Assembly: GCA_964458555.1 (NCBI GenBank)
Contig: CAYWJH010000005.1
Coordinates: 748-64,747 of the forward strand
Direction of reading: 5' to 3'
From: an uncultured Spirochaetaceae bacterium
GTDB taxonomy: Bacteria > Spirochaetota > Spirochaetia > DSM-27196 > SLST01
Length of the DNA stretch: 64,000 bases
Numbering within the stretch: the first letter of the stretch is position 1; every line of letters starts with the position of its first letter. The notes under the pieces were generated by a model, which saw only the letters and a program-made list of their open reading frames with translations, was not told where the DNA came from and made no database searches. Made by a program: the position numbers and the translations under genes. Shown here one piece after another: positions 1-64,000 of the stretch.

Positions 1-773
1 CGGTTCCCGCGATCATGCGCGGTCCCATGGTCACGAACTACGTCCAGCAGTTCCTCCACCAGGTCAACTGGGGCGAGCTCGACTACCTCTTCCTCGACTT
101 CCCGCCGGGGACCGGCGATGTCCAGATCACGATCACGCAGAGCGTGGAGATGGACGGCGCGGTCATCGTCACGACACCGCACGTGCTCTCCGCCGCCGAC
201 GTGGGGCGTGCCATTCAGATGTTCGACAAGGTCACCGTACCCGTTCTGGGAGTCGTGGAGAACATGAGCTACTTCGTCGCTCCGGACACGGGCAAGCAGT
301 ACCACGTCTTCGGTCAAGGCGCCGCGGAGCGCATCGGAACGCACTACGGGCTGCCCATCCTCGGCCAGCTTCCCATCTCGCCCGAGGAGTACGGGGGGCC
401 GACCACGCGCAGCCCACGTTCGCAGCCCGTCGGGAATACGATCGACGCGATGGTCCGTCAGCTCGGTCGCAGCCGAGCGGGTCTGCAGCGCCCGGAGGTC
501 ACCTACGACGAGCACTCGGTTACCCTCCACTGGCCCGACGGCAGCACGACCGCAGTCGACAACCGCACCCTGCGCGCGAGCTGCCAGTGCGCGCTGTGCG
601 TAGACGAGTTCTCAGGAGAGCAGAAGCTCGACGTCGATTCGATCCCCGAGTCGATCCATCCGGAGACCGTGGATACGGTGGGCAACTACGCGCTCAGCAT
701 CGAGTGGAGCGACGGGCACACGACCGGGTTCTTCCCGTACAGCCGCATCCGCGAGCTCGCCGGCGAGACGTAA
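1..773 (+). CDS. Mrp/ApbC-type P-loop Fe-S cluster carrier ATPase (C-terminal part) fused to a DUF971-like domain; 5' end lies outside the window
   Basis: The frame is open to the window edge. Mrp/NBP35 motifs are present (LDYLFLDFPPGTGD, VVENMSYF). The C-terminal ~90 aa (HWPDGS...CQCALCVDE...IEWSDGHTTGFFPYSRIREL) is DUF971-like. Confidence 0.85.
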   Translation, partial: VPAIMRGPMVTNYVQQFLHQVNWGELDYLFLDFPPGTGDVQITITQSVEMDGAVIVTTPHVLSAADVGRAIQMFDKVTVPVLGVVENMSYFVAPDTGKQYHVFGQGAAERIGTHYGLPILGQLPISPEEYGGPTTRSPRSQPVGNTIDAMVRQLGRSRAGLQRPEVTYDEHSVTLHWPDGSTTAVDNRTLRASCQCALCVDEFSGEQKLDVDSIPESIHPETVDTVGNYALSIEWSDGHTTGFFPYSRIRELAGET

Positions 774-821
774 CCGGTACTCGCTTGCGCGTGGGGCGGG
801 CGTGCGGTAGGATGCTCGACC

Positions 822-2429
822 ATGATTGCAGAGCTCACCCTTTCAGGCTCGTACCGCGATACCGCGTATCAGGTCAAATCGCTGATGCGAGTTTCACGGC
901 GAGCGACGTTCCGGTTCGATCGCTTCTTCGCACGTTGTCACGCTATTCGATCGGACCGCAAGGTGACCCATGTCGTCGTCCATGTAAAGAGAGATTTCGC
1001 CGCCGCGACCGTGGCGGCGCTCGAAGAGATTCGCGGTGAACTCGCCTCGCTCGTCTCTGCGGGAAAAGAGCTCGTCTTCTACGCCACCGAGTACCGCGAC
1101 GAACACCTCTACCTCGCGTCGGTATGCACCCGGCGCATCCTGCACCCGCTCGGGTCGCTGCGCTGTGGGGGGCTCGCGCGCACGAACCTGTTCTTCAAGC
1201 GGCTCGGCGACCGGTTCGGCGCGAACGTTCAGATCGTCCGCCGCGGCGCCTACAAGAGCGCGATGGATCGTTTCCGGCTCGACGAAATCGATCCGGCGAA
1301 CCTCGAACAGTACTCGCGCTGGCTCGAGGTCGGCGCGGCGGCCATGCACGACGCCACGTGCACCGGATACCGAAAGCGGCGCGAGGAGCTCGACGAGCTG
1401 CTCGCCGGCCGTCTACTCAGCTCCAGCGAGGCGCTCGAGGCCGGATGGGTCGACCGGACCGTACCGCTCGACACGCTGCGAGCCGAGTGGCGAGACGAGA
1501 AGCGGAAGACGCGCGCGGTAAAGGCCCGCGATCGCGTCGGTCGGGGGAAACGCGTCGCCGTGCTCTTCTTCGAGGGATCGATCGTCGAAGGAAAGAACTC
1601 GTACAACGCCGCGCTCGGTCAGATGATCGGCTCGGAGAGCTTCGTCAACGAGGTCGACGCGCTGCGCAAGAACAAGCGCGTCAAGGCCGTCGTGCTTCGC
1701 GTCAACTCCGGCGGAGGGTCCGCCGTCGCGAGCGAGGACATCCGCGCCGCGCTCGTCCGGCTCGCCGAGAAGAAACCGTTGGTCGTGTCCATGTCCGAAG
1801 TGGCGGGCTCCGGCGGCTACTGGATCGCGATGAACGGTGCGACCGTCTTCGCGCTACGAACGACGCTGACCGGCAGTATCGGCGTGATCAACCTCGCGCT
1901 CGACGTGGGGAACGCGCTCGCGAAGCGGGGCATTACGCACTCGACGATCCGCACGCACGAGCACGCCGACGCCGCCGGCGTGTTCCGCTCGCTCGACCGG
2001 CATGAGCTCGAACAGCTCGACGGACAGGTCGACGCGATCTACGAGCGGTTCCTCGCGCTGGTCGGTGAGCATCGCTCCATGTCTCGCGGCGATGTCGACG
2101 AGCGCGCGCAGGGCCGCGTCTGGGCCGGGCTCGACGCAGAGGCGCAGCGGCTCGTCGACCGCCTTGGGGGGCTCTCCGACGCGATCGCAGACGCGCGTTC
2201 GCAGGCGGGTCTCTCTCGCGCGCGCGTCGAGTTCCGCCCGCGCGTGAAGTACAGCATCGTCGAGCGGATGATCTACGCCCGCAGCGGGGCCGCCGGGCTC
2301 GCCGGCGCCTTGCTCGGGGGCGTTCGTACGCTCGACCGGATCGCCGGACGTCCGCTCGTCCTCGAGCCGATCGCGCTATTCGACCACCGGACGCTCGACG
2401 CGCTCAATGCAGATCTCGAGGTCGAATAG
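822..2429 (+). CDS. sppA: Signal peptide peptidase SppA (S49 family, two-domain 67K type)
   Basis: 535 aa. S49 motifs are present: VLRVNSGGGSAVASEDI, SMSEVAGSGGYWIAM, GSIGV. Confidence 0.85.
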   Translation: MIAELTLSGSYRDTAYQVKSLMRVSRRATFRFDRFFARCHAIRSDRKVTHVVVHVKRDFAAATVAALEEIRGELASLVSAGKELVFYATEYRDEHLYLASVCTRRILHPLGSLRCGGLARTNLFFKRLGDRFGANVQIVRRGAYKSAMDRFRLDEIDPANLEQYSRWLEVGAAAMHDATCTGYRKRREELDELLAGRLLSSSEALEAGWVDRTVPLDTLRAEWRDEKRKTRAVKARDRVGRGKRVAVLFFEGSIVEGKNSYNAALGQMIGSESFVNEVDALRKNKRVKAVVLRVNSGGGSAVASEDIRAALVRLAEKKPLVVSMSEVAGSGGYWIAMNGATVFALRTTLTGSIGVINLALDVGNALAKRGITHSTIRTHEHADAAGVFRSLDRHELEQLDGQVDAIYERFLALVGEHRSMSRGDVDERAQGRVWAGLDAEAQRLVDRLGGLSDAIADARSQAGLSRARVEFRPRVKYSIVERMIYARSGAAGLAGALLGGVRTLDRIAGRPLVLEPIALFDHRTLDALNADLEVE

Positions 2430-2633
2430 CCGATACCGGTCAATGTAGTCGACCGCACCCTCGGGAACGTCTCCGAGGTGCGCGTGGAAGCGCTGGATCG
2501 TGCGGTAGTGCGACGGATTCATGACGACTCGCGTCGCCTCGCGCCCGTGCTCCTCGATCTCGCGGCGTTGGCGGTAGACGTCGAGGATCAGCTCCTCGGC
2601 GCGTGTGCTGTCTGGAGCCGAATCGTCGGCCAC
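2376..2633 (-). CDS. Hypothetical small protein (85 aa)
   Basis: GTG start, balanced amino-acid composition and high GC3. It overlaps the sppA 3' end by 54 nt and lies just downstream of the hppA terminator. No family recognised. Confidence 0.4.
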   Translation of the reverse strand: MADDSAPDSTRAEELILDVYRQRREIEEHGREATRVVMNPSHYRTIQRFHAHLGDVPEGAVDYIDRYRLFDLEICIERVERPVVE

Positions 2634-2645
2634 ACCTACCCCCTA

Positions 2646-2672
2646 CAAAAACGGCGCCCCCGAGGGGGCGCC
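2646..2672 (-). terminator. Rho-independent terminator of hppA
   Basis: On the minus strand an 8-bp GC stem (GGCGCCCC/GGGGCGCC) with a 4-nt loop is followed by GTTTTTG. It lies 19 nt after the hppA stop. Confidence 0.8.
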
Positions 2673-2690
2673 GCAGTATCGTCCGGGCTG

Positions 2691-4859
2691 TCAGCCTCCG
2701 AAGAGCGACAACAGGTTGTACTTCTGGAAGATACTGACCGCGATCAGCGAAACGACCGCCATGATCTTGATCAGGATGTCGAGCGACGGGCCGACCGTAT
2801 CCTTGAGCGGATCGCCGACCGTATCGCCGACGACGCCGGCTGCGTGGGCCTCCGAGCCCTTGCCGCCGTGGTGACCGTTCTCAATATACTTCTTGCCGTT
2901 GTCCCACGCCCCGCCGGAGTTCGCCGTGAACAGCGCGAGCATGATCGCCGATAGCGTCGTTCCGATCAACAGACCGCCGACAAACTCGGTTCCGAGCGCG
3001 AAGCCGGTCACAAGCGGCGTGAGAACCGCGATCAGCGCCGGGCCCTTCATCTCCGACAGCGAGCCCTGCGAGGAGATTTCGATGCACAGGCGGTAGTCGG
3101 GGCGCGACTCGCCGGTCAGAATCTTCGGGTCGGCCTGGAACTGCCGGCGCACCTCGTCGACCATCTTGCGCGCCGCCTTGGCGACCGCTTCGATAAGGAT
3201 GCCGGAGAACAGGTACGGCAGCGCGGCGCCGACGAGCCCGCCGGCGAGCGTCATCGGATTGATGATGTTGAGAATCAGCTCGAACATCCCCTGCGTATTC
3301 TCAGGGCCTGCCTGCGAGTAGAGGTACGAGGCAAACAGCGACAGCGCCGCGAGCGCGGCCGATCCGATCGCAAATCCCTTGCCGATCGCAGCCGTCGTGT
3401 TTCCGACCGAGTCGAGCTCGTCGGTGATTTCGCGCACGTGCGGGTCGAGCTCGGACATCTCGCTGATACCGCCCGCGTTGTCCGCGATGGGCCCGTAGGT
3501 GTCGACCGACACCGTCGCCACGACGAAGCTCAGCATACCGATCGCGGCCATGGCCACGCCGTAGAGACCGGCGAGCGCGTTCGCACCGATGACCGCGACG
3601 GCGAGCATGAGGATGGGGAAGAAGGTCGACTTCATCCCGATCGCGAGCCCCTGCGTGATCGTCAGCGCCGTGCCCTGCCGGCTCGCGGCGGCGATGCCCT
3701 GCGTCGGACCGTAGTCGTAGCTCGTGAAGTACTCGGCGAGCTGACCGATGATGATGCCGCTGAGGATACCGAGGATCGCGGCGAGCCACGGCGAGAACGG
3801 ACCGGCGGCGAATCCGAGGATGGGCGTGAAGACCTCGTCCCGGAAGAGGACCCAGGTCAGGATGCCGTTGCCGATCAGGGTCAGCGCGGCGCTCGTCCAC
3901 GTGGACACGTTGAGCTCGCGGTGCGGCTTGTCGGACGGCTTCTTCACCAGCAGCGTCAGGATCCCGATGATAGAGGCGACCATGCCGATCGACGCGAACA
4001 TGATCGGATAGTTGATCAGCTTCGTGATCAGCGATTCGCTCATGGGTTCCGGCGACGCCGTCGTCGTGTAGAACATGTACGCGGCGAGCACGACGCTCGA
4101 AATGAGCGACCCGACGTAGCTCTCGAGCAGGTCGGCGCCGAGACCGGCGACGTCACCGACGTTGTCACCCACGTTATCCGCGATCGTCGCGGGGTTTCGC
4201 GGGTCGTCTTCCGGGATATGGGCCTCGGTCTTTCCGACGAGGTCGGCACCCATGTCGGCGGCCTTCGTGTAGATACCGCCACCGACTCGGTCGAACATCG
4301 CGATGATCGAGCAGCCGAGCGCGTAGCCGGAAACGGTCATCGTGAAGGGGATGAAGTTGACCCCCAACCAGTTCTGGATGATGACCAGCTGGCCAATGTC
4401 CGTCTGTCCGAGGATCATACCGAACACGACGTAGATAATGCCGAGCCCGAGAAGCGCGAACCCGCCGACCGCGAGACCCATGACGCTTCCACCGCGGAAC
4501 GCGACCTGCAGCGTCTCTCCGAGACTGCCGGTCTCCCGCGCGCGGTTGGACACGCGCACGTTCGCGAGCGTGGCGATCTTCATGCCGATCCACCCCGCCG
4601 AGGCGCTCATCACCGCTCCCAGGATGAACGAAATACCCGTGTACCACGAGACAACGACACCGAGCAGGACCGCGATGAGAACCGCGATCCCGAGTATCAG
4701 CTTGTACTCGTGACGTATGAACGCGTCAGCTCCGTCCTGGATGGCGGCCGCGATCTCCTGCATCAGCGGGGTTCCGGTGTCCAGGCGCTTCACGCCGTAG
4801 AAGTTCACGGCGGCGAAGCTCAGCGCACCTACTACTGCGACAACTAAAAATCCTAGCAT
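2691..4859 (-). CDS. hppA: Membrane-bound H+/Na+-translocating pyrophosphatase
   Basis: 722 aa polytopic protein with diagnostic motifs GGGIYTKAADMGADLVGK, DNVGDNVGDVAGLGADL and GDTVGDPLKDT. Confidence 0.97.
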   Translation of the reverse strand: MLGFLVVAVVGALSFAAVNFYGVKRLDTGTPLMQEIAAAIQDGADAFIRHEYKLILGIAVLIAVLLGVVVSWYTGISFILGAVMSASAGWIGMKIATLANVRVSNRARETGSLGETLQVAFRGGSVMGLAVGGFALLGLGIIYVVFGMILGQTDIGQLVIIQNWLGVNFIPFTMTVSGYALGCSIIAMFDRVGGGIYTKAADMGADLVGKTEAHIPEDDPRNPATIADNVGDNVGDVAGLGADLLESYVGSLISSVVLAAYMFYTTTASPEPMSESLITKLINYPIMFASIGMVASIIGILTLLVKKPSDKPHRELNVSTWTSAALTLIGNGILTWVLFRDEVFTPILGFAAGPFSPWLAAILGILSGIIIGQLAEYFTSYDYGPTQGIAAASRQGTALTITQGLAIGMKSTFFPILMLAVAVIGANALAGLYGVAMAAIGMLSFVVATVSVDTYGPIADNAGGISEMSELDPHVREITDELDSVGNTTAAIGKGFAIGSAALAALSLFASYLYSQAGPENTQGMFELILNIINPMTLAGGLVGAALPYLFSGILIEAVAKAARKMVDEVRRQFQADPKILTGESRPDYRLCIEISSQGSLSEMKGPALIAVLTPLVTGFALGTEFVGGLLIGTTLSAIMLALFTANSGGAWDNGKKYIENGHHGGKGSEAHAAGVVGDTVGDPLKDTVGPSLDILIKIMAVVSLIAVSIFQKYNLLSLFGG

Positions 4860-4966
4860 AGTGGGCTTCCCTTTCGTTTGATTATCTCAGGCGAAATCGC
4901 CGTTGGGACGTATAGTAGCATACATTGGTTTCGTACATCAATTCATCAGAACGAAAGGATTTTCCC

Positions 4967-5464
4967 GTGTCTGCATCGATTCACGAGTACGACTGGAGCA
5001 GCTTCGCACCGACCGAACGCGCTGTCATCGCCTTCGCCCGCCTGGACGGACATGTCCTCCTGATCCACAAGAAGCGAGGCCTGGGCGCGGGCAAGATCAA
5101 CGGCCCCGGAGGACGGATCGAGCGGGGAGAGTCGCCCGAAGAGGCGGCCGTGCGCGAGACATGGGAGGAGGTGGGGCTTACGCTGCGGGATCCGGTGGAG
5201 GCGGCGACCCTCCATTTCGTCTTCCTCGACGGATACCGCCTGACGGTCTACGTGTTCGTCTCCTACGAGTTCGATGGCGCGCTCGTGGAAACCGACGAGG
5301 CGAAGCCGTTCTGGGTTCCCGACACGGCGATACCCTACGAGGCCATGTGGGCCGACGACGCGCACTGGCTACCGGAAGTCCTCGACGGCGGTTACGTCGA
5401 GGGGCGGTTCGCGTTCGACGGCGACTCGATGCTCTCCTCGAGCGTCGAGGTTCGCCCCCGGTAG
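4967..5464 (+). CDS. NUDIX hydrolase (MutT-like)
   Basis: Nudix box GPGGRIERGESPEEAAVRETWEEVGL. The GTG at 4967 follows AAAGGA. Codons between the ORF-track TTG (4925) and 4967 have low GC3, so that extension is probably non-coding. Confidence 0.85.
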   Translation: MSASIHEYDWSSFAPTERAVIAFARLDGHVLLIHKKRGLGAGKINGPGGRIERGESPEEAAVRETWEEVGLTLRDPVEAATLHFVFLDGYRLTVYVFVSYEFDGALVETDEAKPFWVPDTAIPYEAMWADDAHWLPEVLDGGYVEGRFAFDGDSMLSSSVEVRPR

Positions 5465-7662
5465 GCCGACTCGGTGGCCAGCACGACCCCCGATTTGCCG
5501 TCCTCCTTCGCCCGATACATCGCCTGATCGGCGGCGACAAGCAGCTCGTTGTAGCTCTCTCCGTGCGACGGGAAGAGGCTCACGCCGATGCTCGCGGTCA
5601 GGGTGGCGATCAGCTCCCCGATCGACAGCGGCTGCGCGATCCCGGCGAGTACCTTCGCCGCGATCGCGCGCGCCTCCTGCGCGCTGCCCACGTCGCGCAG
5701 CACGAGGACGAACTCGTCGCCGCCGATCCGCGCGACGGTGTCCGACTGGCGCACCGCGGCGCGCAACCGATCGGCGAGGCGGACCAGTACCTGGTCGCCC
5801 ATCTCGTGGCCGTAGGCGTCGTTGACCGGCTTGAAACTATCTATGTCGACGTAGAGCAGCGCAAACATCTGCTCCTGTCTGCGGGCGAGCGGAATGTGCT
5901 CATGGATGAGCTCGACGAGGAGCCGCCGATTCGGCAGACCCGTGAGAATATCGTGGTTCGCGAGGTGCTCGATCCGCCCGTACGCGCGTTCGAGCTCCTT
6001 CTTCTCGCCCTCGAGCGTCTCGTTCAGCTCTCTGATGGTGCGAAGCTTGCGCGCGTTGTCCATCGCTACCGCGATGTAGGGTACGAGCAGGCGAAGAACC
6101 GCCATACGCTCGTCGTCGTACGCGTTGCGGCGATAGCTCTGAACGGTCAGTACGCCGATGATTCGCCCCTCGAGCTCGAGCGGGAGATAGACGATCGACC
6201 TCGACTTTCCCGCCGTGAACCGCTTCGGACGCTCGATGTACCGCGAATACTCCTTCTCCGCGTTATTGAGGCAGATCTCCTCGCGGTTGCGCACGACCCA
6301 AGTCGCAAAGCTCTCCTTGCTCGAAACGGGCAGCACGAACGGCGTGAGCCGCTGGTTGTCCTCGATGACCACGGCGAAATCGAGCGATGCGTCCTGCTCC
6401 TCGAAGAAAGCCACGCCGAAGACGTCGGCGCTCATGAGCTCGTTCACCCGATCGTGCAACCGGCGCGCGATCTCATCGAGCTCCATCGCGGCGGTCAGCT
6501 CCGAGCCGATCCGGTACATCAGTTGGAGCGTGCGATTCCGTCGCGCAAGCTCGTCCGACTTCTCGCGAAGCTCCACGTTTCGCAGACGGACGATCTCCGC
6601 CTCCATCCGCGCCTGGTCGAGCTCGTGGCGCGCCTCGAGCGTCCGCAGGCGCCGAGCAGCGTCGGCGCCGGCGTGCTCGCGTTGCAGCTCGAGCAGCCAT
6701 CTCCCGAGGAGGTACGCCGCCTCCACGTCACCGCTCTGCGCCCGCAAATCGGCAAGACGCTCGACGAGCTCCATGGCGGTGATCTGAGCATCGGTCTCCC
6801 GCGCGATCGATACCGCCCGACGCGCGTGCTCTTCCGCCTCGTCGAGACGGCCGGCCGAAAGCAACAGCTCCACGAGCGACTCGAGCGACGCGATGACACC
6901 GCTCGGATGCCCGATCTCCTCGCATAGCTCGATGCTCTGATAGTGAAGCGCCTCTGCCTCTCCGTCGGGATCCTTCCCTCCGTTTCTGCGTAAGGTCGCC
7001 CGCCCGAGCTGAGAGAGCGCCTCCGCCTCGATGATCCGATCGCCCGCGGAGGCCGCGCGCGCGAGCGCACGGTCGAGTCCGTCCAGGGCCTGTTCCTCGT
7101 CGCCTCGCTCGATCTGGATCCGCGCGATGTTCACCTCCACGGTCGCGAGGATTCCTTCGTTGTCGAGCTCTGCGGCCAGCTCGAGCGCTCGCTCGTAGTG
7201 TTGGAGCGCGTCGGCGTAGTTACCGACCGCCGCGTGGAGCTCGCCCAGGTTGTTGAGGCTCGCGATCCGTCGCTCGTGGGTCGGCGCGCGATCGGCCATC
7301 CGCAGCGCGTTTTCGAACAGCTCGCGGGCCCGCTCCGTCTCGCCAACCCGAAACGAGATCACACCGAGCGCGTTCGTCGCCTTATTCACGCCTTCCTCGT
7401 CGGCCATCCGGAGGTAGCCTTCGCGTGAATCGGTAACAGCGCCAACCGCGTCGTCGTAGCGGCCCAGGTAGATCAACGCCCACCCCGCGTTGAGCCGCGC
7501 CTCCGCGAGACCGGCGTCGTCGCCCGCCGCCTCGGCATCGGCACGAGCCTCTTCCGCGAAGCGCAGCGCCGCACGTGGATTGCTCTGCGACACGTCCCAG
7601 GACTGCGCGTTGAGTTGTGCGACCCGACGACTGGCGTCGGGAACAGGTGCTTCGTGGGCCAT
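5392..7662 (-). CDS. TPR - coiled coil - GAF - GGDEF diguanylate cyclase
   Basis: 756 aa with N-terminal TPR-like repeats and a C-terminal GGDEF domain (RIGGDEFVLVL, YRAKEDGKS). Its tail overlaps the NUDIX 3' end by 73 nt (convergent genes). Confidence 0.9.
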   Translation of the reverse strand: MAHEAPVPDASRRVAQLNAQSWDVSQSNPRAALRFAEEARADAEAAGDDAGLAEARLNAGWALIYLGRYDDAVGAVTDSREGYLRMADEEGVNKATNALGVISFRVGETERARELFENALRMADRAPTHERRIASLNNLGELHAAVGNYADALQHYERALELAAELDNEGILATVEVNIARIQIERGDEEQALDGLDRALARAASAGDRIIEAEALSQLGRATLRRNGGKDPDGEAEALHYQSIELCEEIGHPSGVIASLESLVELLLSAGRLDEAEEHARRAVSIARETDAQITAMELVERLADLRAQSGDVEAAYLLGRWLLELQREHAGADAARRLRTLEARHELDQARMEAEIVRLRNVELREKSDELARRNRTLQLMYRIGSELTAAMELDEIARRLHDRVNELMSADVFGVAFFEEQDASLDFAVVIEDNQRLTPFVLPVSSKESFATWVVRNREEICLNNAEKEYSRYIERPKRFTAGKSRSIVYLPLELEGRIIGVLTVQSYRRNAYDDERMAVLRLLVPYIAVAMDNARKLRTIRELNETLEGEKKELERAYGRIEHLANHDILTGLPNRRLLVELIHEHIPLARRQEQMFALLYVDIDSFKPVNDAYGHEMGDQVLVRLADRLRAAVRQSDTVARIGGDEFVLVLRDVGSAQEARAIAAKVLAGIAQPLSIGELIATLTASIGVSLFPSHGESYNELLVAADQAMYRAKEDGKSGVVLATESAYRGRTSTLEESIESPSNANRPST

Positions 7663-7816
7663 CTCGCCTCTGCATCCAGTATAGAGATCGGGCGTGAATG
7701 GTAAAGTACGCCGGTCTCGGAATCGGCGTTGCTTTTCCGTATAATTGGTGACATCACGAGCCCGCGCCGGTGTTGGATAGGTCAGGAAGAACCGGAATGG
7801 GCATCAGGAAGACGAC

Positions 7817-8296
7817 GTGGCAGTTGACGTTGAAGCCTACTACAGGAAATACGGTGCGATGGTGCACAGGCGCTGCAGATTCATGTTGCGCGACGATGAG
7901 GCGGCCCTCGACGCGATGCAGGACGTCTTCGTCGAGCTTCTGCGACGAGAGAAGGACCTCGTGCACTCGGCGCCTTCGAGTCTGCTCTACACCATCGCGA
8001 CCAACGTCTGTCTCAACCGTATCCGCACGAGTAAGCGACGTCCGGAGACCCGCGACGACGAGATCCTGCTCACCATCGCCGGCGACGAGGGGCCGGAGGA
8101 CCGGACGCTCTCCGGGCACTTCCTCGATCGGCTCTTCGCCCGCGAGCCCGAGAGCACGCGGACGATGGCTGTTCTCCACTACGTCGACGGGTTCACGCTC
8201 GAAGAGACGGCGCAACAGGTGGGTATGTCGGTCAGCGGGGTCCGAAAGCGTCTCCGCCAGCTGCGCGCGCGCGGGCTCGAGCTCAAGGACTTGTGA
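7817..8296 (+). CDS. ECF (group 4) sigma-70 family sigma factor
   Basis: 159 aa. Region 2 (MQDVFVELLRR...LYTIATNVCLNRIR) and region 4 (LHYVDGFTLEETAQQVGMSVSGVRKRL) are recognisable. GTG start after AGGAAG. Confidence 0.9.
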   Translation: MAVDVEAYYRKYGAMVHRRCRFMLRDDEAALDAMQDVFVELLRREKDLVHSAPSSLLYTIATNVCLNRIRTSKRRPETRDDEILLTIAGDEGPEDRTLSGHFLDRLFAREPESTRTMAVLHYVDGFTLEETAQQVGMSVSGVRKRLRQLRARGLELKDL

Positions 8297-8305
8297 GGTC
8301 GCATT

Positions 8306-9118
8306 ATGAGCGAGAAACGTGTACCGGACTTTCTGATCGAACAGTACGTGCTCGGCGAGTTGCCGCCCGAGAAGGCGCGCGAGGTCGAGCGATCCGAACG
8401 ATTCGCCGAGCGGGTTGCCGAGGTCGAGCGGGACACCGAACGCTTCCTCGAGGCGCATCCCCCGCAGGCGTTCGCCCAGCGTATTCGTAACGCGTACGAA
8501 GCAGCCGAGCGCTCGCCGGCGCCGTCGTCGGCGCGCAGTCGACCGGGGGCGGGGCGCACGATCCGTTTCATGACGTTCGCCGTGCCGGGCGCGGCGGCGG
8601 TCCTCGCGCTCGCCTTCGTTCTCTTCGGCGGGCTCGGCATCGACACCGCACCGGTCGTCGATCCCGACTCGGAGATCGTCCGCCTCAAAGGCGCCGAACC
8701 CCGAATCTCGGTGTACCGGTCCGCGGGGACCGAGGACGCCGAAGAGCTCGCCGACGGCGACGTCGCCCGACAGGGCGACCTACTCCAGATCACCTACACC
8801 GCCTCCGGCCGCGCGTTCGGCGCGGTCGTCAGCGTGGACGGTCGCGGTACGGTGACCCTGCACTACCCCCCGACGCCGTCGAGCGAGCCCGCGCTGTCGA
8901 CCGGTGGCGAACAGCAGCTACCCTACGCGTATCGGCTCGACGACGCTCCGGCGTTCGAGCGCTTCTACTTCGTCACGTCGGAGACCCTCTTCGACGTCTC
9001 CGAGCTGCTCAGCCGCATCCGCACGCAGGCGGATTCGATCGTCTCGAGCCCGGACACGGAGCTTCGCCTCCCCGGTGATTTCGAGGTCGAAGCGATTACG
9101 ATTCGTAAAGGAGAGTGA
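8306..9118 (+). CDS. Putative membrane anti-sigma factor with a periplasmic beta-rich (DUF4384-like?) domain
   Basis: Starts 9 nt after the ECF gene. It has an N-terminal anti-sigma-type helix (LIEQYVLGELPPEKAREVE), one TM segment (FAVPGAAAVLALAFVLFGGLG) and a periplasmic segment GDLLQITYTASGRAFGAVVSVDGRGTVTLHYP. Confidence 0.7.
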   Translation: MSEKRVPDFLIEQYVLGELPPEKAREVERSERFAERVAEVERDTERFLEAHPPQAFAQRIRNAYEAAERSPAPSSARSRPGAGRTIRFMTFAVPGAAAVLALAFVLFGGLGIDTAPVVDPDSEIVRLKGAEPRISVYRSAGTEDAEELADGDVARQGDLLQITYTASGRAFGAVVSVDGRGTVTLHYPPTPSSEPALSTGGEQQLPYAYRLDDAPAFERFYFVTSETLFDVSELLSRIRTQADSIVSSPDTELRLPGDFEVEAITIRKGE

Positions 9119-9119
9119 C

Positions 9120-11267
9120 ATGCGACGGATCGTTCTCATCGCGCTGACCCTGGTGTCGTTGATCGCCGTTGTGGGTAGTGCTCAGCAGGCACCCATCCGC
9201 AGATACGGTCTGTTCATCGGCGCGAACGACGGCGGGCGCGAGCGCGTCACGCTGCGCTGGGCGGTTGCCGACGCCCGACGTGTCGCCGAGGTCATGACCG
9301 AAATCGGCGGTATCCGATCGCAGGACGCGTACGTCCTCACCGATCCCACCGCGCGCGACCTCGAGCTGCAGTTCGACCACCTGCGAAGCCGCCTCGAGAC
9401 AGAGGCCCATCGGGTACGCCGCAGCGAAATCGTACTCTACTACTCCGGGCACTCGGACGAATCCGGGCTCATGCTCGGCGAGGATCATCTATCCTACGTC
9501 GACCTGCGGCGCCAGATAGACGGCGTGGGGGCCGATGTCAGCATCGCCATCCTCGATTCGTGCGCCTCCGGCGCGTTCACCCGTCTGAAGGGCGGTTCGT
9601 TCACGCAGCCGTTCCTGCTCGACGAAGGCTCGGACGTCACCGGCCACGCGTTTCTCGCGTCCAGCAGCGCAGACGAGGCGAGCCAGGAGTCCGACTCGCT
9701 CGGATCGAGCTTCTTCACGCACTACCTCGTCAGCGGCCTTCGCGGCGCGGCCGACTCGAGCGACGACCGGGTCGTCACGCTCGACGAAGTCTACCTCTAC
9801 GCGCGAGAAGAGACGCTTCAGCGCACGCTGAACACGTTCGCCGGTCCCCAGAACGCCAGCTTCGACTTCCAGCTGACCGGCACCGGCAGCCTCGTCCTCA
9901 CGGATCTCTCGGTCGTCGACGCCGCGATCGTGCTCGACCCCTCGGTCGACGGGCGGCTCTACGTCTCGCGAGAGGTCGGCGGAGTCGTCGCCGAGGTGGA
10001 GAAGCGCGAGGGCAAGAATCTCACGCTCGCGCTGCCGGCCGGCAGTTACGTGCTGACGCTCCAGGGAGACGAGCGAAACTACGAGCACAGCCTCGTTCTC
10101 ACCTCCGGTTCGCGCGTTTCCGTCGCGGGGCGCGATTTCCGCGTCACCTTCCTCGACCGCAACCGCGTTCGCGGTGACGCCGAGCGCGAGGTCGCCCCGC
10201 TCAGCCTGAGCGTCGTCCCGGGCGTCGAGCTCGTCGCCGAAGACCCCTACGAGGTCACCGTATCCCTCGGGCTCATCGCCGCCGACTCGTACCGCGTGCG
10301 CGGCGGACAGGCGTCCGGGATCCTCAGCATCACCAACGAGGACCTGATCGGCGTCCAGCTCGCGGGAGTCGGGAACACCGTCGCGGGGAACGTGACCGGC
10401 GTCCAGCACTCCGGGGTCTTCAACATCGTCAACGGGGACGCATTCGGGCTCCAGAACGCGGGCGTCTTCAACCAGATCGACGGACACGGCGGACTCATTC
10501 AGAACGCGGGCGTGTTCAACGTTTCCACCGCGGGCTTCAACGGTCTCCAATCCGCCGGGGTCTTCAACGTCACCGACGGTACGCTCAACGGGGCACAACT
10601 CTCCGGGGTCTTCAACCGCGCCCACGCGGTGAACGGCGCCCAGATAAGCCTCGTCAACGTGGGCGGCGACGTGAACGGCGGTCAGGTGGGGCTGGTCAAC
10701 ATTGGCAGGCGGGTCGTCGGTACCCAGATCGGTCTGGTCAACATCTCAGAAGAGATGTACGGCGTGCCGATCGGTCTCGTCTCGGTTGTCGAGCGCGGGA
10801 TCCACGACGTCAGCATCTGGTGGGAAGGCGAAGACCGGACGTGGGTAGGCGTCCAGAACGGAAGCAATATCTTCTACACGCTCGCCTACGCCGGGGTGAC
10901 GCGCGGGGGCTCATGGCGGAGCCTCGAAGGATTCGCCGTAGGCGCCGGCCTCGGGTTTCGCGTCCAGAGCCGCCCGTTCTACGTCGATCTCGACGCCGGA
11001 TGGAAGACGGTCAGCGCGGGAGCCGACCCCGATGAGCGCTTCGCCTCGCTGTTCGACCCGGCGCGCGGCGCGTCCTTTCCGAGTATGCGCTTGATGGCGG
11101 GATTCGCGATCGGCGACGGGCTCGGCTGGTTCATCGGGGGAAGCTTCGACGTGCTCGCGCCGGCGACGACGGACACGATCGGCTACTTCGACGAGCGCGG
11201 GAACGCGATCGGCCTGTCGGGCGCAGCGGCCCTCTACCCGACGTTCTTTACGGGGTTCAAGTTCTAG
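9120..11267 (+). CDS. Secreted caspase-like (peptidase C14) protein with GxQxxGVFN repeats and a putative C-terminal outer-membrane beta-barrel
   Basis: The ATG lies 1 nt after the anti-sigma stop, with AAAGGAGAG upstream. Signal peptide [23 protein letters not shown]. His/Cys dyad context YYSGHSDE and ILDSCASG. About 10 repeats of 14-16 aa. The protein ends ...TFFTGFKF. The ORF-track start at 8904 is an upstream extension. Confidence 0.85.
10350..10800 (+). repeat. Coding tandem repeat, about 10 degenerate units of 42-48 nt (G-x-Q-x-[AS]-G-V-F-N-x3-G-x3, decaying to G-x-Q-[IV]-G-L-V-N)
   Basis: Units [16 protein letters not shown] / [16 protein letters not shown] / [16 protein letters not shown] / [16 protein letters not shown] / [16 protein letters not shown] / [15 protein letters not shown] / [14 protein letters not shown] / [14 protein letters not shown] / [14 protein letters not shown] / [14 protein letters not shown]. 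Confidence 0.85.
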
Positions 11268-12232
11268 AGGTCCCGATACGCCCGGATCGAGTTCAACTGA
11301 CGCAGCTTGCGTATCGCCTTCTCCTGAAGCTGGCGAACGCGCTCGCGGGTAATGCCGAGCCGCTTGCCCGTCTCTTCGAGCGTGTACGGGCCCTCGCTGC
11401 CGATTCCGAATCGCAGCTTGATGATGTGCTTCTCACGCTCGCTGAGGACGCCGAGCGCGTCACGGATGTGGTCCTGCACGGTCAGCCGGAAGGCACGCTC
11501 GGCCGGGGCGACAGACGCCTCGTCCTCGATCAGGTCGGACAGCCGGGTCGAGTTGTCCTCGTCCACGGTGACGTCGAGGCTCGCCGCATCCTGCGCGAAC
11601 CGAGTCACGTCCTCCACGCGATCGGTGTCGCAGCCGAGCCGGCCGGCGATCTCCGCCACACTGGGCGCGCGACCGAGCTCGTCGGTGAGCTGCCGCGTGA
11701 TCGAGAAGCAGCGACGGATGTGGGTCAGCATGTGCACCGGGATCCGGATCACGCGGCCTTTATCCGCGAGCGCCTTCACGATCGCCTGCCGGATCCACCA
11801 TGTGCCGTACGTACTGAATCGGCATCCCTTCCTGAAGTTGAACCGATCGACCGCTTCGATCAGACCGATGTTTCCCTCGTCGATCAGATCGAGCAGGCCG
11901 AGCCCCTGGTGTTGGTAGCGTTTTGCAATCGAGACGACGAGCCGGAGATTCGCGCGCACCATCCGGTGCTTCGTCTCGCGCAGCTCGCCCTCGAGCCGTT
12001 CGAGCTGTGCAGCGTGCCGGTGCGAGCGCTCGGACTCGGACTCGAGGTCGGCGATCGAGCTCTTCAGCCGCGAAACCTCCATCGCAAGCTCCTGCTCTTC
12101 GGCGGCCGATAGAAGCGGATAGTCAGCGATCTGCTGGAGGTAGTAGGACAGCGGGTCGGCACCGTCGGCAACCGCCGTCAACCGGGCGGATTCCGACGTT
12201 TTCGGGGTCTCGACCGATGTCGCGTCAGCCAT
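11264..12232 (-). CDS. Sigma-70 family sigma factor, group-2 (RpoS/RpoD-like), 322 aa
   Basis: Motifs [56 protein letters not shown] and [18 protein letters not shown]. It lies directly downstream of an NlpD-like gene. Confidence 0.9.
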
Positions 12233-12246
12233 ACGCTTCCTTTTTC

Positions 12247-12275
12247 GTTCTACGCCTCACCGTGGCACCTGTCAA
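12247..12275 (-). promoter_or_regulatory. Candidate sigma70 promoter for the sigma gene (TTGACA-N17-TAGAAC)
   Basis: Read on the minus strand. The -35 element overlaps the stop codon of the upstream LysM/M23 gene. The predicted 5' UTR is very short. Confidence 0.3.
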
Positions 12276-13042
12276 CCCCGAGGGGCGGTCTCCGGGTCGA
12301 CGTAACGATTGTTCTTCCACACGGTGAACAGCACCTTTGCCGAGTCGAACGCGGGCGAGAACCCCACGGTTCCGATCACCGATCCCGCAGCGACACGCGC
12401 GCCCTCGGTGACGAGGACGCGGTCGGCTCCCGCGTACCCGTAGAGGAAGCCGTTCCTGCTGCGCACGAGGATCAGTTTCCCGAAACTGCTGAACGGCCCC
12501 ACGAACTCGACCACCCCGTCGGTGACCGAGCGAAACTCATCGCCCTCGTTACCGCTCATTACGACGCCAGGGAATTTTCCGTCCCACACGAGGCGCTCTC
12601 CGGGATGGGGCCAATTGCCCGGATAGCCGGAGATGCCGGTCGACCCCGTAGAGCTCGGGTTGGACGACGCCACCGCTGCGGGAGACGGCGAGCCGGGCAC
12701 GACGAGGACATCGCCCGGCCGCACCACGTCGTCGCGACCGAGCCCGTTTGCCGCGAGCAGGTCAAGCCAGCCTACGCCGAGTTTGCGCGCGATCGAGTAG
12801 ACGTACTCGCCCTCGCGAACGACGTAGGTTCCCGGAATGCGGACGCGAGTTCCCACCGCGAGGCGCGTTGGGTCGGCGATGTCGTTGTACTCGAGAATCA
12901 CGTCGGCCTCGAGATCGTATCTGCGCGCGAGCGTGTAGATGGTCTCGCCTCGCGCGAGTACGTGCACCTGCTCGTCGGCCACTGCTGCCGAGGAGAGCAT
13001 CACGAGAAGTATGACTGCAGGACACAAGCGCTTGTTCGGCAT
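12272..13042 (-). CDS. NlpD-like secreted protein: 2x LysM plus a degenerate M23 (LytM) domain
   Basis: Start at MPNKRLCPAVILLVMLSSAAVA (13042); the ORF-track extension to 13567 has no support. LysM repeats are HVLARGETIYTLARRY... and YVVREGEYVYSIARKL... The LytM fold is present but the HxH metal ligands are not seen (…SAKVLFTVW…). Confidence 0.85.
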   Translation of the reverse strand: MPNKRLCPAVILLVMLSSAAVADEQVHVLARGETIYTLARRYDLEADVILEYNDIADPTRLAVGTRVRIPGTYVVREGEYVYSIARKLGVGWLDLLAANGLGRDDVVRPGDVLVVPGSPSPAAVASSNPSSTGSTGISGYPGNWPHPGERLVWDGKFPGVVMSGNEGDEFRSVTDGVVEFVGPFSSFGKLILVRSRNGFLYGYAGADRVLVTEGARVAAGSVIGTVGFSPAFDSAKVLFTVWKNNRYVDPETAPRG

Positions 13043-13126
13043 CTCGACGGTTACATTGTCGGAGACGGCACCCGGAAAATGAAGCCAATTGCTGTCAGCC
13101 CGCGCATCGCGTGGTAGGATGCCGGC

Positions 13127-13669
13127 GTGTACCGGCCCGTGCTTGTTCTCCTCGCCATTGGCGCGCTCTGCGGCCAGCTTGCTGCGGACCAGCCGACGCC
13201 GCTCGAACCCGTTCCCGACGAGGTCGACCTGGACCCGTACGCGGTGGTAGAACGCCACGGTCAGCCCGACTTTGCGGTGAGGAATCTGCTCGTCTACCAC
13301 CGCAGCTTCGCCGAGCTTCCGGCCGATGTCACGTTCTTCCTCGTCGACGGTCTCGTCCGCGAGGTGAGCTTCGCCTTCCCCGTCGAAGAAGGCGACGCTG
13401 CCCGGCTGAGAAGCGACGCCGATCGCGTCGTCAAGCGGCTGCGTGTGCTCTACGGAGCGCCTTCGGCAACGGTCCGTTCGGCCGGTTCGCACAGAAGCTT
13501 CTCCTGGCAAGACGATCGCGGGGAGCTGTTGCATACCCTCGTCCTCACGCCCGGCCGCGAGGAGCACTCGCTACGCGTCGCGCGCAGCGATTCGCCGTCC
13601 GCACCGCCGCAGACGAGGGGCGCCGGACAGCGTCATACTCAACCGTCATACTCAGGAGACACAAAGTGA
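13127..13669 (+). CDS. Hypothetical secreted protein or lipoprotein (180 aa)
   Basis: Signal peptide MYRPVLVLLAIGALCGQ. High GC3. Its TGA overlaps the GTG of ptrB (GTGA). Confidence 0.6.
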   Translation: MYRPVLVLLAIGALCGQLAADQPTPLEPVPDEVDLDPYAVVERHGQPDFAVRNLLVYHRSFAELPADVTFFLVDGLVREVSFAFPVEEGDAARLRSDADRVVKRLRVLYGAPSATVRSAGSHRSFSWQDDRGELLHTLVLTPGREEHSLRVARSDSPSAPPQTRGAGQRHTQPSYSGDTK

Positions 13670-15801
13670 CGCGAGAACCACGACTGACCCCCCACGATCT
13701 TCTCACGACGCCACCACCCCCACCCCGGGCGGCGCGCGTACCGCACGAACGGATCGTCCATGGCACGCCGGTGCACGACCCGTACGACTGGCTCCGCGAC
13801 CCGGACTACCCGGATGTCACCGATGAACGCGTACTCGAATACCTTCGTAGCGAGAACGATTACTTCGCCGCGCTGTTCGAGCCGCACCGCCCATTGATCG
13901 ACAGAATCCACGACGAGCTGCGCGCGAGAATCCGCGAGGACGACGAGTCGGTACCGGTTCGCGACGGCCAGTGGTATCACCAATCGCGCTTCGGTGCCGG
14001 AGACGAGTACCGCGTGCACTATCGCCGACCGATCGACCGCGCAGCGTGGGAGGTCGTCCTCGACGAACGCGAGCTCGCCGCGGGGCACGACTACTTCCGG
14101 CTCGGCGGGATGGACGTATCCGACGATTCGCTCCTCGCCTTCTCCACCGACGTCGACGGCGACGAGCGCTACACGCTCCGGTTCCGCGACCTCACCGGGG
14201 CGCGCGAGTTCCCGGAGACAATCGAAGACACCATCGGCGAGCCCATCTGGCTTCCCGGTGCGAGGACCCTGCTCTATCTCGAGCTGAACGACCAGTGGCG
14301 GCCGTTTCGCGTGCGCGCCCATTCGATCGGCACGACTCCCGCAGACGACCCGGTTCTCTACGAGGAGGCAGACGACGGCTTCTTCGTGGAGGTCGATCTG
14401 AGTCAGGATCGGCGGTACGTCGTGATCGAGACGGGGGACCACGAGACGACGGAGGTTCGCGTCGTTCCCGCCGATTCGCCCACGGCGCCCGCCCGCCTCA
14501 TCTCGCCCCGACGCCGAGGTCACGAGTATCACGTCGACCACGCCCGGAATCGCTTCTACGTGCTGACCAACGACGCGTCGATCAACTTCCGAATCGTGTC
14601 GGCTCCCGACACCGATCCGGGCGAGTCGGCCTGGGAGGAGGTTATCGCCGGACGCGACGACACGTACCTGCACGGGTTCACACCGTTCGCTCGCTGTCTC
14701 CTCGTCGAGGAGCGCAGCAACGCCGTTGACGACGTCGTCGTGTACCCCTACGAGGGTATCCCGTTTCGCGTCGCCTTTCCCGAGGACGTGCACGCGGCGC
14801 ACGAGGGCGAGAACCCCGAGTTCGACGTTACCACCGTACAGGTGCGCTACGAGTCGATGATCACTCCACCCACCGTGTTCGACCTCGACCTCCGCACGGG
14901 CGAGCTCACGCAGCGAAAGCAGCTCGAGATTCCATCCGGTTACGACCGCGAGCGATTTCGCACGCGACGACTCTTCGCTCCGGCTCGTGACGGGACGCTC
15001 GTTCCGATTACGGTCGTGCATCGAGACGATTTTCCGCTCGACGGCACCGGCTATCTCCACCTCTCGGGCTACGGCGCGTACGGCTACGGCATCACGCCGG
15101 GCTTCTCGCGCGACGAGCTCAGCCTGCTCGACCGCGGGTTCGCGTTCGCCGTTGCCCACGTCCGCGGCGGGGACGAGCTCGGCAGACAGTGGTATCTGGA
15201 GGGGAAGCTCGACAAGCGGTGGAACACCTTCGCCGACTTCATCGACGCGGCGCACCACCTCGTCGCCGAGCGGTACACGGCCGCGGGAAGGATATGTGCG
15301 AGCGGCGGGTCGGCGGGCGGCGAGCTCATGGGCGTCGTGCTCAACGAGGCGCCCACGCTCTGGGCGGCGGTAGCGGCGCACGTGCCCTTCGTCGACGTGA
15401 CGAACACGATGCTCGACGACACGCTACCGCTCACGCCCATGGAGTGGCCCGAGTGGGGAAACCCGATCGACAGCAGCGAGGCCTTCGCCTACATCCGCTC
15501 GTACAGCCCCTACGACAACGTCAGCGCGCAGCCGTATCCGCCGATCTTCGTCACCGCCGGGCTCAACGACCCGCGCGTCACGTACTGGGAGCCGGCAAAG
15601 TGGACCGCCGCGCTCCGCTACACGAGGACCGACGACAACGTCGCGCTCCTCAAGACCAACATGGGAGCGGGCCACGCCGGGAAGTCCGGCCGATTCCAGC
15701 ACCTGGAGGAAGAAGCCGAAGAGATCGCGTTCTTTCTGCTTGCGACCGGGAGGTCGGTCGAACCGGGCCGTGACGACGCAGACGAACGACCGTACCTTTG
15801 A
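13666..15801 (+). CDS. ptrB: Oligopeptidase B / S9A prolyl oligopeptidase family serine protease
   Basis: The GTG at 13666 is preceded by AGGAGA. The protein has an N-terminal beta-propeller part and a catalytic domain with GGSAGGELMG, plus the D and H regions (GLNDPRV, GAGHAG). The ORF-track start at 13111 is a spurious extension. Confidence 0.9.
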   Translation: MTREPRLTPHDLLTTPPPPPRAARVPHERIVHGTPVHDPYDWLRDPDYPDVTDERVLEYLRSENDYFAALFEPHRPLIDRIHDELRARIREDDESVPVRDGQWYHQSRFGAGDEYRVHYRRPIDRAAWEVVLDERELAAGHDYFRLGGMDVSDDSLLAFSTDVDGDERYTLRFRDLTGAREFPETIEDTIGEPIWLPGARTLLYLELNDQWRPFRVRAHSIGTTPADDPVLYEEADDGFFVEVDLSQDRRYVVIETGDHETTEVRVVPADSPTAPARLISPRRRGHEYHVDHARNRFYVLTNDASINFRIVSAPDTDPGESAWEEVIAGRDDTYLHGFTPFARCLLVEERSNAVDDVVVYPYEGIPFRVAFPEDVHAAHEGENPEFDVTTVQVRYESMITPPTVFDLDLRTGELTQRKQLEIPSGYDRERFRTRRLFAPARDGTLVPITVVHRDDFPLDGTGYLHLSGYGAYGYGITPGFSRDELSLLDRGFAFAVAHVRGGDELGRQWYLEGKLDKRWNTFADFIDAAHHLVAERYTAAGRICASGGSAGGELMGVVLNEAPTLWAAVAAHVPFVDVTNTMLDDTLPLTPMEWPEWGNPIDSSEAFAYIRSYSPYDNVSAQPYPPIFVTAGLNDPRVTYWEPAKWTAALRYTRTDDNVALLKTNMGAGHAGKSGRFQHLEEEAEEIAFFLLATGRSVEPGRDDADERPYL

Positions 15802-15979
15802 CGGATGAGGCGCCTCGACGCGCGCGGCACGGGCGTGACCTCGGGAAGCGTCTTCTCCACCCTTTGCGGGAAGCGAACTGGTACGGAAAGGTATTCCGAA
15901 GCGAGGCGGGTCGTGTCAGACGGGTGGAGGAAGAAATGGCGCCTGCAACCGGATTCGGCGCGAGTCGCACCGCTCTTGA

Positions 15980-16017
15980 AATCAGAAGGGGCGACCCCAT
16001 GGTCGCCCCTTCTGATT
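15980..16017. terminator. Perfect 17-bp hairpin (4-nt loop) abutting the tRNA-Pro 3' end; probable terminator or processing structure for the tRNA operon and for ptrB
   Basis: AATCAGAAGGGGCGACC-CCAT-GGTCGCCCCTTCTGATT. Only a short T run follows it on the minus strand. Confidence 0.6.
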
Positions 16018-16090
16018 CGGGCTGGGCAGATTCGAACTGCCGACCTCTCGGTCCCGAACCGAGCGCGCTAAGCCCCTGCGCTACAGCCCG
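16017..16090 (-). tRNA. tRNA-Pro (anticodon CGG)
   Basis: Manual cloverleaf: CGGGCTG/CAGCCCG acceptor stem, anticodon loop TTCGGGA, T-loop TTCGAAT. 74 nt; CCA is not encoded. Confidence 0.9.
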
Positions 16091-16094
16091 TGCG

Positions 16095-16118
16095 AAAAAA
16101 CGGCCCCGGAAAGGGGCC
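16095..16118 (-). terminator. Terminator-like hairpin plus T6 between tRNA-Asp and tRNA-Pro
   Basis: On the minus strand GGCCCC-TTTCC-GGGGCC is followed by GTTTTTT. The T tract ends 4 nt before the tRNA-Pro 5' end. Confidence 0.6.
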
Positions 16119-16126
16119 ACAAACTG

Positions 16127-16201
16127 CGGGAGCGACGGGGATTGAACCCGCGACCTCCGGCTTGACAGGCCGGCGCGATAAACCAACTTCGCCACGCCCC
16201 C
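16127..16201 (-). tRNA. tRNA-Asp (anticodon GTC)
   Basis: Manual cloverleaf: GGGGGCG/CGCTCCC acceptor stem, anticodon loop CTGTCAA, T-loop TTCAATC, discriminator G. 75 nt. Confidence 0.9.
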
Positions 16202-16215
16202 GTTTGTGAGCCCGA

Positions 16216-16244
16216 AATATAGCGCCTGAAACTGCGGCTGTCAA
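16216..16244 (-). promoter_or_regulatory. Sigma70 promoter of the tRNA-Asp/Pro operon (TTGACA-N17-TATATT)
   Basis: Consensus -35 element and a near-consensus -10 element, which ends 14 nt upstream of the tRNA-Asp 5' end. Confidence 0.75.
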
Positions 16245-16276
16245 GATCGCGCCGGAACTTCGCGCCGCGCGCCGCG

Positions 16277-16305
16277 TTGACAATACCGATTGCTTCGATT
16301 ACGTT
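16277..16305 (+). promoter_or_regulatory. Candidate sigma70 promoter for the PpiD-like gene (TTGACA-N17-TACGTT)
   Basis: Consensus -35 element. The -10 element keeps T1, A2 and T6. It lies 37 nt upstream of the ATG at 16342. Confidence 0.45.
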
Positions 16306-16341
16306 CTGATGAACCTCCAAACACCGTCCACAGAGTGAGTA

Positions 16342-17847
16342 ATGAGTACACCCAGCCAACAGAAACCGTCGCAGGAGAGCCCGAAGCACCATCGCTCAAC
16401 CGGGAAGACGCTCACCTACATAGGTACGGTCATCCTGCTCGTCGTCGTCGTCATCGCCTTCGTCGGCACCCCCGCGGTCGGCGGTCTCGCCGGAGGCAAC
16501 CGGATCAGCTTCGGCTCCTACGCCGGACGTGATATCGACTACCAAGCGGGCAATTATCTCGCCAGGCAGTACCAGGGGCTCGCTCAGCGGGTGCAACAGC
16601 AGGACCAGCAGGTCACCGACTCGCTCGTTCGTCAGATCTGGCGCGCCGCGTTCGATCAGACCGTGTTCCACGAGGCGCTCATGGTCGAGGCGCAGAGAGC
16701 CGGCGTCGCGGTCTCCTCGGAGGCGGTGGACCGCGCGATCGCGCAGTGGCCCGAGTTCCAGGTGGACGGCCGTTTCAGCGCCGAAGAGTACAACGCGACG
16801 TCGAGTCAGGTACGACTCGCGCTGCAGAACTATCTGCGCGAATCGCTCGTCGACCAGCAGGTTCGCACCGACCTCTTCGAACGCGTCGAGCCGACCGAGC
16901 CAGAGACGCAGTTTCTTATCGACATGGCCGGACCCGAACGCCAGTTCCGGTTCGTTCAGTTCAGCTCCGCGAGCTTCCCCGACTCGGAGGTGATCGACTA
17001 CGGCGAGGCGAACGCGGACCGCTTCCGCAGGATCAACCTGTCGGTGATCTCGGTGCGAACGAGCCAATCGGACGCCGAGCGAATCCGCGAACAGGCGGTG
17101 AGTCGGCAGACTAGCTTCGAAGACCTCGCCCGCAATCAGAGCACCGACTCGTACGCCGACGACGGCGGAGATATGGGCTGGATCTACCTCCACGAGCTCG
17201 AGCCCGATTTCGAGGACACCTCCGTCATCGAGGAGATCTTCGCGCTCGAAGAGGGCGGGATCAGCCGGGTCTTCGAGACGACATTCGGGTGGACGATCTA
17301 CCGCGTGGACGAGGCGCCGATCGAGCCCGACTTCACCGACGCAAACGTGATCACCGCGGTGCGCGATTATATGACGGTCTATGAGCGCGGCGTCATCGAG
17401 GACTATCTGCGCTCGCGCGCCGACGAGTTCGTCGCCCGGGCGCGTTCGGAGGGTTTCGACGCGGCGAGCGAGTCGATCAACCGGTCGCCCGCGACGACCG
17501 ACTACTTTCCCGTCAACTATGGAAACTCCGGCTACTTCGGACAGGTGAACGCGAGCTCCAACGCGGCGCTGTCGGCCGCGGCGTTCCGCGAAGAATTCTT
17601 TGAAGAGCTCTTCGCGCTCGCGGAGGACGAGGTGAGCGAGCCCTTGGTCGTTCGCGACTACGTATTCGTCTTTCAGCTCGCCGACGAGCGCCCGCCGGAG
17701 CAGAGCACGATCGGCGTCCTCGACTCCTACACACCGCTGATCATCCGCGACTTCGCGCAACAGCAGGTCCGCGACGCGCTCGTGGACGACGATCGGCTCG
17801 TCGACAACTTCAACGCGACGTTCAACAGGGCTATCCTCGGACGTTAA
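16342..17847 (+). CDS. PpiD/SurA-like periplasmic chaperone with a PPIC-type parvulin domain
   Basis: 501 aa with an N-terminal TM anchor (LTYIGTVILLVVVVIAFVG), a SurA_N-like region and a rotamase-like segment (DDGGDMGWIYLHELEPDF...GWTIYRV). Confidence 0.75.
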   Translation: MSTPSQQKPSQESPKHHRSTGKTLTYIGTVILLVVVVIAFVGTPAVGGLAGGNRISFGSYAGRDIDYQAGNYLARQYQGLAQRVQQQDQQVTDSLVRQIWRAAFDQTVFHEALMVEAQRAGVAVSSEAVDRAIAQWPEFQVDGRFSAEEYNATSSQVRLALQNYLRESLVDQQVRTDLFERVEPTEPETQFLIDMAGPERQFRFVQFSSASFPDSEVIDYGEANADRFRRINLSVISVRTSQSDAERIREQAVSRQTSFEDLARNQSTDSYADDGGDMGWIYLHELEPDFEDTSVIEEIFALEEGGISRVFETTFGWTIYRVDEAPIEPDFTDANVITAVRDYMTVYERGVIEDYLRSRADEFVARARSEGFDAASESINRSPATTDYFPVNYGNSGYFGQVNASSNAALSAAAFREEFFEELFALAEDEVSEPLVVRDYVFVFQLADERPPEQSTIGVLDSYTPLIIRDFAQQQVRDALVDDDRLVDNFNATFNRAILGR

Positions 17848-19434
17848 GTGGAGCCGGAGCTTCGCCTCGAGCAGACCCCTCACGGATCACAGGTCTACTA
17901 TCGAGGTCGCAGGCTCTACGGCCCACGCCCCGAGATAGACGCCGGCCGCCGCGCCGCCGCGGTCGGCGTACCCCCAGACACCCTCGTCCTCTGGTTCTCA
18001 CCGCTGGTCTGGCACGGCTGGCGTGAGCTCGCCGAGACGATCGGCGGATCGACCGACGTCGTCGCGCTGGAGGTGGACCCCCTCCTGCTCGAGCTCTCGC
18101 GGCGCACACGGCCCGAAGAGCTCTCCGATCGTTTCTCGCTGATTCCTGCGACGGACCGGGAGATGCTTGCAGCGCTCAGACGCGCGGGAGAACACCGGTA
18201 TCGCCGGGTCGTAGAGGTGACGACCTCCGCCTCCTCGCTCGTCCATCGCGCCGCCTACCGCGCCTTGCGCGACCTCGCCGAGCGTGAGATCCGCGTGTTC
18301 TGGCAGAATCGCCTTACGCTGTCGGCGATGGGCCGGCTCTGGATCCGAAATCTCGTCGAGAACCTTCCGGAGCTGATGCACGCCGATGCGCTCCCCGCGC
18401 TCTGCGGCCCCGTCGTCGTCTGCGGTGCCGGACCCTCGCTCGAGGCGGCGTTGCCGGCGATCGCCCGCAACCGCTCTGCGGTTAGGGTGCTCGCGGTCGA
18501 CACCGCGGTGCCGGTACTCGACGCCGTGGGCGTCCGCCCCGACGTCGTGATCGCGCTCGAGGGGCAGCTCGCGAACGCCTACGACTTCCTCCCGGTCACC
18601 AGGAGGGACTACCGCCTCGTCACCGACCTCACCTCCGACCCGACGACCGCGCGCCTCCACGCTTCGCGCAGCTGGACGCTCACCGCGTTCGCGCCGGTCG
18701 GCCTGCTCGACCGTGCCGCGGCGCTCCCGGGGGTTGCGGCGATGATGCCCGCTCTCGGCTCGGTCGGCGTCGCCGCGGTCCGACTCGCGGCGATGCAGGG
18801 CGCGTCGCCGATCGTCCTCGCCGGGCTCGACTTCGCGGTGCTACCCGGCACGACCCACGCGCGCGGCGCACCGGCGTACCTGAACGCGTTCGCGACGTGC
18901 GACCGTCTCCGTCGGCCGACCGACGCCGCGCTCGCGGCGAGACTCGTCCGTCTGCCGGGACCGCACGGTCCGGTCGCCTCCACGCTCGTCCTCAAAGGCT
19001 ACGCCGATGAGCTGCGCTCGCTCGTTGCGAAGCGAACCGACGTGTTCGTGCTCGAACCGATCGGACTCGATGTCGGGGCGCCATCGATCGATCGCGAGGA
19101 GTTCTCCCGGCTCGCCGCGGCGGTGCCCGCGGCGACTTCGGCGTCGAGCGCGAGGCCGACGACGACGGCCGACGAGCGTCGCGCCCGGCTCGCGGCGTTC
19201 GTTCGCGCGGAGATCGAGCTGCTCGACTCGGTCGATTTGTCGGACGGCTCGGGTGCAGACGAGCTTCCCGGGCGGATCGACTATCTCGCGAGCGAGATCC
19301 CCGAGCGCATCGAGAGCCTCTCCGGGCGGGTGTGCCTCGCACCGCTTGACCGGTCGGCGCGGGCGAGGTTGCGCATCACCGCCGACTATTACCGGGACCG
19401 CTGGAGCGCGACGCTCGGCCGTCTGGAGCAATGA
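17848..19434 (+). CDS. DUF115 / MptE-like (motility-accessory-factor-type) domain protein
   Basis: The GTG start directly abuts the upstream TAA. The core VVVCGAGPSLEAALP...VLAVDTAVPVLDAVGVRPDVVIALEGQ resembles the MAF_flag10/6-hydroxymethylpterin diphosphokinase MptE-like fold. Confidence 0.6.
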   Translation: MEPELRLEQTPHGSQVYYRGRRLYGPRPEIDAGRRAAAVGVPPDTLVLWFSPLVWHGWRELAETIGGSTDVVALEVDPLLLELSRRTRPEELSDRFSLIPATDREMLAALRRAGEHRYRRVVEVTTSASSLVHRAAYRALRDLAEREIRVFWQNRLTLSAMGRLWIRNLVENLPELMHADALPALCGPVVVCGAGPSLEAALPAIARNRSAVRVLAVDTAVPVLDAVGVRPDVVIALEGQLANAYDFLPVTRRDYRLVTDLTSDPTTARLHASRSWTLTAFAPVGLLDRAAALPGVAAMMPALGSVGVAAVRLAAMQGASPIVLAGLDFAVLPGTTHARGAPAYLNAFATCDRLRRPTDAALAARLVRLPGPHGPVASTLVLKGYADELRSLVAKRTDVFVLEPIGLDVGAPSIDREEFSRLAAAVPAATSASSARPTTTADERRARLAAFVRAEIELLDSVDLSDGSGADELPGRIDYLASEIPERIESLSGRVCLAPLDRSARARLRITADYYRDRWSATLGRLEQ

Positions 19435-19438
19435 GCGC

Positions 19439-21241
19439 TCACGTCTCTTCGCTCTTCAGCGCCGCGAGGAAGGCGGTCTGCGGGACTTCGACGTTGCCGA
19501 CGAGCTTCATCCGCTTCTTGCCTTCTTTCTGTTTCTCGAGCAGTTTGCGCTTTCGCGTGATGTCGCCCCCGTAGCACTTCGCGGTGACGTCCTTGCGAAC
19601 CGCGTTGATCGTCTCCCGGGCGATGATCGTTCCGCCAATCGCGCCCTGCAGCGGGATCTTGAACTGGTGGCGGGGAATCTCGTCCTTGAGCTTCCGGCAG
19701 ATCGTCCGCGCGCGGTCGGCGGCGGTGTCGCGGAAGACGAGCTGGCTCAGCGCGTCCACCGGTTTGCCGCCGACGAGAATATCGAGCTTGGCAAGCTTCG
19801 TCTCGCGGTAGCCGATCATCTCGTAGTCGAACGAGGCGTACCCGCGGCTGATGCTCTTGAGCTTGTCGTAGAAGTCGAAGAGCACCTCCGCGAGCGGCAT
19901 CTCGTACACGAGCTCCACCCGGCGCGAGTCGAGATAGTGCATCGTCACCTGAACGCCGCGTTTTTCCATGCAGAGTGTCATGACGTTGCCCACGTAGTCG
20001 GTCGGAGTCATGATGTCGGCCCGGATGAACGGCTCGTACGCCCTCTCTATCTTGTCTTCGCCGGGGTAGAACTCCGGGTTGTCGACCTCAAGCTCCTCCC
20101 CTTCGTCGGTCTCGAGACGGTACTTCACCGACGGTGCGGTGAGAATGATCGAGAGGTCGAACTCGCGTTCGAGCCGCTCCTGGATAACCTCCAGGTGAAG
20201 CAGGCCCAGAAATCCGCACCGGAACCCGAACCCGAGCGCGGCAGAGCTGTCCTTCTCGTAGACGAGCGACGCGTCGTTCAGGGTGAGCCGATCCATCGCG
20301 GCCGACAACTCGTCGTAGTCGTTCGCGTCGATGGGATAGATCGAGCTGAAGACGACCGGCTTGACCTCGCGGAACCCGGGCAGCGGCGCGTCGCAGGGGT
20401 GAGCGGCGTGCGTGATGGTGTCGCCGACCCGAATATCCGAGATGTTCTTGATGCCGGCGACGATGTACCCGACGTCGCCGGCCTGCAATTCCTCGGTCTC
20501 GGCGAGGATGATCCGAAACTGTCCGGTCGCCTCGATCTTGTAGCGCCCGCCGGACGCCCAGACGAGGATCTCATCGCCCGGGTTGAGCGTCCCGTCGAAG
20601 ACGCGCAGATGCACGATCACGCCGCGATACGGGTCGTAGTGCGAGTCGAAGATGAGCGCACGAAGCGCGGCCTCGGTATCTCCGTTCGGCGGCGGGATGC
20701 GCTGGACGAGAGCCTCGAGGAGCTCGGGGACACCCTCGCCGGTCTTGGCCGAGATGAGCAGCGCCGAATCGGCGTCGAGGCCCAGGTCGTTCTCGATCTC
20801 CTCCTTGACGCGCTCGATCTCCGCACCGGGGAGATCGATCTTGTTGATGACGGGAATGATCTCGAGGTTGTGGTCCATCGCGAGGTAGAGGTTCGACAGC
20901 GTCTGCGCCTCCACGCCCTGCGTCGCGTCCACGAGCAGCAGCGCGCCGTCGCACGAGCTGATCGCGCGCGAGACTTCGTACGAGAAGTCGACGTGTCCCG
21001 GGGTGTCGACGAGGTTGAGCTCGTAGCTTCTGCCGTCGTCGGCGACGTACGGCAGACGAACAGCCTGGCTCTTGATCGTGATGCCCCGCTCGCGCTCGAT
21101 GTCCATCGAGTCGAGAATCTGGTCCTGGAACTCGCGCTCGGCGACGATCTTCGCGCGCTGGATGAACCGATCGGCGAGCGTACTCTTCCCGTGGTCTATA
21201 TGGGCGATGATGCAGAAATTGCGAATATGGTCTTGCGTCAT
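19439..21241 (-). CDS. lepA: Translation elongation factor 4 (LepA)
   Basis: [22 protein letters not shown]..., [12 protein letters not shown] and the LepA C-terminal domain. A GTG at 21277 (GTGA overlap with the upstream stop) is an alternative start, but the 12 extra codons have low GC3. Confidence 0.95.
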
Positions 21242-21273
21242 AGGAGGTGGAGCAAACAATAGTGAAACACGGG

Positions 21274-23187
21274 TCACTCGTCCAGAATGGCTCGAACACG
21301 CGCGACGAGCCGGGCCGGATCGATCGGCTTCTGCATGAACCGCGTGCCGAGACGGCGCCGTTCGTCCTCGTCCAGGTACGCCTCAGGGTACCCGGAGATG
21401 AACAGGCATCTCATCCCCGGGTGCTCGCCGGTCAGACGTTCGGCGAGCTCGCGCCCCGAGAGGTGAGGCATGACGACGTCGGTGATGAGCAGCTGTACGC
21501 GCTCCCCGTGCTGCTCGTCCACGAGCACGGCTTCACCGGCGTTGGCAGCCTCGAGCACCTGGTACCCCTTCCGTCGCAGAACGCGCGCCAACAAGGCCCG
21601 AATCGCCTCGTCGTCTTCGACGAGCAGAATCGTCTCGGCCCCTCCCGAGGCGCCCGATATCGACTCGGGCTCATCGCGCTCACCGGACCCGCCGGCGTGC
21701 ACGGGAAGGTACACGGTAAACGTCGTTCCCTTGCCCTCTGCGCTGTCGAGGTCGATGAAGCCTCCGCTCTGCGCGACGATTCCGTATACGGTCGACAGAC
21801 CGAGCCCCGTGCCCTGCCCCACACCCTTCGTCGTGAAGAACGGCTCGAATACGCGTTCCACTACGTCCCGGCTCATGCCGACGCCCGTGTCGCGGACGAC
21901 AATCGCCACAAAGGCACCCGGCTCGACCCCCTCGTGGCCCTCGACGTGCGCCGCATCCACGTTCCGCACCTCGGTACGAATCGCGAGGCGCCCCCCGTCG
22001 GGCATCGCGTCGCGTGCGTTCACCACCAGGTTCATCAGCACCTGTTCGAGCTGGCTCGGGTCGACCAGCACGTGAGCGGGGTTCGCGGCCAGGTCTACCT
22101 GGGTGCGAACATCGTCGCTCACGAGCCGCCGGATCATCTTCTCCATGTCGGCGACGATCTCGTTGACGTCCACGACCCGCGGCTCCAGCATCTGGTGACG
22201 GCTGAACGCGAGCAGCTGTCTGGTCAGCGCGGCCGAGCGCATCGCCGCCTTCTGAATCCCGTCGACGTCGGATCGCAGCGCCTCCGGATCGTCGACCGCG
22301 TGCGGGAGCCCCTCCTTGAGCAGCTTGGCGTATCCGAGGATGACGGTGAGCAGGTTGTTGAAGTCGTGCGCGATGCCGCCGGTGAGACGACCGACCGCCT
22401 CCATTTTCTGCGAACGCCGCAGTTGCTCTTCCTGCCGCCGTAGCGCCTCCTGCTGCTCGAGACGCTCGGAGACGTCGCGGATGATCACCACCCACCCGTT
22501 GCGAGCGCCGTCCTTGGCGAGCAGCGGCGCGAGGTCGCGCTCCACGGCGATGGTCGTCCCATCGTCGCGATCGAGGAAGAGCCGCCCGTCGCAATCGGCG
22601 ACAGGGCTGACCGGTTCGCTGTTCTCGAGGCGAAGCCGCAGGACGGCCGACAGCTCGTGCCCAACGATTTCGTCTCGAGCCCTCCCGAGGATCGACTCGG
22701 CGACGCTGTTCGAGAAATCGACGCGATACGCCTCGTCGGTGACGAGCACGCCGTCCTGGATACTCTCGAGCGTCGTGCTGAAAAGCCGCTCGCGGCGCTG
22801 AAGCTGTTGCTCCATCGTGTGGCGGTGAAGCGAGATCACCACCGCGTTACGCAGCTCCCGCTCGTCGAACGGCTTGACGATGAAGGCGAACGGTTGCGCG
22901 AGCTTCGCGCGTTCGAGCGTTTCCTGCGTATCGAGCGCGGTCAGCAGGATGACCGGGATGTCGAAACGCTCTTTGACCAGCTTCGCCGTCTCGACCCCGT
23001 CGAGCTCGCCCTTGAGGATGATATCGAGCAGAACGAGATCGGCCCCGAGCTGCGGGAGGCTCTCGAGCAAGCTCTCACCACTCGCGAAGACGGCGGGCAC
23101 CTCGTAACCGAGGTGCTCGAGTTGGAGCTTGATGTCGAGCGCGACGATGTTTTCGTCTTCGACAACGACGATGCGTTGCGTATCCAC
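21274..23187 (-). CDS. Hybrid sensor histidine kinase: REC - PAS - HisKA - HATPase_c - REC
   Basis: 637 aa with N-terminal REC (VVVEDENIV...LDIIL), H-box [18 protein letters not shown]-boxes DTGVGM and GTGLGLS, and C-terminal REC ([11 protein letters not shown]...ITDVVMP). Confidence 0.9.
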
Positions 23188-23211
23188 TCAATCCCCCCGG
23201 CTAAGACGGCG

Positions 23212-24984
23212 CTACAACAGGTTATCGCGCTCCACGTACGCCGCGAGCTGGATGCCGGTCTGCATGAATCCCTCGGTGCGCTTCTGGATGAACATGCGCA
23301 GATATACGATATCAAGTTCATCGTCGAAGTCGAACTCGCGTTCGACGAAGGTGTCCCCGGCGGTAATGCCCGTCTCGTCCGCGATGCTGCCGGGGTAGAC
23401 TTGCGTGACGCGGTAGCTCTGCCTGAACGAGAAGCCGCCCGTGCGCTCGACGCGCATCCCGAAGAGAACCGGGTAGAGCCGATCGTGCAGGTCTGCCTCG
23501 AGCGCTGCCTCGACCGGGCTCGCCGGCCGCTCGACCAGCGAAACGACCCCCGACAAAGACTCTCCATCGCGAAGCCACGCGAGCTCCACGAGCGAACCGG
23601 GGTCCCTCCTGAGAAGAAACGACTGCGCAGCGGCGATGTCGCTCGCCGGCCACTCGCCGAAGGCGCTCAGGACGTCGCCCACGAGAATGCCGGCCTCGTC
23701 GGCGGGCGAGCCGGTTGCCACGTAGCTCACCTCGAGTCCCTCGGCAACGCGTTCGACCGCAACGCCCATCCAGGGCACGGTGACCGAACCCTCGGCGTAG
23801 AGGTCGGGGAAGAAGGTGTGAATCCAGTACGAAGGGATCGCGAAGTTCACGCCCTCGAACTGCTCGATCCCGGCGAACACCACTCCGACGAGCCGCCCCT
23901 GCCGGTCGAGCAGCGGCCCCCCGGAGCTGCCCGGGTTGATCGGCACGTCCACCTGCATCGCGTCGCCCATCTGCAGAAAGCGCCGCCCCACCGCGGAGAT
24001 GATTCCGGAAGTAATCGAGTTCTCCAGGCCGCCGGGAGATCCTATCGCTACGATGCCGGAGCCCGGCTCGAGCGATCGGATGTCCGTGAACGAGAACACG
24101 TAGGGCGCGTCGACTTCGATCTTCAGAAGCGCCACGTCGAAGATCCGGCTGTAGCCGACGACACGAGCCGGGATCCGCGTGTTGGGATCCGACGGCAAAC
24201 GCACGTAGAGACGCGAGTATCCTTCGTATTCAGGATCGACTTCGCTGGAGATGACGTGGTAGTTCGTGACGACGTAGCCCCGCGGATCGACGAAAAAGCC
24301 GCTGCCGATTACGCGGTCGGGAATCCCCATCCCGCCTTCGAGTCTGATCCCACGGTTCACCCAGATGGTGACCACTCCCTCGCTCATCTCCACCGGGCTC
24401 GCGTCGCTGGTGGCAAACGCGACCGCATCCGGGTTGTCGCCTCGCCAGCCCGGTCCGAGGATCTCCGCGAAAAGCGACACCGCGTGACGATTGTTCAGGT
24501 CAACCGCGACCTCCACCGCGCGCTCGAGCGCGACCCGCGGGAGCGAGGAGAGCGACGGCGCGCGCGCGAGCACGGCGAGAGCCGCCGGGTCGTTGCCTTC
24601 GTCGGCGAGCTGGCTCGCGTACTCGAGATGGAGCCGCGAGATGAGCTCGGGATCGTTCTCTTCTACGCCCAGAACGGCAAGATTGCGGTACGCCCGGATC
24701 GCATCGCGCGGGCGGCCCTCGGCGCGAGCGTCATCGTACTCGCGTCGAATGCCGTCTATCGCGTCGGCGAGTAAGGAGTCGAGCTCGCTCTGCGGAAGGA
24801 CATCGTCCCTGCGCAGCGCGGTGATGCGCTGAACCGCCCGCTCGGGACGCCCCGCGTCGATATGCGCGAGCAACTCGGAGCGCACGACGTCGGGACGCAG
24901 GCGAACCGGCGCGTCGACCTCGGTGGCGCACGAGGAGAGTACTGCGGCAAGGACGACGAACGCGCCCCACGTGAACGTTCTCAC
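23212..24984 (-). CDS. HtrA/DegP-like S1C serine protease lipoprotein with PDZ domain(s) and an N-terminal helical extension
   Basis: Lipobox LSSC. The catalytic triad contexts are TNYHVI, DVALLKI and NPGSSGGPLLD. PDZ-like segments follow. Confidence 0.85.
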   Translation of the reverse strand: MRTFTWGAFVVLAAVLSSCATEVDAPVRLRPDVVRSELLAHIDAGRPERAVQRITALRRDDVLPQSELDSLLADAIDGIRREYDDARAEGRPRDAIRAYRNLAVLGVEENDPELISRLHLEYASQLADEGNDPAALAVLARAPSLSSLPRVALERAVEVAVDLNNRHAVSLFAEILGPGWRGDNPDAVAFATSDASPVEMSEGVVTIWVNRGIRLEGGMGIPDRVIGSGFFVDPRGYVVTNYHVISSEVDPEYEGYSRLYVRLPSDPNTRIPARVVGYSRIFDVALLKIEVDAPYVFSFTDIRSLEPGSGIVAIGSPGGLENSITSGIISAVGRRFLQMGDAMQVDVPINPGSSGGPLLDRQGRLVGVVFAGIEQFEGVNFAIPSYWIHTFFPDLYAEGSVTVPWMGVAVERVAEGLEVSYVATGSPADEAGILVGDVLSAFGEWPASDIAAAQSFLLRRDPGSLVELAWLRDGESLSGVVSLVERPASPVEAALEADLHDRLYPVLFGMRVERTGGFSFRQSYRVTQVYPGSIADETGITAGDTFVEREFDFDDELDIVYLRMFIQKRTEGFMQTGIQLAAYVERDNLL

Positions 24985-24986
24985 AC

Positions 24987-26654
24987 CTACCTCCGCTGCT
25001 CCGCAATGGGGAGCTCACGGATCACCGAATCGGTCCACCACGAGAATTCGCGCACATCGATCGCGCCATCACCGTTGAGGTCCCACTCGCGCACCGGAAC
25101 GCCGACCTCCCGCTCGAAGACCTCCGGCTTTCCGTCGCCATCCGCGTCGACCGCGAGCGCAACGAGGCGCCCGTTCCGGTATCCTTCGGCGATCTCGAAG
25201 TATCCGTCCCCGTCGAGATCGCGTACGCCGCTGGTCGCGAAACCGCCGTCGGTCAGAAGGAGGTGATCCCACGCACCGTCGCCGTTCGCGTCGCGAAGGG
25301 TCTGACGCGCCACACCACCCTCCCGGTAGACCCGTTCGTACACCGTTCCGTCGTCTCGCTGCAGGTCGATCCTGACGGCAGCCGCCACGAGCTCGCTCCG
25401 CTCGACCGCACGCGGTGCGTCTGCGAGCGCCAGATCGCTTCCGAACAGCGGCCCGGCGGCGGGCAGCTCCACCACGGTCTCAAGCCGCACACTCCGCGGT
25501 CGTAGCACGAATAGCTCGCTGCCGACCTCCGTCGATATGCGCGCGTTCGACACGAACGGATACTGGTCGTACTCGAGCTCGACCGCGGGAAGCCCCGGGG
25601 CGACGAGCCTGACCGAAGCCGGCTCGCCACCGGAGAGCTCGAGGTCGAGCTCGGCAACACCGTCCTGGTCGGAATCGCGTTCCCACCGCTCGATCACGCC
25701 CGCGTCCGCGGTGATACGCTCGTTCCACACACCGTCGCGGTCGCCGTCGACCACGCTGACGCCGCTGAACGAGCGCGCAAGACCCCGCAGTCGCTCGCCG
25801 GCCTCCGTATCAAGGCGCGCGAGCAGCTCGCGGCCGGTACGATAATCGGCCCAGCCGTCGAGCTCGACGAAGCGCTCTACGGCGCGGTCGCGGTCGACCT
25901 CGAGCCACAGCTCTGCGATCCGCGCCTCGTCCCATTCGCGCTCCTCGAGCATCGCGAGCGCCCAGGCCGCTTCCTCCGTCACCGGCGCTCGCATTCCGTA
26001 CTCGAAGAGCAGTTCGTCGAGATCGGGGCCGTACGAGCTCGGCGCATCGGTGTCCATGAATCGTTCGAGCCGGCGTCGGTACTCCACCGACGGGAACGGC
26101 TCGGAGCGCAACGCGAACCAGAAGAACCGCGGATCATCGGGGAACCGGTCCGCAGCGAGCTCGACGATGCCGTCGCGTTCGGCCTCGCGCCCCATCGCGT
26201 CGAGCGCTCGCGCGCGTTCGAACGAGGAGCTCGCGCGCAGGTCGGCGGGCGTCGCAGGAGACAGGTGCGTTTCCGCGAGGATGCGTTCAGCCTCCTCGGG
26301 CTCCCCGACCCGGTTCCACAGTCGCGCGCGCAGCACGTTCGCGTGCGGCTCACCGAACAGACGCCACGCGCCGAGTTCTGCCGCCCGACCGGCGAGCGCG
26401 ATCGCGCTTCGGGTCTCACCGCGGTTCTCGGCGGCGATGAGCGCGGCGAGGTAGAGCGAGTCGCTCGACTCGGGTGCGAATTCCCGCGCGACACCGGCGA
26501 GCCGGCGCGCCCGGTCGAGACGGCCTTCCTCGTAGGCATCGTACGCGGCCTCGACGTAGAGCAAGGCGATATCGCGGTCGGCTTCTATCCCGAACGCCGC
26601 GCGCGGAACGAGAAGGAAACAGACAACGACAGCTCCCCACGTCCGCCTCATCAC
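24987..26654 (-). CDS. Secreted TPR plus DxDxDG (FG-GAP/EF-hand-like calcium-binding) repeat protein
   Basis: Has a signal peptide and an N-terminal TPR-like half. Six motifs of the DGDRDGVW, DSDQDGVAE, DANGDGAWD, DLDGDGYFE, DADGDGKPE, DLNGDGAID type are present. The start overlaps the ftsH stop (ATGA), and the stop lies 2 nt before the HtrA-like start. Confidence 0.7.
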   Translation of the reverse strand: MMRRTWGAVVVCFLLVPRAAFGIEADRDIALLYVEAAYDAYEEGRLDRARRLAGVAREFAPESSDSLYLAALIAAENRGETRSAIALAGRAAELGAWRLFGEPHANVLRARLWNRVGEPEEAERILAETHLSPATPADLRASSSFERARALDAMGREAERDGIVELAADRFPDDPRFFWFALRSEPFPSVEYRRRLERFMDTDAPSSYGPDLDELLFEYGMRAPVTEEAAWALAMLEEREWDEARIAELWLEVDRDRAVERFVELDGWADYRTGRELLARLDTEAGERLRGLARSFSGVSVVDGDRDGVWNERITADAGVIERWERDSDQDGVAELDLELSGGEPASVRLVAPGLPAVELEYDQYPFVSNARISTEVGSELFVLRPRSVRLETVVELPAAGPLFGSDLALADAPRAVERSELVAAAVRIDLQRDDGTVYERVYREGGVARQTLRDANGDGAWDHLLLTDGGFATSGVRDLDGDGYFEIAEGYRNGRLVALAVDADGDGKPEVFEREVGVPVREWDLNGDGAIDVREFSWWTDSVIRELPIAEQRR

Positions 26655-28558
26655 TCGTCGTTGGTCTCCTCGGAATCTGACCCATCGTCGCTGAGATCGG
26701 TGAGGTCCGCTCGCTCAGGTAAGCCGAGCAACTCGCGCACCTCGCGGTCGACGAGAGTCTCCCGTTCGACGAGCGCGTCGGTGAGCTTTCCCAGCTCGGC
26801 TCGATGTTCGGTAAGGATCTGCTTCGTCAAAGCGAACGCGTCGTCGAGTATCTGGTGGATTGCGTCGTCGATCTGCCTCGCCTTCTCTTCCGAGTAGTCC
26901 TTGTGACGAGCGATCTCCTTGCCCAGGAAGATCGGCTGGTCCTCCTGTCCGTAGGCCACCGGACCGAGCGGGCTCATGCCCCACTCCGTGACCATCTTGC
27001 GCGCAATGTCGGTCGCCTGCGCGAGATCCGCCTGCGTGCCGGTCGTGGTCTCGTCGTAGAACATCTCCTCGGCGATGTAACCGCCGTAGGCGATCTTGAT
27101 TCGGTCGAGCAACCACCCGCGACCGTGGGAGTACGTGTCCTTCTCGGGCAACGAGAACGCGACGCCGAGCGCACGCCCCCGGGGAACGATGGTCACCTTG
27201 TGCAGCGGATCGGAGTTCGCGAGGTAGTAGTGCAAGAGCGCGTGGCCGGCTTCGTGACAGGCGGTCTTGCGCTTCTCGTCCTCGGTGAACACCCGCGAAC
27301 GACGCGCGACCCCCATCATGATCTTGTCGCGCGCTTCCTCGAAGTCGTCCATCTGGACGAGCTCGCGGTTACGACGCGCCGCGTACAGGGCAGCCTCGTT
27401 GACGAGGTTCGCGATATCCGCGCCCGAGCAGCCCGGCGTCGCCCGGGCCACGCGATCCAGATCGACCCTCGGCGAGAGGGGAACCTTCGACGCGTGAATC
27501 TTCAGGATCGCGGCGCGCTCCCCGTGGTCCGGCATGTCGACGACGACCTGGCGGTCGAACCGACCCGGGCGCATGAGCGCGGGGTCGAGCACGTCCGCGC
27601 GGTTGGTAGCCGCAAGGATGATGACGCCGTCCTTCGTGTCGAACCCGTCCATCTCCACGAGCATCTGGTTCAGCGTCTGCTCGCGTTCGTCGTGGCCGCC
27701 ACCGTAACCGGCTCCGCGGGTTCGTCCGACGGCGTCGAGCTCGTCGATGAACAGGATACACGGAGCACTCTTGCGCCCCTGCTCGAAGAGATCGCGCACG
27801 CGGCTCGCGCCCACACCGACGAACATCTCGACGAAGTCGGACCCCGACATGTGGAAGAACGAGACCCCGGCCTCGCCGGCGCATGCTTTCGCGAGGAGCG
27901 TCTTGCCGGTGCCGGGCATCCCGACGAGGAGGACGCCCTTTGGGATCTTCGCGCCCATCCGCGTGAACTTGGCCGGATTCTTGAGGAACTCCACGACTTC
28001 CTGCAGCTCGTATTTCGCTTCGGCCTGCCCGGCGACGTCGGCAAAGACGACCTTCCTTCCGTCGTCGGCGTACTTCTTTGCCCGGCTCTTGCCGAAGGAG
28101 AACGCGCGATTTCCGCTCCCCTGCATCTGTCGGAACATGAACCAGATGATGAAGATCCCGAAGACCCAGGGAAAGAGATTGAGCAGGATCTGCCAGGTGG
28201 GGACGCTTCCGGTCTGACCCCGCGTAGGAACGCTTTCCTCGCGCAGGAGACGCATGAGCTCGTCGTCGAAATACGGTATCCGCGTCCGGAAGATCGCTCC
28301 TTCGCCTCCCATCCCCTGGAGGCGCCCCCGTATCTCGTACTGGTCGATGATCGTGACCGATTCGACCCGGTCCTGCTCGACGTAGTCGAGAAAGGTCGAG
28401 TAGTCGATTTCTACGCCGGTGTTTCGGGCGGGGGAGGACAGCAGAAGGATAAAGATCCCGAGGATCGCCAGCAGCAGTATCAGCGCAAAGCGGTTGTTGC
28501 GGAAGTTGAAATTGAACGGGTCCTGATTGTTCCCGTTGTTCTTGTGGTCGTCACCCAT
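26651..28558 (-). CDS. ftsH: ATP-dependent zinc metalloprotease FtsH
   Basis: Walker [14 protein letters not shown], Walker [12 protein letters not shown] region, zinc motif HEAGHAL. Confidence 0.97.
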
Positions 28559-28561
28559 ACC

Positions 28562-29980
28562 CTACTCGAGCGCAGACCGTACGATCAGGAAGCCGTTGTC
28601 CTCGCCACGGTCGTCCGGGCGAAGAACGTCGCGGTAGCCAAGCACCGAGCCGACGACGGCTGTCACGCCGTACCGGTCGACGACCACCGGAATCAGACCG
28701 CGATCGGCCCGCGGCACGCCCATACCGGCGAGCAACGCGGGAACAGATCGGCCTTCTCCTGTCATACGGTCCCCGGAACGCGGTGCACGCACCACGACCG
28801 GGCGCCTTATCCTATTCAAGTGTAGCACACGGTCTCGCAAGAATGTGCACGGTTCCCGAGCGAGCGTGAGCGACCATCCGAGCCCGGCGTCGACCGGGCG
28901 ACCGGCGGCCATAGTTCGAAGATACCCACTTTCCCTGGACCGGACAATATCACGCTCGACGAGCAGCGCTTCGGCGGCAAGCTCCACGCGAACGCCGCGG
29001 GCCGCGATCATCGTTCTCGCCCCGCCGGGATCGCGCCCCAGGAGAGGAGCGAAGAACCGCTGCGCCGGTCTGTCGCGCCGTTCGAGCATACCGAGCGCGC
29101 GCAGCGCGCCGTAGAGAAGCTCGAGCCGCGCATCCGCGTCGAGCTCGAAGAATCGCCTCCGGTCGATGCGCGCCGCGACACCGTCGTACGCGACCCCGCA
29201 GGTGGCCGCGCGAGCAATCACCAGTTCTCGCGCGCGCTGCGTCGCTCGGGACAGAAGTGAGAGGTCGTGCCGGATCGCCGGCCAGCGCTCTTCGAGCCGC
29301 GGCAGGATCTCGTGGCGAACGAAGTTCCGCCGGTACGCCCGGCTCTCGTTCGTGCGGTCCTCGCTCCAGCGCAAGCCGCGGCGATCGAGCGCCGCGATGA
29401 CGTGCTTTCGGCGCACCTCGAGCAGCGGCCGATGGACGGTCACGCGCTCGTCGAGCTCCCGCGACCACGGAATTCCCGCCAGTAAGGTTCCCTTCACCCC
29501 GTCGAGCAGGCGCATCAACACCGTCTCCTCCTGATCGTCGCGAGTGTGGGCTGTCACGAGCACGCGGGCACCGCAGGCGTGGCACGCACCGCGAAGAAAA
29601 CGGTATCGCATCGAACGCGCCGCGGACTCAGGACCGCCGGCAGGGCCGGTCTCGTCAAACACCGCCCGCCGATGGGTAAGGTCGGACTCCACCGGTCTGC
29701 GCGCCTCGCCCCGCGCGCGTCCCACGACGAGCGGCACTCCGCACCCGGCTGCAAGCATTCGCACGACCCGCAGGTCCTGCTCGCGTTCGACTTCACTCCT
29801 GATGCCGTGATCAAAGTGCGCGAGCACCACGCGCTCGGCCGGCGAACGCCCCTGCTGCCGCACGGCATCGCAGATCGCAGCGGCGAGCGCGCTGCTGTCG
29901 GCTCCGCCGGAGACGGCCACGACGATCCTGTCGACATCCGCGTCGCGGAGCCACCGGCAAACCGCGTCCTCAACGCTCAT
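28562..29980 (-). CDS. tilS: tRNA(Ile)-lysidine synthetase
   Basis: N-terminal PP-loop VAVSGGADSSAL. 472 aa. Positioned between pth and ftsH. Confidence 0.88.
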   Translation of the reverse strand: MSVEDAVCRWLRDADVDRIVVAVSGGADSSALAAAICDAVRQQGRSPAERVVLAHFDHGIRSEVEREQDLRVVRMLAAGCGVPLVVGRARGEARRPVESDLTHRRAVFDETGPAGGPESAARSMRYRFLRGACHACGARVLVTAHTRDDQEETVLMRLLDGVKGTLLAGIPWSRELDERVTVHRPLLEVRRKHVIAALDRRGLRWSEDRTNESRAYRRNFVRHEILPRLEERWPAIRHDLSLLSRATQRARELVIARAATCGVAYDGVAARIDRRRFFELDADARLELLYGALRALGMLERRDRPAQRFFAPLLGRDPGGARTMIAARGVRVELAAEALLVERDIVRSRESGYLRTMAAGRPVDAGLGWSLTLAREPCTFLRDRVLHLNRIRRPVVVRAPRSGDRMTGEGRSVPALLAGMGVPRADRGLIPVVVDRYGVTAVVGSVLGYRDVLRPDDRGEDNGFLIVRSALE

Positions 29981-30522
29981 TGGCGTCTGTTGATCTGGTT
30001 CATCGCCGCGTCGAGCCCACGTTCGGCCACGTCGAGAACGGTTCTCGAGGCGACCGCGATCGCCTCTTCGTAGAGGTGCGCCTCGCTCTCATCCGGAGAA
30101 GACAAGACGTGATCGATCACCGCCTCGGGCGAGCCGGGATGGCCGATCCCTACGTACAGCCGTGCGAAATCGCCGGTTCCGAGCGCGTCCATGATCGAGA
30201 CGAGGCCGTTGTGCGATCGGCTCGAGCCGCGACGCTTGATCCGCACGACGCCGGGCTCGAGGTCCATGTTGTCGCACACCACGAGTACGTCGTCGACAGA
30301 GGCACCGGTCGCGCGCAGCAGCGCCGGCATGACGTCGCCGGAGCGATTCATGTAGGTGAGCGGCGTGACGAGCACGAGCTCGTCGCGACCGGACCATCGG
30401 TACGGACGGAACAGCCGCTTGCGGAGCGTCAGATCGTGCGCAGCGGCGACGCGCCGCACAACGTCAAATCCGACGTTGTGGCGCGTGCCTTCGAATCGAG
30501 GGCCGGGGTTACCCAGCCCCAC
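29977..30522 (-). CDS. pth: Peptidyl-tRNA hydrolase
   Basis: GLGNPGPRFEGTRHNVGF motif. The conserved motif starts at the annotated GTG, so the true start may be a few codons upstream on a non-canonical codon (ALLLVVGLGNPG is in frame). Confidence 0.9.
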   Translation of the reverse strand: MGLGNPGPRFEGTRHNVGFDVVRRVAAAHDLTLRKRLFRPYRWSGRDELVLVTPLTYMNRSGDVMPALLRATGASVDDVLVVCDNMDLEPGVVRIKRRGSSRSHNGLVSIMDALGTGDFARLYVGIGHPGSPEAVIDHVLSSPDESEAHLYEEAIAVASRTVLDVAERGLDAAMNQINRRQ

Positions 30523-30538
30523 AACGAGCAGCAGAGCC

Positions 30539-31201
30539 CTACTCCTCGGCGCCTTCCTCGGACGCTTCGCCCTCGGCGGCCTCGCCTTCTTCGCCTTCCT
30601 CGGCGACCTCGCCTTCCTCGAGCTCCTCTTCCTCTGCCTCGGGTTCGACTTCGAGCCGCGGCATGGCGACGAGCGCGATAACGTTCTCCTCGCTGCTGAG
30701 AAGCGTGACTCCCTCGGGTGCCTCGAGGTCGCTGACGTGTACCGAGTCCCCGACGGCGAGGTCGGTCACGTCTACCTGGAACGCCTCGGGGATGTCCTTC
30801 GGCAGACACTCGATCTCGACCTCGTAGAGCTGCTGTTCGAGGATTCCGCCCTCGCGCGTCCCGACCGCGGAGCCCTCGAGATGGATACCAATGTGGGTTC
30901 GCAGAGTCTTCCCTGCCTCGATCTCGAAGAAGTCGATGTGATCGACACCGCCGGTGAGAATGTCCTCCTGGTAGTCCTTGATGAGGACTTCGTAGGTCTC
31001 GTCTCCCACCGTCAGCTTGATGATCTGGCTCTCCGAGATGATCTTGAATTCACGAATGAACTCCAGCCCATCGATGGTCACGGGCACCGGCTCGCGATGT
31101 CCGTAGATCACGGCGGGGATCTTGCCGGCGCGTCGCAACCGACGGGCTGCACCGGTCTTCAGCTCGGTCCGCGCAGATGCGCTCAGCGTCTTCTGGTCCA
31201 T
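30539..31201 (-). CDS. rplY: 50S ribosomal protein L25 / general stress protein Ctc, with an acidic tail
   Basis: 220 aa. Ctc-type N- and C-domains (RRAGKIPAVIYG...) and a Glu-rich C-terminus. Confidence 0.9.
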   Translation of the reverse strand: MDQKTLSASARTELKTGAARRLRRAGKIPAVIYGHREPVPVTIDGLEFIREFKIISESQIIKLTVGDETYEVLIKDYQEDILTGGVDHIDFFEIEAGKTLRTHIGIHLEGSAVGTREGGILEQQLYEVEIECLPKDIPEAFQVDVTDLAVGDSVHVSDLEAPEGVTLLSSEENVIALVAMPRLEVEPEAEEEELEEGEVAEEGEEGEAAEGEASEEGAEE

Positions 31202-31254
31202 TGCTATCTCCTGGTCGGGTAAACTACTAAATCTTCACAGGCTCGAACAGGCCC

Positions 31255-31599
31255 TCACGGGTGAACGTCGTCTCCGGAACCCGTCTGCGTTTGGGAATCC
31301 GCGCCGTGTCCGGCCGCATTCACTCCCTCGGACCGGGGCTCCGGGCCTTCATCGGCCTCGTAGGCAGCCACGATCTTATCCTGGAGCACGTTCCGGAACT
31401 CCGAGGTGATCGGATGAGCCACGTCCTTGAAATCGCCGTTCTTCGTCTTCCGGCTGGGCATCGCGATGAAGACACGGTCGGCGCCCTCGATCACTTTCAC
31501 GTTGTGCACCACAAAGCAGGCATCGAAGGTAACCGTCACGTAGGCCTTCAGCTTTCCCTGGGTGTCTACCTTCCGAACCCGGATATCCGTAATCTCCAT
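31255..31599 (-). CDS. spoVG: Septation / regulatory protein SpoVG
   Basis: MEITDIRVRKV...KLKAYVTVTFDACFVVHNVKVIEG...FIAMPSRK is a near-canonical SpoVG N-domain. Confidence 0.95.
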   Translation of the reverse strand: MEITDIRVRKVDTQGKLKAYVTVTFDACFVVHNVKVIEGADRVFIAMPSRKTKNGDFKDVAHPITSEFRNVLQDKIVAAYEADEGPEPRSEGVNAAGHGADSQTQTGSGDDVHP

Positions 31600-31658
31600 C
31601 TTGTTGCTCCTTTGAGGCTCAGTAGACGAAAAAAGAGACCATACCGTGGCAACGGGTT

Positions 31659-31686
31659 ATTATACGTCAGGGAGAGCACATGTCAA
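31659..31686 (-). promoter_or_regulatory. Consensus sigma70 promoter of spoVG (TTGACA-N16-TATAAT)
   Basis: Both hexamers are perfect when read on the minus strand. The -10 element lies about 60 nt upstream of the spoVG ATG. Confidence 0.8.
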
Positions 31687-31732
31687 TGAAAGAGGAGCGC
31701 GTCGGTCCGGATTCCAGCCGGGAGGGAGGAGC

Positions 31733-31924
31733 ATGAGCGATTGGGACGATGACGAGGATTTTGACGACATCGAGTCCGATCCGGACTACGACGGCGTCGA
31801 CGATGTCTACGACGACGAACCCGATTACGACGACATAGACGATGACGATATAGACGACGACATCGAGTTCGACACCTACGACGAGGAACCCGACGACGCC
31901 GAGTTCGACGACGAGGCCGAGTAG
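31733..31924 (+). CDS. Hyper-acidic small protein (63 aa: 30 Asp, 9 Glu, no Lys/Arg/His)
   Basis: The ATG is preceded by GGAGGGAGGAGC. Sequence: MSDWDDDEDFDDIESDPDYDGVDDVYDDEPDYDDIDDDDIDDDIEFDTYDEEPDDAEFDDEAE. The 3' 49 nt overlap the rsfS ORF tail on the opposite strand. Confidence 0.55.
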   Translation: MSDWDDDEDFDDIESDPDYDGVDDVYDDEPDYDDIDDDDIDDDIEFDTYDEEPDDAEFDDEAE

Positions 31925-32274
31925 ATCTCATTCGCGCCGAACCACAACCGCTCGAGCTCGTAGAACTCGCGCAGTTCTTCGGTCATCAGGTGGATGACGA
32001 CGAATCCCACGTCGATCAGCACCCAACCGATCTCGGTGTCGCGTTTGCGCGGATGCAGCGGTTCGAGCTCGAGCGACCGGAAGAGCTCGTCGAGCTGCAG
32101 AATGAGCCCCCGCAGGTGCCCCTGCGAGTTCACCGTGGCGATGACAAAGTAGTCGGCGAACCCGCAGCTGCCGGTAACGTCGAGTGCAACCGGGTCGCGC
32201 GCCTGCGCGTCGTCGAGCAGACGCGCTACTTCCAGTACCTGCGTACGATGATTATCTGACATAGCGTCCGTCAA
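31876..32274 (-). CDS. rsfS: Ribosomal silencing factor RsfS (iojap family)
   Basis: Motifs ADYFVIATVNSQGHLRGL and GWVLIDVGFVVIHLM...REFYELERLW. The Ser-rich last ~15 codons are the antisense of the acidic gene. Confidence 0.9.
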   Translation of the reverse strand: MTDAMSDNHRTQVLEVARLLDDAQARDPVALDVTGSCGFADYFVIATVNSQGHLRGLILQLDELFRSLELEPLHPRKRDTEIGWVLIDVGFVVIHLMTEELREFYELERLWFGANEIYSASSSNSASSGSSS

Positions 32275-33441
32275 AATCCTTACCGAGAATGATCGTCACG
32301 TCAACCGCCGCCTGCGGATCGAGGTCGGTGTCCACGAGCGGCGCACGGATGATGTCCGCGGTGCGCCGGGCGAAGATATCGTTGCCCACACGGTCTACGA
32401 CGAGCGTGTTCTCCACGTTGCCGCTCTGGGCGTTTCCCACCGCGACGACGTCGAACCCGTAGCTCCGGTAGAGCTCGGCGGTCCGGCGCGCGAGTCCGGT
32501 CACGTCGGTACCGTTGAGAATCTCCAGCCGGATCACGATGTTCTCGTCGCGCACCGATCCCTCCGATGCGAGATTATCCACCACCTGGCGCACCGACTCT
32601 TTGAGCCAGCGGCCCTCCTGATGCGGGAAGAGCAGCACCTTTTCCGCTCCGTCGGTGACAACCCGCCGGTCGACACCCTCAACCTGTCGCGTGATCAACC
32701 GGTCGCTCTCGAGCGCGCCGAGCTCACGCATCAGCGAGACGAGCGCCGCCCGTTCGATGTTCGTGTTCATGTGGTCGATCAACACCCGCGAGGTTCGCGG
32801 GTCGGAGAACGTCCGGTGGTTCTCTCCGAGCTCGTCGAGCAGCGACATCACGAGCTTCTGGTGTCGAGCGATTCTCTCCCGGGCGCGCTCCCCGTCCCCC
32901 GCGTAGGTGACGTACTCGACTGCCTTTGCCCCGTCGAGTACGACGTCGCCGCTGGGGATCCGCACCGCGTTCGGCCCCTCGTTCGGCAAGTCGGTCACAA
33001 AGACCGACACTCCGGCGAGCAGATCCACGACCGCCTCGAGTCCGGCCTCGTCGAGGTGGATCGAGAACGGAACATCGACGCCCACCAGCGTACCCACCGC
33101 CTGCCGGTACGCGTCGATCCCGTCGGTGAAGAAGACCGTGTCGATCGAATCGATGCGATTCAGCGACTCGACGACGACACCGGTGCGACTCGGCACGTCG
33201 AACAACGCCCCCCGATCGGACGTAAACTCGTAGAACAGCGTCTGGGTCGACAGACGACCGTCGTCGAGCTCGATGACGACGAGCATGGCGAGCTGCCCTC
33301 CGCTCGCAACGAGATCCGAGATCTCGTCCGTTCGTAGAGCAAGGCTTACCACGACCACGGCGACGACGATCACCGCCACGATCACGATGAGAAGGAGCAC
33401 ACCCTTGTCGATTCCACCTCGTTGCATACTGCTTCGGTCCG

Positions 33442-33445
<4 letters not shown>
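32252..33445 (-). CDS. LytR-CpsA-Psr (LCP) family protein with a LytR_C domain
   Basis: N-terminal TM anchor, an LCP core and a C-terminal LytR_C-like segment (IRLEILNGTDVTGLARRTAELYRSYGFDVVAVGNA). Confidence 0.8.
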
Positions 33446-35261
<1,816 letters not shown>

Positions 35262-35272
<11 letters not shown>

Positions 35273-35612
35273 GCGTATCTCCTTCGTACTCAACAGCCAT
35301 CGTGACCTCCTGCGGCGACTCGCGCGCGATCCGCCCGATCCCGGTCACGATTACGTCGGTGACTCCGCGCAGCCACAATTCGGCGCCTGCAGCCACCCTG
35401 TCGATGCCCAGGACGAGATCACCGGGTGCCTCTGCCGAACCAGCCGCTGCGATGTCGTCCCGCTCGTCGATCGTCTGCGCGCACGCGCGGACGATCCCGC
35501 TCACCGCCGCGCATTCGGCACTCACCGTCCGCGACCCGAGCGATGCGTGCCCGCGGACCGTAAGCGATGAGAGCACCCCGCTCCCGTCGACCACGACCCG
35601 GACGTCGATCAC
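35262..35612 (-). CDS. Prp (DUF464) ribosomal-processing cysteine protease homologue
   Basis: Lies between rplU and rpmA. His/Cys context [19 protein letters not shown] has the same H-to-C spacing as the GHA...VCAGAS motif I recall for Staphylococcus Prp. Confidence 0.8.
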
Positions 35613-35923
35613 GAGCCGGTGATCTCCTCCACACGGAGAAGCGTGTAGTCCTGGCGATGCCCGCGCGTCCTCTTGTACCGCTTTCGTCGCTTGTACTTGT
35701 GCACGATCACCTTGTCGCCGCGAACGTGGTCCTCGACGACCGCCTTCACCTTGGCACCCGAAACGTAGGGCTCGCCGATCTTCACACTCGAATCGTCGCG
35801 GAGCATCAGGACACTGTCGAACTCGACGACGTCACCCTTCTCCGAGGCAACGCGCTGTACGGTGAGAAGGTCGCCCTTCTCCGCCTTGTACTGGTTGCCC
35901 TTGATCTCCACCATTGCGTACAT
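35609..35923 (-). CDS. rplU: 50S ribosomal protein L21
   Basis: MYAMVEIKGNQYKAEKGDLL...KRRKRYKRTRGHRQ. Confidence 0.95.
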   Translation of the reverse strand: MYAMVEIKGNQYKAEKGDLLTVQRVASEKGDVVEFDSVLMLRDDSSVKIGEPYVSGAKVKAVVEDHVRGDKVIVHKYKRRKRYKRTRGHRQDYTLLRVEEITGS

Positions 35924-35981
35924 ACTTCTTCCTTGTAATGCTCGAGGTAGCGCTATAAGTAACCAAGAATTGCGCGTCGCG

Positions 35982-37464
<1,483 letters not shown>

Positions 37465-37472
<8 letters not shown>

Positions 37473-40400
37473 GAACGGCCTCCCGCATGCTTTTCTCCTC
37501 CTGCAGCTCGAGGACCCGGCGGAACGCCGGCGAGATCACTTTGTGGAACTTCGCGATATTCGCGTCCCAATCGTCGAGCATGCGTCCAGCGATCTCGCTG
37601 CCGGTGTACTCGTGGTGCCACGCGACGAGCTGGCGCACCTCCGCGATCTCCTGCTCGCTCTCGAGCCTCATCAGCTCGACCATTCCCGGGTTCACCTTGC
37701 TCGGGAAATCGCCGAGTGTGTCGTAGACGTACGCTATCCCGCCGCTCATCCCGGCCCCGAAGTTGCGCCCGGTGCCGCCAAGGATGACGGCACGACCTGC
37801 TGTCATGTACTCGCAGCCGTGGTCGCCGACTCCTTCGATGACGACGTGCGCCCCGGAGTTGCGGACGCAGAACCGCTCGGCGGCCATGCCCCGGAAGAAC
37901 CCGTACCCGCGGATCGCGCCGTAGAGCGCGACGTTGCCGATGATGATGTTCTCCTCCGACCTGAACCGGCTGCCCCTCGGCGGATACGCGATGAGCATCC
38001 CACCGGAGAGTCCCTTGCCAACGTAGTCGTTCGCGTCGCCCTCGAGCTCGAGCGTCACGCCTTCCGACAGCCACGCGCCAAAGCTCTGCCCGGCCGATCC
38101 GGTCAGCTTCGCGTGAATCGTATCGCGGGGCAGCCCTTCGAGCCCGTAGCGCTTCGCGATCTCGTGGCTGAGCATCGTTCCCGTGGTGCGGTCGACGTTG
38201 CGGATGGGCAGTTCGACACGGACCGGCTCCTTCCGCTCGAGCGCCGGGGCGCTCAGCTCGATGAGCGTGCGGTCGAGCACGGCATCGATTCCGTGGTCCT
38301 GCGGAATGCAGCAGATCACCCGGCTCGACGGGTTCTTCTTCACCGCGGGGCTGAGCACCGCCGACAGATCCACCCCGGCCGACTTCCACTCGCGCACCGC
38401 GTCGTCCGCCTCGAGCATGTCGACGCGGCCGACCATGTCCTCGAACGTCCGGAAGCCGAGCTCGGCCATGATGCCGCGCAGATCCTCGGCGAGGAACATC
38501 ATGTAGTTCACCACGTCCTCCGGACGCCCGGTGAACTTGGCGCGCAGCCGCGGATCCTGAGTCGCCACACCCACCGGACACGTGTTCTTCTCGCACTTGC
38601 GCATCATGATGCAGCCGACCGCGATGAGCGCGCTCGTGGCGAACCCGCACTCCTCGGCACCGAGCATCGCGGCGATCGCGATGTCGCGCCCGGTCTTGAT
38701 CTGGCCGTCGGTCTGAACGACGACACGGCTGCGCAGGTCGTTCATCACGAGCGTCTGGTGCGTCTCGGCGAGTCCGAGCTCCCACGGCAACCCGGCGTGC
38801 TTGATGCCGGTAAGCGGGCTCGCGCCGGTCCCTCCGTCGTGACCGGAGATGAGGATGTGATCGGCGTGCGCCTTCGCCACACCCGCGGCGACCGTCCCGA
38901 CGCCGACCTCGCTCACGAGCTTCACGCTGACCCGCGCCCGCGGGTTGGAGTTCTTCAGGTCGAAGATGAGCTGTGCTAAGTCCTCGATCGAGTAGATGTC
39001 GTGGTGCGGCGGCGGGCTGATGAGCCCGACCCCGGGCGTCGAGAAACGCGTCTTCGCGATCACGTCGAACACCTTGTGCCCGGGAAGCTCGCCGCCCTCG
39101 CCCGGCTTCGCTCCTTGCGCCATCTTGATCTGCAGCTCGTCGGCCTGGCTGAGGTACTCGATCGTCACGCCGAACCGACCGCTGGCGACCTGTTTGATCG
39201 CGCTGCGCTTCGAGTCGCTGTTTGCGAGCGGCACGTAGCGCTCGGGCATCTCGCCGCCCTCACCCGTATTGCTCTTGCCACCGAGCCGGTTCATCGCGAT
39301 CGCGAGCGTCTCGTGCGCCTCCTGGCTGATCGACCCGAAGCTCATCGCACCGGTCGCGAAGCGGCGCACGATGCTCGCGGCCGGCTCCACCTCGTCGATC
39401 GGCACCGGAGTTCCGTCGCGGAACTTCAGAAGACCGCGGAGCGTCGCCTGCTCGCGGCTGCGCTCGTTCTGGTGGTCGGCGTACTGGCGATACGCGTCGG
39501 GGTCGTCCTGGCGAACCGCCCTCTGCAGGAGCGCGATGCTCTTCGGATCCCACATGTGCTTCTCGCCGTCGGTACGCCATTGGTAGTCGCCGGGGTTGAG
39601 CAGCTGGAATCCGTCCTCCGATCCGTCGAGGGGATACGCGAGCCGGTGCCTCCGATCGGCCTCCTCCGCGAGCTCGGCGAATCCGACGCCTTTGATACGG
39701 CTCGCGGTTCCCGCGAAGCTGGTGTTCACCACCTCGTCCTCGAGTCCGACGGCCTCGAAGATCTGCGCGCCCTTGTAGCTGTCGAGCGTGCTGATCCCCA
39801 TCTTCCCGAAGACCTTCCGCATTCCGTACGCGACCGCCCGGTGGTAACGCTCGACGATCTCGTCGTCGGCGAGCTCCGCGTTCAAGTCGCCGTCGTCGCG
39901 CATCTTCCACATCGTCTCGTAGGCGAGATACGGGTTGATCGCGTCGGCGCCGTAGCCGACGAGCATGCAGAAGTGGTGCACCTCGCGCGGCTCGCCGCTC
40001 TCGACGACGACGCCGATCTGCGTGCGCTTGTGCGTGCGCACGAGATGATGGTGCACCGTGCCGGTCGCGAGCAGCGCGGAGATCGGCACCCGTGTCCTGC
40101 CGGCGGCCCGATCGGAGAGCACGACCAGCGAGTACCCTTCCTCGATCGCCCGCTCGGCTTCGCCGGCGATCCGATCGAGCGCGGAGCGCAACCCGGCCGC
40201 CCCCCTCGCCTCCTCGTAGGTCGTGTCGATGACCCGGCTTCTCCACCCGCGGTGGTCCATCTCGACGATCTGAGCGAGTTGCGCGTTCGTGAGGATGGGC
40301 TCGTCGAGCTGAAGCCGATGCGCGTGCTCCGGGGTTACGTCGAGCAGGTTCCGCTCCGGCCCGATGTACGCCGAGAGGCTCATGATGATGTCTTCGCGGA

Positions 40401-42000
40401 TACTGTCGATGGGCGGGTTGGTGACCTGCGCGAACAGCTGCTTGAAGTAGTCGTACATCAGCCGCGGCTTGTCGCTGAGGACGGCGAGCGGCGTGTCGTT
40501 GCCCATGCTCCCGAGCGGCTCCTTGGCGTTCTCCGCCATCGGCCGCAGCACGATGTTCAGGTGCTCGAGCGTGTAGCCGAACATCCGCAGCCGTGGTACG
40601 AGCGTGTCGGCGTCGAGACCGTCTACCCGCTTCGCGGCGGGCATGTGATCGAGCCGCAGTCGCTGCTCGTCGAGCCACTCGCGGAAGGGGTGGCGCTCGG
40701 CGATACCGTTCTTCAGCTCGACGTCGTCGACGATCCTGCCCTGGTCGAAATCTACGAGGAACATCCGGCCGGGCTTGAGCCGGTCCTTGATCTTCACCTT
40801 CTCCGGGGGGAGGTCGAGCACGCCCACCTCGCTCGCCATGATGACCAGGTCGTCGTCGGTGACGTAGTAGCGGCTCGGGCGCAGTCCGTTGCGGTCGAGC
40901 ATCGCACCGATCACGTGTCCGTCGGTGAACGCAATCGACGCCGGCCCATCCCAGGGCTCCATCTGCGTGCTCATGAACTCGTACATCGCCGCGCCCACGT
41001 CGGGCATGTGCCGATGGTTCTGCCACGCCTCGGGAACCATCATCATGACCGCCTCGGGGAGCTCGCGTCCGGTCATGAGCAGGAGCTCGAGCGCGTTGTC
41101 GAAGTTGCCCGAGTCGGACTGGTCCGGCTCGATGACCGGAAACGACTTCGCGAGCTCGTCGCCGAAGAGCCTCGAGGAGAGCACACCCTCGCGCGCGGCC
41201 ATCTTGTTGATGTTGCCGCGCAGCGTGTTGATCTCGCCGTTGTGGCTCATGAAGCGCAGCGGCTGCGCACGGTCCCAGCTGGGAAAGGTGTTCGTGCTGA
41301 ACCGCGAGTGCACCATCGCGAGATGGCTCCTGAAGTCGGGGTCGTTGATATCCTCGAAGTACGCAAAGAGCTGCTCGGGCATGAGCATGCCCTTGTAGAC
41401 GATCACCCGCACCGAGAGGCTGCAGATGTAGAACGCGGCGTGCGGATCGCTCTCGCCTCCGTGCAGCTCGTGGGTCGCACGCTTGCGGATCACGTAGAGC
41501 ATGCGCTCGAAATCGTTGCTCGCCACGCCGTCGCCGGCGCCGACGAAGAGCTGCTTCATCGAAGGCTCGCTCTCGAGCGCGGTGGGACCGATCATACTGT
41601 TGTCGCGCGGAACGTCGCGCCAGCCGAGGACGCGCTGCCCCTGATCGGCGACGATCCGCTCGACGGCCGCGATACACGCGGTGCGATCCGCTTCGTCCTG
41701 CGGCAGGAAGACGATCCCGGCCGAATAGAGTCCACGCGGCGGCAGGGTGATTTTCAGATCGCTCGCCGCCACCTTCTCGAGGAACTCCTGCGGCAGCGTC
41801 GTGAGAATGCCGGCTCCGTCGCCCGAGTTCTTGTCGCTGCCGACCGCGCCGCGGTGCGTCATGTTCAGCAGCACCTCGCGCGCGTTGTCGATGATCCGCC
41901 GGCTCTGCTCTCCCTTGATATGCGCGACGAACCCGACCCCGCACGCGTCGTGCTCGAATCGCGGGTCGTAGAGTCCTGTTCGCCCGGGTCGTGCTTTCAT
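37465..42000 (-). CDS. gltB: Glutamate synthase large subunit
   Basis: 1511 aa. Ntn amidotransferase start ([11 protein letters not shown]), central, FMN and GXGXG domains. Confidence 0.97.
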
Positions 42001-42178
42001 CGCTCGCTCCTTACCCTGCAGGCTCGGTTCGCACCGCGGCTGTATACCGCGTGCATAAATATCGAGTCTGGAGCGATATTCTTACAAAGAACCCGGGAGA
42101 AGGTCAAGTACTACGCACTGGTAGGATGCAAATTCGTCATTCCTACGTACTCGTAGGCATATTGGTCAAAGTGACCCA

Positions 42179-43927
42179 CTACATGATCTCGAGGTACGGG
42201 ATGTTCAGCAGGCCGAGACCGTTCTTCAAGACGTGCAGAACACTCCGGGCGAGCACGAGTCGCGCCTGTCGCAGGTGCGGCTCGTCGGCCGTGAGAATCG
42301 GGTAGTCGTGATAGTAGCTCGAGAAGAGCTTCGCAACCTCGTACAGGTAGGTCGCGAGCACCGCCGGCGTGTACTCCGCGCCCGCCTGGCGCACCACCTC
42401 CGGGCAGCGACCGACGAGCCGCACGAGTTGCCACTCCGGCTCGGCCTCGAGCGCACCCCAGCGAACCCCCTCCGGATCCGAGCTCACCCCCCGTTCAGCG
42501 GCCTTGCGCAGCATGCTCGAGATCCGCGCGCACATGTACTGGAGGTAGGGACCGGTGTTCCCGGTGAACGAGAGCGACTCCTTCGGGTTGAAGATCATGT
42601 CCTTGCTCGGCGTCACCTGCAGCAGGTAGTAGTGCAGCGCGCCCACCGCGACCGCGTGGGCGGTCGCGTCTATGTCGCCGACCGCATCCTCACGCTCCTT
42701 GGACCGTATCTCCTCGGCGGCGAGCCCTTCGAGCTCGGCGATCAGATCGTCGGCGTCCACCACGGTCCCTTCCCTGCTCTTCATCTTGCCCTCGGGGAGG
42801 TTCACCATCCCGTAGGAGAGGTGGAACAGCTGCGAGGCCCACTCGTACCCGAGCTGCTCGAGCACGTAGAAGAGCACGCGGAAGTGGTAGTTCTGCTCGC
42901 TTCCCACCACGTAGATCATCCGGTCGAACGGCCAGTCGGCGTAGCGCGCGAGGACCGTTCCAATATCCTGCGTCAGGTAGACCGATGTCCCGTCGCCGCG
43001 CAGGAGAATCTTCTTGTCGAGGTTGATCGGCTCGAGATCGACCCAGACCGACCCGTCCTCCTCGCGGTAGAACGTCCCCTGCTCGAGGCCGCGTACTACT
43101 TCGGCCTTCCCGGAAGCGTACGTGTCGCTCTCGAAGTAGACCGCGTCGAACCGTATCCCAGTCGCCTCGTAGGTCTTCGAGATGCCCTCGATGACCCATT
43201 CGTTCATCGTCTTCCACAGGGCCACGACGTCCTCGTCACCGGCCTCCCACTTTCGCAGCATCTCGCGCGCCTGCGCCTCGGCGGTCGGCTCCTCCTTCGC
43301 CCACTCGTTGTAGCGGACGTAGTAGTCGCCCACGAGCCTGTCGCCCTTGACCCCCGCCTGCTCCGGCGTCTCCCCGTTCCCGAACTTCTGGTAGGCTATC
43401 ATCGACTTGCAGATGTGGATGCCGCGGTCGTTGATCAGGTTTACGCTGCGAACCTCGGCGCCGCACGCGGCGAGAATCCGCGACACGCTCTCGCCGAGCG
43501 CGTCGTTGCGCAGGTGCCCGAGGTGCAGCGGCTTGTTGGTGTTGGGCGAGGAAAACTCGATCGTGACCCGGTCGCCCGACAGGCTCGCGTTCCGTCCGTA
43601 CGCGTCGGCCTGCTCGAGAGCGTCGGTGACCACACGCGAGCTAACCTCGGCGCGCGGGTAGCGGACGTTGATGTACGGTCCTGCCACGGTCGCCTCGCCG
43701 AGCTCACCGTCGCCGAGCCGCGACGCCACCGCCTCCGCGATCGCCGCGGGGCTCTTGCGAAAGGCCCGCGCGAAGGGGAACAGAGGAAACGCGAGGTCAC
43801 CAAGCTCCGAGCTCGGGGGTGTCTCGGTGGGCAGATCGCTCTCGGGCAGATCGACACCCGTCTCCGCCGCTTCCTTTGCGAGCGCCGAGCGCACCGCATC
43901 GACCCACGCCTGCCTGTAGTCCTTCAT
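42179..43927 (-). CDS. argS: Arginine--tRNA ligase
   Basis: 582 aa. HIGH-type motif SPNTNKPLHLGHLRN, MSTR-like motif KMKSREG, DALR anticodon-binding C-terminus. Confidence 0.95.
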   Translation of the reverse strand: MKDYRQAWVDAVRSALAKEAAETGVDLPESDLPTETPPSSELGDLAFPLFPFARAFRKSPAAIAEAVASRLGDGELGEATVAGPYINVRYPRAEVSSRVVTDALEQADAYGRNASLSGDRVTIEFSSPNTNKPLHLGHLRNDALGESVSRILAACGAEVRSVNLINDRGIHICKSMIAYQKFGNGETPEQAGVKGDRLVGDYYVRYNEWAKEEPTAEAQAREMLRKWEAGDEDVVALWKTMNEWVIEGISKTYEATGIRFDAVYFESDTYASGKAEVVRGLEQGTFYREEDGSVWVDLEPINLDKKILLRGDGTSVYLTQDIGTVLARYADWPFDRMIYVVGSEQNYHFRVLFYVLEQLGYEWASQLFHLSYGMVNLPEGKMKSREGTVVDADDLIAELEGLAAEEIRSKEREDAVGDIDATAHAVAVGALHYYLLQVTPSKDMIFNPKESLSFTGNTGPYLQYMCARISSMLRKAAERGVSSDPEGVRWGALEAEPEWQLVRLVGRCPEVVRQAGAEYTPAVLATYLYEVAKLFSSYYHDYPILTADEPHLRQARLVLARSVLHVLKNGLGLLNIPYLEIM

Positions 43928-44697
43928 GCTTCATCCTCTTCGTCGGACGTTTCAGCCGGCCCGAGAAGCGCGAGCATCCCGGTGTACCGGTCGGCGCCTT
44001 CGCGCCTGAAGCTCCCGAGCCGGGACGTCGTATACGTGCAGTGATTCGCCACGCTGACCACCGGAATGCCCAGCTCGCGGGCGATCCCCGCGTTCGCGGC
44101 GCGCATATCAAGGTACGGCCGATCGTCGCGATAAACAACCGCGTCGGCGCCCCACGCGCGGTACTCACGAGCGCGCCCGTCGTCGACCGCGTACGCTTCC
44201 GCGCTGATGCACGGGCCGATCGTGAGCACGAGGTCGCCTGGCCGCGAGCCGAATTCGCGCGCGAGCCGTTCCACCGCCACGCGCAGGATTCCGGTCCCGC
44301 GCCACCCCGAATGCAGGAGCGCGTAGGCACCGGTCCTCGAGTCGGCAAGATACAGCGGAGCGCAATCGCCCACGCCCACGGCGAGAAACGGACCGCCCGG
44401 TCCTGAAACGATTCCGTCGCCCTCGACGCGGTCCTCTTCGGCGGCGGTGCTTCCCACGCGGACGAGCTCGGCGGCGTCGAGCACCCGCTTCGAATGTGTC
44501 TGGCGAACCATGCACACCGTCCGGGGGTCGATGCCCATCGCGTCGAGGAGCGCGAGACGGTTCTCGCGGCGTCGCATATCGCCGACCGTCCGCAGCGTCA
44601 GCCAGGCAGGGTGGACGAACGGTACGGTCACACGGCCCGACGCCTCGGCGGAATCGAGCGGCAGCTCGAGTGAGATTATGGAGGTGGGTTGACTCAC
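43924..44697 (-). CDS. pgeF: YfiH/PgeF family (laccase-domain) purine nucleoside phosphorylase / peptidoglycan editing factor
   Basis: Motifs QTHS, ADC(A)P and HSGWRGT are present. 257 aa. Confidence 0.85.
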   Translation of the reverse strand: MSQPTSIISLELPLDSAEASGRVTVPFVHPAWLTLRTVGDMRRRENRLALLDAMGIDPRTVCMVRQTHSKRVLDAAELVRVGSTAAEEDRVEGDGIVSGPGGPFLAVGVGDCAPLYLADSRTGAYALLHSGWRGTGILRVAVERLAREFGSRPGDLVLTIGPCISAEAYAVDDGRAREYRAWGADAVVYRDDRPYLDMRAANAGIARELGIPVVSVANHCTYTTSRLGSFRREGADRYTGMLALLGPAETSDEEDEA

Positions 44698-46463
44698 GCC
44701 GTGTCCATCGTCGACTCGAGGTTTTGCAGGTCGGACAGCACGTCGGCGGCGCCCTTCACCCGCACGTGCGCCTGCTCGAGCCGCTTCACGTACCCGTCTG
44801 GCGAACGGCCGCCGAGCTCGCCCAGGTTGCTCACCGTATCGTAGCGTCCGCCGACGGTGCCGTACAGCACGCCTTGAACGAGCTCGCCGAGCAGGCGAAG
44901 CGTCTCGACTGCGCGATGGAGCAGCGCCGACGCGTCACCGTCTATCGACGCGACGAGCGAGAGCCGGCGCTCGCGCGCTGCCTCTGCAGGCAAAGCGTCT
45001 TCGTCGGCCTGCCGCCACGCCATCCCCAGGTCTCCGGTCGGTCGCAAGCGGACCTCCAAGTTGGCGATATCGGTCTGCAGGCGCTCGAGCGCGCGCCAGG
45101 CGCGGTCCATGTCCGCGCGGTTGTCGGCCTTGTAGAACTCGCCCTCACGGTACAGCGCCCCGACCGGACCAGCGACGTCGTGGGGAAGGATCTCGTCTAC
45201 GAACACCTTCAAAAGCCCCATGGACAGGCCGTGGCGCGCGGATTGGTCGAGTCCGCTCGGAGGGTAGCCGGGGAATACGCCGACCGACTCGACCTCGAAG
45301 GCAGAGCGCGCCTGCGAGAGCAGCGACTCGACGCGCCGCCGGTACGCGTAGCGCAGGTGAGCCTCCTCGACACGGTCACGCCAGAACGCCTTCCACTGGT
45401 TGAACCAGTCCTCTCCTCCGCCGGGGGCGGTGGGCCGGAAATGGATGTTCGCGTGCGCGATGCGCACGAGGTCTACGAGCGGGTATCGCCGGCCGAACTC
45501 GCGGATCTGCTCGTAGGCCTCGGCAAAGCGGCTCACGTGCTCCCGGACCACGCGTTCCACCGTTTCGTCCTCGCCTTCGAGGCGGTCGCGCTCCTCGTAG
45601 AGCGCGAGCGCCTCGAAGAGGACCGGGCTCGGATCCTGGCGCAGCCCCTCGAAGATGCCGGCGAGCCGCGCGAGCTCGTCGACGATGCGCGAGACGGGGA
45701 CCGGAACCGGCTCGCCGCCCGGCGCGGGTTCGAAGGCGAGCCGAATGCGGTCGAAGGGAAACGCGCTGAGCAGCATCAGCTCGTGCAGCCCCCGCACGTC
45801 GGTGTAGATCTTCTGACGGATCGCCGGCGGCAGCGTGGACACCGCCTCCTCCACCTCGTTCAACGCCCGGCGCCTCACATCGGCTTCCTTGAGCTCGGGC
45901 TGCTCGGCGGCGATCGCGAAGGGATCGGTGTCGCGCTGAAGCCGCTCGTGCGCCTCCGGCGCGTGAAGGCTCGCGAGAAACGCGACGAAGGCGCGACGCT
46001 CGCGGCCCATCACCCGGGAGAGGATATCCGCGAAGCGTCGCGAGTACTCGGACAGACGCGTAAAATCTTCCACGGCGCCGGGTCGCAGGTGTTGCTGCAC
46101 GGAGTCGAAACCGTGCGGGAGTCGGGCGTTCACGGTGCGACCGAGGTCGCGCAGAAGATAGCTCTCCACGACCGACAGCAGCTCCCTGCCGGTGAAGAAC
46201 GCGATGACGATCACGACGAGTCGGCGCACGAGACCCATCCGCCCGAAGCGTTCCTCGAGGTCGACCGTCGCGTACTCGTCGGGCGTTTCATCGGGCTCGA
46301 TCACCTTCACCGACGAGGCGATTCGCTGCAGCATGTCGCGCCGCTCGTTCGTCGAGAGCCCCGCCACGAGCTTGTCGAAGACGCTGTACTCAGCCACGGC
46401 TTCATCGTAGACGCGGTCGCGAGGTCGGTCAACGTCCAATTTCCTGCCCGTTCCGCTTGACAA
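44694..46463 (-). CDS. Conserved hypothetical protein (589 aa, largely helical); start codon uncertain
   Basis: High GC3 throughout and a 4-nt overlap with pgeF. No catalytic motif recognised. The annotated TTG start overlaps the -35 element of the divergent cimA leader promoter. Confidence 0.7.
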   Translation of the reverse strand: MSSGTGRKLDVDRPRDRVYDEAVAEYSVFDKLVAGLSTNERRDMLQRIASSVKVIEPDETPDEYATVDLEERFGRMGLVRRLVVIVIAFFTGRELLSVVESYLLRDLGRTVNARLPHGFDSVQQHLRPGAVEDFTRLSEYSRRFADILSRVMGRERRAFVAFLASLHAPEAHERLQRDTDPFAIAAEQPELKEADVRRRALNEVEEAVSTLPPAIRQKIYTDVRGLHELMLLSAFPFDRIRLAFEPAPGGEPVPVPVSRIVDELARLAGIFEGLRQDPSPVLFEALALYEERDRLEGEDETVERVVREHVSRFAEAYEQIREFGRRYPLVDLVRIAHANIHFRPTAPGGGEDWFNQWKAFWRDRVEEAHLRYAYRRRVESLLSQARSAFEVESVGVFPGYPPSGLDQSARHGLSMGLLKVFVDEILPHDVAGPVGALYREGEFYKADNRADMDRAWRALERLQTDIANLEVRLRPTGDLGMAWRQADEDALPAEAARERRLSLVASIDGDASALLHRAVETLRLLGELVQGVLYGTVGGRYDTVSNLGELGGRSPDGYVKRLEQAHVRVKGAADVLSDLQNLESTMDTA

Positions 46464-46485
46464 ATACCCCCAGCAGGCCGACTAT
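46457..46485 (+). promoter_or_regulatory. Candidate sigma70 promoter of the cimA leader (TTGACA-N17-GACTAT)
   Basis: Perfect -35 element but a weak -10 element. The predicted TSS falls at about 46491-46493, at the leader ATG, so the leader peptide mRNA may be leaderless. Confidence 0.35.
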
Positions 46486-46492
46486 AGGCGCA

Positions 46493-46567
46493 ATGAGTTG
46501 CACGCTCGCGCGCATCGCAATCGGTATTCTCATTATTGACGGACACCGAAGACCGCGGGACGTGTGA
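46493..46567 (+). CDS. Ile-rich leader peptide (24 aa: MSCTLARIAIGILIIDGHRRPRDV)
   Basis: Five Ile codons within 8 positions (atc gca atc ggt att ctc att att). A TGA stop lies 21 nt before the terminator stem and 70 nt before cimA. Confidence 0.55.
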   Translation: MSCTLARIAIGILIIDGHRRPRDV

Positions 46568-46587
46568 GCCTACGCCTGAGAGCACGG

Positions 46588-46618
46588 CCGTCTTCCCGCG
46601 GGAAGGCGGTTTTTTTTT
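46588..46618 (+). terminator. Attenuator terminator in the cimA 5' leader
   Basis: CCGTCTTCC-CGCG-GGAAGGCGG (9 bp including one G-U pair) is followed by T9. It lies 18 nt upstream of the cimA ATG and directly before its GAGGAGG RBS. Confidence 0.8.
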
Positions 46619-46636
46619 GGCCCGAGGAGGAGCACG

Positions 46637-48226
46637 ATGGCCGACAAGGAACTCTACGTATTCGACACGACGCTGCGCGACGGCATGCAGGGGCTGGAGA
46701 TCAACTTCACCCTCGAGGACAAGCTGCAGATTGCCGCGGCGCTCGACGAGATGAAGATCGACTTCATCGAGGGAGGCTTTCCCCTCTCGAACGAGAAGGA
46801 GGCCGGCTTCTTCCGAGAAGTGAAGAAGATGTCGTTCTCGCACTCGATGGTCTGCGCCTTCGGCTCTACGAGACGCGCCGGCGCGAGCGCCGATCGCGAT
46901 CCGCACATCACCGCGCTGCTCGAAGCGGAGACCCCCGGCGTCGTCGTCGTGGGAAAGACGTGGCTCGCTCACGTCGAGAAGGTGCTCGGGACCGACGAAG
47001 AGGAGAACCTGCGCATGATCGCCGACTCGATCGAGACGCTCAAGAAGCAGGGGCGCCACGTCATCTTCGACCTCGAGCACTTCTTCGACGGGTACGAGGA
47101 CAACCCCGAATACGCGCTGCGCGTGCTGCGAGCCGGGAGCGATGCCGGAGCGGACACGCTCTGCCTCTGCGACACGAACGGGGGCACCCTTCCCTCCGTG
47201 GTCACCCGAATCGTCGCGGAGCTTCCGCAGGAGAGCCTCGCGGCGCTCGGCGGCCACTTCCACAACGACGCGGGAACCGCGGTCGCGAACTCGCTCGCCG
47301 CGCTCGAATCGGGCGCCGTGCAGGTGCAGGGCACGATCAACGGCTGGGGCGAGCGCTGCGGCAACGCGAACCTCTGCGCGTTCATCCCGAACGCCGTCGT
47401 CAAACTCGGTTACGAGCCCGCGTGCGCCGAACGGCTCTCGCACCTCACCTCGCTCAGCCGCTTCGTCGCCGAGAAGGCGAATGTGATCCCCGACAAGCGC
47501 CAGCCCTACGTAGGCACCGCCGCCTTCAGCCACAAGGCGGGCCAGCACGCGGACGTCCTCGCAAAGGCCGACTACCTCATGGAGCACATCGACTCGTCGC
47601 TCGTGGGCAACGAGCGTCGCATCCTCTTAAGCGAGCTCGCCGGCAAGAGCACGGTGGTGGAGAAGCTCGCGAAATACGGGAGCTTCACGAAGAACGACGC
47701 GGTCGTGGGAGAGCTCATCTCGGTCCTCAAGGAGAAGGAGCGGCTCGGCTACGAGTACGAGGCCGCGGAGGCGAGCTTCGACCTCCTCGTCCGCCGCGCG
47801 CTCGGCCGCTACCAACCCATTCTCAAGATCAGGAATTACCATCTCGAGAGTTACAAGGCGTCCGAGTCGCCGTCGAAGACGGTGGGACGGATCTTCATGG
47901 AGGCCAACGGACGCGACCTCATGGGCGCCGCCGTGGGCGTGGGCCCCGTCGAGACACTCGATGCGGCGGTCCGCGACGCGCTCGCGAGCGACTACCCGTT
48001 CATCGGCAAGATCAGCCTCACCGACTATCGGGTACGCGTGCTCAACCCCGAGCGCGCGTCGGCGGCGCGCGTGCGCGTGTTCATCACCTCGACCGACCAC
48101 GAGAACCGGACGTGGGACACCGTGGGAGTGCACGAGAACATCGTAGAGGCGAGCTGGGAGGCGCTGGTGGACAGCCTCGAGTACTACTACAACGAATGCG
48201 TGCTCGAGTCCGACGAGCGCGCGTAG
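46637..48226 (+). CDS. cimA: (R)-citramalate synthase (LeuA/HMGL-like family, CimA type with a LeuA_dimer regulatory domain)
   Basis: 529 aa. LYVFDTTLRDGMQG start, HMGL-like barrel (HFHNDAGTAVANSLAA) and a C-terminal allosteric domain. The length and N-terminus fit the Geobacter-type CimA clade rather than LeuA (from memory). Confidence 0.8.
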   Translation: MADKELYVFDTTLRDGMQGLEINFTLEDKLQIAAALDEMKIDFIEGGFPLSNEKEAGFFREVKKMSFSHSMVCAFGSTRRAGASADRDPHITALLEAETPGVVVVGKTWLAHVEKVLGTDEEENLRMIADSIETLKKQGRHVIFDLEHFFDGYEDNPEYALRVLRAGSDAGADTLCLCDTNGGTLPSVVTRIVAELPQESLAALGGHFHNDAGTAVANSLAALESGAVQVQGTINGWGERCGNANLCAFIPNAVVKLGYEPACAERLSHLTSLSRFVAEKANVIPDKRQPYVGTAAFSHKAGQHADVLAKADYLMEHIDSSLVGNERRILLSELAGKSTVVEKLAKYGSFTKNDAVVGELISVLKEKERLGYEYEAAEASFDLLVRRALGRYQPILKIRNYHLESYKASESPSKTVGRIFMEANGRDLMGAAVGVGPVETLDAAVRDALASDYPFIGKISLTDYRVRVLNPERASAARVRVFITSTDHENRTWDTVGVHENIVEASWEALVDSLEYYYNECVLESDERA

Positions 48227-48241
48227 CCGCGGCGCCCGCGC

Positions 48242-51484
<3,243 letters not shown>

Positions 51485-51486
51485 GG

Positions 51487-52653
51487 CTACCTCAGGTTTT
51501 CCAGGAATGCACCGAAGATCCAGCGCGAGTCGTTCGGGCCCGGGGCCGATTCGGGGTGGAACTGCGCCGTACGGATCCTCAGATCGTCGAGGATGATACC
51601 CTCCACGCTGCGGTCGTTGGCGTTGCGGAACCAGACCTCGCACCCCTCGGGCAGCGTTTGCTCGTCGACGGCGAAGCCATGGTTCTGGCTCGTAACGAAC
51701 ACGCGCTTCGTCCGCTCGTCGCGCACCGGATGGTTCACGCCGTGGTGACCGAATTTCATCTTGTACGTCTTCGCGCCGAGCGCTGCAGCGATGAGCTGGT
51801 GTCCGAGGCAGATCCCGAGCACCGGCCGCTTGCCGATCGACTCCTTGATCAACCTCACCTGGCGCTCGAGCACCGCAGGGTCTCCCGGACCGTTGGAAAC
51901 GAACAGCGCGTCGGCCGCGGCTGCCTCGACCATCGCCTCGTCGGCGGTGCTCGGCAGGAGCGTTACCTTGCAGCCGAGCCCCGTGAGCCGGCGAACGATG
52001 TTCGCCTTGCTGCCGCAGTCGAGCAGCGCGATATGCGGCGAGCCCGACTCGTTCACGACGATCGTCTCGTCGCTTCCCACCTCGCCGATGAGGTCGCGAC
52101 CTTCCATCTCCGGGAACGCCGCGAGCGCGGCCTTCACGCGCGCGAGCTCGGGCTCGGTGAGCGCGTCGCCGGACGACGGGCGGACGATGACGCCGTTCGT
52201 CGAACCCTCGTCGCGCAGCCGCAGCGTGAGCGCGCGCGTGTCGATGCCGGTGATCCCCGGCGTCTCGTTATCGTTGAGAAACGCCTGGAGCGTCTGGCGC
52301 CCGTCGGGTACCGGTCCCTCGTAGAGCGAACGGACGATGAAGCCGGCGGGCTCGATTCCCGACCGGGCCGGCCGGCCCGCCTCTGCCTGCCCGGGGCCGA
52401 TCTCGCTCCACTCGGGATCGCAGCCGTAGTTCCCTATGTGCGGATAGGTCATAGCAACGAGCTGGCCGGTATACGATGGGTCGGTCAGCACCTCGTAGTA
52501 CCCGCTCATCGCGGTGTTGAACACCACCTCGCCGATCGCCTTGGGCGCGGTCGCCTCGAGCGCGATTTCCGCGACGGTCGGGGCGGGATAGCCGAAGCTC
52601 CGACCCGTGAACTGGGTGCCGTCGGACAGCACCAGGATGCACGTCTCTCTCAT
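51487..52653 (-). CDS. carA: Carbamoyl-phosphate synthase small (glutaminase) subunit
   Basis: [21 protein letters not shown] aligns with the usual CarA N-terminus. GATase triad context GICLGHQL. An upstream ATG at 52680 directly abuts the terminator T tract. Confidence 0.93.
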
Positions 52654-52680
52654 AGCGTCCCCGTGTCCGTGTCCGGACAT

Positions 52681-52704
52681 AAAAACGGCCGGCTGTGCCG
52701 GCCG
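52681..52704 (-). terminator. Rho-independent terminator after tRNA-Glu
   Basis: On the minus strand CGGCCGGC-ACA-GCCGGCCG (8 bp) is followed by TTTTT. The T tract ends at the first in-frame ATG of the carA ORF. Confidence 0.75.
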
Positions 52705-52719
52705 GCCGGATTGCTCCGT

Positions 52720-52791
52720 TACCCCCTAGCGGAATCGAACCGCTCTTTGAAGACTGAGAATCTTCCGTCCTAGCCGATAGACGAAGGGGGC
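52720..52791 (-). tRNA. tRNA-Glu (anticodon CTC)
   Basis: Manual cloverleaf: GCCCCCT/AGGGGGT acceptor stem (G1-U72), anticodon loop TTCTCAG, T-loop TTCGATT. 72 nt. Confidence 0.85.
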
Positions 52792-52799
52792 ATCTATCG

Positions 52800-52870
52800 C
52801 TTCCCGGGGAGGACTCGAACCCCCACTAGCAGAACCAGAATCTGCGGTGCTACCATTACACAACCGGGAA
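52800..52870 (-). tRNA. tRNA-Gln (anticodon CTG)
   Basis: Manual cloverleaf: TTCCCGG/CCGGGAA acceptor stem (the U1-A72 pair typical of bacterial tRNA-Gln), anticodon loop TTCTGGT, T-loop TTCGAGT. 71 nt. Confidence 0.85.
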
Positions 52871-52883
52871 TCAAGTTCATGGT

Positions 52884-52912
52884 ACAATACTAATCGCACC
52901 CCCGTGTGTCAA
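52884..52912 (-). promoter_or_regulatory. Sigma70 promoter of the tRNA-Gln/Glu operon (TTGACA-N17-TATTGT)
   Basis: Read on the minus strand. The -10 element ends 13 nt upstream of the tRNA-Gln 5' end. Confidence 0.65.
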
Positions 52913-52970
52913 GCCTTTGGCGCCCTGCGTTCGCGGACACCGCGCCGGTCGAGTCGCGCCGATCTGTCCC

Positions 52971-53504
52971 CTACTCGCCCTCGTAGGTGATCAGCGTGTG
53001 CACGCCGATGGGCGCAAGCCGCGACTCGTACCCGAGAAACGGCAGGCCGATCACGCTCCAGACTTCGACCACGGTGCCGCCGCTTTCGACGACGAGGTCC
53101 GCGGTAGCCCGCACCGTTCCGCCGGTGGCGACGAGGTCATCGACGACCAGCACGCGCCGACCGGTTCCCAGGTCGTCGCGGTGCACCTCCACGGTGTCGG
53201 TGCCGTACTCGAGCTCGTAGGTCTTCGACACGGTCTCGCCCGGCAGCTTTCCCGCCTTGCGGACGAGCATGAGCGGCAGCCCGAGCTCCTTCGCCGCAGG
53301 CGCCGCGAACAGGAAACCCCTGCTCTCGATCGCCGCGATCGCGTCCACGGCGGCGCCCCGGTAGCGATCGACGAGCGCGTCGAGGCATGCGGAGAACGCT
53401 CCGGGATTCATGAGCACGCTCGTGATGTCGTAGAAGAGAATCCCCTTCTTCGGGAAGTCGGGTACCTTGCGAATCGCGGCGTCCAGGTCGTAACCGTGTT
53501 CCAT
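52971..53504 (-). CDS. apt: Adenine phosphoribosyltransferase
   Basis: 177 aa. PRPP-binding motif VLVVDDLVATGGT. Confidence 0.95.
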   Translation of the reverse strand: MEHGYDLDAAIRKVPDFPKKGILFYDITSVLMNPGAFSACLDALVDRYRGAAVDAIAAIESRGFLFAAPAAKELGLPLMLVRKAGKLPGETVSKTYELEYGTDTVEVHRDDLGTGRRVLVVDDLVATGGTVRATADLVVESGGTVVEVWSVIGLPFLGYESRLAPIGVHTLITYEGE

Positions 53505-53519
53505 CGGCGCTCCGCGCGC

Positions 53520-53548
53520 AGACTACGAGGCGGGCGCGGACGTGTCAA
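53520..53548 (-). promoter_or_regulatory. Candidate sigma70 promoter for apt (TTGACA-N17-TAGTCT)
   Basis: Perfect -35 element. The -10 element keeps T1, A2 and T6. It lies only about 15 nt upstream of the ATG. Confidence 0.4.
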
Positions 53549-53553
53549 CGCCC

Positions 53554-54567
53554 TTACGGGTAGGTCGCGCGGAATCCCCGAACGCGGGAGGAGACGTCCA
53601 GATCGAACCCGTCCCGATCCCCCCGTCGCAGCAGGTGATACCCCAGGCCGGCGATCATCGCGCCGTTGTCGGTGCACAGCTCGATGGGCGGAAAACGCAC
53701 CTCGAGCTCGGCGTGCGCCTCGAGCACCGATCGCAGGTAGCTGTTCGCCGCGACCCCGCCGCCGACAACGACGCGACGGAGCCCGGTGTCTTCGACCGCG
53801 CGGAACAGCCGCTTCAACAGCGAGTCGATCGCGACGCGCTGGAAACTCGCGGCGATGTTCTCCTTCGACCTCGCCGACTCACCGTCCCAGAACTGCTCGA
53901 GCTGGTTGATCACCGCGGTCTTCAGCCCCGAGTACGACACGTCGTACCGGTGCTCGCCCTTATGCAGGTTCGCGTCGGGAAAGACGAACGCGCGGTCGTC
54001 CCCACGCTGCGCGAGGCGGTCGATCGCCACGCCACCCGGGTACCCGAGACCGTAGTGCTTCGCGACCTTGTCGAACGCCTCGCCGCACGCGTCGTCGATC
54101 GTCGTGCCCATCACGTGCATCGTGAACGGGTCCTCCGCGCGCGCGATGATCGTATGCCCGCCGGACACGAGGAGCCCGAGAAACGGGTACTCGATTTCGC
54201 CCGCGAGCTGCGGCGCGTACAGGTGCGCGAGCATGTGGTCGACCCCCACGATGGGAAGGCCGAGCCCGTAGGCGAGCCCCTTCGCGAAGGAGAGCCCCAC
54301 GACGAGCGCGCCCACGAGACCGGGGCGCGTCGTCACCGCCACCGCGTCGAGCTCCCTCGCATCGACCGCCGCCCGCTCGAGCGTCCGGCGATACACCGGC
54401 CCGATCCAGCGCGTGTGCGTCCTGCTCGCGATCTCCGGCACGACTCCCCGGTACGGGGCGTGCTCCTCGAGCTGCGTCGCGATCACCTGCCCGAGAATCG
54501 TGCGTCCGTCCTCGACGACCGCCGCCGAGCACTCGTCGCACGAGCTTTCGATCCCGAGAACCTTCAC
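53554..54567 (-). CDS. tsaD: tRNA N6-adenosine threonylcarbamoyltransferase TsaD (Kae1/Gcp)
   Basis: MKVLGIESSCDECSAAVV..., HMLAHLYAP, and the GGVAAN motif. Confidence 0.95.
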   Translation of the reverse strand: MKVLGIESSCDECSAAVVEDGRTILGQVIATQLEEHAPYRGVVPEIASRTHTRWIGPVYRRTLERAAVDARELDAVAVTTRPGLVGALVVGLSFAKGLAYGLGLPIVGVDHMLAHLYAPQLAGEIEYPFLGLLVSGGHTIIARAEDPFTMHVMGTTIDDACGEAFDKVAKHYGLGYPGGVAIDRLAQRGDDRAFVFPDANLHKGEHRYDVSYSGLKTAVINQLEQFWDGESARSKENIAASFQRVAIDSLLKRLFRAVEDTGLRRVVVGGGVAANSYLRSVLEAHAELEVRFPPIELCTDNGAMIAGLGYHLLRRGDRDGFDLDVSSRVRGFRATYP

Positions 54568-55637
54568 TCGGCGTCCCCCGCGGCCACGCGCACCGGCGAA
54601 ACCAGGCTCGAGAGGCGCGCGAACTCGTAGCCCTCGTCGACGATCACCGGGTACGTCTCCCCGAGAACCTCCGCGAGCAGCGGCACCGTCACGTGTCCGA
54701 TCATCACCACCGGCTCGCCGTGTCCGCTCAGCTCGAGCGCGTGTCCGAGCGAGCGCAGGATCTCCTCACGCGTGCGCTCGTGGTCGAGGAAGACCGCGCG
54801 CTCGGCGAACGGGATACCAACCTCCGCGGCTACGGCGCGGCCGGTAGTGGCCGCGGATGTCCGACTGTCGAGGAAGAAGAGGTCACGGTCGTGGAGCGCG
54901 CCGAGCACGACGCGCATCACCTTCTCGTTCGCGGTAGCCTTCGAGCCCATGTGATTGTTCACACCGATCGCCCCGGGGACGCTCGCGAGGTCATCGCCCA
55001 CGCGCGTCGCGATCTCCTCCTCGCTCAGGCCGGTGAGTATCGCTCCCGGGCCGGGATTAGCCCCGTTTTCGGCCTCCATGGGCAGGTGGAGCAGGACTTC
55101 CTTGTCGGCGGCCGCGGCCATCGCGGCTGCGCGCACCGAGTAGTCGAGCTGCGGAAGAACCGCGACGGCGAAGGGAAAGGGAAGGTCGAGAAACGCGTCG
55201 AATCCGTCGAGCGTATTGCCCGCGTCGTCGAGCACGAGCACGAGCGGCCCTCGCGCAGCGGGTGGCGGAGGCGAGTCGGGCACCCACCACTCGCCCTCCT
55301 CGGAGACCTCGGGCGGCGGCTCACCACCCGGCGCCCGACCGCCGGGAGCCTCGTCGTCCGGATACCCCTCGGTCACCGGCCCGTCGACCGCCTCGCCGTC
55401 GCCGGCGGGCCGCCTCTCGTCCACGGGTGGCTCGGATTCTTCGGGGGTCTCACGATCCGAGGCGTGCGCTTCGCCCGTCGTGACCTCGCCCGGCTCGGGC
55501 AGGAGCGCGACGACCACGCCGAGCAGCACGGCGATGGCGGCGAGCAGCACAATCAGGCTCGTTCGCTCGCGCGCGGTCGTCCTTCGGCGTCGGGACGAAG
55601 TCGTTCTTTTCGGCGATGGGCGACTACCGCGTTTCAC
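54564..55637 (-). CDS. Divergent polysaccharide deacetylase family protein (YibQ-like) with an N-terminal TM anchor and a Pro/Glu-rich linker
   Basis: Core LVLVLDDAGN...PFPFAVAVLP...LLHLPMEA...GVNNHMGS matches the YibQ/DUF610 pattern. Overlaps tsaD by 4 nt. Confidence 0.8.
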   Translation of the reverse strand: MKRGSRPSPKRTTSSRRRRTTARERTSLIVLLAAIAVLLGVVVALLPEPGEVTTGEAHASDRETPEESEPPVDERRPAGDGEAVDGPVTEGYPDDEAPGGRAPGGEPPPEVSEEGEWWVPDSPPPPAARGPLVLVLDDAGNTLDGFDAFLDLPFPFAVAVLPQLDYSVRAAAMAAAADKEVLLHLPMEAENGANPGPGAILTGLSEEEIATRVGDDLASVPGAIGVNNHMGSKATANEKVMRVVLGALHDRDLFFLDSRTSAATTGRAVAAEVGIPFAERAVFLDHERTREEILRSLGHALELSGHGEPVVMIGHVTVPLLAEVLGETYPVIVDEGYEFARLSSLVSPVRVAAGDAE

Positions 55638-55728
55638 GATGCCTCACGGTAGTATCATCGATCGGTCGCGGTCAACTGTTTAGGCCCGCCGCGCAACCCG
55701 GGTGAGAAGCGGGGCGCGGCCTCGCGCC

Positions 55729-56574
55729 CTACTCGTAGACGAATTCCTCTATCTCGCCGGCGTGCTGGCGCAGCTTGCGCAGCGCGCGCATCTCGATCTG
55801 GCGAACGGTCTCCGGGCTGATTCCCATCTCGTCGCTGATTCGCTTGAGGGTGTACTTCTTGCCGCCGTAGAAGGCGAACCGGTAGAGGAGGATCTTCTTC
55901 TCCTTCTCGCGAAGCCGTTCGAGGAATCGCAGCGTCTCGTCGTGCATGACCTGCTGCATCACCCCGGTGTCCGGCGCGTAGCTGTAGTCCTCGAACACGT
56001 CGTGCAGCGTGCCCGACTCGGCGTTGATGTCGCTGTCCAGCGATACCGGGCCGCTCGAGATGTTGAGGATCTGCACGACATCGTCGCTCGGCATCCCTAC
56101 CTCTTCGGCGACTTCCTCGACGCTCGGCCGCCGCATCAGCCGCTGGCTCATCGAATTGTACGCGCGCTGGATCTTCCGCAGCGCGTCTTCCTTGCGGTGC
56201 GGAAGGCGGATGCTGCGTCGCTTGTTGCTCAGCGCGCGCGTGATCGACTGCTTGATCCACCACGACGCGTACGTGGAGAAGCGCACCTTCTTGCGGTGAT
56301 CGTACTTGCTCGCCGCCTTGAGCAGACCCAGGTTTCCCTCCTGGACGAGGTCGAGCAGGCCGACGTCGTTCGAGACGTACGCCTTCGCGATCTTCACGAC
56401 GAGGCGGAGATTGGCTTCTATGAGTTGCTTGCGTGCGTCCTCGTCCCCGGCTTCGATGCGTCGCGATAGCTCGAGCTCTTCTTCGAACGACAGCAGCGGT
56501 GTCTTGCGGATCTGACTGAAATACGCCTTCAGCGCATCGTCATCCCGTACGGTCTTTGCCTTCTTTGTGGCCAT
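55729..56574 (-). CDS. Sigma-70 family alternative sigma factor, group-2-like (candidate spirochaete-type RpoS), 281 aa
   Basis: Motifs YFSQIRKTPLLSFEEELELSRRI, LLDLVQEGNLGLLKAASKYD, FSTYASWWIKQSITRAL and ISPETVRQIEMRALRKLR. It follows the flagellar rod genes and has a sigma54 promoter upstream. Confidence 0.9.
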   Translation of the reverse strand: MATKKAKTVRDDDALKAYFSQIRKTPLLSFEEELELSRRIEAGDEDARKQLIEANLRLVVKIAKAYVSNDVGLLDLVQEGNLGLLKAASKYDHRKKVRFSTYASWWIKQSITRALSNKRRSIRLPHRKEDALRKIQRAYNSMSQRLMRRPSVEEVAEEVGMPSDDVVQILNISSGPVSLDSDINAESGTLHDVFEDYSYAPDTGVMQQVMHDETLRFLERLREKEKKILLYRFAFYGGKKYTLKRISDEMGISPETVRQIEMRALRKLRQHAGEIEEFVYE

Positions 56575-56595
56575 ACGTGCTCCTGCTTCTTATAC

Positions 56596-56612
56596 AGCAA
56601 AACACGTGCCAA
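56596..56612 (-). promoter_or_regulatory. Sigma54 (RpoN) -24/-12 promoter: TTGGCACGTGTTTTGCT
   Basis: Exact match to TGGCAC-N5-TTGC (YTGGCACG-N4-TTGCW). It lies 21 nt upstream of the sigma-factor ATG. Confidence 0.75.
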
Positions 56613-56746
56613 CCAAGGGGTAGAACCGAAGGCGGTGTATCTCGTTTTCACGAATGGAATTATCAGACCGATGCGCTCCAGGCGGCGAGACGGTCCTCGA
56701 ACTGTTCACTTTTGCATACAATCGGGCCGAGGGCACGGTACCAGAA

Positions 56747-57106
56747 TCATACACCCCCGTACGCGTCGGCGGCTCGGCGCGCCGCCGCAGGGCTCACCGG
56801 AGCCGCGACCGAATCCTCGAGCTGCTCTACGATCATGTCCGCGATACCGAGGCCACCCTCCTGCGAGAGCATCCGAGCGTACTCCTCGTAGAGCATGTCC
56901 TCGAAGATATCCTGGCCCATGCCTCCGTTGAACATGTCGTCGTCGGGGTTAAGTGTATCGCGCATGCTGTCGAGCATCTGCTTCGCGAACAGCGATTCGA
57001 ACTCCTTCGCCACCGCCTCGAGCCGCGTTCGGGAATCGGCGTCCGGTAGATCGAGCGTCACCTCATTCCGGTTCCACTGCGCCATGTTCGCGGCGATCGG
57101 GTCCAT
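56747..57106 (-). CDS. Flagellar rod-binding protein (FlgJ N-terminal / Rod-binding domain only)
   Basis: 119 aa. EFESLFAKQMLDSMR is the signature of the FlgJ rod-binding domain. No muramidase domain is present. Confidence 0.8.
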   Translation of the reverse strand: MDPIAANMAQWNRNEVTLDLPDADSRTRLEAVAKEFESLFAKQMLDSMRDTLNPDDDMFNGGMGQDIFEDMLYEEYARMLSQEGGLGIADMIVEQLEDSVAAPVSPAAARRAADAYGGV

Positions 57107-57108
57107 GC

Positions 57109-57903
57109 TTACCTCTTCAGGTTGTTCGCGATCCCGAGCATCGTGTCGCTCGTCTGAATCGCCTTGGAGTTCATCTCGTACGCCCGCTGAGCGACGATCA
57201 TGTTGACCATCTCCTGCACCGCCTCGACGTTCGACATCTCGAGGAACTTGTGCAGCGTCTGACCCATCCCGTCAAAGCCGGGCTGCGCCGCGATGGGCTC
57301 GCCGGATGCCGCGGACACCTTGTAGATATTGTCGCCGATCGCCTGGAGCCCTGCGGGGTTCACGAACCGGTAGAGCTCGAGCTGGCCCACGTCGACCGGG
57401 TCTTCGAGCCCCGGCAGCCGCGTCGTGACCCGGCCGTCCTGCGAGATCGCAACCGACTCCCGGATGAACCCCTCCGGCAGGACGAGCTCCGGCATCAGCC
57501 GGTACCCCTGGCTGTTCACGAACTGCCCGTTCGAGTCGATCTTGAACGAGCCGTCGCGCGTGTAGCCGAAGCTGCCGTCGTAGAGCAGGACGCGGAAGAA
57601 ACCCTCGCCCTGGATCGCAATGTCGCTCACGTTGTTCGTGTTCTGAAGCGACCCCTGCGTGTGGATCTTTTGCGTCGCCGCGACCTTCACGCCGTGGCCC
57701 ACCTGCACGCCGACCGGACGAAGCGTCTCCTCGGTCGCGGGGGTCCCCGCCATGCGGACGGTGTGGTAGAGCAGGTCCTCAAAGTCGGGCCGGTTCTTCT
57801 TGAAGCCCGAGGTATTCACGTTGGAGAGGTTGTTCGCGATCGTGTCGATGTTGAACTGCTGCCCGATCATGCCGGACGCGGCAGTCCACAGTGATCTCAT
57901 CAT
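57109..57903 (-). CDS. flgG: Flagellar basal-body rod protein FlgG
   Basis: MMRSLWTAASGM...NNLSNVNTSGFK N-terminus and AQRAYEMNSKAIQTSD C-terminus. 264 aa. Confidence 0.93.
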   Translation of the reverse strand: MMRSLWTAASGMIGQQFNIDTIANNLSNVNTSGFKKNRPDFEDLLYHTVRMAGTPATEETLRPVGVQVGHGVKVAATQKIHTQGSLQNTNNVSDIAIQGEGFFRVLLYDGSFGYTRDGSFKIDSNGQFVNSQGYRLMPELVLPEGFIRESVAISQDGRVTTRLPGLEDPVDVGQLELYRFVNPAGLQAIGDNIYKVSAASGEPIAAQPGFDGMGQTLHKFLEMSNVEAVQEMVNMIVAQRAYEMNSKAIQTSDTMLGIANNLKR

Positions 57904-57917
57904 CTCGTCACGCTCCT

Positions 57918-58778
57918 TTACAGCGTCATCGCCCGGTTGATCAGCTGACCGGTCATCTGGTCGTGCGACTGAATCGCCTTCTGGTTGGCCTCGTAGGCGC
58001 GGTTGACCTCGATGAGCTGAACCATCTCGGTAACCGGATTCACGTTGCTCGTCTCGAGGAAGCCCTGATGGACCTTCGGCCGCTGTGATCCCATCGTAAA
58101 CGCCTCGCCGGATTCATCGGTGGTCGTCCAGAGGCTGTCGCCCTGCTTGCGGATATAGCGCGTGTTGCGCATGTCGACGATGCGCAGCCGGTCGACGCGG
58201 ACCGTATCTTCCCACTCGTTTTCGCGCATGCTCACCAGGCGCTCGGGGTCCTCGGCGAGCGCGTCGTTCTGGTAGATCACCCCGTCCTCGTCGACGACGA
58301 AATTGTTGAGCTTCAGCTGAATGGACCCGTCCTCGCCGAGGACCGGGTAGCCCTGCTTGGTGACGAGCATCCCTTCCGGCCCGATGAGGAAGCTCCCGTT
58401 GCGCGTGTAGCGCTCGCCCTGCGGCGTCTGCACGGCGAAGAAACCTTCGCCCTCGAGCGCGATGTCGAACGCGTTGTCGGTCTGCTTGAGGCTCCCCTGG
58501 CTGAAGACCGTGTAGTACTCGTTGGTCTCGACGCCGGTACCGACCTGGCCCACGACCGGCGCGACGTCGTACGAGCCGAACGGAAAGCTACGAAACGGGA
58601 TCTGCGTCTGCCCGTCGTCGCTCATCCGCCGGATGAGCAGCTCCGGAAACGCCTTCTGGATGGGCGTATCGCGCTTGTAGCCGGTCGTGTCGACGTTGGC
58701 GAGGTTATTCGACAGCGCGTCGAGTCTGTTCTGCTGAACGACCATGCCGGCGGCGCCGGTATACATGCCTCGTAGCAC
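57918..58778 (-). CDS. flgF: Flagellar basal-body rod protein FlgF (FlhO in spirochaete nomenclature)
   Basis: (M)LRGMYTGAAGM...NNLANVDTTGYK N-terminus and VNRAYEANQKAIQSHD C-terminus. GTG start after GGGAGG. Confidence 0.88.
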   Translation of the reverse strand: MLRGMYTGAAGMVVQQNRLDALSNNLANVDTTGYKRDTPIQKAFPELLIRRMSDDGQTQIPFRSFPFGSYDVAPVVGQVGTGVETNEYYTVFSQGSLKQTDNAFDIALEGEGFFAVQTPQGERYTRNGSFLIGPEGMLVTKQGYPVLGEDGSIQLKLNNFVVDEDGVIYQNDALAEDPERLVSMRENEWEDTVRVDRLRIVDMRNTRYIRKQGDSLWTTTDESGEAFTMGSQRPKVHQGFLETSNVNPVTEMVQLIEVNRAYEANQKAIQSHDQMTGQLINRAMTL

Positions 58779-58798
58779 TCGTGCCTCCCTGCTCTCAA

Positions 58799-58827
58799 GT
58801 ATCGGCGGCAGGAGGCGGGCTGATTAG
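58799..58827 (-). promoter_or_regulatory. Possible sigma28-type promoter upstream of flgF (CTAA-N17-GCCGATAC)
   Basis: The -10 element matches GCCGATAA at 7 of 8 positions. The -35 element (TAAA) is only partly matched and the spacer is 1-2 nt long. Confidence 0.3.
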
Positions 58828-58851
58828 GGTGGGTGTGCGTGTCGTGGGGAC

Positions 58852-58923
58852 AGCCAAGGGTCGGATTCGAACCGACGGCCTGCTCATTACGAGTGAGCTG
58901 CTCTACCCCTGAGCTACCTTGGC
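58852..58923 (-). tRNA. tRNA-Thr (anticodon CGT)
   Basis: Manual cloverleaf: GCCAAGG/CCTTGGC acceptor stem, anticodon loop CTCGTAA, T-loop TTCGAAT. 72 nt. Confidence 0.88.
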
Positions 58924-59426
58924 AGGGCCGACCAACGCGGTCGATCGCTCGAGAATATACCCGATTCGCGCGCGGTTGTGAAGCCTCCAGAGCCCACCTC
59001 GAGCGAGTACGGCACGAGGTCGACGAGCGCCGCGAAGAGCGCGGGCACCGCGGTCGCCGCGAAGAACCCCGCGTTCGACGTCCACGAAGCGTCGGGAAAC
59101 GCGTCGAGCTCGAGCGCGATGCCCATGCCCAGCGAGCCTGCGGCCGTCGCAAACCCGGCTCCCGCGCTCACCAGGCGCATCGTGCGCGTGAGGCGGGCGT
59201 CGTCGTTCGTCTGCGCGACGAGGAGGACGATGTTCGGAAGCGTGTGCAGCGCGACCGCCCCACCCAACACGCCGGCCTCGAGCGGGGTGTCGACACCCTG
59301 CGTTACGAGCAGGCCCACCGGCGCGATCGCCTCGGCGACCGCCACCGCGCGCAGGAACCGGTCGAGCGCCCGGGCCGGCGCCGTCGAAGCGCCGAGGATC
59401 ACGAGCACGAGCACGATCGTAGGCAT
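58914..59426 (-). CDS. Hypothetical secreted or membrane protein (~170 aa)
   Basis: Start MPTIVLVLVILGASTAPARA (signal-like). GC3 is very high for about 150 codons and then drops. The tail runs through the tRNA-Thr promoter and 10 nt into the tRNA, so the true C-terminus is doubtful. Confidence 0.45.
   Translation of the reverse strand: MPTIVLVLVILGASTAPARALDRFLRAVAVAEAIAPVGLLVTQGVDTPLEAGVLGGAVALHTLPNIVLLVAQTNDDARLTRTMRLVSAGAGFATAAGSLGMGIALELDAFPDASWTSNAGFFAATAVPALFAALVDLVPYSLEVGSGGFTTARESGIFSSDRPRWSALPR
58954..58982 (-). promoter_or_regulatory. Candidate sigma70 promoter of tRNA-Thr (TTCACA-N17-TATATT)
   Basis: Read on the minus strand, about 30 nt upstream of the tRNA 5' end. It lies inside the low-GC3 tail of the upstream ORF. 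Confidence 0.5.
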
Positions 59427-59470
59427 CCGCACGGCGCGGCGGGGTCTTGCTGCTGCCCGCACGATCCCTC

Positions 59471-60109
59471 CTACTGCTTTCGGCGGCTGTTCACGAAGCG
59501 GACGAACTCGTTGATGTTCGTGAGGACGATCCGGTCCTTCTGGACCTCGAGTCGCCGCTGGCTCACGAAGTGGTTGAGCACGTGCTTGGTCTCGTCGGTC
59601 GACAGACCCGCCCAGTGGGCGACGTCCTCCGGCGTCGTGAAGAAGACGCGCTCGTCGGATTCCTCGTCGTTGGGCTGCTCGCCGCGCAACTCGTTCAGCA
59701 TGAGGAAGACGTCGGCCACGCGCGCCTGCGTGTCTTGGAGCGTGAGGATCATGAAGCGGCGGCGCTGATCGTAGATGCGCTTGGTGAAGAGCTTCAGCAG
59801 CTTCAGCGCGATCGCCGGGTTGCCTCGCATGAGGATCTCGAAGTTCTCGCGGTTGAACTCGAGGCACTTCACCTGCTCGGCGGCGATCGCCGTCGCCGAC
59901 CGTGGCGCCTCTTCGAGAATCGCCATCTCGCCGAAGATCTCGCCCGGCTGCAGGACGTCGACCGTCTTCTCAATATCGCCCATGATCTTGGAGATCTGGA
60001 CCGTGCCCTCCTGGATCAGGTAGAACGCGTCGCCCGGCTCGTACTCGCAGAAGATAATCTCGCCCGGCTGATAGCCGACGGCGAACCGTTCAAAGGCCTC
60101 GAGGTTCAT
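59471..60109 (-). CDS. Crp/Fnr family transcriptional regulator (cNMP-binding domain plus C-terminal HTH)
   Basis: cNMP motif GEIFGEMAILEEAPRSATAIA and a C-terminal HTH region (TPEDVAHWAGLSTDETKHVLNHF). Confidence 0.85.
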   Translation of the reverse strand: MNLEAFERFAVGYQPGEIIFCEYEPGDAFYLIQEGTVQISKIMGDIEKTVDVLQPGEIFGEMAILEEAPRSATAIAAEQVKCLEFNRENFEILMRGNPAIALKLLKLFTKRIYDQRRRFMILTLQDTQARVADVFLMLNELRGEQPNDEESDERVFFTTPEDVAHWAGLSTDETKHVLNHFVSQRRLEVQKDRIVLTNINEFVRFVNSRRKQ

Positions 60110-60110
60110 C

Positions 60111-61115
60111 TCAGCCCTCCCCCGTCTTCATCGCGCGGCGGACCTTGCGCATGAGCGCCTCGCCCACGTTGGGCATGCCCGTGATCTTCTGGTAGAAGCT
60201 CTGCGCCCGCTGTGGATCGCCCTTCCGATGGTACGACTGCCCGACGTAGTAGAGCGCGTCGGGGAGCTCGGGGATCTTCGGGTAGCGTTGAATGAGGCCG
60301 GTGAAGTGCTTGATGCACGCGTCGTACTGCTGGAGGCTGAAAAAACACCGACCCATCTCGAAGAGACTCTTGATACGGTACTCTTCGTCCTCGCTGTTTT
60401 CTGCGATGTGCTTGAACGCGCGCAGCGCGTCGGTGTACTTCTGCTGGCTGAAGGTGCTGACCGCGGCGTAGAACTCCTTCGCCGCCGCCGAGAGCTGTCT
60501 GCCCTCCTCAGGCTTGTCCGCGGCGGGCGCGGAACCCGACTCGAGCCCCTGGATGTTGGGACCCTTGCCCGCCCCGTACTGCTGGAGGAACTGCTCGGCC
60601 TTCTGCGCCAACTCGTTCGCCTTCGCGTGGAAGCGCCCGGAGGGATAGTAGGTGAGATAGCGCCGGAAGGCGTAGAGCGCCTGCTCGTAGCGTTTCTTGC
60701 CCAGGTAGTGCTGCCCGATGTTGAACAGCCCCACCTCCGGGTTGACCTGCTCGTCCTCGGCGAGGAGCGTGCTCACCTTCGCGTGCATGCGGCGGAGCTG
60801 ATTGCTGAACACCTTGAGCATCTTCATGATGATGCGCGTGTTCTGGCTGACGAGTTGCTCGAACTCCGGGACGGTGAACATGATCACCGACGTATCTGAC
60901 AGGACGACCGCGTTCTCCTCGCGGGGGTACTTGCCCAGCGCGCTCTTCACGCCGAAAAACTCACCGGTTTGAATGTAGTCGTGAATCTCCTGGCCCGTCT
61001 CTATGTCGGTGGAGTTGAGGCTGACTCGCCCCGATTTGAGGATGTAGATCTTGTCGCTCACATCGCCACGGAAGTAAATGACCGAGTTGGCCTTGAAATT
61101 CATGGGACGCGGCAC
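60111..61115 (-). CDS. cNMP-binding domain protein fused to TPR repeats
   Basis: N-terminal FRGDVSDKIYILKSGRV...GEFFGVKSAL and C-terminal TPR-like repeats (YEQALYAFRRYLTYYP, YTDALRAFKHI, YDACIKHFTGLIQRYP). GTG start with GAGGAG 8 nt upstream. The stop lies 1 nt before the Crp-like ATG. Confidence 0.8.
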   Translation of the reverse strand: MPRPMNFKANSVIYFRGDVSDKIYILKSGRVSLNSTDIETGQEIHDYIQTGEFFGVKSALGKYPREENAVVLSDTSVIMFTVPEFEQLVSQNTRIIMKMLKVFSNQLRRMHAKVSTLLAEDEQVNPEVGLFNIGQHYLGKKRYEQALYAFRRYLTYYPSGRFHAKANELAQKAEQFLQQYGAGKGPNIQGLESGSAPAADKPEEGRQLSAAAKEFYAAVSTFSQQKYTDALRAFKHIAENSEDEEYRIKSLFEMGRCFFSLQQYDACIKHFTGLIQRYPKIPELPDALYYVGQSYHRKGDPQRAQSFYQKITGMPNVGEALMRKVRRAMKTGEG

Positions 61116-61154
61116 GTGGTAGACTCCTCGAGAGAACTGTAAACACTTGCCCGC

Positions 61155-61163
61155 ATTATATCA
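61155..61163 (-). promoter_or_regulatory. Extended -10 promoter (TGATATAAT) for the cNMP-binding gene pair
   Basis: Perfect TATAAT with the TGn extension on the minus strand, about 40 nt upstream of the GTG at 61115. No good -35 element. Confidence 0.45.
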
Positions 61164-61226
61164 AGAAAGTTTTGCGCGTGCCGATGTCGTGCAAACGGCG
61201 GGCGCACAGCGGTATACTGAACGGGA

Positions 61227-62072
61227 ATGATCGACCTGCACGCGCATTCGACCGCCTCGGACGGGACGCTCACCCCCACAGAGCTCATCACGCTCGCCGC
61301 GAGCGAAGGGCTTTCCGCGGTCGCGCTGACCGACCACGACACCGTCGCCGGGCTCGACGAGGCAGCCGCAGCCGCGCACGAGGCCGGTATCGGTTTCGTA
61401 CCGGGCATCGAGCTCGAGGTCGAATGGGAGACGGGGGTGTTCCACATGCTCGGTCTCGGACTCGAGCGGTGGGACGGCGATGCGCGCGAGCGGCTCGAGC
61501 TCGCGCTTACCTTCCGCAAAGAGCGTAACCTCGCGATGATCGACGAGCTCCGGCGGGCGGGGATTCCCATCGCCTACGACGAGCTCGTCCAGATCGCCGG
61601 GCACGATACGGTAGGAAGACCCCACTTCGCGCAGTGGCTGCTCAGCCACGACGTCGTCTCCTCGATGCAGGAGGCCTTCGATACGCTCATCGGCGACGGA
61701 CAGCCGTGCTACGTGGCGAAGAGGGGGCTGAGCGTCGGCAAGACCTGCGACGCGGTTCACGCCGCGGGCGGGCTCGCGGTCGTAGCTCATCCCCAGACCC
61801 TGCGGATGCGGTGGGACGACCTCGCGCGGTGGCTCAAACGATGGAAGGGCGAAGGCCTCGACGGTGTCGAGGCGTACCACGCGAACCTGACGTGCAACGA
61901 CGGGCACCGTCTCGCGGCGCTCGCCGACGACATCGGTCTCATCACGACCGCGGGCAGCGACTTCCACGGCCCGCCGAGAACCGACCGACGCCTCGGGCGC
62001 AGCTGCGACGGAATACCGATCGACGACCGCCTGCTCGAGCCCATAGGGAGATACGCGCGTGCAGGCGGTTGA
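61227..62072 (+). CDS. PHP-domain phosphoesterase (TrpH/YciV-like)
   Basis: MIDLHAHSTASDGTLTP..., ALTDHDT and AHP motifs. TGCAAA-N17-TATACT ends 8 nt before the ATG and no SD is present, so the mRNA may be leaderless. Confidence 0.85.
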   Translation: MIDLHAHSTASDGTLTPTELITLAASEGLSAVALTDHDTVAGLDEAAAAAHEAGIGFVPGIELEVEWETGVFHMLGLGLERWDGDARERLELALTFRKERNLAMIDELRRAGIPIAYDELVQIAGHDTVGRPHFAQWLLSHDVVSSMQEAFDTLIGDGQPCYVAKRGLSVGKTCDAVHAAGGLAVVAHPQTLRMRWDDLARWLKRWKGEGLDGVEAYHANLTCNDGHRLAALADDIGLITTAGSDFHGPPRTDRRLGRSCDGIPIDDRLLEPIGRYARAGG

Positions 62073-62841
62073 GCGGATCGGCGCGCGAACGATCGCGCAC
62101 GCGCGGCGCATCGCGTACGGCCTTGGCTTCATGGTCGAGGTCCTCCGGCAGACAGGCCGATTCGTGGCCGGGCGGAAGACCGGCACGCGCGTGCTCACGA
62201 TGCAGATCCTCTTCACCGGCGTGGAGGCGCTGAGCGTGGTCGCGACGATCAGCGTGAGCATAGGCGCGGTCATCGTCATTCAGGGGCTGAGCCTCCTGCC
62301 GCAGTTCGGCCAGGGCCAGCTCATCTACGACATCCTCATCATCGTGATCACGCGCGAGCTGGGCCCCATCCTCACCGCGCTCATCGTCACCGCGCGGTCG
62401 GGCACCGCGATCTCGACCGAGCTCGGCAACATGGTCATCAACCACGAGGTGGAGGCGTACACGGTCACCGGAATCAACCCCATCCAGCACATCGTCGTGC
62501 CACGATTCATCGGCGTAACGCTGAGCACCTTCCTGCTCAACCTCTATTTCAACGTCTTCGGGCTCGCCGGCTCCTTCGTCGTCACCCAGCTCGTAAACCC
62601 CATCGCGCTCAGCGAATACTCGCAGGGGCTGCTCGCCGCGCTCAGCCTCACCGACGTCGCCGCGAGCGTCGTCAAGAGCCTCGTCTTCGGCGCGATCACC
62701 GCGCTCGTGGCGACCTTCCACGGATTGCACGTGGAGCGCGCCTCCACCGAGATACCGATCGCCGCGATCCGCTCGGTCGGACGCGGCATCACTCTGCTCA
62801 TCGTCGCGAACGCCGTCATCACCCTCGGGTACTATCTGTGA
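62059..62841 (+). CDS. mlaE: MlaE-family ABC transporter permease
   Basis: 260 aa polytopic protein. ELGPILTALIVTARSGTAISTELGNM is the MlaE/Ttg2B signature. GTG start overlapping the PHP gene by 14 nt. Confidence 0.85.
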   Translation: MQAVERIGARTIAHARRIAYGLGFMVEVLRQTGRFVAGRKTGTRVLTMQILFTGVEALSVVATISVSIGAVIVIQGLSLLPQFGQGQLIYDILIIVITRELGPILTALIVTARSGTAISTELGNMVINHEVEAYTVTGINPIQHIVVPRFIGVTLSTFLLNLYFNVFGLAGSFVVTQLVNPIALSEYSQGLLAALSLTDVAASVVKSLVFGAITALVATFHGLHVERASTEIPIAAIRSVGRGITLLIVANAVITLGYYL

Positions 62842-62847
62842 GAAACC

Positions 62848-63723
62848 ATGCCGGATGAATCGAACCTGAACGACGACCTGCTCTCCGCGCTCGAGTCGCC
62901 GCCCGCCGATCCCCGGTCGCTCCCGCCGGCGTGCGCTCTCGCAGACATCACCGTCTCCTTCGAAGAGGAACAGGTGCTCGACGCGTTGTCGGTCGCCTTC
63001 CCCGCGCAGGCGTGCACGGTAATCATGGGCCCCTCGGGATCCGGCAAGAGTACGCTGCTGAAGGCCGCAGCCGGGCTCGCCGTACCCGACCGCGGCTCGG
63101 TCGAGATCCTCGGTGTCGACCCTGCGCACGCCTCCGACCGCGAGCTCGAGGCGCTTCGCAGCCGCAACGGGTTCGTGTTCCAGGACGGCGCGCTGTGGCA
63201 GAACATGACGCTCTACCAGAATCTTGCGCTGCCTTTGGAGTACCACTACCCGGATCTCGGCGCCGACGCGGTTCGCGAGCGCGTGGTGCGACTCGCCCGC
63301 GAGTTGCGCGCGACGACCAGGCTCCACCTGCGGCCCGCGCAGGTGTCCACCGGGGAACGGAAGGTAGTCTCGTTCGCGCGGGCGGTCGTCACCAACCCCG
63401 AGCTGCTGTTCATGGATGAACCCACGACCAGCGTCGACACCGAACGCGTCGACCTGCTCATCCGCAAGCTGCGCGAGCTCAAGGACCGACGCGTGACGAT
63501 CGTGTCGGTGACGCACAACGCGCGGATCGCGAGCCAGATCGCCGACTACGTCGTCGTGATGAAGGAGGGGCGAATCCTGCGGTTCGGGACGTTGAAGGAT
63601 GTCTCGCGCTCCGGCGACCCGGAGGTCGAGCGCATTCTCACCGACGTCCTCAGCGAAACGGCGACCTACGACGGCGACATCCTCGCCCTGCTCGACCCCG
63701 ACACCAATGCCTTCCTCGAGTAG
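62848..63723 (+). CDS. mlaF: ABC transporter ATP-binding protein (MlaF-like)
   Basis: Walker A GPSGSGKST, signature-like VSTGERKVVSFARA, Walker B LLFMDEPT. N-terminal ~35-aa extension. Confidence 0.88.
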   Translation: MPDESNLNDDLLSALESPPADPRSLPPACALADITVSFEEEQVLDALSVAFPAQACTVIMGPSGSGKSTLLKAAAGLAVPDRGSVEILGVDPAHASDRELEALRSRNGFVFQDGALWQNMTLYQNLALPLEYHYPDLGADAVRERVVRLARELRATTRLHLRPAQVSTGERKVVSFARAVVTNPELLFMDEPTTSVDTERVDLLIRKLRELKDRRVTIVSVTHNARIASQIADYVVVMKEGRILRFGTLKDVSRSGDPEVERILTDVLSETATYDGDILALLDPDTNAFLE

Positions 63724-63768
63724 AATGAAATTGACGTCTGGACGCAGAGGGGCTAGACTTCAACGAGC

Positions 63769-64000
63769 ATGAAGCTGCGCTATCGGTTCGCACATCAGGT
63801 TGTCGGTGTCTTCGTCATACTCGCCTTAGCGCTGACGGTAACGCTGATCATCCTCATGGGCGCGAACCAACGCTGGTTCCGAAAGAACTACGAGTACTAC
63901 GCCCGGTTCGACAGCGCGAAAGACGTCTCGGTGGGTATGGCGATTACCTTCCGCGGGTTCACGATCGGACGCGTCAAGGACATCACGCTCACCGAGGAAA
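63769..64000 (+). CDS. mlaD: MlaD/MCE-domain protein, N-terminal part (3' end outside the window)
   Basis: TM anchor VGVFVILALALTVTLIIL followed by an MCE-type start (VGMAITFRGFTIGRVKDI). The frame is open to the window edge. Confidence 0.75.
   Translation, partial: MKLRYRFAHQVVGVFVILALALTVTLIILMGANQRWFRKNYEYYARFDSAKDVSVGMAITFRGFTIGRVKDITLTEE

Follow-up and report, generated by a model that had tools for sequence, protein, structure and literature searches.

The window analysed here, a stretch of 64,000 nucleotides (64 kb) from an uncultured Spirochaetaceae bacterium, carries a citramalate synthase gene, cimA, preceded by a promoter, a short open reading frame with a run of isoleucine codons and a hairpin followed by a T-run (Table 1). 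The pyruvate/citramalate route to isoleucine begins with CimA. A preliminary description of the same DNA, made from the letters alone, had placed the leader ORF, its Ile codons, the terminator, the promoter and the cimA ribosome-binding site, and every one of these coordinates was confirmed in the sequence; its naming of the downstream gene as cimA likewise holds, the product scoring above the cut-off of the equivalog model. On the other side a divergent DUF5312 gene bounds the intergenic region. The start of this gene is probably the GTG at 46397 rather than the TTG at 46463; its N-terminus (M-A/S-x-Y/S-S-V-F-D-K-L-V) is kept in relatives, and a promoter-like site lies near it on the minus strand (46432 to 46404). 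Lying between divergent genes, the terminator has no upstream gene whose 3' end it could form. Downstream, carB converges on cimA from position 48242, so that cimA is monocistronic. The T-run ends 18 nt before the cimA ATG, and in these 18 nt, which hold the ribosome-binding site, we found no promoter-like site; hence cimA must be transcribed by read-through. Elsewhere in the window, a hairpin with a T-run on the minus strand (52681-52725), directly upstream of carA, was considered as a PyrR attenuator and rejected, since the adjoining phosphoribosyltransferase is apt and the hairpin comes after two tRNA genes.

Table 1. Features of the cimA leader region and its flanking genes, in window coordinates
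Feature	Position	Strand	Details
Divergent DUF5312 gene	44694..46397	-	Pfam PF17239, 311.9 bits
-35 hexamer of leader promoter	46457..46462	+	TTGACA, read from sequence
-10-like hexamer	46480..46485	+	GACTAT; 17-nt spacer after -35, then 7 nt to leader ATG
Leader-peptide ORF	46493..46567	+	MSCTLARIAIGILIIDGHRRPRDV; 24 codons plus stop (46565-46567)
Segment 1, 5' strand of predicted anti-antiterminator (1:2) helix	46504..46518	+	Pairs with 46555-46569 in free RNA (minimum-free-energy folds)
Regulatory run, proposed ribosome stall site	46514..46537	+	I-A-I-G-I-L-I-I (ATC, ATC, ATT, ATT, ATT)
Segment 2, antiterminator 5' strand	46553..46562	+	CCGCGGGACG; ends 5 nt before stop-codon end; complementarity, covariation
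Intrinsic terminator	46586..46618	+	11-bp stem 46586-46611, loop CGCG; pattern scan, fold, RNAalifold, model R1
Terminator core	46588..46596; 46597..46600; 46601..46609; 46610..46618	+	CCGTCTTCC; CGCG; GGAAGGCGG; T9
Segment 3, antiterminator 3' strand	46592..46601	+	Inner terminator 5' arm, loop and first base of 3' arm
cimA Shine-Dalgarno site	46624..46630	+	GAGGAGG; 3' of terminator, not sequestered; unpaired in folds
cimA, citramalate synthase	46637..48226	+	529 aa; TIGR00977 equivalog, 592.3 bits, cut-off 450

From the promoter we predict that the leader transcript starts at about 46492-46493, coinciding with the leader ATG (46493) or lying at most 1-2 nt from it. In all 18 spirochaete leaders compared, the distance from the end of the -10-like hexamer to the start codon is 6-11 nt (mostly 6-8), too short for a Shine-Dalgarno site, and translation of the leader probably begins on a leaderless mRNA. 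The preliminary description had seen this consequence of the promoter in the window, and the comparison upholds it. TTGACA occupies the equivalent position in 18/18 leaders (as TTGACC in L018), and GTG serves as start codon in some of them. The leader frame was set without reference to isoleucine, by taking whichever ATG or GTG came first behind the -10, and the codon so chosen opened an Ile-rich ORF in every one of the 18. Counted by frame over these leaders, ATH trinucleotides number 95/14/14 (p about 2e-23, an upper bound on the significance as the sequences are related). In the window leader five of the 24 codons encode Ile, all inside eight positions, and three of the five are ATT; over the 23 genes of the window Ile makes up 5.2% of codons, and ATT accounts for 68 of 696 Ile codons (9.8%). 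Long leaders occur as well, one of 50 aa in L016, a locus from the genus Alkalispirochaeta, and a 41-aa Ile-rich ORF in L064.

The strong terminator of the preliminary description was found again, and a pattern scan lengthened its stem to 11 pairs, with the first two T of the T9 run closing the stem. This T9 is the sole A or T homopolymer run of at least 7 in the window (65.6% G+C), where no other plus-strand hairpin with a T-run is of equal strength. Within the terminator lies TCCCGCGG (46594-46601), the exact complement of CCGCGGGA (46553-46560) near the leader stop codon, as had been noted before, and the position of this pairing proved to be conserved and covarying among relatives. In the window itself the antiterminator has just 8 continuous bp and captures, of the terminator, the loop, only 3 bp of the arm and a single base from the 3' arm. 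At equilibrium the folds make the terminator about as stable as the antiterminator or more stable, and the switch must therefore be kinetic. The preliminary description had suggested folding the region with and without constraints. The unconstrained fold of 46490-46640, taken from the window sequence alone, did not exceed shuffles significantly in stability (z = -1.79). The constrained folds, with a ribosome masked, gave the switch described below. As a single sequence the antiterminator duplex of the window was no better than with shuffled partners, and in most individual sequences the best duplex was no better than with a shuffled leader. On the sequences at hand, the weight of the case for an attenuator lies in the comparative data and not in single-sequence statistics.

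A conserved mini-ORF and hairpin in related genomes was a test that the preliminary description had set beforehand. We found promoter, mini-ORF with Ile run, stop codon, terminator and cimA in this order in the window and in 10 other loci from Spirochaetota genomes, whose cimA is 96-67% identical, the Ile-rich mini-ORF standing before a stand-alone cimA in all 10. Between the leader stop and the end of the T-run terminator lie 50-61 nt in 18 leaders, including those of the 10 stand-alone cimA loci. Behind the hairpin a T-run of 7-10 follows in 18/18 leaders, even where the genome has about 65% G+C and T-runs of this length are very scarce, and the hairpin across relatives has 13 consensus pairs (RNAalifold), 8 of them with compensatory change. 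All 11 cimA-only leaders keep their Ile runs while the other residues differ, and apart from Ile and Leu runs the peptide shows no conservation. In one relative, L014, cimA stands alone but has no leader before it, and a metagenome scan for spirochaete leaders added almost nothing new, only duplicates of L013 and L016.

In seven loci leuA precedes cimA, and the homologous leader there is rich in Leu as well as Ile, for example MNGSTILLSILLGLLIIGKPVTEG and MSNIVLASLPGLALPISILLGPDIGPQGA. The identity of leuA was verified in L009 and L017 and recognised by its conserved N-terminus in L006 and L007, and in the latter two the divergent neighbour is still the DUF5312 gene, as in the window. As read from these leaders, the regulatory codons follow the content of the operon: Ile only with cimA, Leu and Ile with leuA-cimA.

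The antiterminator was followed across relatives in an alignment anchored on the conserved core (A3), because whole-leader MAFFT alignments (A1, A2) were out of register for it, the terminator arm differing by 1 nt and L011 having its stop codon shifted. In A3, where both the anchoring and the relatedness of the sequences inflate the statistics, 83.8% of cells are paired and 5 of the 10 pairs are altered on both sides (20 cells); none of 500 shuffles matched the observed percentage paired, number of both-side-changed cells or covariation score, and 33 of 500 attained the count of five both-side-changed pairs. Slid registers gave a pairing of 41-61%. The sequence of a terminator loop is unconstrained by termination itself. 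Here the loop follows the leader 3' end: CGCG/CCGCGG in the window, TGCC/GGCA in L021, ACG/CGT in L010 and TCAC/GTGA in L016. Cognate antiterminator duplexes reach -18.8 kcal/mol against -14.7 kcal/mol for swapped ones (permutation p about 5e-5). Counted from the end of the stop codon, segment 2 occupies -14 to -3 in the majority of leaders. In L011 it falls 3' of the stop (-2 to +14), and in some leaders extra antiterminator pairs are predicted 3' of the stop.

The earlier claim that the geometry fits classical attenuation is supported by masked-ribosome folds, which show the predicted switch in 9/9 leaders tested. A ribosome placed at the last Ile codon still permits an antiterminator (-19 to -26 kcal/mol); one placed at the stop codon leaves just -2.5 to -6.5 kcal/mol. 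Full-length minimum-free-energy folds of other leaders predict a 1:2 pairing comparable to that of the window, and when the RNA is truncated and carries no ribosome, about half of the leaders fold into the antiterminator.

Taken together, these comparisons and folds suggest that the element is a transcription attenuator of the leader-peptide kind, through which the availability of charged tRNA-Ile would govern transcription of cimA, a reading to which we give a probability of roughly 85%. With Ile-tRNA plentiful, the ribosome would pass the Ile run, reach the stop codon and cover segment 2; segment 3 would then pair with segment 4, the terminator would form and RNA polymerase would halt 18 nt before cimA. 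With Ile-tRNA scarce, the ribosome would stall within the run, in which ATT, a rare codon read by wobble, accounts for three of the five Ile codons. Segment 2 would be left free to pair with segment 3 as soon as this is transcribed, no terminator would form and polymerase would continue into cimA. If the leader were not translated at all, segment 1 would pair with segment 2 and the terminator would form.

The pair of terminator and antiterminator is the best-supported part of this model, and it would equally suit a sensor other than the ribosome. As the leader ORF is without a Shine-Dalgarno site and its translation is a prediction, it might be imagined that the mini-ORF is incidental and that the terminator answers to a sensor of another kind, such as a tRNA-binding leader, a protein-dependent antiterminator or a riboswitch so far undescribed. 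We consider this quite improbable. Rfam gave only chance matches on 46300-46750 of the window at E <= 10 (Bcj11 with 15.8 bits; L10_leader with 14.2 bits via the terminator), and in 39 related loci at gathering score it gave tRNAs only and no leader family (Leu, His, Thr, Trp, T-box). Upstream of segment 2 it is codon identity in one frame that is conserved across the leaders, and not a structured aptamer; the start of the ORF is fixed relative to the promoter and its stop relative to the terminator. Neither would such a sensor predict that the amino acids of the ORF change with operon content. Another possibility is that the ORF does act, but post-transcriptionally, for instance by coupling or masking translation or by way of mRNA stability, with hairpin and T-run serving mainly as a stabiliser or pause site. 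Leaderless short-ORF attenuators in mycobacteria do affect the expression of downstream operon genes (10.1101/834739). However, the hairpin of the window has all the features of an intrinsic terminator (11 bp, GC-rich, T9 directly after), the cimA ribosome-binding site lies outside it and is unpaired in folds, and the T-runs persist in every leader even at high G+C, so that we hold this explanation, too, to be very unlikely.

Less credible still is that the mini-ORF is a gene for a small hydrophobic peptide with its own terminator and that cimA is served by a separate promoter. Short Ile- and Leu-rich peptides do look like small membrane peptides, and the long leaders of L016 and L064 would agree with such a gene. 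However, the short gap between T-run and cimA holds no promoter-like site that we could find, and the peptide is conserved only in its Ile and Leu runs, the hydrophobic stretch of the window leader being 8 residues long and followed by a charged tail. Moreover, the stop codon shares sequence with an antiterminator strand, and this strand covaries with the terminator. Hence attenuation by a translating ribosome remains the reading that we prefer.

A covariance model, R1, was built from the 3' halves of 19 spirochaete leaders. On the window, which is part of its training set, it matches 46546-46618 with 61.4 bits (E 4.5e-11); this is its only plus-strand match in the 64 kb, one weak minus-strand match to the hairpin (15.8 bits) being the other hit. 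The R1 search thus showed no second copy in the window, and it showed no homologue in the Planctomycetota loci. Yet in Planctomycetota and other loci non-homologous Ile-rich leaders stand before cimA, with terminators and predicted stall-dependent antiterminators. No T-box was detected with Rfam near cimA in the Bacillota loci examined or in the leader region of the window. The preliminary description was aware of no such attenuation for cimA or in spirochaete-like genomes, and in the limited literature searched and in Rfam we found no earlier description of a leader-peptide attenuator for cimA or the citramalate route.

We are somewhat inclined to see in these leaders a widespread and so far undescribed class of leaderless, Ile-specific leader-peptide attenuators at the entry of the citramalate pathway, with the window as its type example. 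It would comprise one family in Spirochaetota, in which the codons may have narrowed from Leu and Ile to Ile alone upon the loss of leuA from the operon, and independently evolved counterparts in Planctomycetota and other little-studied phyla. If this is true, ribosome-mediated attenuation and leaderless translation of a sensor peptide would be far wider than the proteobacterial and actinobacterial textbook cases. By the main reading already, leader-peptide attenuation would reach Spirochaetota and also, as a parallel case, Planctomycetota, two phyla for which, to our knowledge, almost no cis-regulatory RNA has been described. Control of the citramalate (threonine-independent) route is reportedly known, from work on Leptospira CimA, mainly as feedback inhibition of the enzyme, and the leader would add a transcriptional control with readable logic. 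For annotation it would offer a rule, in that an Ile-only leader points to cimA and a Leu and Ile leader to leuA-cimA, and as a natural experiment it may show how leader codon content adapts to operon content. The start codons conserved at the predicted transcription start also suggest that leaderless translation is routine in these spirochaetes. The mechanism of ribosome-mediated attenuation is itself textbook, and given this the finding might strike specialists as neat, not startling; within the literature searched, its gene (cimA) and its phylum (Spirochaetota) are new.

The enterobacterial ilvGMEDA, ilvBN and leu operons are the classical leader-peptide attenuators of the Yanofsky type. 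They share with the cimA leader a short ORF with clustered codons for the end product, rare codons within the run, alternative 1:2, 2:3 and 3:4 hairpins (here predicted), an intrinsic terminator directly before the first biosynthetic gene and a codon mix that mirrors the products of the pathway. In contrast to them, the leader described here regulates, as we propose, cimA in Spirochaetota, is Ile-only, has neither sequence similarity nor an Rfam leader match to connect it with them, and is without a Shine-Dalgarno site, its start codon lying at the predicted transcription start. We know of no citramalate route in E. coli.

Closer in the absence of a Shine-Dalgarno site are the 14 predicted leaderless leader-peptide attenuators of Deinococcus deserti (PMC4007540; no cimA case was found in the main text of that paper) and the polycysteine short ORFs of mycobacteria (10.1101/834739). 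In both the AUG or GUG is the transcription start (here a predicted one), the peptide abounds in the amino acid concerned, and the leaders lie upstream of amino-acid or tRNA-synthetase genes. Their transcription starts were measured, whereas ours is deduced from promoter geometry, and phyla and amino acids differ. Leader peptides for branched-chain amino acids outside Proteobacteria and in high-G+C genomes are also represented by the actinobacterial ilvB and leuA leaders, such as the three-hairpin attenuator of Corynebacterium glutamicum ilvBNC (PMC11857589, PMC10272879, PMC1262725). The three-hairpin model was reportedly first predicted by comparative genomics as well, and the actinobacterial leaders mix Ile, Val and Leu codons, unlike the Ile alone (cimA) or Leu and Ile (leuA-cimA) found here; genes and phylum differ as well. 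Finally, the branched-chain T-box leaders of Bacillota and the leucine-rich attenuator peptide described for ilv-leu of Staphylococcus aureus (PMC5794164) resemble the present case in that a 5' terminator/antiterminator switch reports tRNA charging. The T-box, however, binds uncharged tRNA directly and without need of translation, whereas the proposed cimA leader would sense charging through the ribosome.

In this analysis we found that the Ile-rich leader upstream of cimA, the citramalate synthase gene, is very probably (roughly 0.85, judged from sequence) a ribosome-mediated transcription attenuator that senses Ile-tRNA and is probably translated from a leaderless transcript. The preliminary description had proposed an Ile attenuator of cimA from the sequence alone. 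All of its coordinates were borne out when 46200-46800 was re-read, and the proposal is supported by conserved layout, masked folds, antiterminator covariation and leader codons that track the operon. By NCBIfam, the product of the gene after the leader is a citramalate synthase: it scores 592 bits on the TIGR00977 equivalog model, whose cut-off is 450, and stays far under the cut-offs of the leuA models. Because the upstream gene (DUF5312, Pfam 312 bits) is divergent and the downstream carB convergent, no other gene can end at this terminator, and cimA is monocistronic.

Features of the window leader and of related leaders (L numbers are cimA loci in other genomes or metagenome contigs, with positions in that locus)
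Feature	Position	Strand	Basis
Promoter TTGACA, 17-nt spacer, GACTAT, 7 nt to ATG 46493	46457-46462, 46480-46485	+	sequence reading
Leader ORF MSCTLARIAIGILIIDGHRRPRDV, 24 codons, stop TGA 46565-46567	from 46493	+	sequence reading
Ile codons ATC, ATC, ATT, ATT, ATT (n=5)	within 46514-46537	+	sequence reading
CCGCGGGA, exact complement of TCCCGCGG at 46594-46601	46553-46560	+	sequence reading
Terminator hairpin CCGTCTTCC-CGCG-GGAAGGCGG	46588-46609	+	sequence reading
Terminator stem, 11 pairs	46586-46611		pattern scan
T9 run	46610-46618	+	pattern scan
GAGGAGG, between T9 and cimA	46624-46630	+	
cimA ATG	46637	+	sequence reading
Leader before leuA, L006	231-378		
Leader before leuA, L007	1042-1190		
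Leader before leuA, L009	1231-1359		
Leader before leuA, L010	about 1250-1375		
Leader before leuA, L017	1311-1450		
Leader before leuA, L018	about 1320-1461		
Leader before leuA, L023	1231-1359		
Ile-rich leader, L038 (Planctomycetota), MIGQVNGQSIGPVIGMIRQP	2808-2974		
Ile-rich leader, L054 (Planctomycetota), MIASNLIISIAPVIGTTIGH	2793-2954		
Ile-rich leader, L070	2793-2954		
Ile-rich leader, L041 (Planctomycetota), ...LPIAIITITIRG	1485-1636		
Ile-rich leader, L047 (Planctomycetota), MSHSSIIAEIIMIPSHGR	2825-2937		
Ile-rich leader, L049 (Planctomycetota), MIGRIIGGDAPG	2772-2889		
Ile-rich leader, L080 (Planctomycetota), MATAPNIIAGIIIIISGLRG	2690-2809		

The window has a G+C content of 65.6%, and the T9 is its sole run of A or T of at least 7 in 64 kb. 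Hairpin-plus-T-run sites as strong as that of the leader number five over both strands; on the + strand the leader's is the only one. Ile accounts for 5.2% of codons in 23 window genes (ATT for 68 of 696 Ile codons) and for 5 of the 24 leader codons, three of them ATT. Against shuffles, the fold of 46490-46640 gave z = -1.79, and the window antiterminator duplex was no better than with shuffled partners. The single window sequence does not prove the switch.

Scanning the cimA protein against one genome per GTDB species gave 80 loci, 24 of them from Spirochaetota MAGs (cimA 96-55% identical). A window-like intergenic layout precedes cimA in 10 of these 24 (L001-L005, L008, L011, L013, L016, L021), with mini-ORFs that are rich in Ile and otherwise unlike one another; examples from cimA-only leaders are MMIAPATAGIILIITGNREPRGV, VTNQLIISSRTLIIDVIIGDDHAQEV, MRHVAGLLSSIIIICKQPLLREA and MKKGWGGDNGIIIAICIDSEFRREA. 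To set the leader frame blind to Ile, we took whichever ATG or GTG came first, in any frame, from 4 nt onwards past the -10-like hexamer; this gave an Ile-rich ORF in 18 of 18 leaders. ATH trinucleotides are distributed 95/14/14 over the frames (binomial p ~2e-23, which overstates the independence of these 18 related leaders), and the leader stop lies 50-61 nt from the end of the T-run. TTGACA is kept as the -35 box in all leaders (TTGACC in L018). From the -10 box to the start codon there are 6-11 nt, mostly 6-8, which leaves no space for a Shine-Dalgarno site and supports the earlier suggestion of a leaderless leader mRNA. Several of the 24 are exceptions. L014 has a stand-alone cimA without leader; there (L014:130-467) a TTGACA promoter lies ~35 nt upstream of cimA with neither leader ORF nor terminator, and further upstream come a series of GCGGAAAGCCC-like repeats and an inverted repeat of some length (GCGATCAGGGAATTTGC...GCAAATTCCCTGATCGC). 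The leuA-cimA loci L019 and L020 have no leader within the 330 nt examined; in L012, L015, L022 and L030 cimA sits deeper inside an operon, and no operon start was located.

The proposed antiterminator pairs a segment near the leader stop with the inner 5' arm and loop of the terminator. We folded nine cimA-only leaders, cut just before the terminator 3' arm. When a ribosome is masked at the last Ile codon (up to +12 nt), the predicted antiterminator reaches -19 to -26 kcal/mol; when it is masked at the stop codon, -2.5 to -6.5 kcal/mol are left. Full-length folds without a ribosome predict a 1:2 (anti-antiterminator) helix plus the terminator. In most leaders the antiterminator 5' strand is at -14 to -3 from the stop end; in L011 it is just 3' of the stop. 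In an alignment of 16 distinct leaders, anchored solely on the conserved GGAAG/CTTCC core, the 10-bp helix is paired in 83.8% of cells, and 5 pairs (20 cells) are altered on both sides. None of 500 shuffles matched the percentage paired, the both-side-changed cells or the covariation score, while 33 of 500 reached the count of 5 such pairs; registers shifted by 1-3 columns were 41-61% paired. Although termination itself puts no constraint on the loop, the terminator loop varies in step with the leader 3' end (CGCG/CCGCGG in the window, TGCC/GGCA in L021, ACG/CGT in L010, GA/TC in L017, TCAC/GTGA in L016). Exchanging terminators between 14 lineages made the duplex weaker (-14.7 instead of -18.8 kcal/mol; permutation p ~5e-5), a difference to which shared base composition and relatedness contribute. 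The RNAalifold consensus structure is the terminator; of its 13 pairs, 8 carry compensatory changes.

Seven spirochaete loci (L006, L007, L009, L010, L017, L018, L023) have leuA directly upstream of cimA. Its product was confirmed to be 2-isopropylmalate synthase in L009 and L017, and in L006 and L007 leuA was identified by IFDTTLRDG, a conserved N-terminal motif of LeuA. The leader that stands before leuA is homologous, sharing promoter geometry, GGAAG/CTTCC antiterminator and terminator, and model R1, a covariance model from 19 spirochaete leader 3' halves including the window's, matches 7 of 7. The leader peptides of these loci contain Leu plus Ile (MSNIVLASLPGLALPISILLGPDIGPQGA; MNGSTILLSILLGLLIIGKPVTEG; MNGTIALLSILLGLLIINGTRVEG; MKNSIIIITIILLLGNIILIGKDNISEG), and regulatory codon content thus follows operon content. 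An RNA or a protein could be the sensor instead of the ribosome, but neither rival predicts that codons shift with operon content; the ribosome-sensing model does. L006 and L007, whose cimA is 79% identical to the window's, still have the window's divergent DUF5312 gene, promoter included. Most simply, leuA would have been lost from the operon in the window's lineage and the leader would have turned Ile-only.

GTG 46397 (- strand; N-terminus kept in relatives), not TTG 46463, is the probable start of the DUF5312 gene. Within 46397-46432 (- strand) a promoter-like TTGACC-17-TACGAT ends 6 nt before this GTG, with the same geometry in L002, L006 and L007. The DUF5312 gene too looks leaderless, a hint that leaderless mRNAs may be common in the window's lineage. 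Elsewhere, in 52681-52870 (- strand), a strong GC hairpin with T5 comes after two tRNA genes (52720-52791 and 52800-52870) and ends directly before the carA start at 52680. A pyrimidine (PyrR) attenuator was rejected here, as the adjoining phosphoribosyltransferase is apt, not PyrR; the hairpin looks like an ordinary terminator of the tRNA genes.

Beyond the spirochaetes, citramalate synthase genes at 45-49% identity likewise have Ile-rich mini-ORFs in front of them, each with a GC hairpin and T-run behind it, in Planctomycetota and on the unassigned metagenome contigs L128, L148 and L156; all six of the genes that were checked are TIGR00977 equivalogs. In several of these leaders the start codon lies 6-10 nt past a -10-like box. 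In masked folds, L047, L049, L080, L148 and L156 show a clear stall-dependent antiterminator; the stall contrast is weaker in L041 and in four longer leaders (L038, L054, L070 and L128). Model R1 matched none of the Planctomycetota or metagenome-contig leaders. These leaders are either independent inventions or diverged past recognition. Upstream of a Gemmatales cimA homologue (L026:2869-2976) a mini-ORF ends in a valine run (VRPVRVVVVSEG*), not Ile, and a terminator is present; this is possibly a specificity change, or an ORF that arose by chance where the leader is very rich in GC. A Latescibacterota homologue (L064:about 690-820) has a 41-codon, very Ile-rich ORF (...RSIIGIIAGLIIIAIIG*) ~250 nt upstream, then a hairpin without clear T-run; it may be an attenuator or may encode a small membrane peptide.

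No Rfam 15 family matches the window leader or the related-locus leaders. In the literature we found nothing relevant on a leader peptide or attenuation of cimA or citramalate synthase, for which precedent in subscription journals or regulon databases is possible, nor, with incomplete coverage, on leader peptides in Spirochaetes or Planctomycetes. New here appear to be cimA as target, the Ile-only specificity and the phyla. Although the mechanism is a textbook one, the case is useful and directly testable for its gene and phyla, its leaderless design and the way codon content tracks operon content. Leader-peptide attenuation is classical for the enterobacterial ilv and leu operons. It is also described for Corynebacterium ilvBNC (PMC11857589, PMC10272879, PMC1262725), and Deinococcus deserti (PMC4007540) and mycobacteria (10.1101/834739) provide documented leader peptides on leaderless mRNAs. 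The mechanism proposed for the cimA leader is the same as that of the ilv, leu and ilvBNC systems.

Follow-up and report, generated by a model that had tools for sequence, protein, structure and literature searches.

The gap between a flgJ-like rod gene and a sigma factor gene in the window (the whole 64-kb stretch of spirochaete DNA that was analysed) very probably contains all the elements of an enhancer-dependent sigma-54 promoter, from which a spirochaete orthologue of Borrelia RpoS would be expressed. An exact -24/-12 box stands in this gap with dyads and an AT-rich element upstream of it, these elements recur at fixed spacing in related loci, and the sigma gene shares both of its flanks with Borrelia rpoS. 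The relevant features, by position in the window, are as follows.

53554..54567, minus strand: tsaD, a conserved downstream neighbour
54564..55637, minus strand: divergent polysaccharide deacetylase gene (PF04748), a conserved downstream neighbour
55729..56574, minus strand: group-2-like sigma-70 family gene (281 aa), by its flanking genes the positional orthologue of Borrelia rpoS
56580..56584, minus strand: Shine-Dalgarno sequence AGGAG, starting 13 nt past the C of the -12 GC
56583..56586, minus strand: putative start of transcription, 12-14 nt past the -12 GC
56596..56612, minus strand: sigma-54 type -24/-12 promoter TTGGCACGTGTTTTGCT, with GG at 56610-56609 and GC at 56598-56597
56645..56662, minus strand: AT-rich element TAATTCCATTCGTGAAAA, lying 51 nt ahead of the T in TGGCAC
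56704..56719, minus strand: proximal dyad GTATGCAAAAGTGAAC, a candidate activator-binding site (UAS) lying 108 nt ahead of the T in TGGCAC
56738..56752, minus strand: distal dyad GTATGATTCTGGTAC, degenerate and with a spacer one base short; it overlaps the stop codon of the flgJ-like gene
56747..57106, minus strand: FlgJ N-terminal (Rod-binding, PF10135) gene, 119 aa
57109..57903, minus strand: flgG (distal rod; NF009456, 466 bits, cut-off 416)
57918..58778, minus strand: flgF/flhO-like rod gene (TIGR02490, 194 bits, cut-off 178.5)

Results

A single exact -24/-12 box precedes the sigma gene

The original prediction placed an exact TGGCAC-N5-TTGC motif at 56612-56596, and re-reading of the minus strand confirmed it. 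TTGGCACGTGTTTTGCT contains TGGCAC-N5-TTGC at 56611-56597, matches the extended consensus TGGCAC-N5-TTGCW exactly and spaces its GG and GC doublets by exactly 10 bp. It lies on the same strand as the sigma gene, within the 172-nt gap that separates the stop of the FlgJ-like gene (56747) from the sigma ATG (56574). The motif occurs once in the 64-kb window, and allowing one mismatch brought up no extra site; the original prediction had likewise noted no other TGGCAC...TTGC pair in front of a gene. Shuffled versions of the window contained a mean of 0.06 exact matches, with at least one match in 6 of 100 shuffles; judged from this single window the probability of a chance occurrence is thus about 6%, and it is the comparative data presented below that remove chance as an explanation. 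Scanning the flgJ-like/sigma intergenic gap for sigma-70 promoters found none. A terminator consensus scan of the minus strand from the rod genes to the sigma gene returned no terminator-like site, as had been claimed from inspection of the sequence, and an Rfam search of 55500-57000 gave no credible match.

Synteny and phylogeny place the sigma gene with Borrelia rpoS

Pfam assigns regions r1_2, r2, r3 and r4 to the sigma factor and no region 1.1, which is a group-2 architecture. The same protein is also present in samples ERZ922773 and JGI 3300012009. Among NCBIfam models it matches those for RpoS and RpoD best, each with a score below the model's own cut-off. The top-scoring of these, the proteobacterial RpoS model (TIGR02394 / NF004207), reaches 250.5 bits against a cut-off of 378.7, and this score, being under the curated equivalog cut-off, leaves the protein outside proteobacterial RpoS as TIGR02394 defines it. 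Housekeeping RpoD/SigA is similarly rejected, since all of the corresponding models fall under their cut-offs and there is no Sigma70_r1_1 domain. FliA is absent among the 25 families listed, and ECF sigmas are represented there by a single entry, the generic sigma70-ECF superfamily model at rank 25. The assignment to the group 1/2 type rather than to FliA or ECF, made at first from the region 2 and 4 motifs, is therefore upheld. Against the solved E. coli RpoS the protein scores 190 bits, which is comparable to other principal-type sigmas; Firmicute SigA (212 bits) and RpoD are just as close.

Borrelia RpoS itself was recovered using a tandem repeat of a 43-aa peptide derived from published B. 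burgdorferi rpoS qPCR primers (the 43-aa peptide alone as query returned short fragments only). The window sigma shares 39% identity with it, and its basic region 3 residues R127-K128 align with R121-K122 of Borrelia RpoS. A phylogeny against Borrelia RpoS had been proposed as a check: the Borrelia and spirochaete sigmas formed one clade in 40 of 40 neighbour-joining bootstraps, in a tree in which the outgroups were Nitrospirota, Verrucomicrobiota and Firmicutes homologues only. In the literature, Borrelia RpoS is regarded as an independent rpoD duplication.

The gene order in the window is flgF-flgG-Rod-binding-sigma-Polysacc_deac_2-TsaD, and that in Borrelia bavariensis and B. recurrentis is flgF-flgG-x-flgI-Rod-binding-rpoS-Polysacc_deac_2-TsaD. 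A Rod-binding domain gene is thus found directly upstream of rpoS in Borrelia as well, and in relatives with an inserted flgA-flgI the order is identical to that of Borrelia. The resemblance to the Borrelia rpoS locus, noted originally for the rod genes, extends to both flanks in the two Borrelia species, and on this synteny we regard the window sigma as the positional orthologue of Borrelia rpoS.

The box is kept in all 57 spirochaete orthologous loci

A -24/-12 box is present ahead of the sigma gene, and on its strand, in all 57 of the spirochaete orthologous loci. Cultured carriers include Alkalispirochaeta alkalica DSM 8900 (L023) and Gracilinema caldarium. TTGT replaces TTGC in two of the 57; otherwise the GG and GC doublets are invariant at exact spacing and the N5 spacer is free to vary. 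Alignment of the upstream regions of orthologues was a comparison on which the original prediction had staked itself, and the retention of the motif in 57/57 loci supports its suggestion that sigma-54 control of an alternative sigma factor is found beyond the Borreliaceae. A strict pattern, TGG[CT]A[CT]N5T[TC]GC[AT], was searched in 624,431 bp of related loci. It is matched by 42 of the 59 spirochaete loci scanned, and all 42 occurrences are at the sigma-gene promoter position, with none elsewhere in the 624,431 bp. In Treponema-like loci a LysM-M23 peptidase gene stands upstream in place of flgJ and the -24/-12 box is still present. The sigma homologues of Nitrospirota, Verrucomicrobiota and Firmicutes have no -24/-12 box upstream.

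Metagenome contigs were also scanned at the level of DNA only, using a composite pattern (dyad, gap and -24/-12 box) that gave 112 informative hits. A homologue of the window sigma lies directly downstream of 53 of these. The remaining 59 are not followed by the sigma gene, and the pattern alone is therefore not specific; most of the 59 look like chance matches, given that their gaps are roughly uniform and that the base after TGGCAY is random. The membrane proteins of L131 and L150 and the lipoproteins of L116 and L127 are candidate members of a direct regulon.

Dyads and an AT-rich element lie upstream of the box

Gibbs sampling identified a dyad with the family consensus GTATA-N6-TATAC. The proximal copy scores above the 99th background percentile in 56/57 loci, at -112 to -98, and its offsets form two clusters, -112 to -105 and -102 to -98, which differ by about 10 bp. 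In the window it is the best dyad-matrix match in 64 kb (15.9, with the next at 8.7), and its right half is imperfect (GTGAAC). In 38 of 57 loci there is also a distal copy scoring above the 95th background percentile; the distance between the two copies is 32-34 bp in 33 of those 38. The window's distal dyad is weak (score -1.6) and aligns with the distal dyads of loci L001-L003, L005 and L007. The conserved dyads, at about -110 and -143 relative to the -24 box, accompany the box even where the upstream gene differs, and activator binding is their candidate role. The dyad matrix found no conserved site in the two Borrelia loci, those of B. bavariensis and B. recurrentis.

An AT-rich motif, TAAnTnnnTTAyA..A.AA, is found at -53 to -49 in 52/58 loci, and likewise in 47 of the 53 sigma-linked metagenome hits. 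This element is a possible binding site for a DNA-bending protein. The IHF consensus is only partly matched, and we therefore label it a possible bend site and not an IHF site. Together, the dyads and the AT-rich element resemble a classic two-site enhancer, and on sequence layout they would make the window promoter more canonical than that of Borrelia. Neither the double dyad nor the AT-rich element was part of the original prediction.

Transcription is predicted to start at the Shine-Dalgarno sequence

TTGCT is separated from the ATG by 21 nt, and the -12 GC by 22 nt. Based upon the usual sigma-54 geometry, we predict a start 12-14 nt downstream of the GC; the mapped rpoS start of B. burgdorferi is 14 bp downstream of it (PMC1976401). 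In 34 of the 51 loci with a recognisable Shine-Dalgarno sequence, that sequence begins 12-14 nt past the -12 GC. A start at the same distance would place it at the extreme 5' end of the transcript or even clip it, which would be unusual. The short predicted leader (about 10 nt) had been flagged as an oddity of the window. The recurrence of the spacing shows that it is typical of the non-Borrelia family, and hence a conserved property as opposed to an error.

The mean unpaired probability of the Shine-Dalgarno sequence is 0.70 in the short transcript, 0.30 in the read-through context and 0.43 with a shuffled upstream part (p = 0.004), and its accessibility in read-through RNA is below the shuffled control in 27/39 loci. 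The promoter region pairs with the Shine-Dalgarno sequence in the read-through RNA, with window z-scores that are not significant. This promoter-Shine-Dalgarno hairpin is thus only modestly supported and we retain it as a secondary idea.

A relative carries rpoN near the sigma gene

When the window and loci L001-L084 were scanned for GAFTGA and for the RpoN box, the rpoN gene of L043 was the single match, and Pfam searches of the ten window ORFs of activator- or sigma-54-like size found neither kind of protein. In L043, rpoN is complete and lies on the same contig, 2.2 kb from the promoter-bearing sigma gene; Borrelia, too, is known to have rpoN. We infer that the source genome also encodes RpoN and an activator, and that it uses sigma-54 at this promoter. 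In the Borrelia loci, hk2-rrp2 is found 6.5 kb downstream of rpoS. The Rrp2 orthologue of T. denticola (TDE1969) is a predicted sigma-54 activator with unknown targets (PMC12070737; PMC3162934 supplement), and the first of these, a 2025 paper, states that it 'remains unstudied' (PMC12070737). The available part of the PMC3162934 supplement (Francke 2011) contains no sigma-54 site ahead of a spirochaete sigma gene.

Discussion

We propose that sigma-54 holoenzyme would bind TGGCAC-N5-TTGC (56611-56597) and be held there as a closed complex. An NtrC-family activator, most likely an Rrp2 orthologue, would occupy the GTATA-N6-TATAC dyad ~108 nt upstream and, in most relatives, the second dyad ~33 bp further up as well. 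From there it would contact the polymerase by DNA looping, possibly aided by a bend at the AT-rich element (-51), and so open the complex. Transcription would begin ~12-14 nt past the GC, at the Shine-Dalgarno sequence, to yield a very short-leadered mRNA for the group-2-like sigma factor, and this product would in turn direct RNA polymerase towards the genes of its own regulon. A second and longer transcript would probably arise by read-through from the rod genes, and in it the ribosome-binding site tends to be paired with promoter sequence.

A different assignment of the dyads is conceivable, though we consider it unlikely: the -24/-12 promoter may be real and the dyads may bind some other regulator, such as a repressor, a Fur/BosR-like co-activator or a nucleoid protein, with the activator working from solution as Borrelia Rrp2 does. 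Rrp2 of B. burgdorferi requires no enhancer to activate rpoS, so the dyads could belong to another regulator, and BosR, an extra DNA-binding protein, binds around the rpoS promoter. Moreover, our analysis ties the dyads to no activator, and their sequence is unlike the NtrC site. Against this, dyads that are ~33 bp apart, ~100-145 bp upstream and offset by about one helical turn have the classic NtrC-type layout. They also stay with the -24/-12 box when the upstream gene changes, and they are lacking in two species of Borrelia, the very lineage in which Rrp2 is reported to be enhancer-independent. We therefore prefer to regard the dyads as candidate activator sites.

The absence of a terminator-like site between the rod and sigma genes also leaves a slim prospect that the motif serves mainly as a sigma-54 docking site that blocks or tunes rod-gene read-through, or else as an RNA element masking the ribosome-binding site in the long transcript. 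The pairing of the promoter region with the Shine-Dalgarno sequence, and an accessibility below shuffled controls across the 39 loci, would fit the latter. However, the RNA effect is modest (27/39 loci, and window z-scores that are not significant), and the combination of invariant GG and GC, exact spacing and a free spacer is the signature of protein-DNA recognition and not of RNA covariation. The motif is kept at loci without upstream flagellar genes, the upstream dyads make sense for activation only, and promoter activity is proven for the orthologous site in Borrelia (PMC1976401). That the window motif arose by chance, and that the flagellar operon's sigma-70 or sigma-28 promoters alone drive the sigma gene, is scarcely credible. 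The exact matches in 6 of 100 window shuffles and the lack of rpoN within the window would be compatible with it, but the box is found in 57/57 orthologous loci, the strict pattern falls at the promoter position in 42 of 42 cases over 624 kb, and 53 of the 112 informative hits of the DNA-only scan led to the sigma gene.

Among the closest known systems is that of Borrelia, in which a proven sigma-54 promoter is located between flgJ and rpoS (PMC1976401). The window promoter is of the same type and in the same place (TTGGCACAATTTTTGCAT in B. bavariensis, TTGGCACGTGTTTTGCT in the window), and it belongs to a locus orthologous to that of the Borrelia Rrp2-RpoN-RpoS cascade, with rod genes directly upstream. 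In both cases the target is a group-2-like sigma factor without region 1.1 that has R-K at the R121/K122 positions. There are also clear differences. The Borrelia promoter is 62 bp from the ATG and gives a leader of ~50 nt (PMC1976401), whereas the corresponding values for the window are 22 nt and a predicted ~9-11 nt. The two Borrelia loci checked are without a dyad, unlike the other spirochaetes with their one or two dyads and AT-rich element. Furthermore, hk2-rrp2 is near rpoS in Borrelia and absent within the 64-kb window, and Borrelia is a tick-borne pathogen whereas the window organism is from a microbial mat.

NtrC-type promoters such as the enterobacterial glnAp2 combine a -24/-12 box with two dyad sites, which are spaced by about three helical turns and lie at roughly -100 to -170 from the start, and with an AT-rich region in between that could be the target of a bending protein. 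The window family likewise has the box, the paired upstream dyads and an AT-rich stretch between; it differs in its dyad (GTATA-N6-TATAC), in having a sigma factor as target and in an extremely short predicted leader. The sigma factor itself shares with proteobacterial RpoS the possession of regions 1.2, 2, 3 and 4 without region 1.1. In the flagellar cascades of Vibrio, Pseudomonas and Campylobacter, sigma-54 turns on FliA (sigma-28), the gene for which lies beside flagellar genes. The arrangement described here is similar in that sigma-54 would activate a second sigma factor with flagellar gene neighbours. In contrast to those cascades, Treponema-like loci lose the flagellar linkage yet keep the promoter, and FliA is absent among the 25 listed NCBIfam matches of the window sigma.

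Lyme disease Borrelia have the RpoN-RpoS pathway as their central virulence switch, and the published papers that we searched describe this wiring only in that genus. The probable presence of the same wiring in free-living mat, sediment and gut spirochaetes suggests that Borrelia adapted an old spirochaete circuit and did not invent it. More tentatively, and as a reading slightly less likely than not, we suggest that the cascade is ancestral to the non-leptospiral spirochaetes (Spirochaetaceae, Treponema-like and Borreliaceae), that its ancestral form was enhancer-dependent, with two GTATA-N6-TATAC sites, a bend element, a near-leaderless transcript and a two-transcript gate, and that the Borrelia form is derived. 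If so, Borrelia would have lost the enhancer and gained a 50-nt leader. Loss of the enhancer would explain both the 'enhancer-independent' action of Rrp2 and the recruitment of BosR, and so offers a possible evolutionary reason why Borrelia Rrp2 works without enhancer binding and why BosR is needed. From the conserved fit between promoter and ribosome-binding site it would also follow that only the sigma-54 transcript is freely translated, the flagellar read-through RNA being masked, and such a two-transcript gate would be older than the Borrelia DsrA system. GTATA-N6-TATAC provides a concrete candidate enhancer sequence, and the spirochaete sigma promoter a testable candidate target for T. 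denticola Rrp2.

Public databases name genes of this kind 'RpoD/SigA' or 'sigma-70 family', with RpoD/SigA used even in B. recurrentis, and the RpoD/SigA labels have the effect of hiding the family.

Results

A sigma-54 promoter motif in front of the sigma gene

The original prediction placed an exact sigma-54 promoter in front of an alternative sigma gene, and its factual statements all proved correct on checking. Read on the minus strand, positions 56612 to 56596 give TTGGCACGTGTTTTGCT, a sequence that fits both TGGCAC-N5-TTGC and the extended consensus YTGGCACG-N4-TTGCW. As noted, 172 nt separate the stop of a FlgJ-like 119-aa gene (56747-57106) from the ATG (56574) of the sigma ORF, and the motif falls within this gap. 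No other such pair had been seen by eye in front of a gene, and a scan tolerating one mismatch finds no second TGGCAC-N5-TTGC site in the 64-kb window; dinucleotide-preserving shuffles of the window contain a mean of 0.06 exact matches, with at least one match in 6 of 100. The motif is probably a functional sigma-54 promoter of an RpoS orthologue.

Sigma gene and adjacent rod-binding gene in the window
55729-56574, minus strand: sigma gene, 281-aa ORF, ATG at 56574
56747-57106, minus strand: rod-binding gene, 119 aa, carrying only the FlgJ N-terminal rod-binding domain

The genes 5′ of the sigma gene encode a FlgF-like protein, FlgG and the rod-binding protein limited to the FlgJ N-terminal domain, and those 3′ encode a divergent polysaccharide deacetylase (PF04748), TsaD and a phosphoribosyltransferase. 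A consensus scan of the minus strand finds no terminator-like site that would separate the rod genes from the sigma gene, as had been claimed. Sigma-70 regions 1.2, 2, 3 and 4 are all found in the 281-aa protein, whose top family matches are the RpoS and RpoD/SigA models, every score being below the curated cut-off. FliA is absent among the 25 families listed for it, in line with the view that this is not a FliA-type factor, and its matches to the solved structures of SigA (212 bits), E. coli RpoS (190 bits) and RpoD are roughly equal. Membership of proteobacterial RpoS is ruled out by a score below the model cut-off.

Several minor features surround the gene. A GC-rich hairpin (GGGCGCG-AGGC-CGCGCCC; 55712-55729, minus strand) begins at the final base of the sigma stop codon. 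It lacks a clear T tract and escaped the terminator scan, and its role may be that of a terminator or of a stabilising element. Upstream of flgF (59471-61115, minus strand) are two genes with cyclic-nucleotide-binding domains, one of them a fusion to TPR repeats, and the pair is kept there in the closest relatives (loci L001-L003 and L021).

Orthology with Borrelia rpoS

Part of B. burgdorferi RpoS, 32 residues long, was reconstructed from published qPCR primers (PMC1976401); searched as a tandem query, it recovered the RpoS proteins of Borreliella bavariensis and Borrelia recurrentis. Both loci carry hpt and a DUF2147 gene (opposite strand), flgF, flgG, an unnamed gene, flgI, the rod-binding gene, rpoS, the deacetylase gene (Polysacc_deac_2) and tsaD, with hk2-rrp2 farther downstream of rpoS. 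The window has the order flgF-flgG-Rod-binding-sigma-Polysacc_deac_2-TsaD, followed by hpt, so that the noted likeness to the Borrelia neighbourhood extends to both sides of the gene in two Borrelia loci. In many relatives, as in Borrelia, flgG is separated from the rod-binding gene by flgA-flgI (for example L004:3781-5537 and L010:3296-5396); in the window (57106-57109) and its closest relatives, L001-L003 and L005-L008, flgA and flgI are absent from this position.

Identity between the window sigma and Borrelia RpoS is 39% (E = 1e-57); the two have the YAS-WIKQ signature in common, and R127-K128 of the window protein aligns with R121/K122, the pair singled out in Borrelia RpoS by Caimano et al. 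A neighbour-joining tree places Borrelia and spirochaete sigmas in one clade in 40/40 bootstraps, the only outgroups being homologues from Nitrospirota, Verrucomicrobiota and Firmicutes. Judged mainly by the two-sided synteny, the window sigma is orthologous to Borrelia RpoS. Public annotation calls members of this family 'RpoD/SigA' or 'RNA polymerase primary sigma factor' (proteins P0030, P0044 and P0082, and also P0157, the B. recurrentis RpoS; the B. bavariensis protein is P0158), and name-based searches therefore miss it.

Conservation of the promoter and its short leader

Our orthologue scan, with one genome per GTDB species, gave 59 spirochaete loci, including Spirochaetaceae, Alkalispirochaeta alkalica DSM 8900, Marispirochaeta, Sediminispirochaeta, Gracilinema, Treponema and Rectinemataceae; two begin within the sigma gene, which leaves 57 with usable sequence ahead of it. 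Conservation of the motif upstream of orthologues had been named as a test, and the idea passes it: a box of the form TGGCA(C/T)-N5-(T/C/A/G)(T/C)GC, or TTGT in two cases, stands just 5′ of the sigma start on the sigma strand in 57/57, its five spacer bases varying freely. All 42 matches to the strict pattern TGG[CT]A[CT]N5T[TC]GC[AT] on both strands of the 624,431 bp of loci are at the promoter position. No such box was found before sigma homologues from other phyla. In Treponema-like loci a LysM-M23 peptidase gene replaces the flagellar genes upstream and the box is kept, which argues that it belongs to the sigma gene and not to the flagellar operon. A LysM-Peptidase_M23 protein with the architecture of this Treponema-like neighbour (L039:4491-5666, L040:4444-5607) is encoded elsewhere in the window (12272-13567, minus strand). 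A relaxed -24/-12 pattern has no match away from the sigma gene in L001-L059 (624 kb), against an expectation of about five if base composition were uniform; either avoidance of stray sigma-54 sites or base composition alone may be the cause.

The predicted 5′ UTR of about 10 nt had been regarded as an oddity, and the spacing behind it is real. Counted from the C of the -12 GC, the AGGAG Shine-Dalgarno sequence (SD) of the window begins at 13 nt and the ATG at 22 nt. An SD start 12-14 nt past this C is seen in 34 of the 51 loci with a recognisable SD, and the median distance from GC to start codon is 23 nt across the spirochaete loci. In six (L013, L033, L034, L040, L042 and L044) the ATG is 15 nt past the C with no SD, and their sigma mRNAs are predicted to be essentially leaderless. 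The B. burgdorferi rpoS start has been mapped 14 bp past the GC, with the promoter 62 bp from the ATG (PMC1976401). Given the short spacing across the spirochaete loci, a leader of about 10 nt appears to be the conserved design and Borrelia the exception. B. recurrentis (L087:7926-8003, CP000993.1) keeps an SD (GGGAGAAGG) with its ATG 22 nt past the -12 GC, the distance typical of spirochaetes outside Borrelia; they open an ORF of only six codons ahead of the annotated GTG start of rpoS and may be what is left of the ancestral start.

When read-through RNA is folded, the SD is taken up in pairing with the promoter sequence: over 39 loci its mean unpaired probability is 0.70 in the short transcript and 0.30 in the long context, compared with 0.43 after shuffling of the upstream part (Wilcoxon p = 0.004). 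These models are suggestive only, but masking of the SD in read-through RNA could be one reason for the tight fit between promoter and SD.

Upstream dyads and an AT-rich element

Gibbs sampling on the stretch of 130 nt that precedes the -24 box yields a dyad, GTATA-N6-TATAC (consensus tGTATAcAAAAaGTATACa).

Upstream elements in the window
56719-56704, minus strand: proximal dyad, GTATGCAAAAGTGAAC; top dyad-matrix match in 64 kb (15.9 versus 8.7)
56752-56738, minus strand: distal dyad, GTATGATTCTGGTAC; degenerate, overlapping the flgJ-like stop codon
56662-56645, minus strand: AT-rich element, TAATTCCATTCGTGAAAA; 51 nt 5′ of the T of TGG

With a symmetrised matrix, a proximal dyad exceeds the 99th background percentile in 56/57 loci and starts 112-98 nt 5′ of the T of TGG, at distances that form two clusters spaced by about one helical turn. 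A distal dyad exceeds the 95th percentile in 38/57, in 33 of them 32-34 bp 5′ of the proximal one, and an AT-rich motif, TAAnTnnnTTAyA..A.AA, lies 53-49 nt 5′ of TGG in 52/58. When the window is aligned with five relatives, the dyads and the AT-rich element stand out as blocks of identity, the rest of the spacer having diverged. As a protein-free test, metagenome contigs were scanned with GTATA-N6-TATAC-N{80,98}-TGGCAY-N5-TTGC; a homologue of the window sigma (32-86% identity) lies within 200 nt downstream in 53 of 112 informative matches, 47 of these 53 also have the AT-rich element, and most of the remaining 59 behave as chance matches. On balance we favour the dyads as putative enhancer sites of a sigma-54 activator. 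Upstream of rpoS in the two Borrelia species there is no dyad (best matrix scores -1.7 and -0.6), which agrees with the published report that Rrp2 activates B. burgdorferi rpoS independently of an enhancer.

Discussion

The general architecture of the window promoter is that of a textbook NtrC-type promoter. In the mechanism that we propose, sigma-54 holoenzyme would occupy the -24/-12 box, and an NtrC-family activator, for which an Rrp2 orthologue is the most economical candidate, would bind one or two dyads, loop over and open the complex, giving a short mRNA that encodes an RpoS-type sigma. The elements, their spacing and conservation and the orthology with Borrelia rpoS are observations; the dyads as activator sites, the transcription start site and the role of read-through are our reading of them. 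We likewise infer that the window's genome has rpoN and an activator, because a relative's locus, L043, has a complete rpoN (AID, CBD and DBD domains; 5749-7140) on the same contig, 2.2 kb 3′ of its promoter-bearing sigma gene and separated from it by an opposite-strand SpoIID-TPR gene, because hk2-rrp2 is near rpoS in Borrelia, and because the T. denticola Rrp2 orthologue is predicted to be a sigma-54 activator (PMC12070737; PMC3162934).

The closest known system is the Rrp2-RpoN-RpoS cascade of Borrelia, which has an orthologous locus, promoter type and promoter position in common with the window but differs in that the window promoter has enhancer-like dyads and a minimal leader. The observation behind the original prediction is confirmed, and its interpretation, that Borrelia-type wiring from sigma-54 to an alternative sigma exists outside Borreliaceae, is supported by the conserved box and the orthologous locus. 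We found no sigma-54-to-RpoS link outside Borrelia in the full-text literature, a search that covers subscription papers poorly, so that an earlier mention is possible. Papers on Leptospira describe a genus without RpoS, Francke et al. (2011) name sigma-S control for Borrelia only, and a 2025 paper states that the T. denticola Rrp2 'remains unstudied' (PMC12070737). Our results suggest that Borrelia is a derived variant of a spirochaete circuit. In some lineages a small number of other genes may also be under the same enhancer and promoter design: the full architecture of dyad, AT-rich element and -24/-12 box occurs in seven metagenome matches without a sigma gene (including L106), preceding homologous lipoproteins in L116 and L127 and homologous membrane proteins of about 208 aa in L131 and L150, of which L150 also has a GAFTGA activator about 3 kb downstream.
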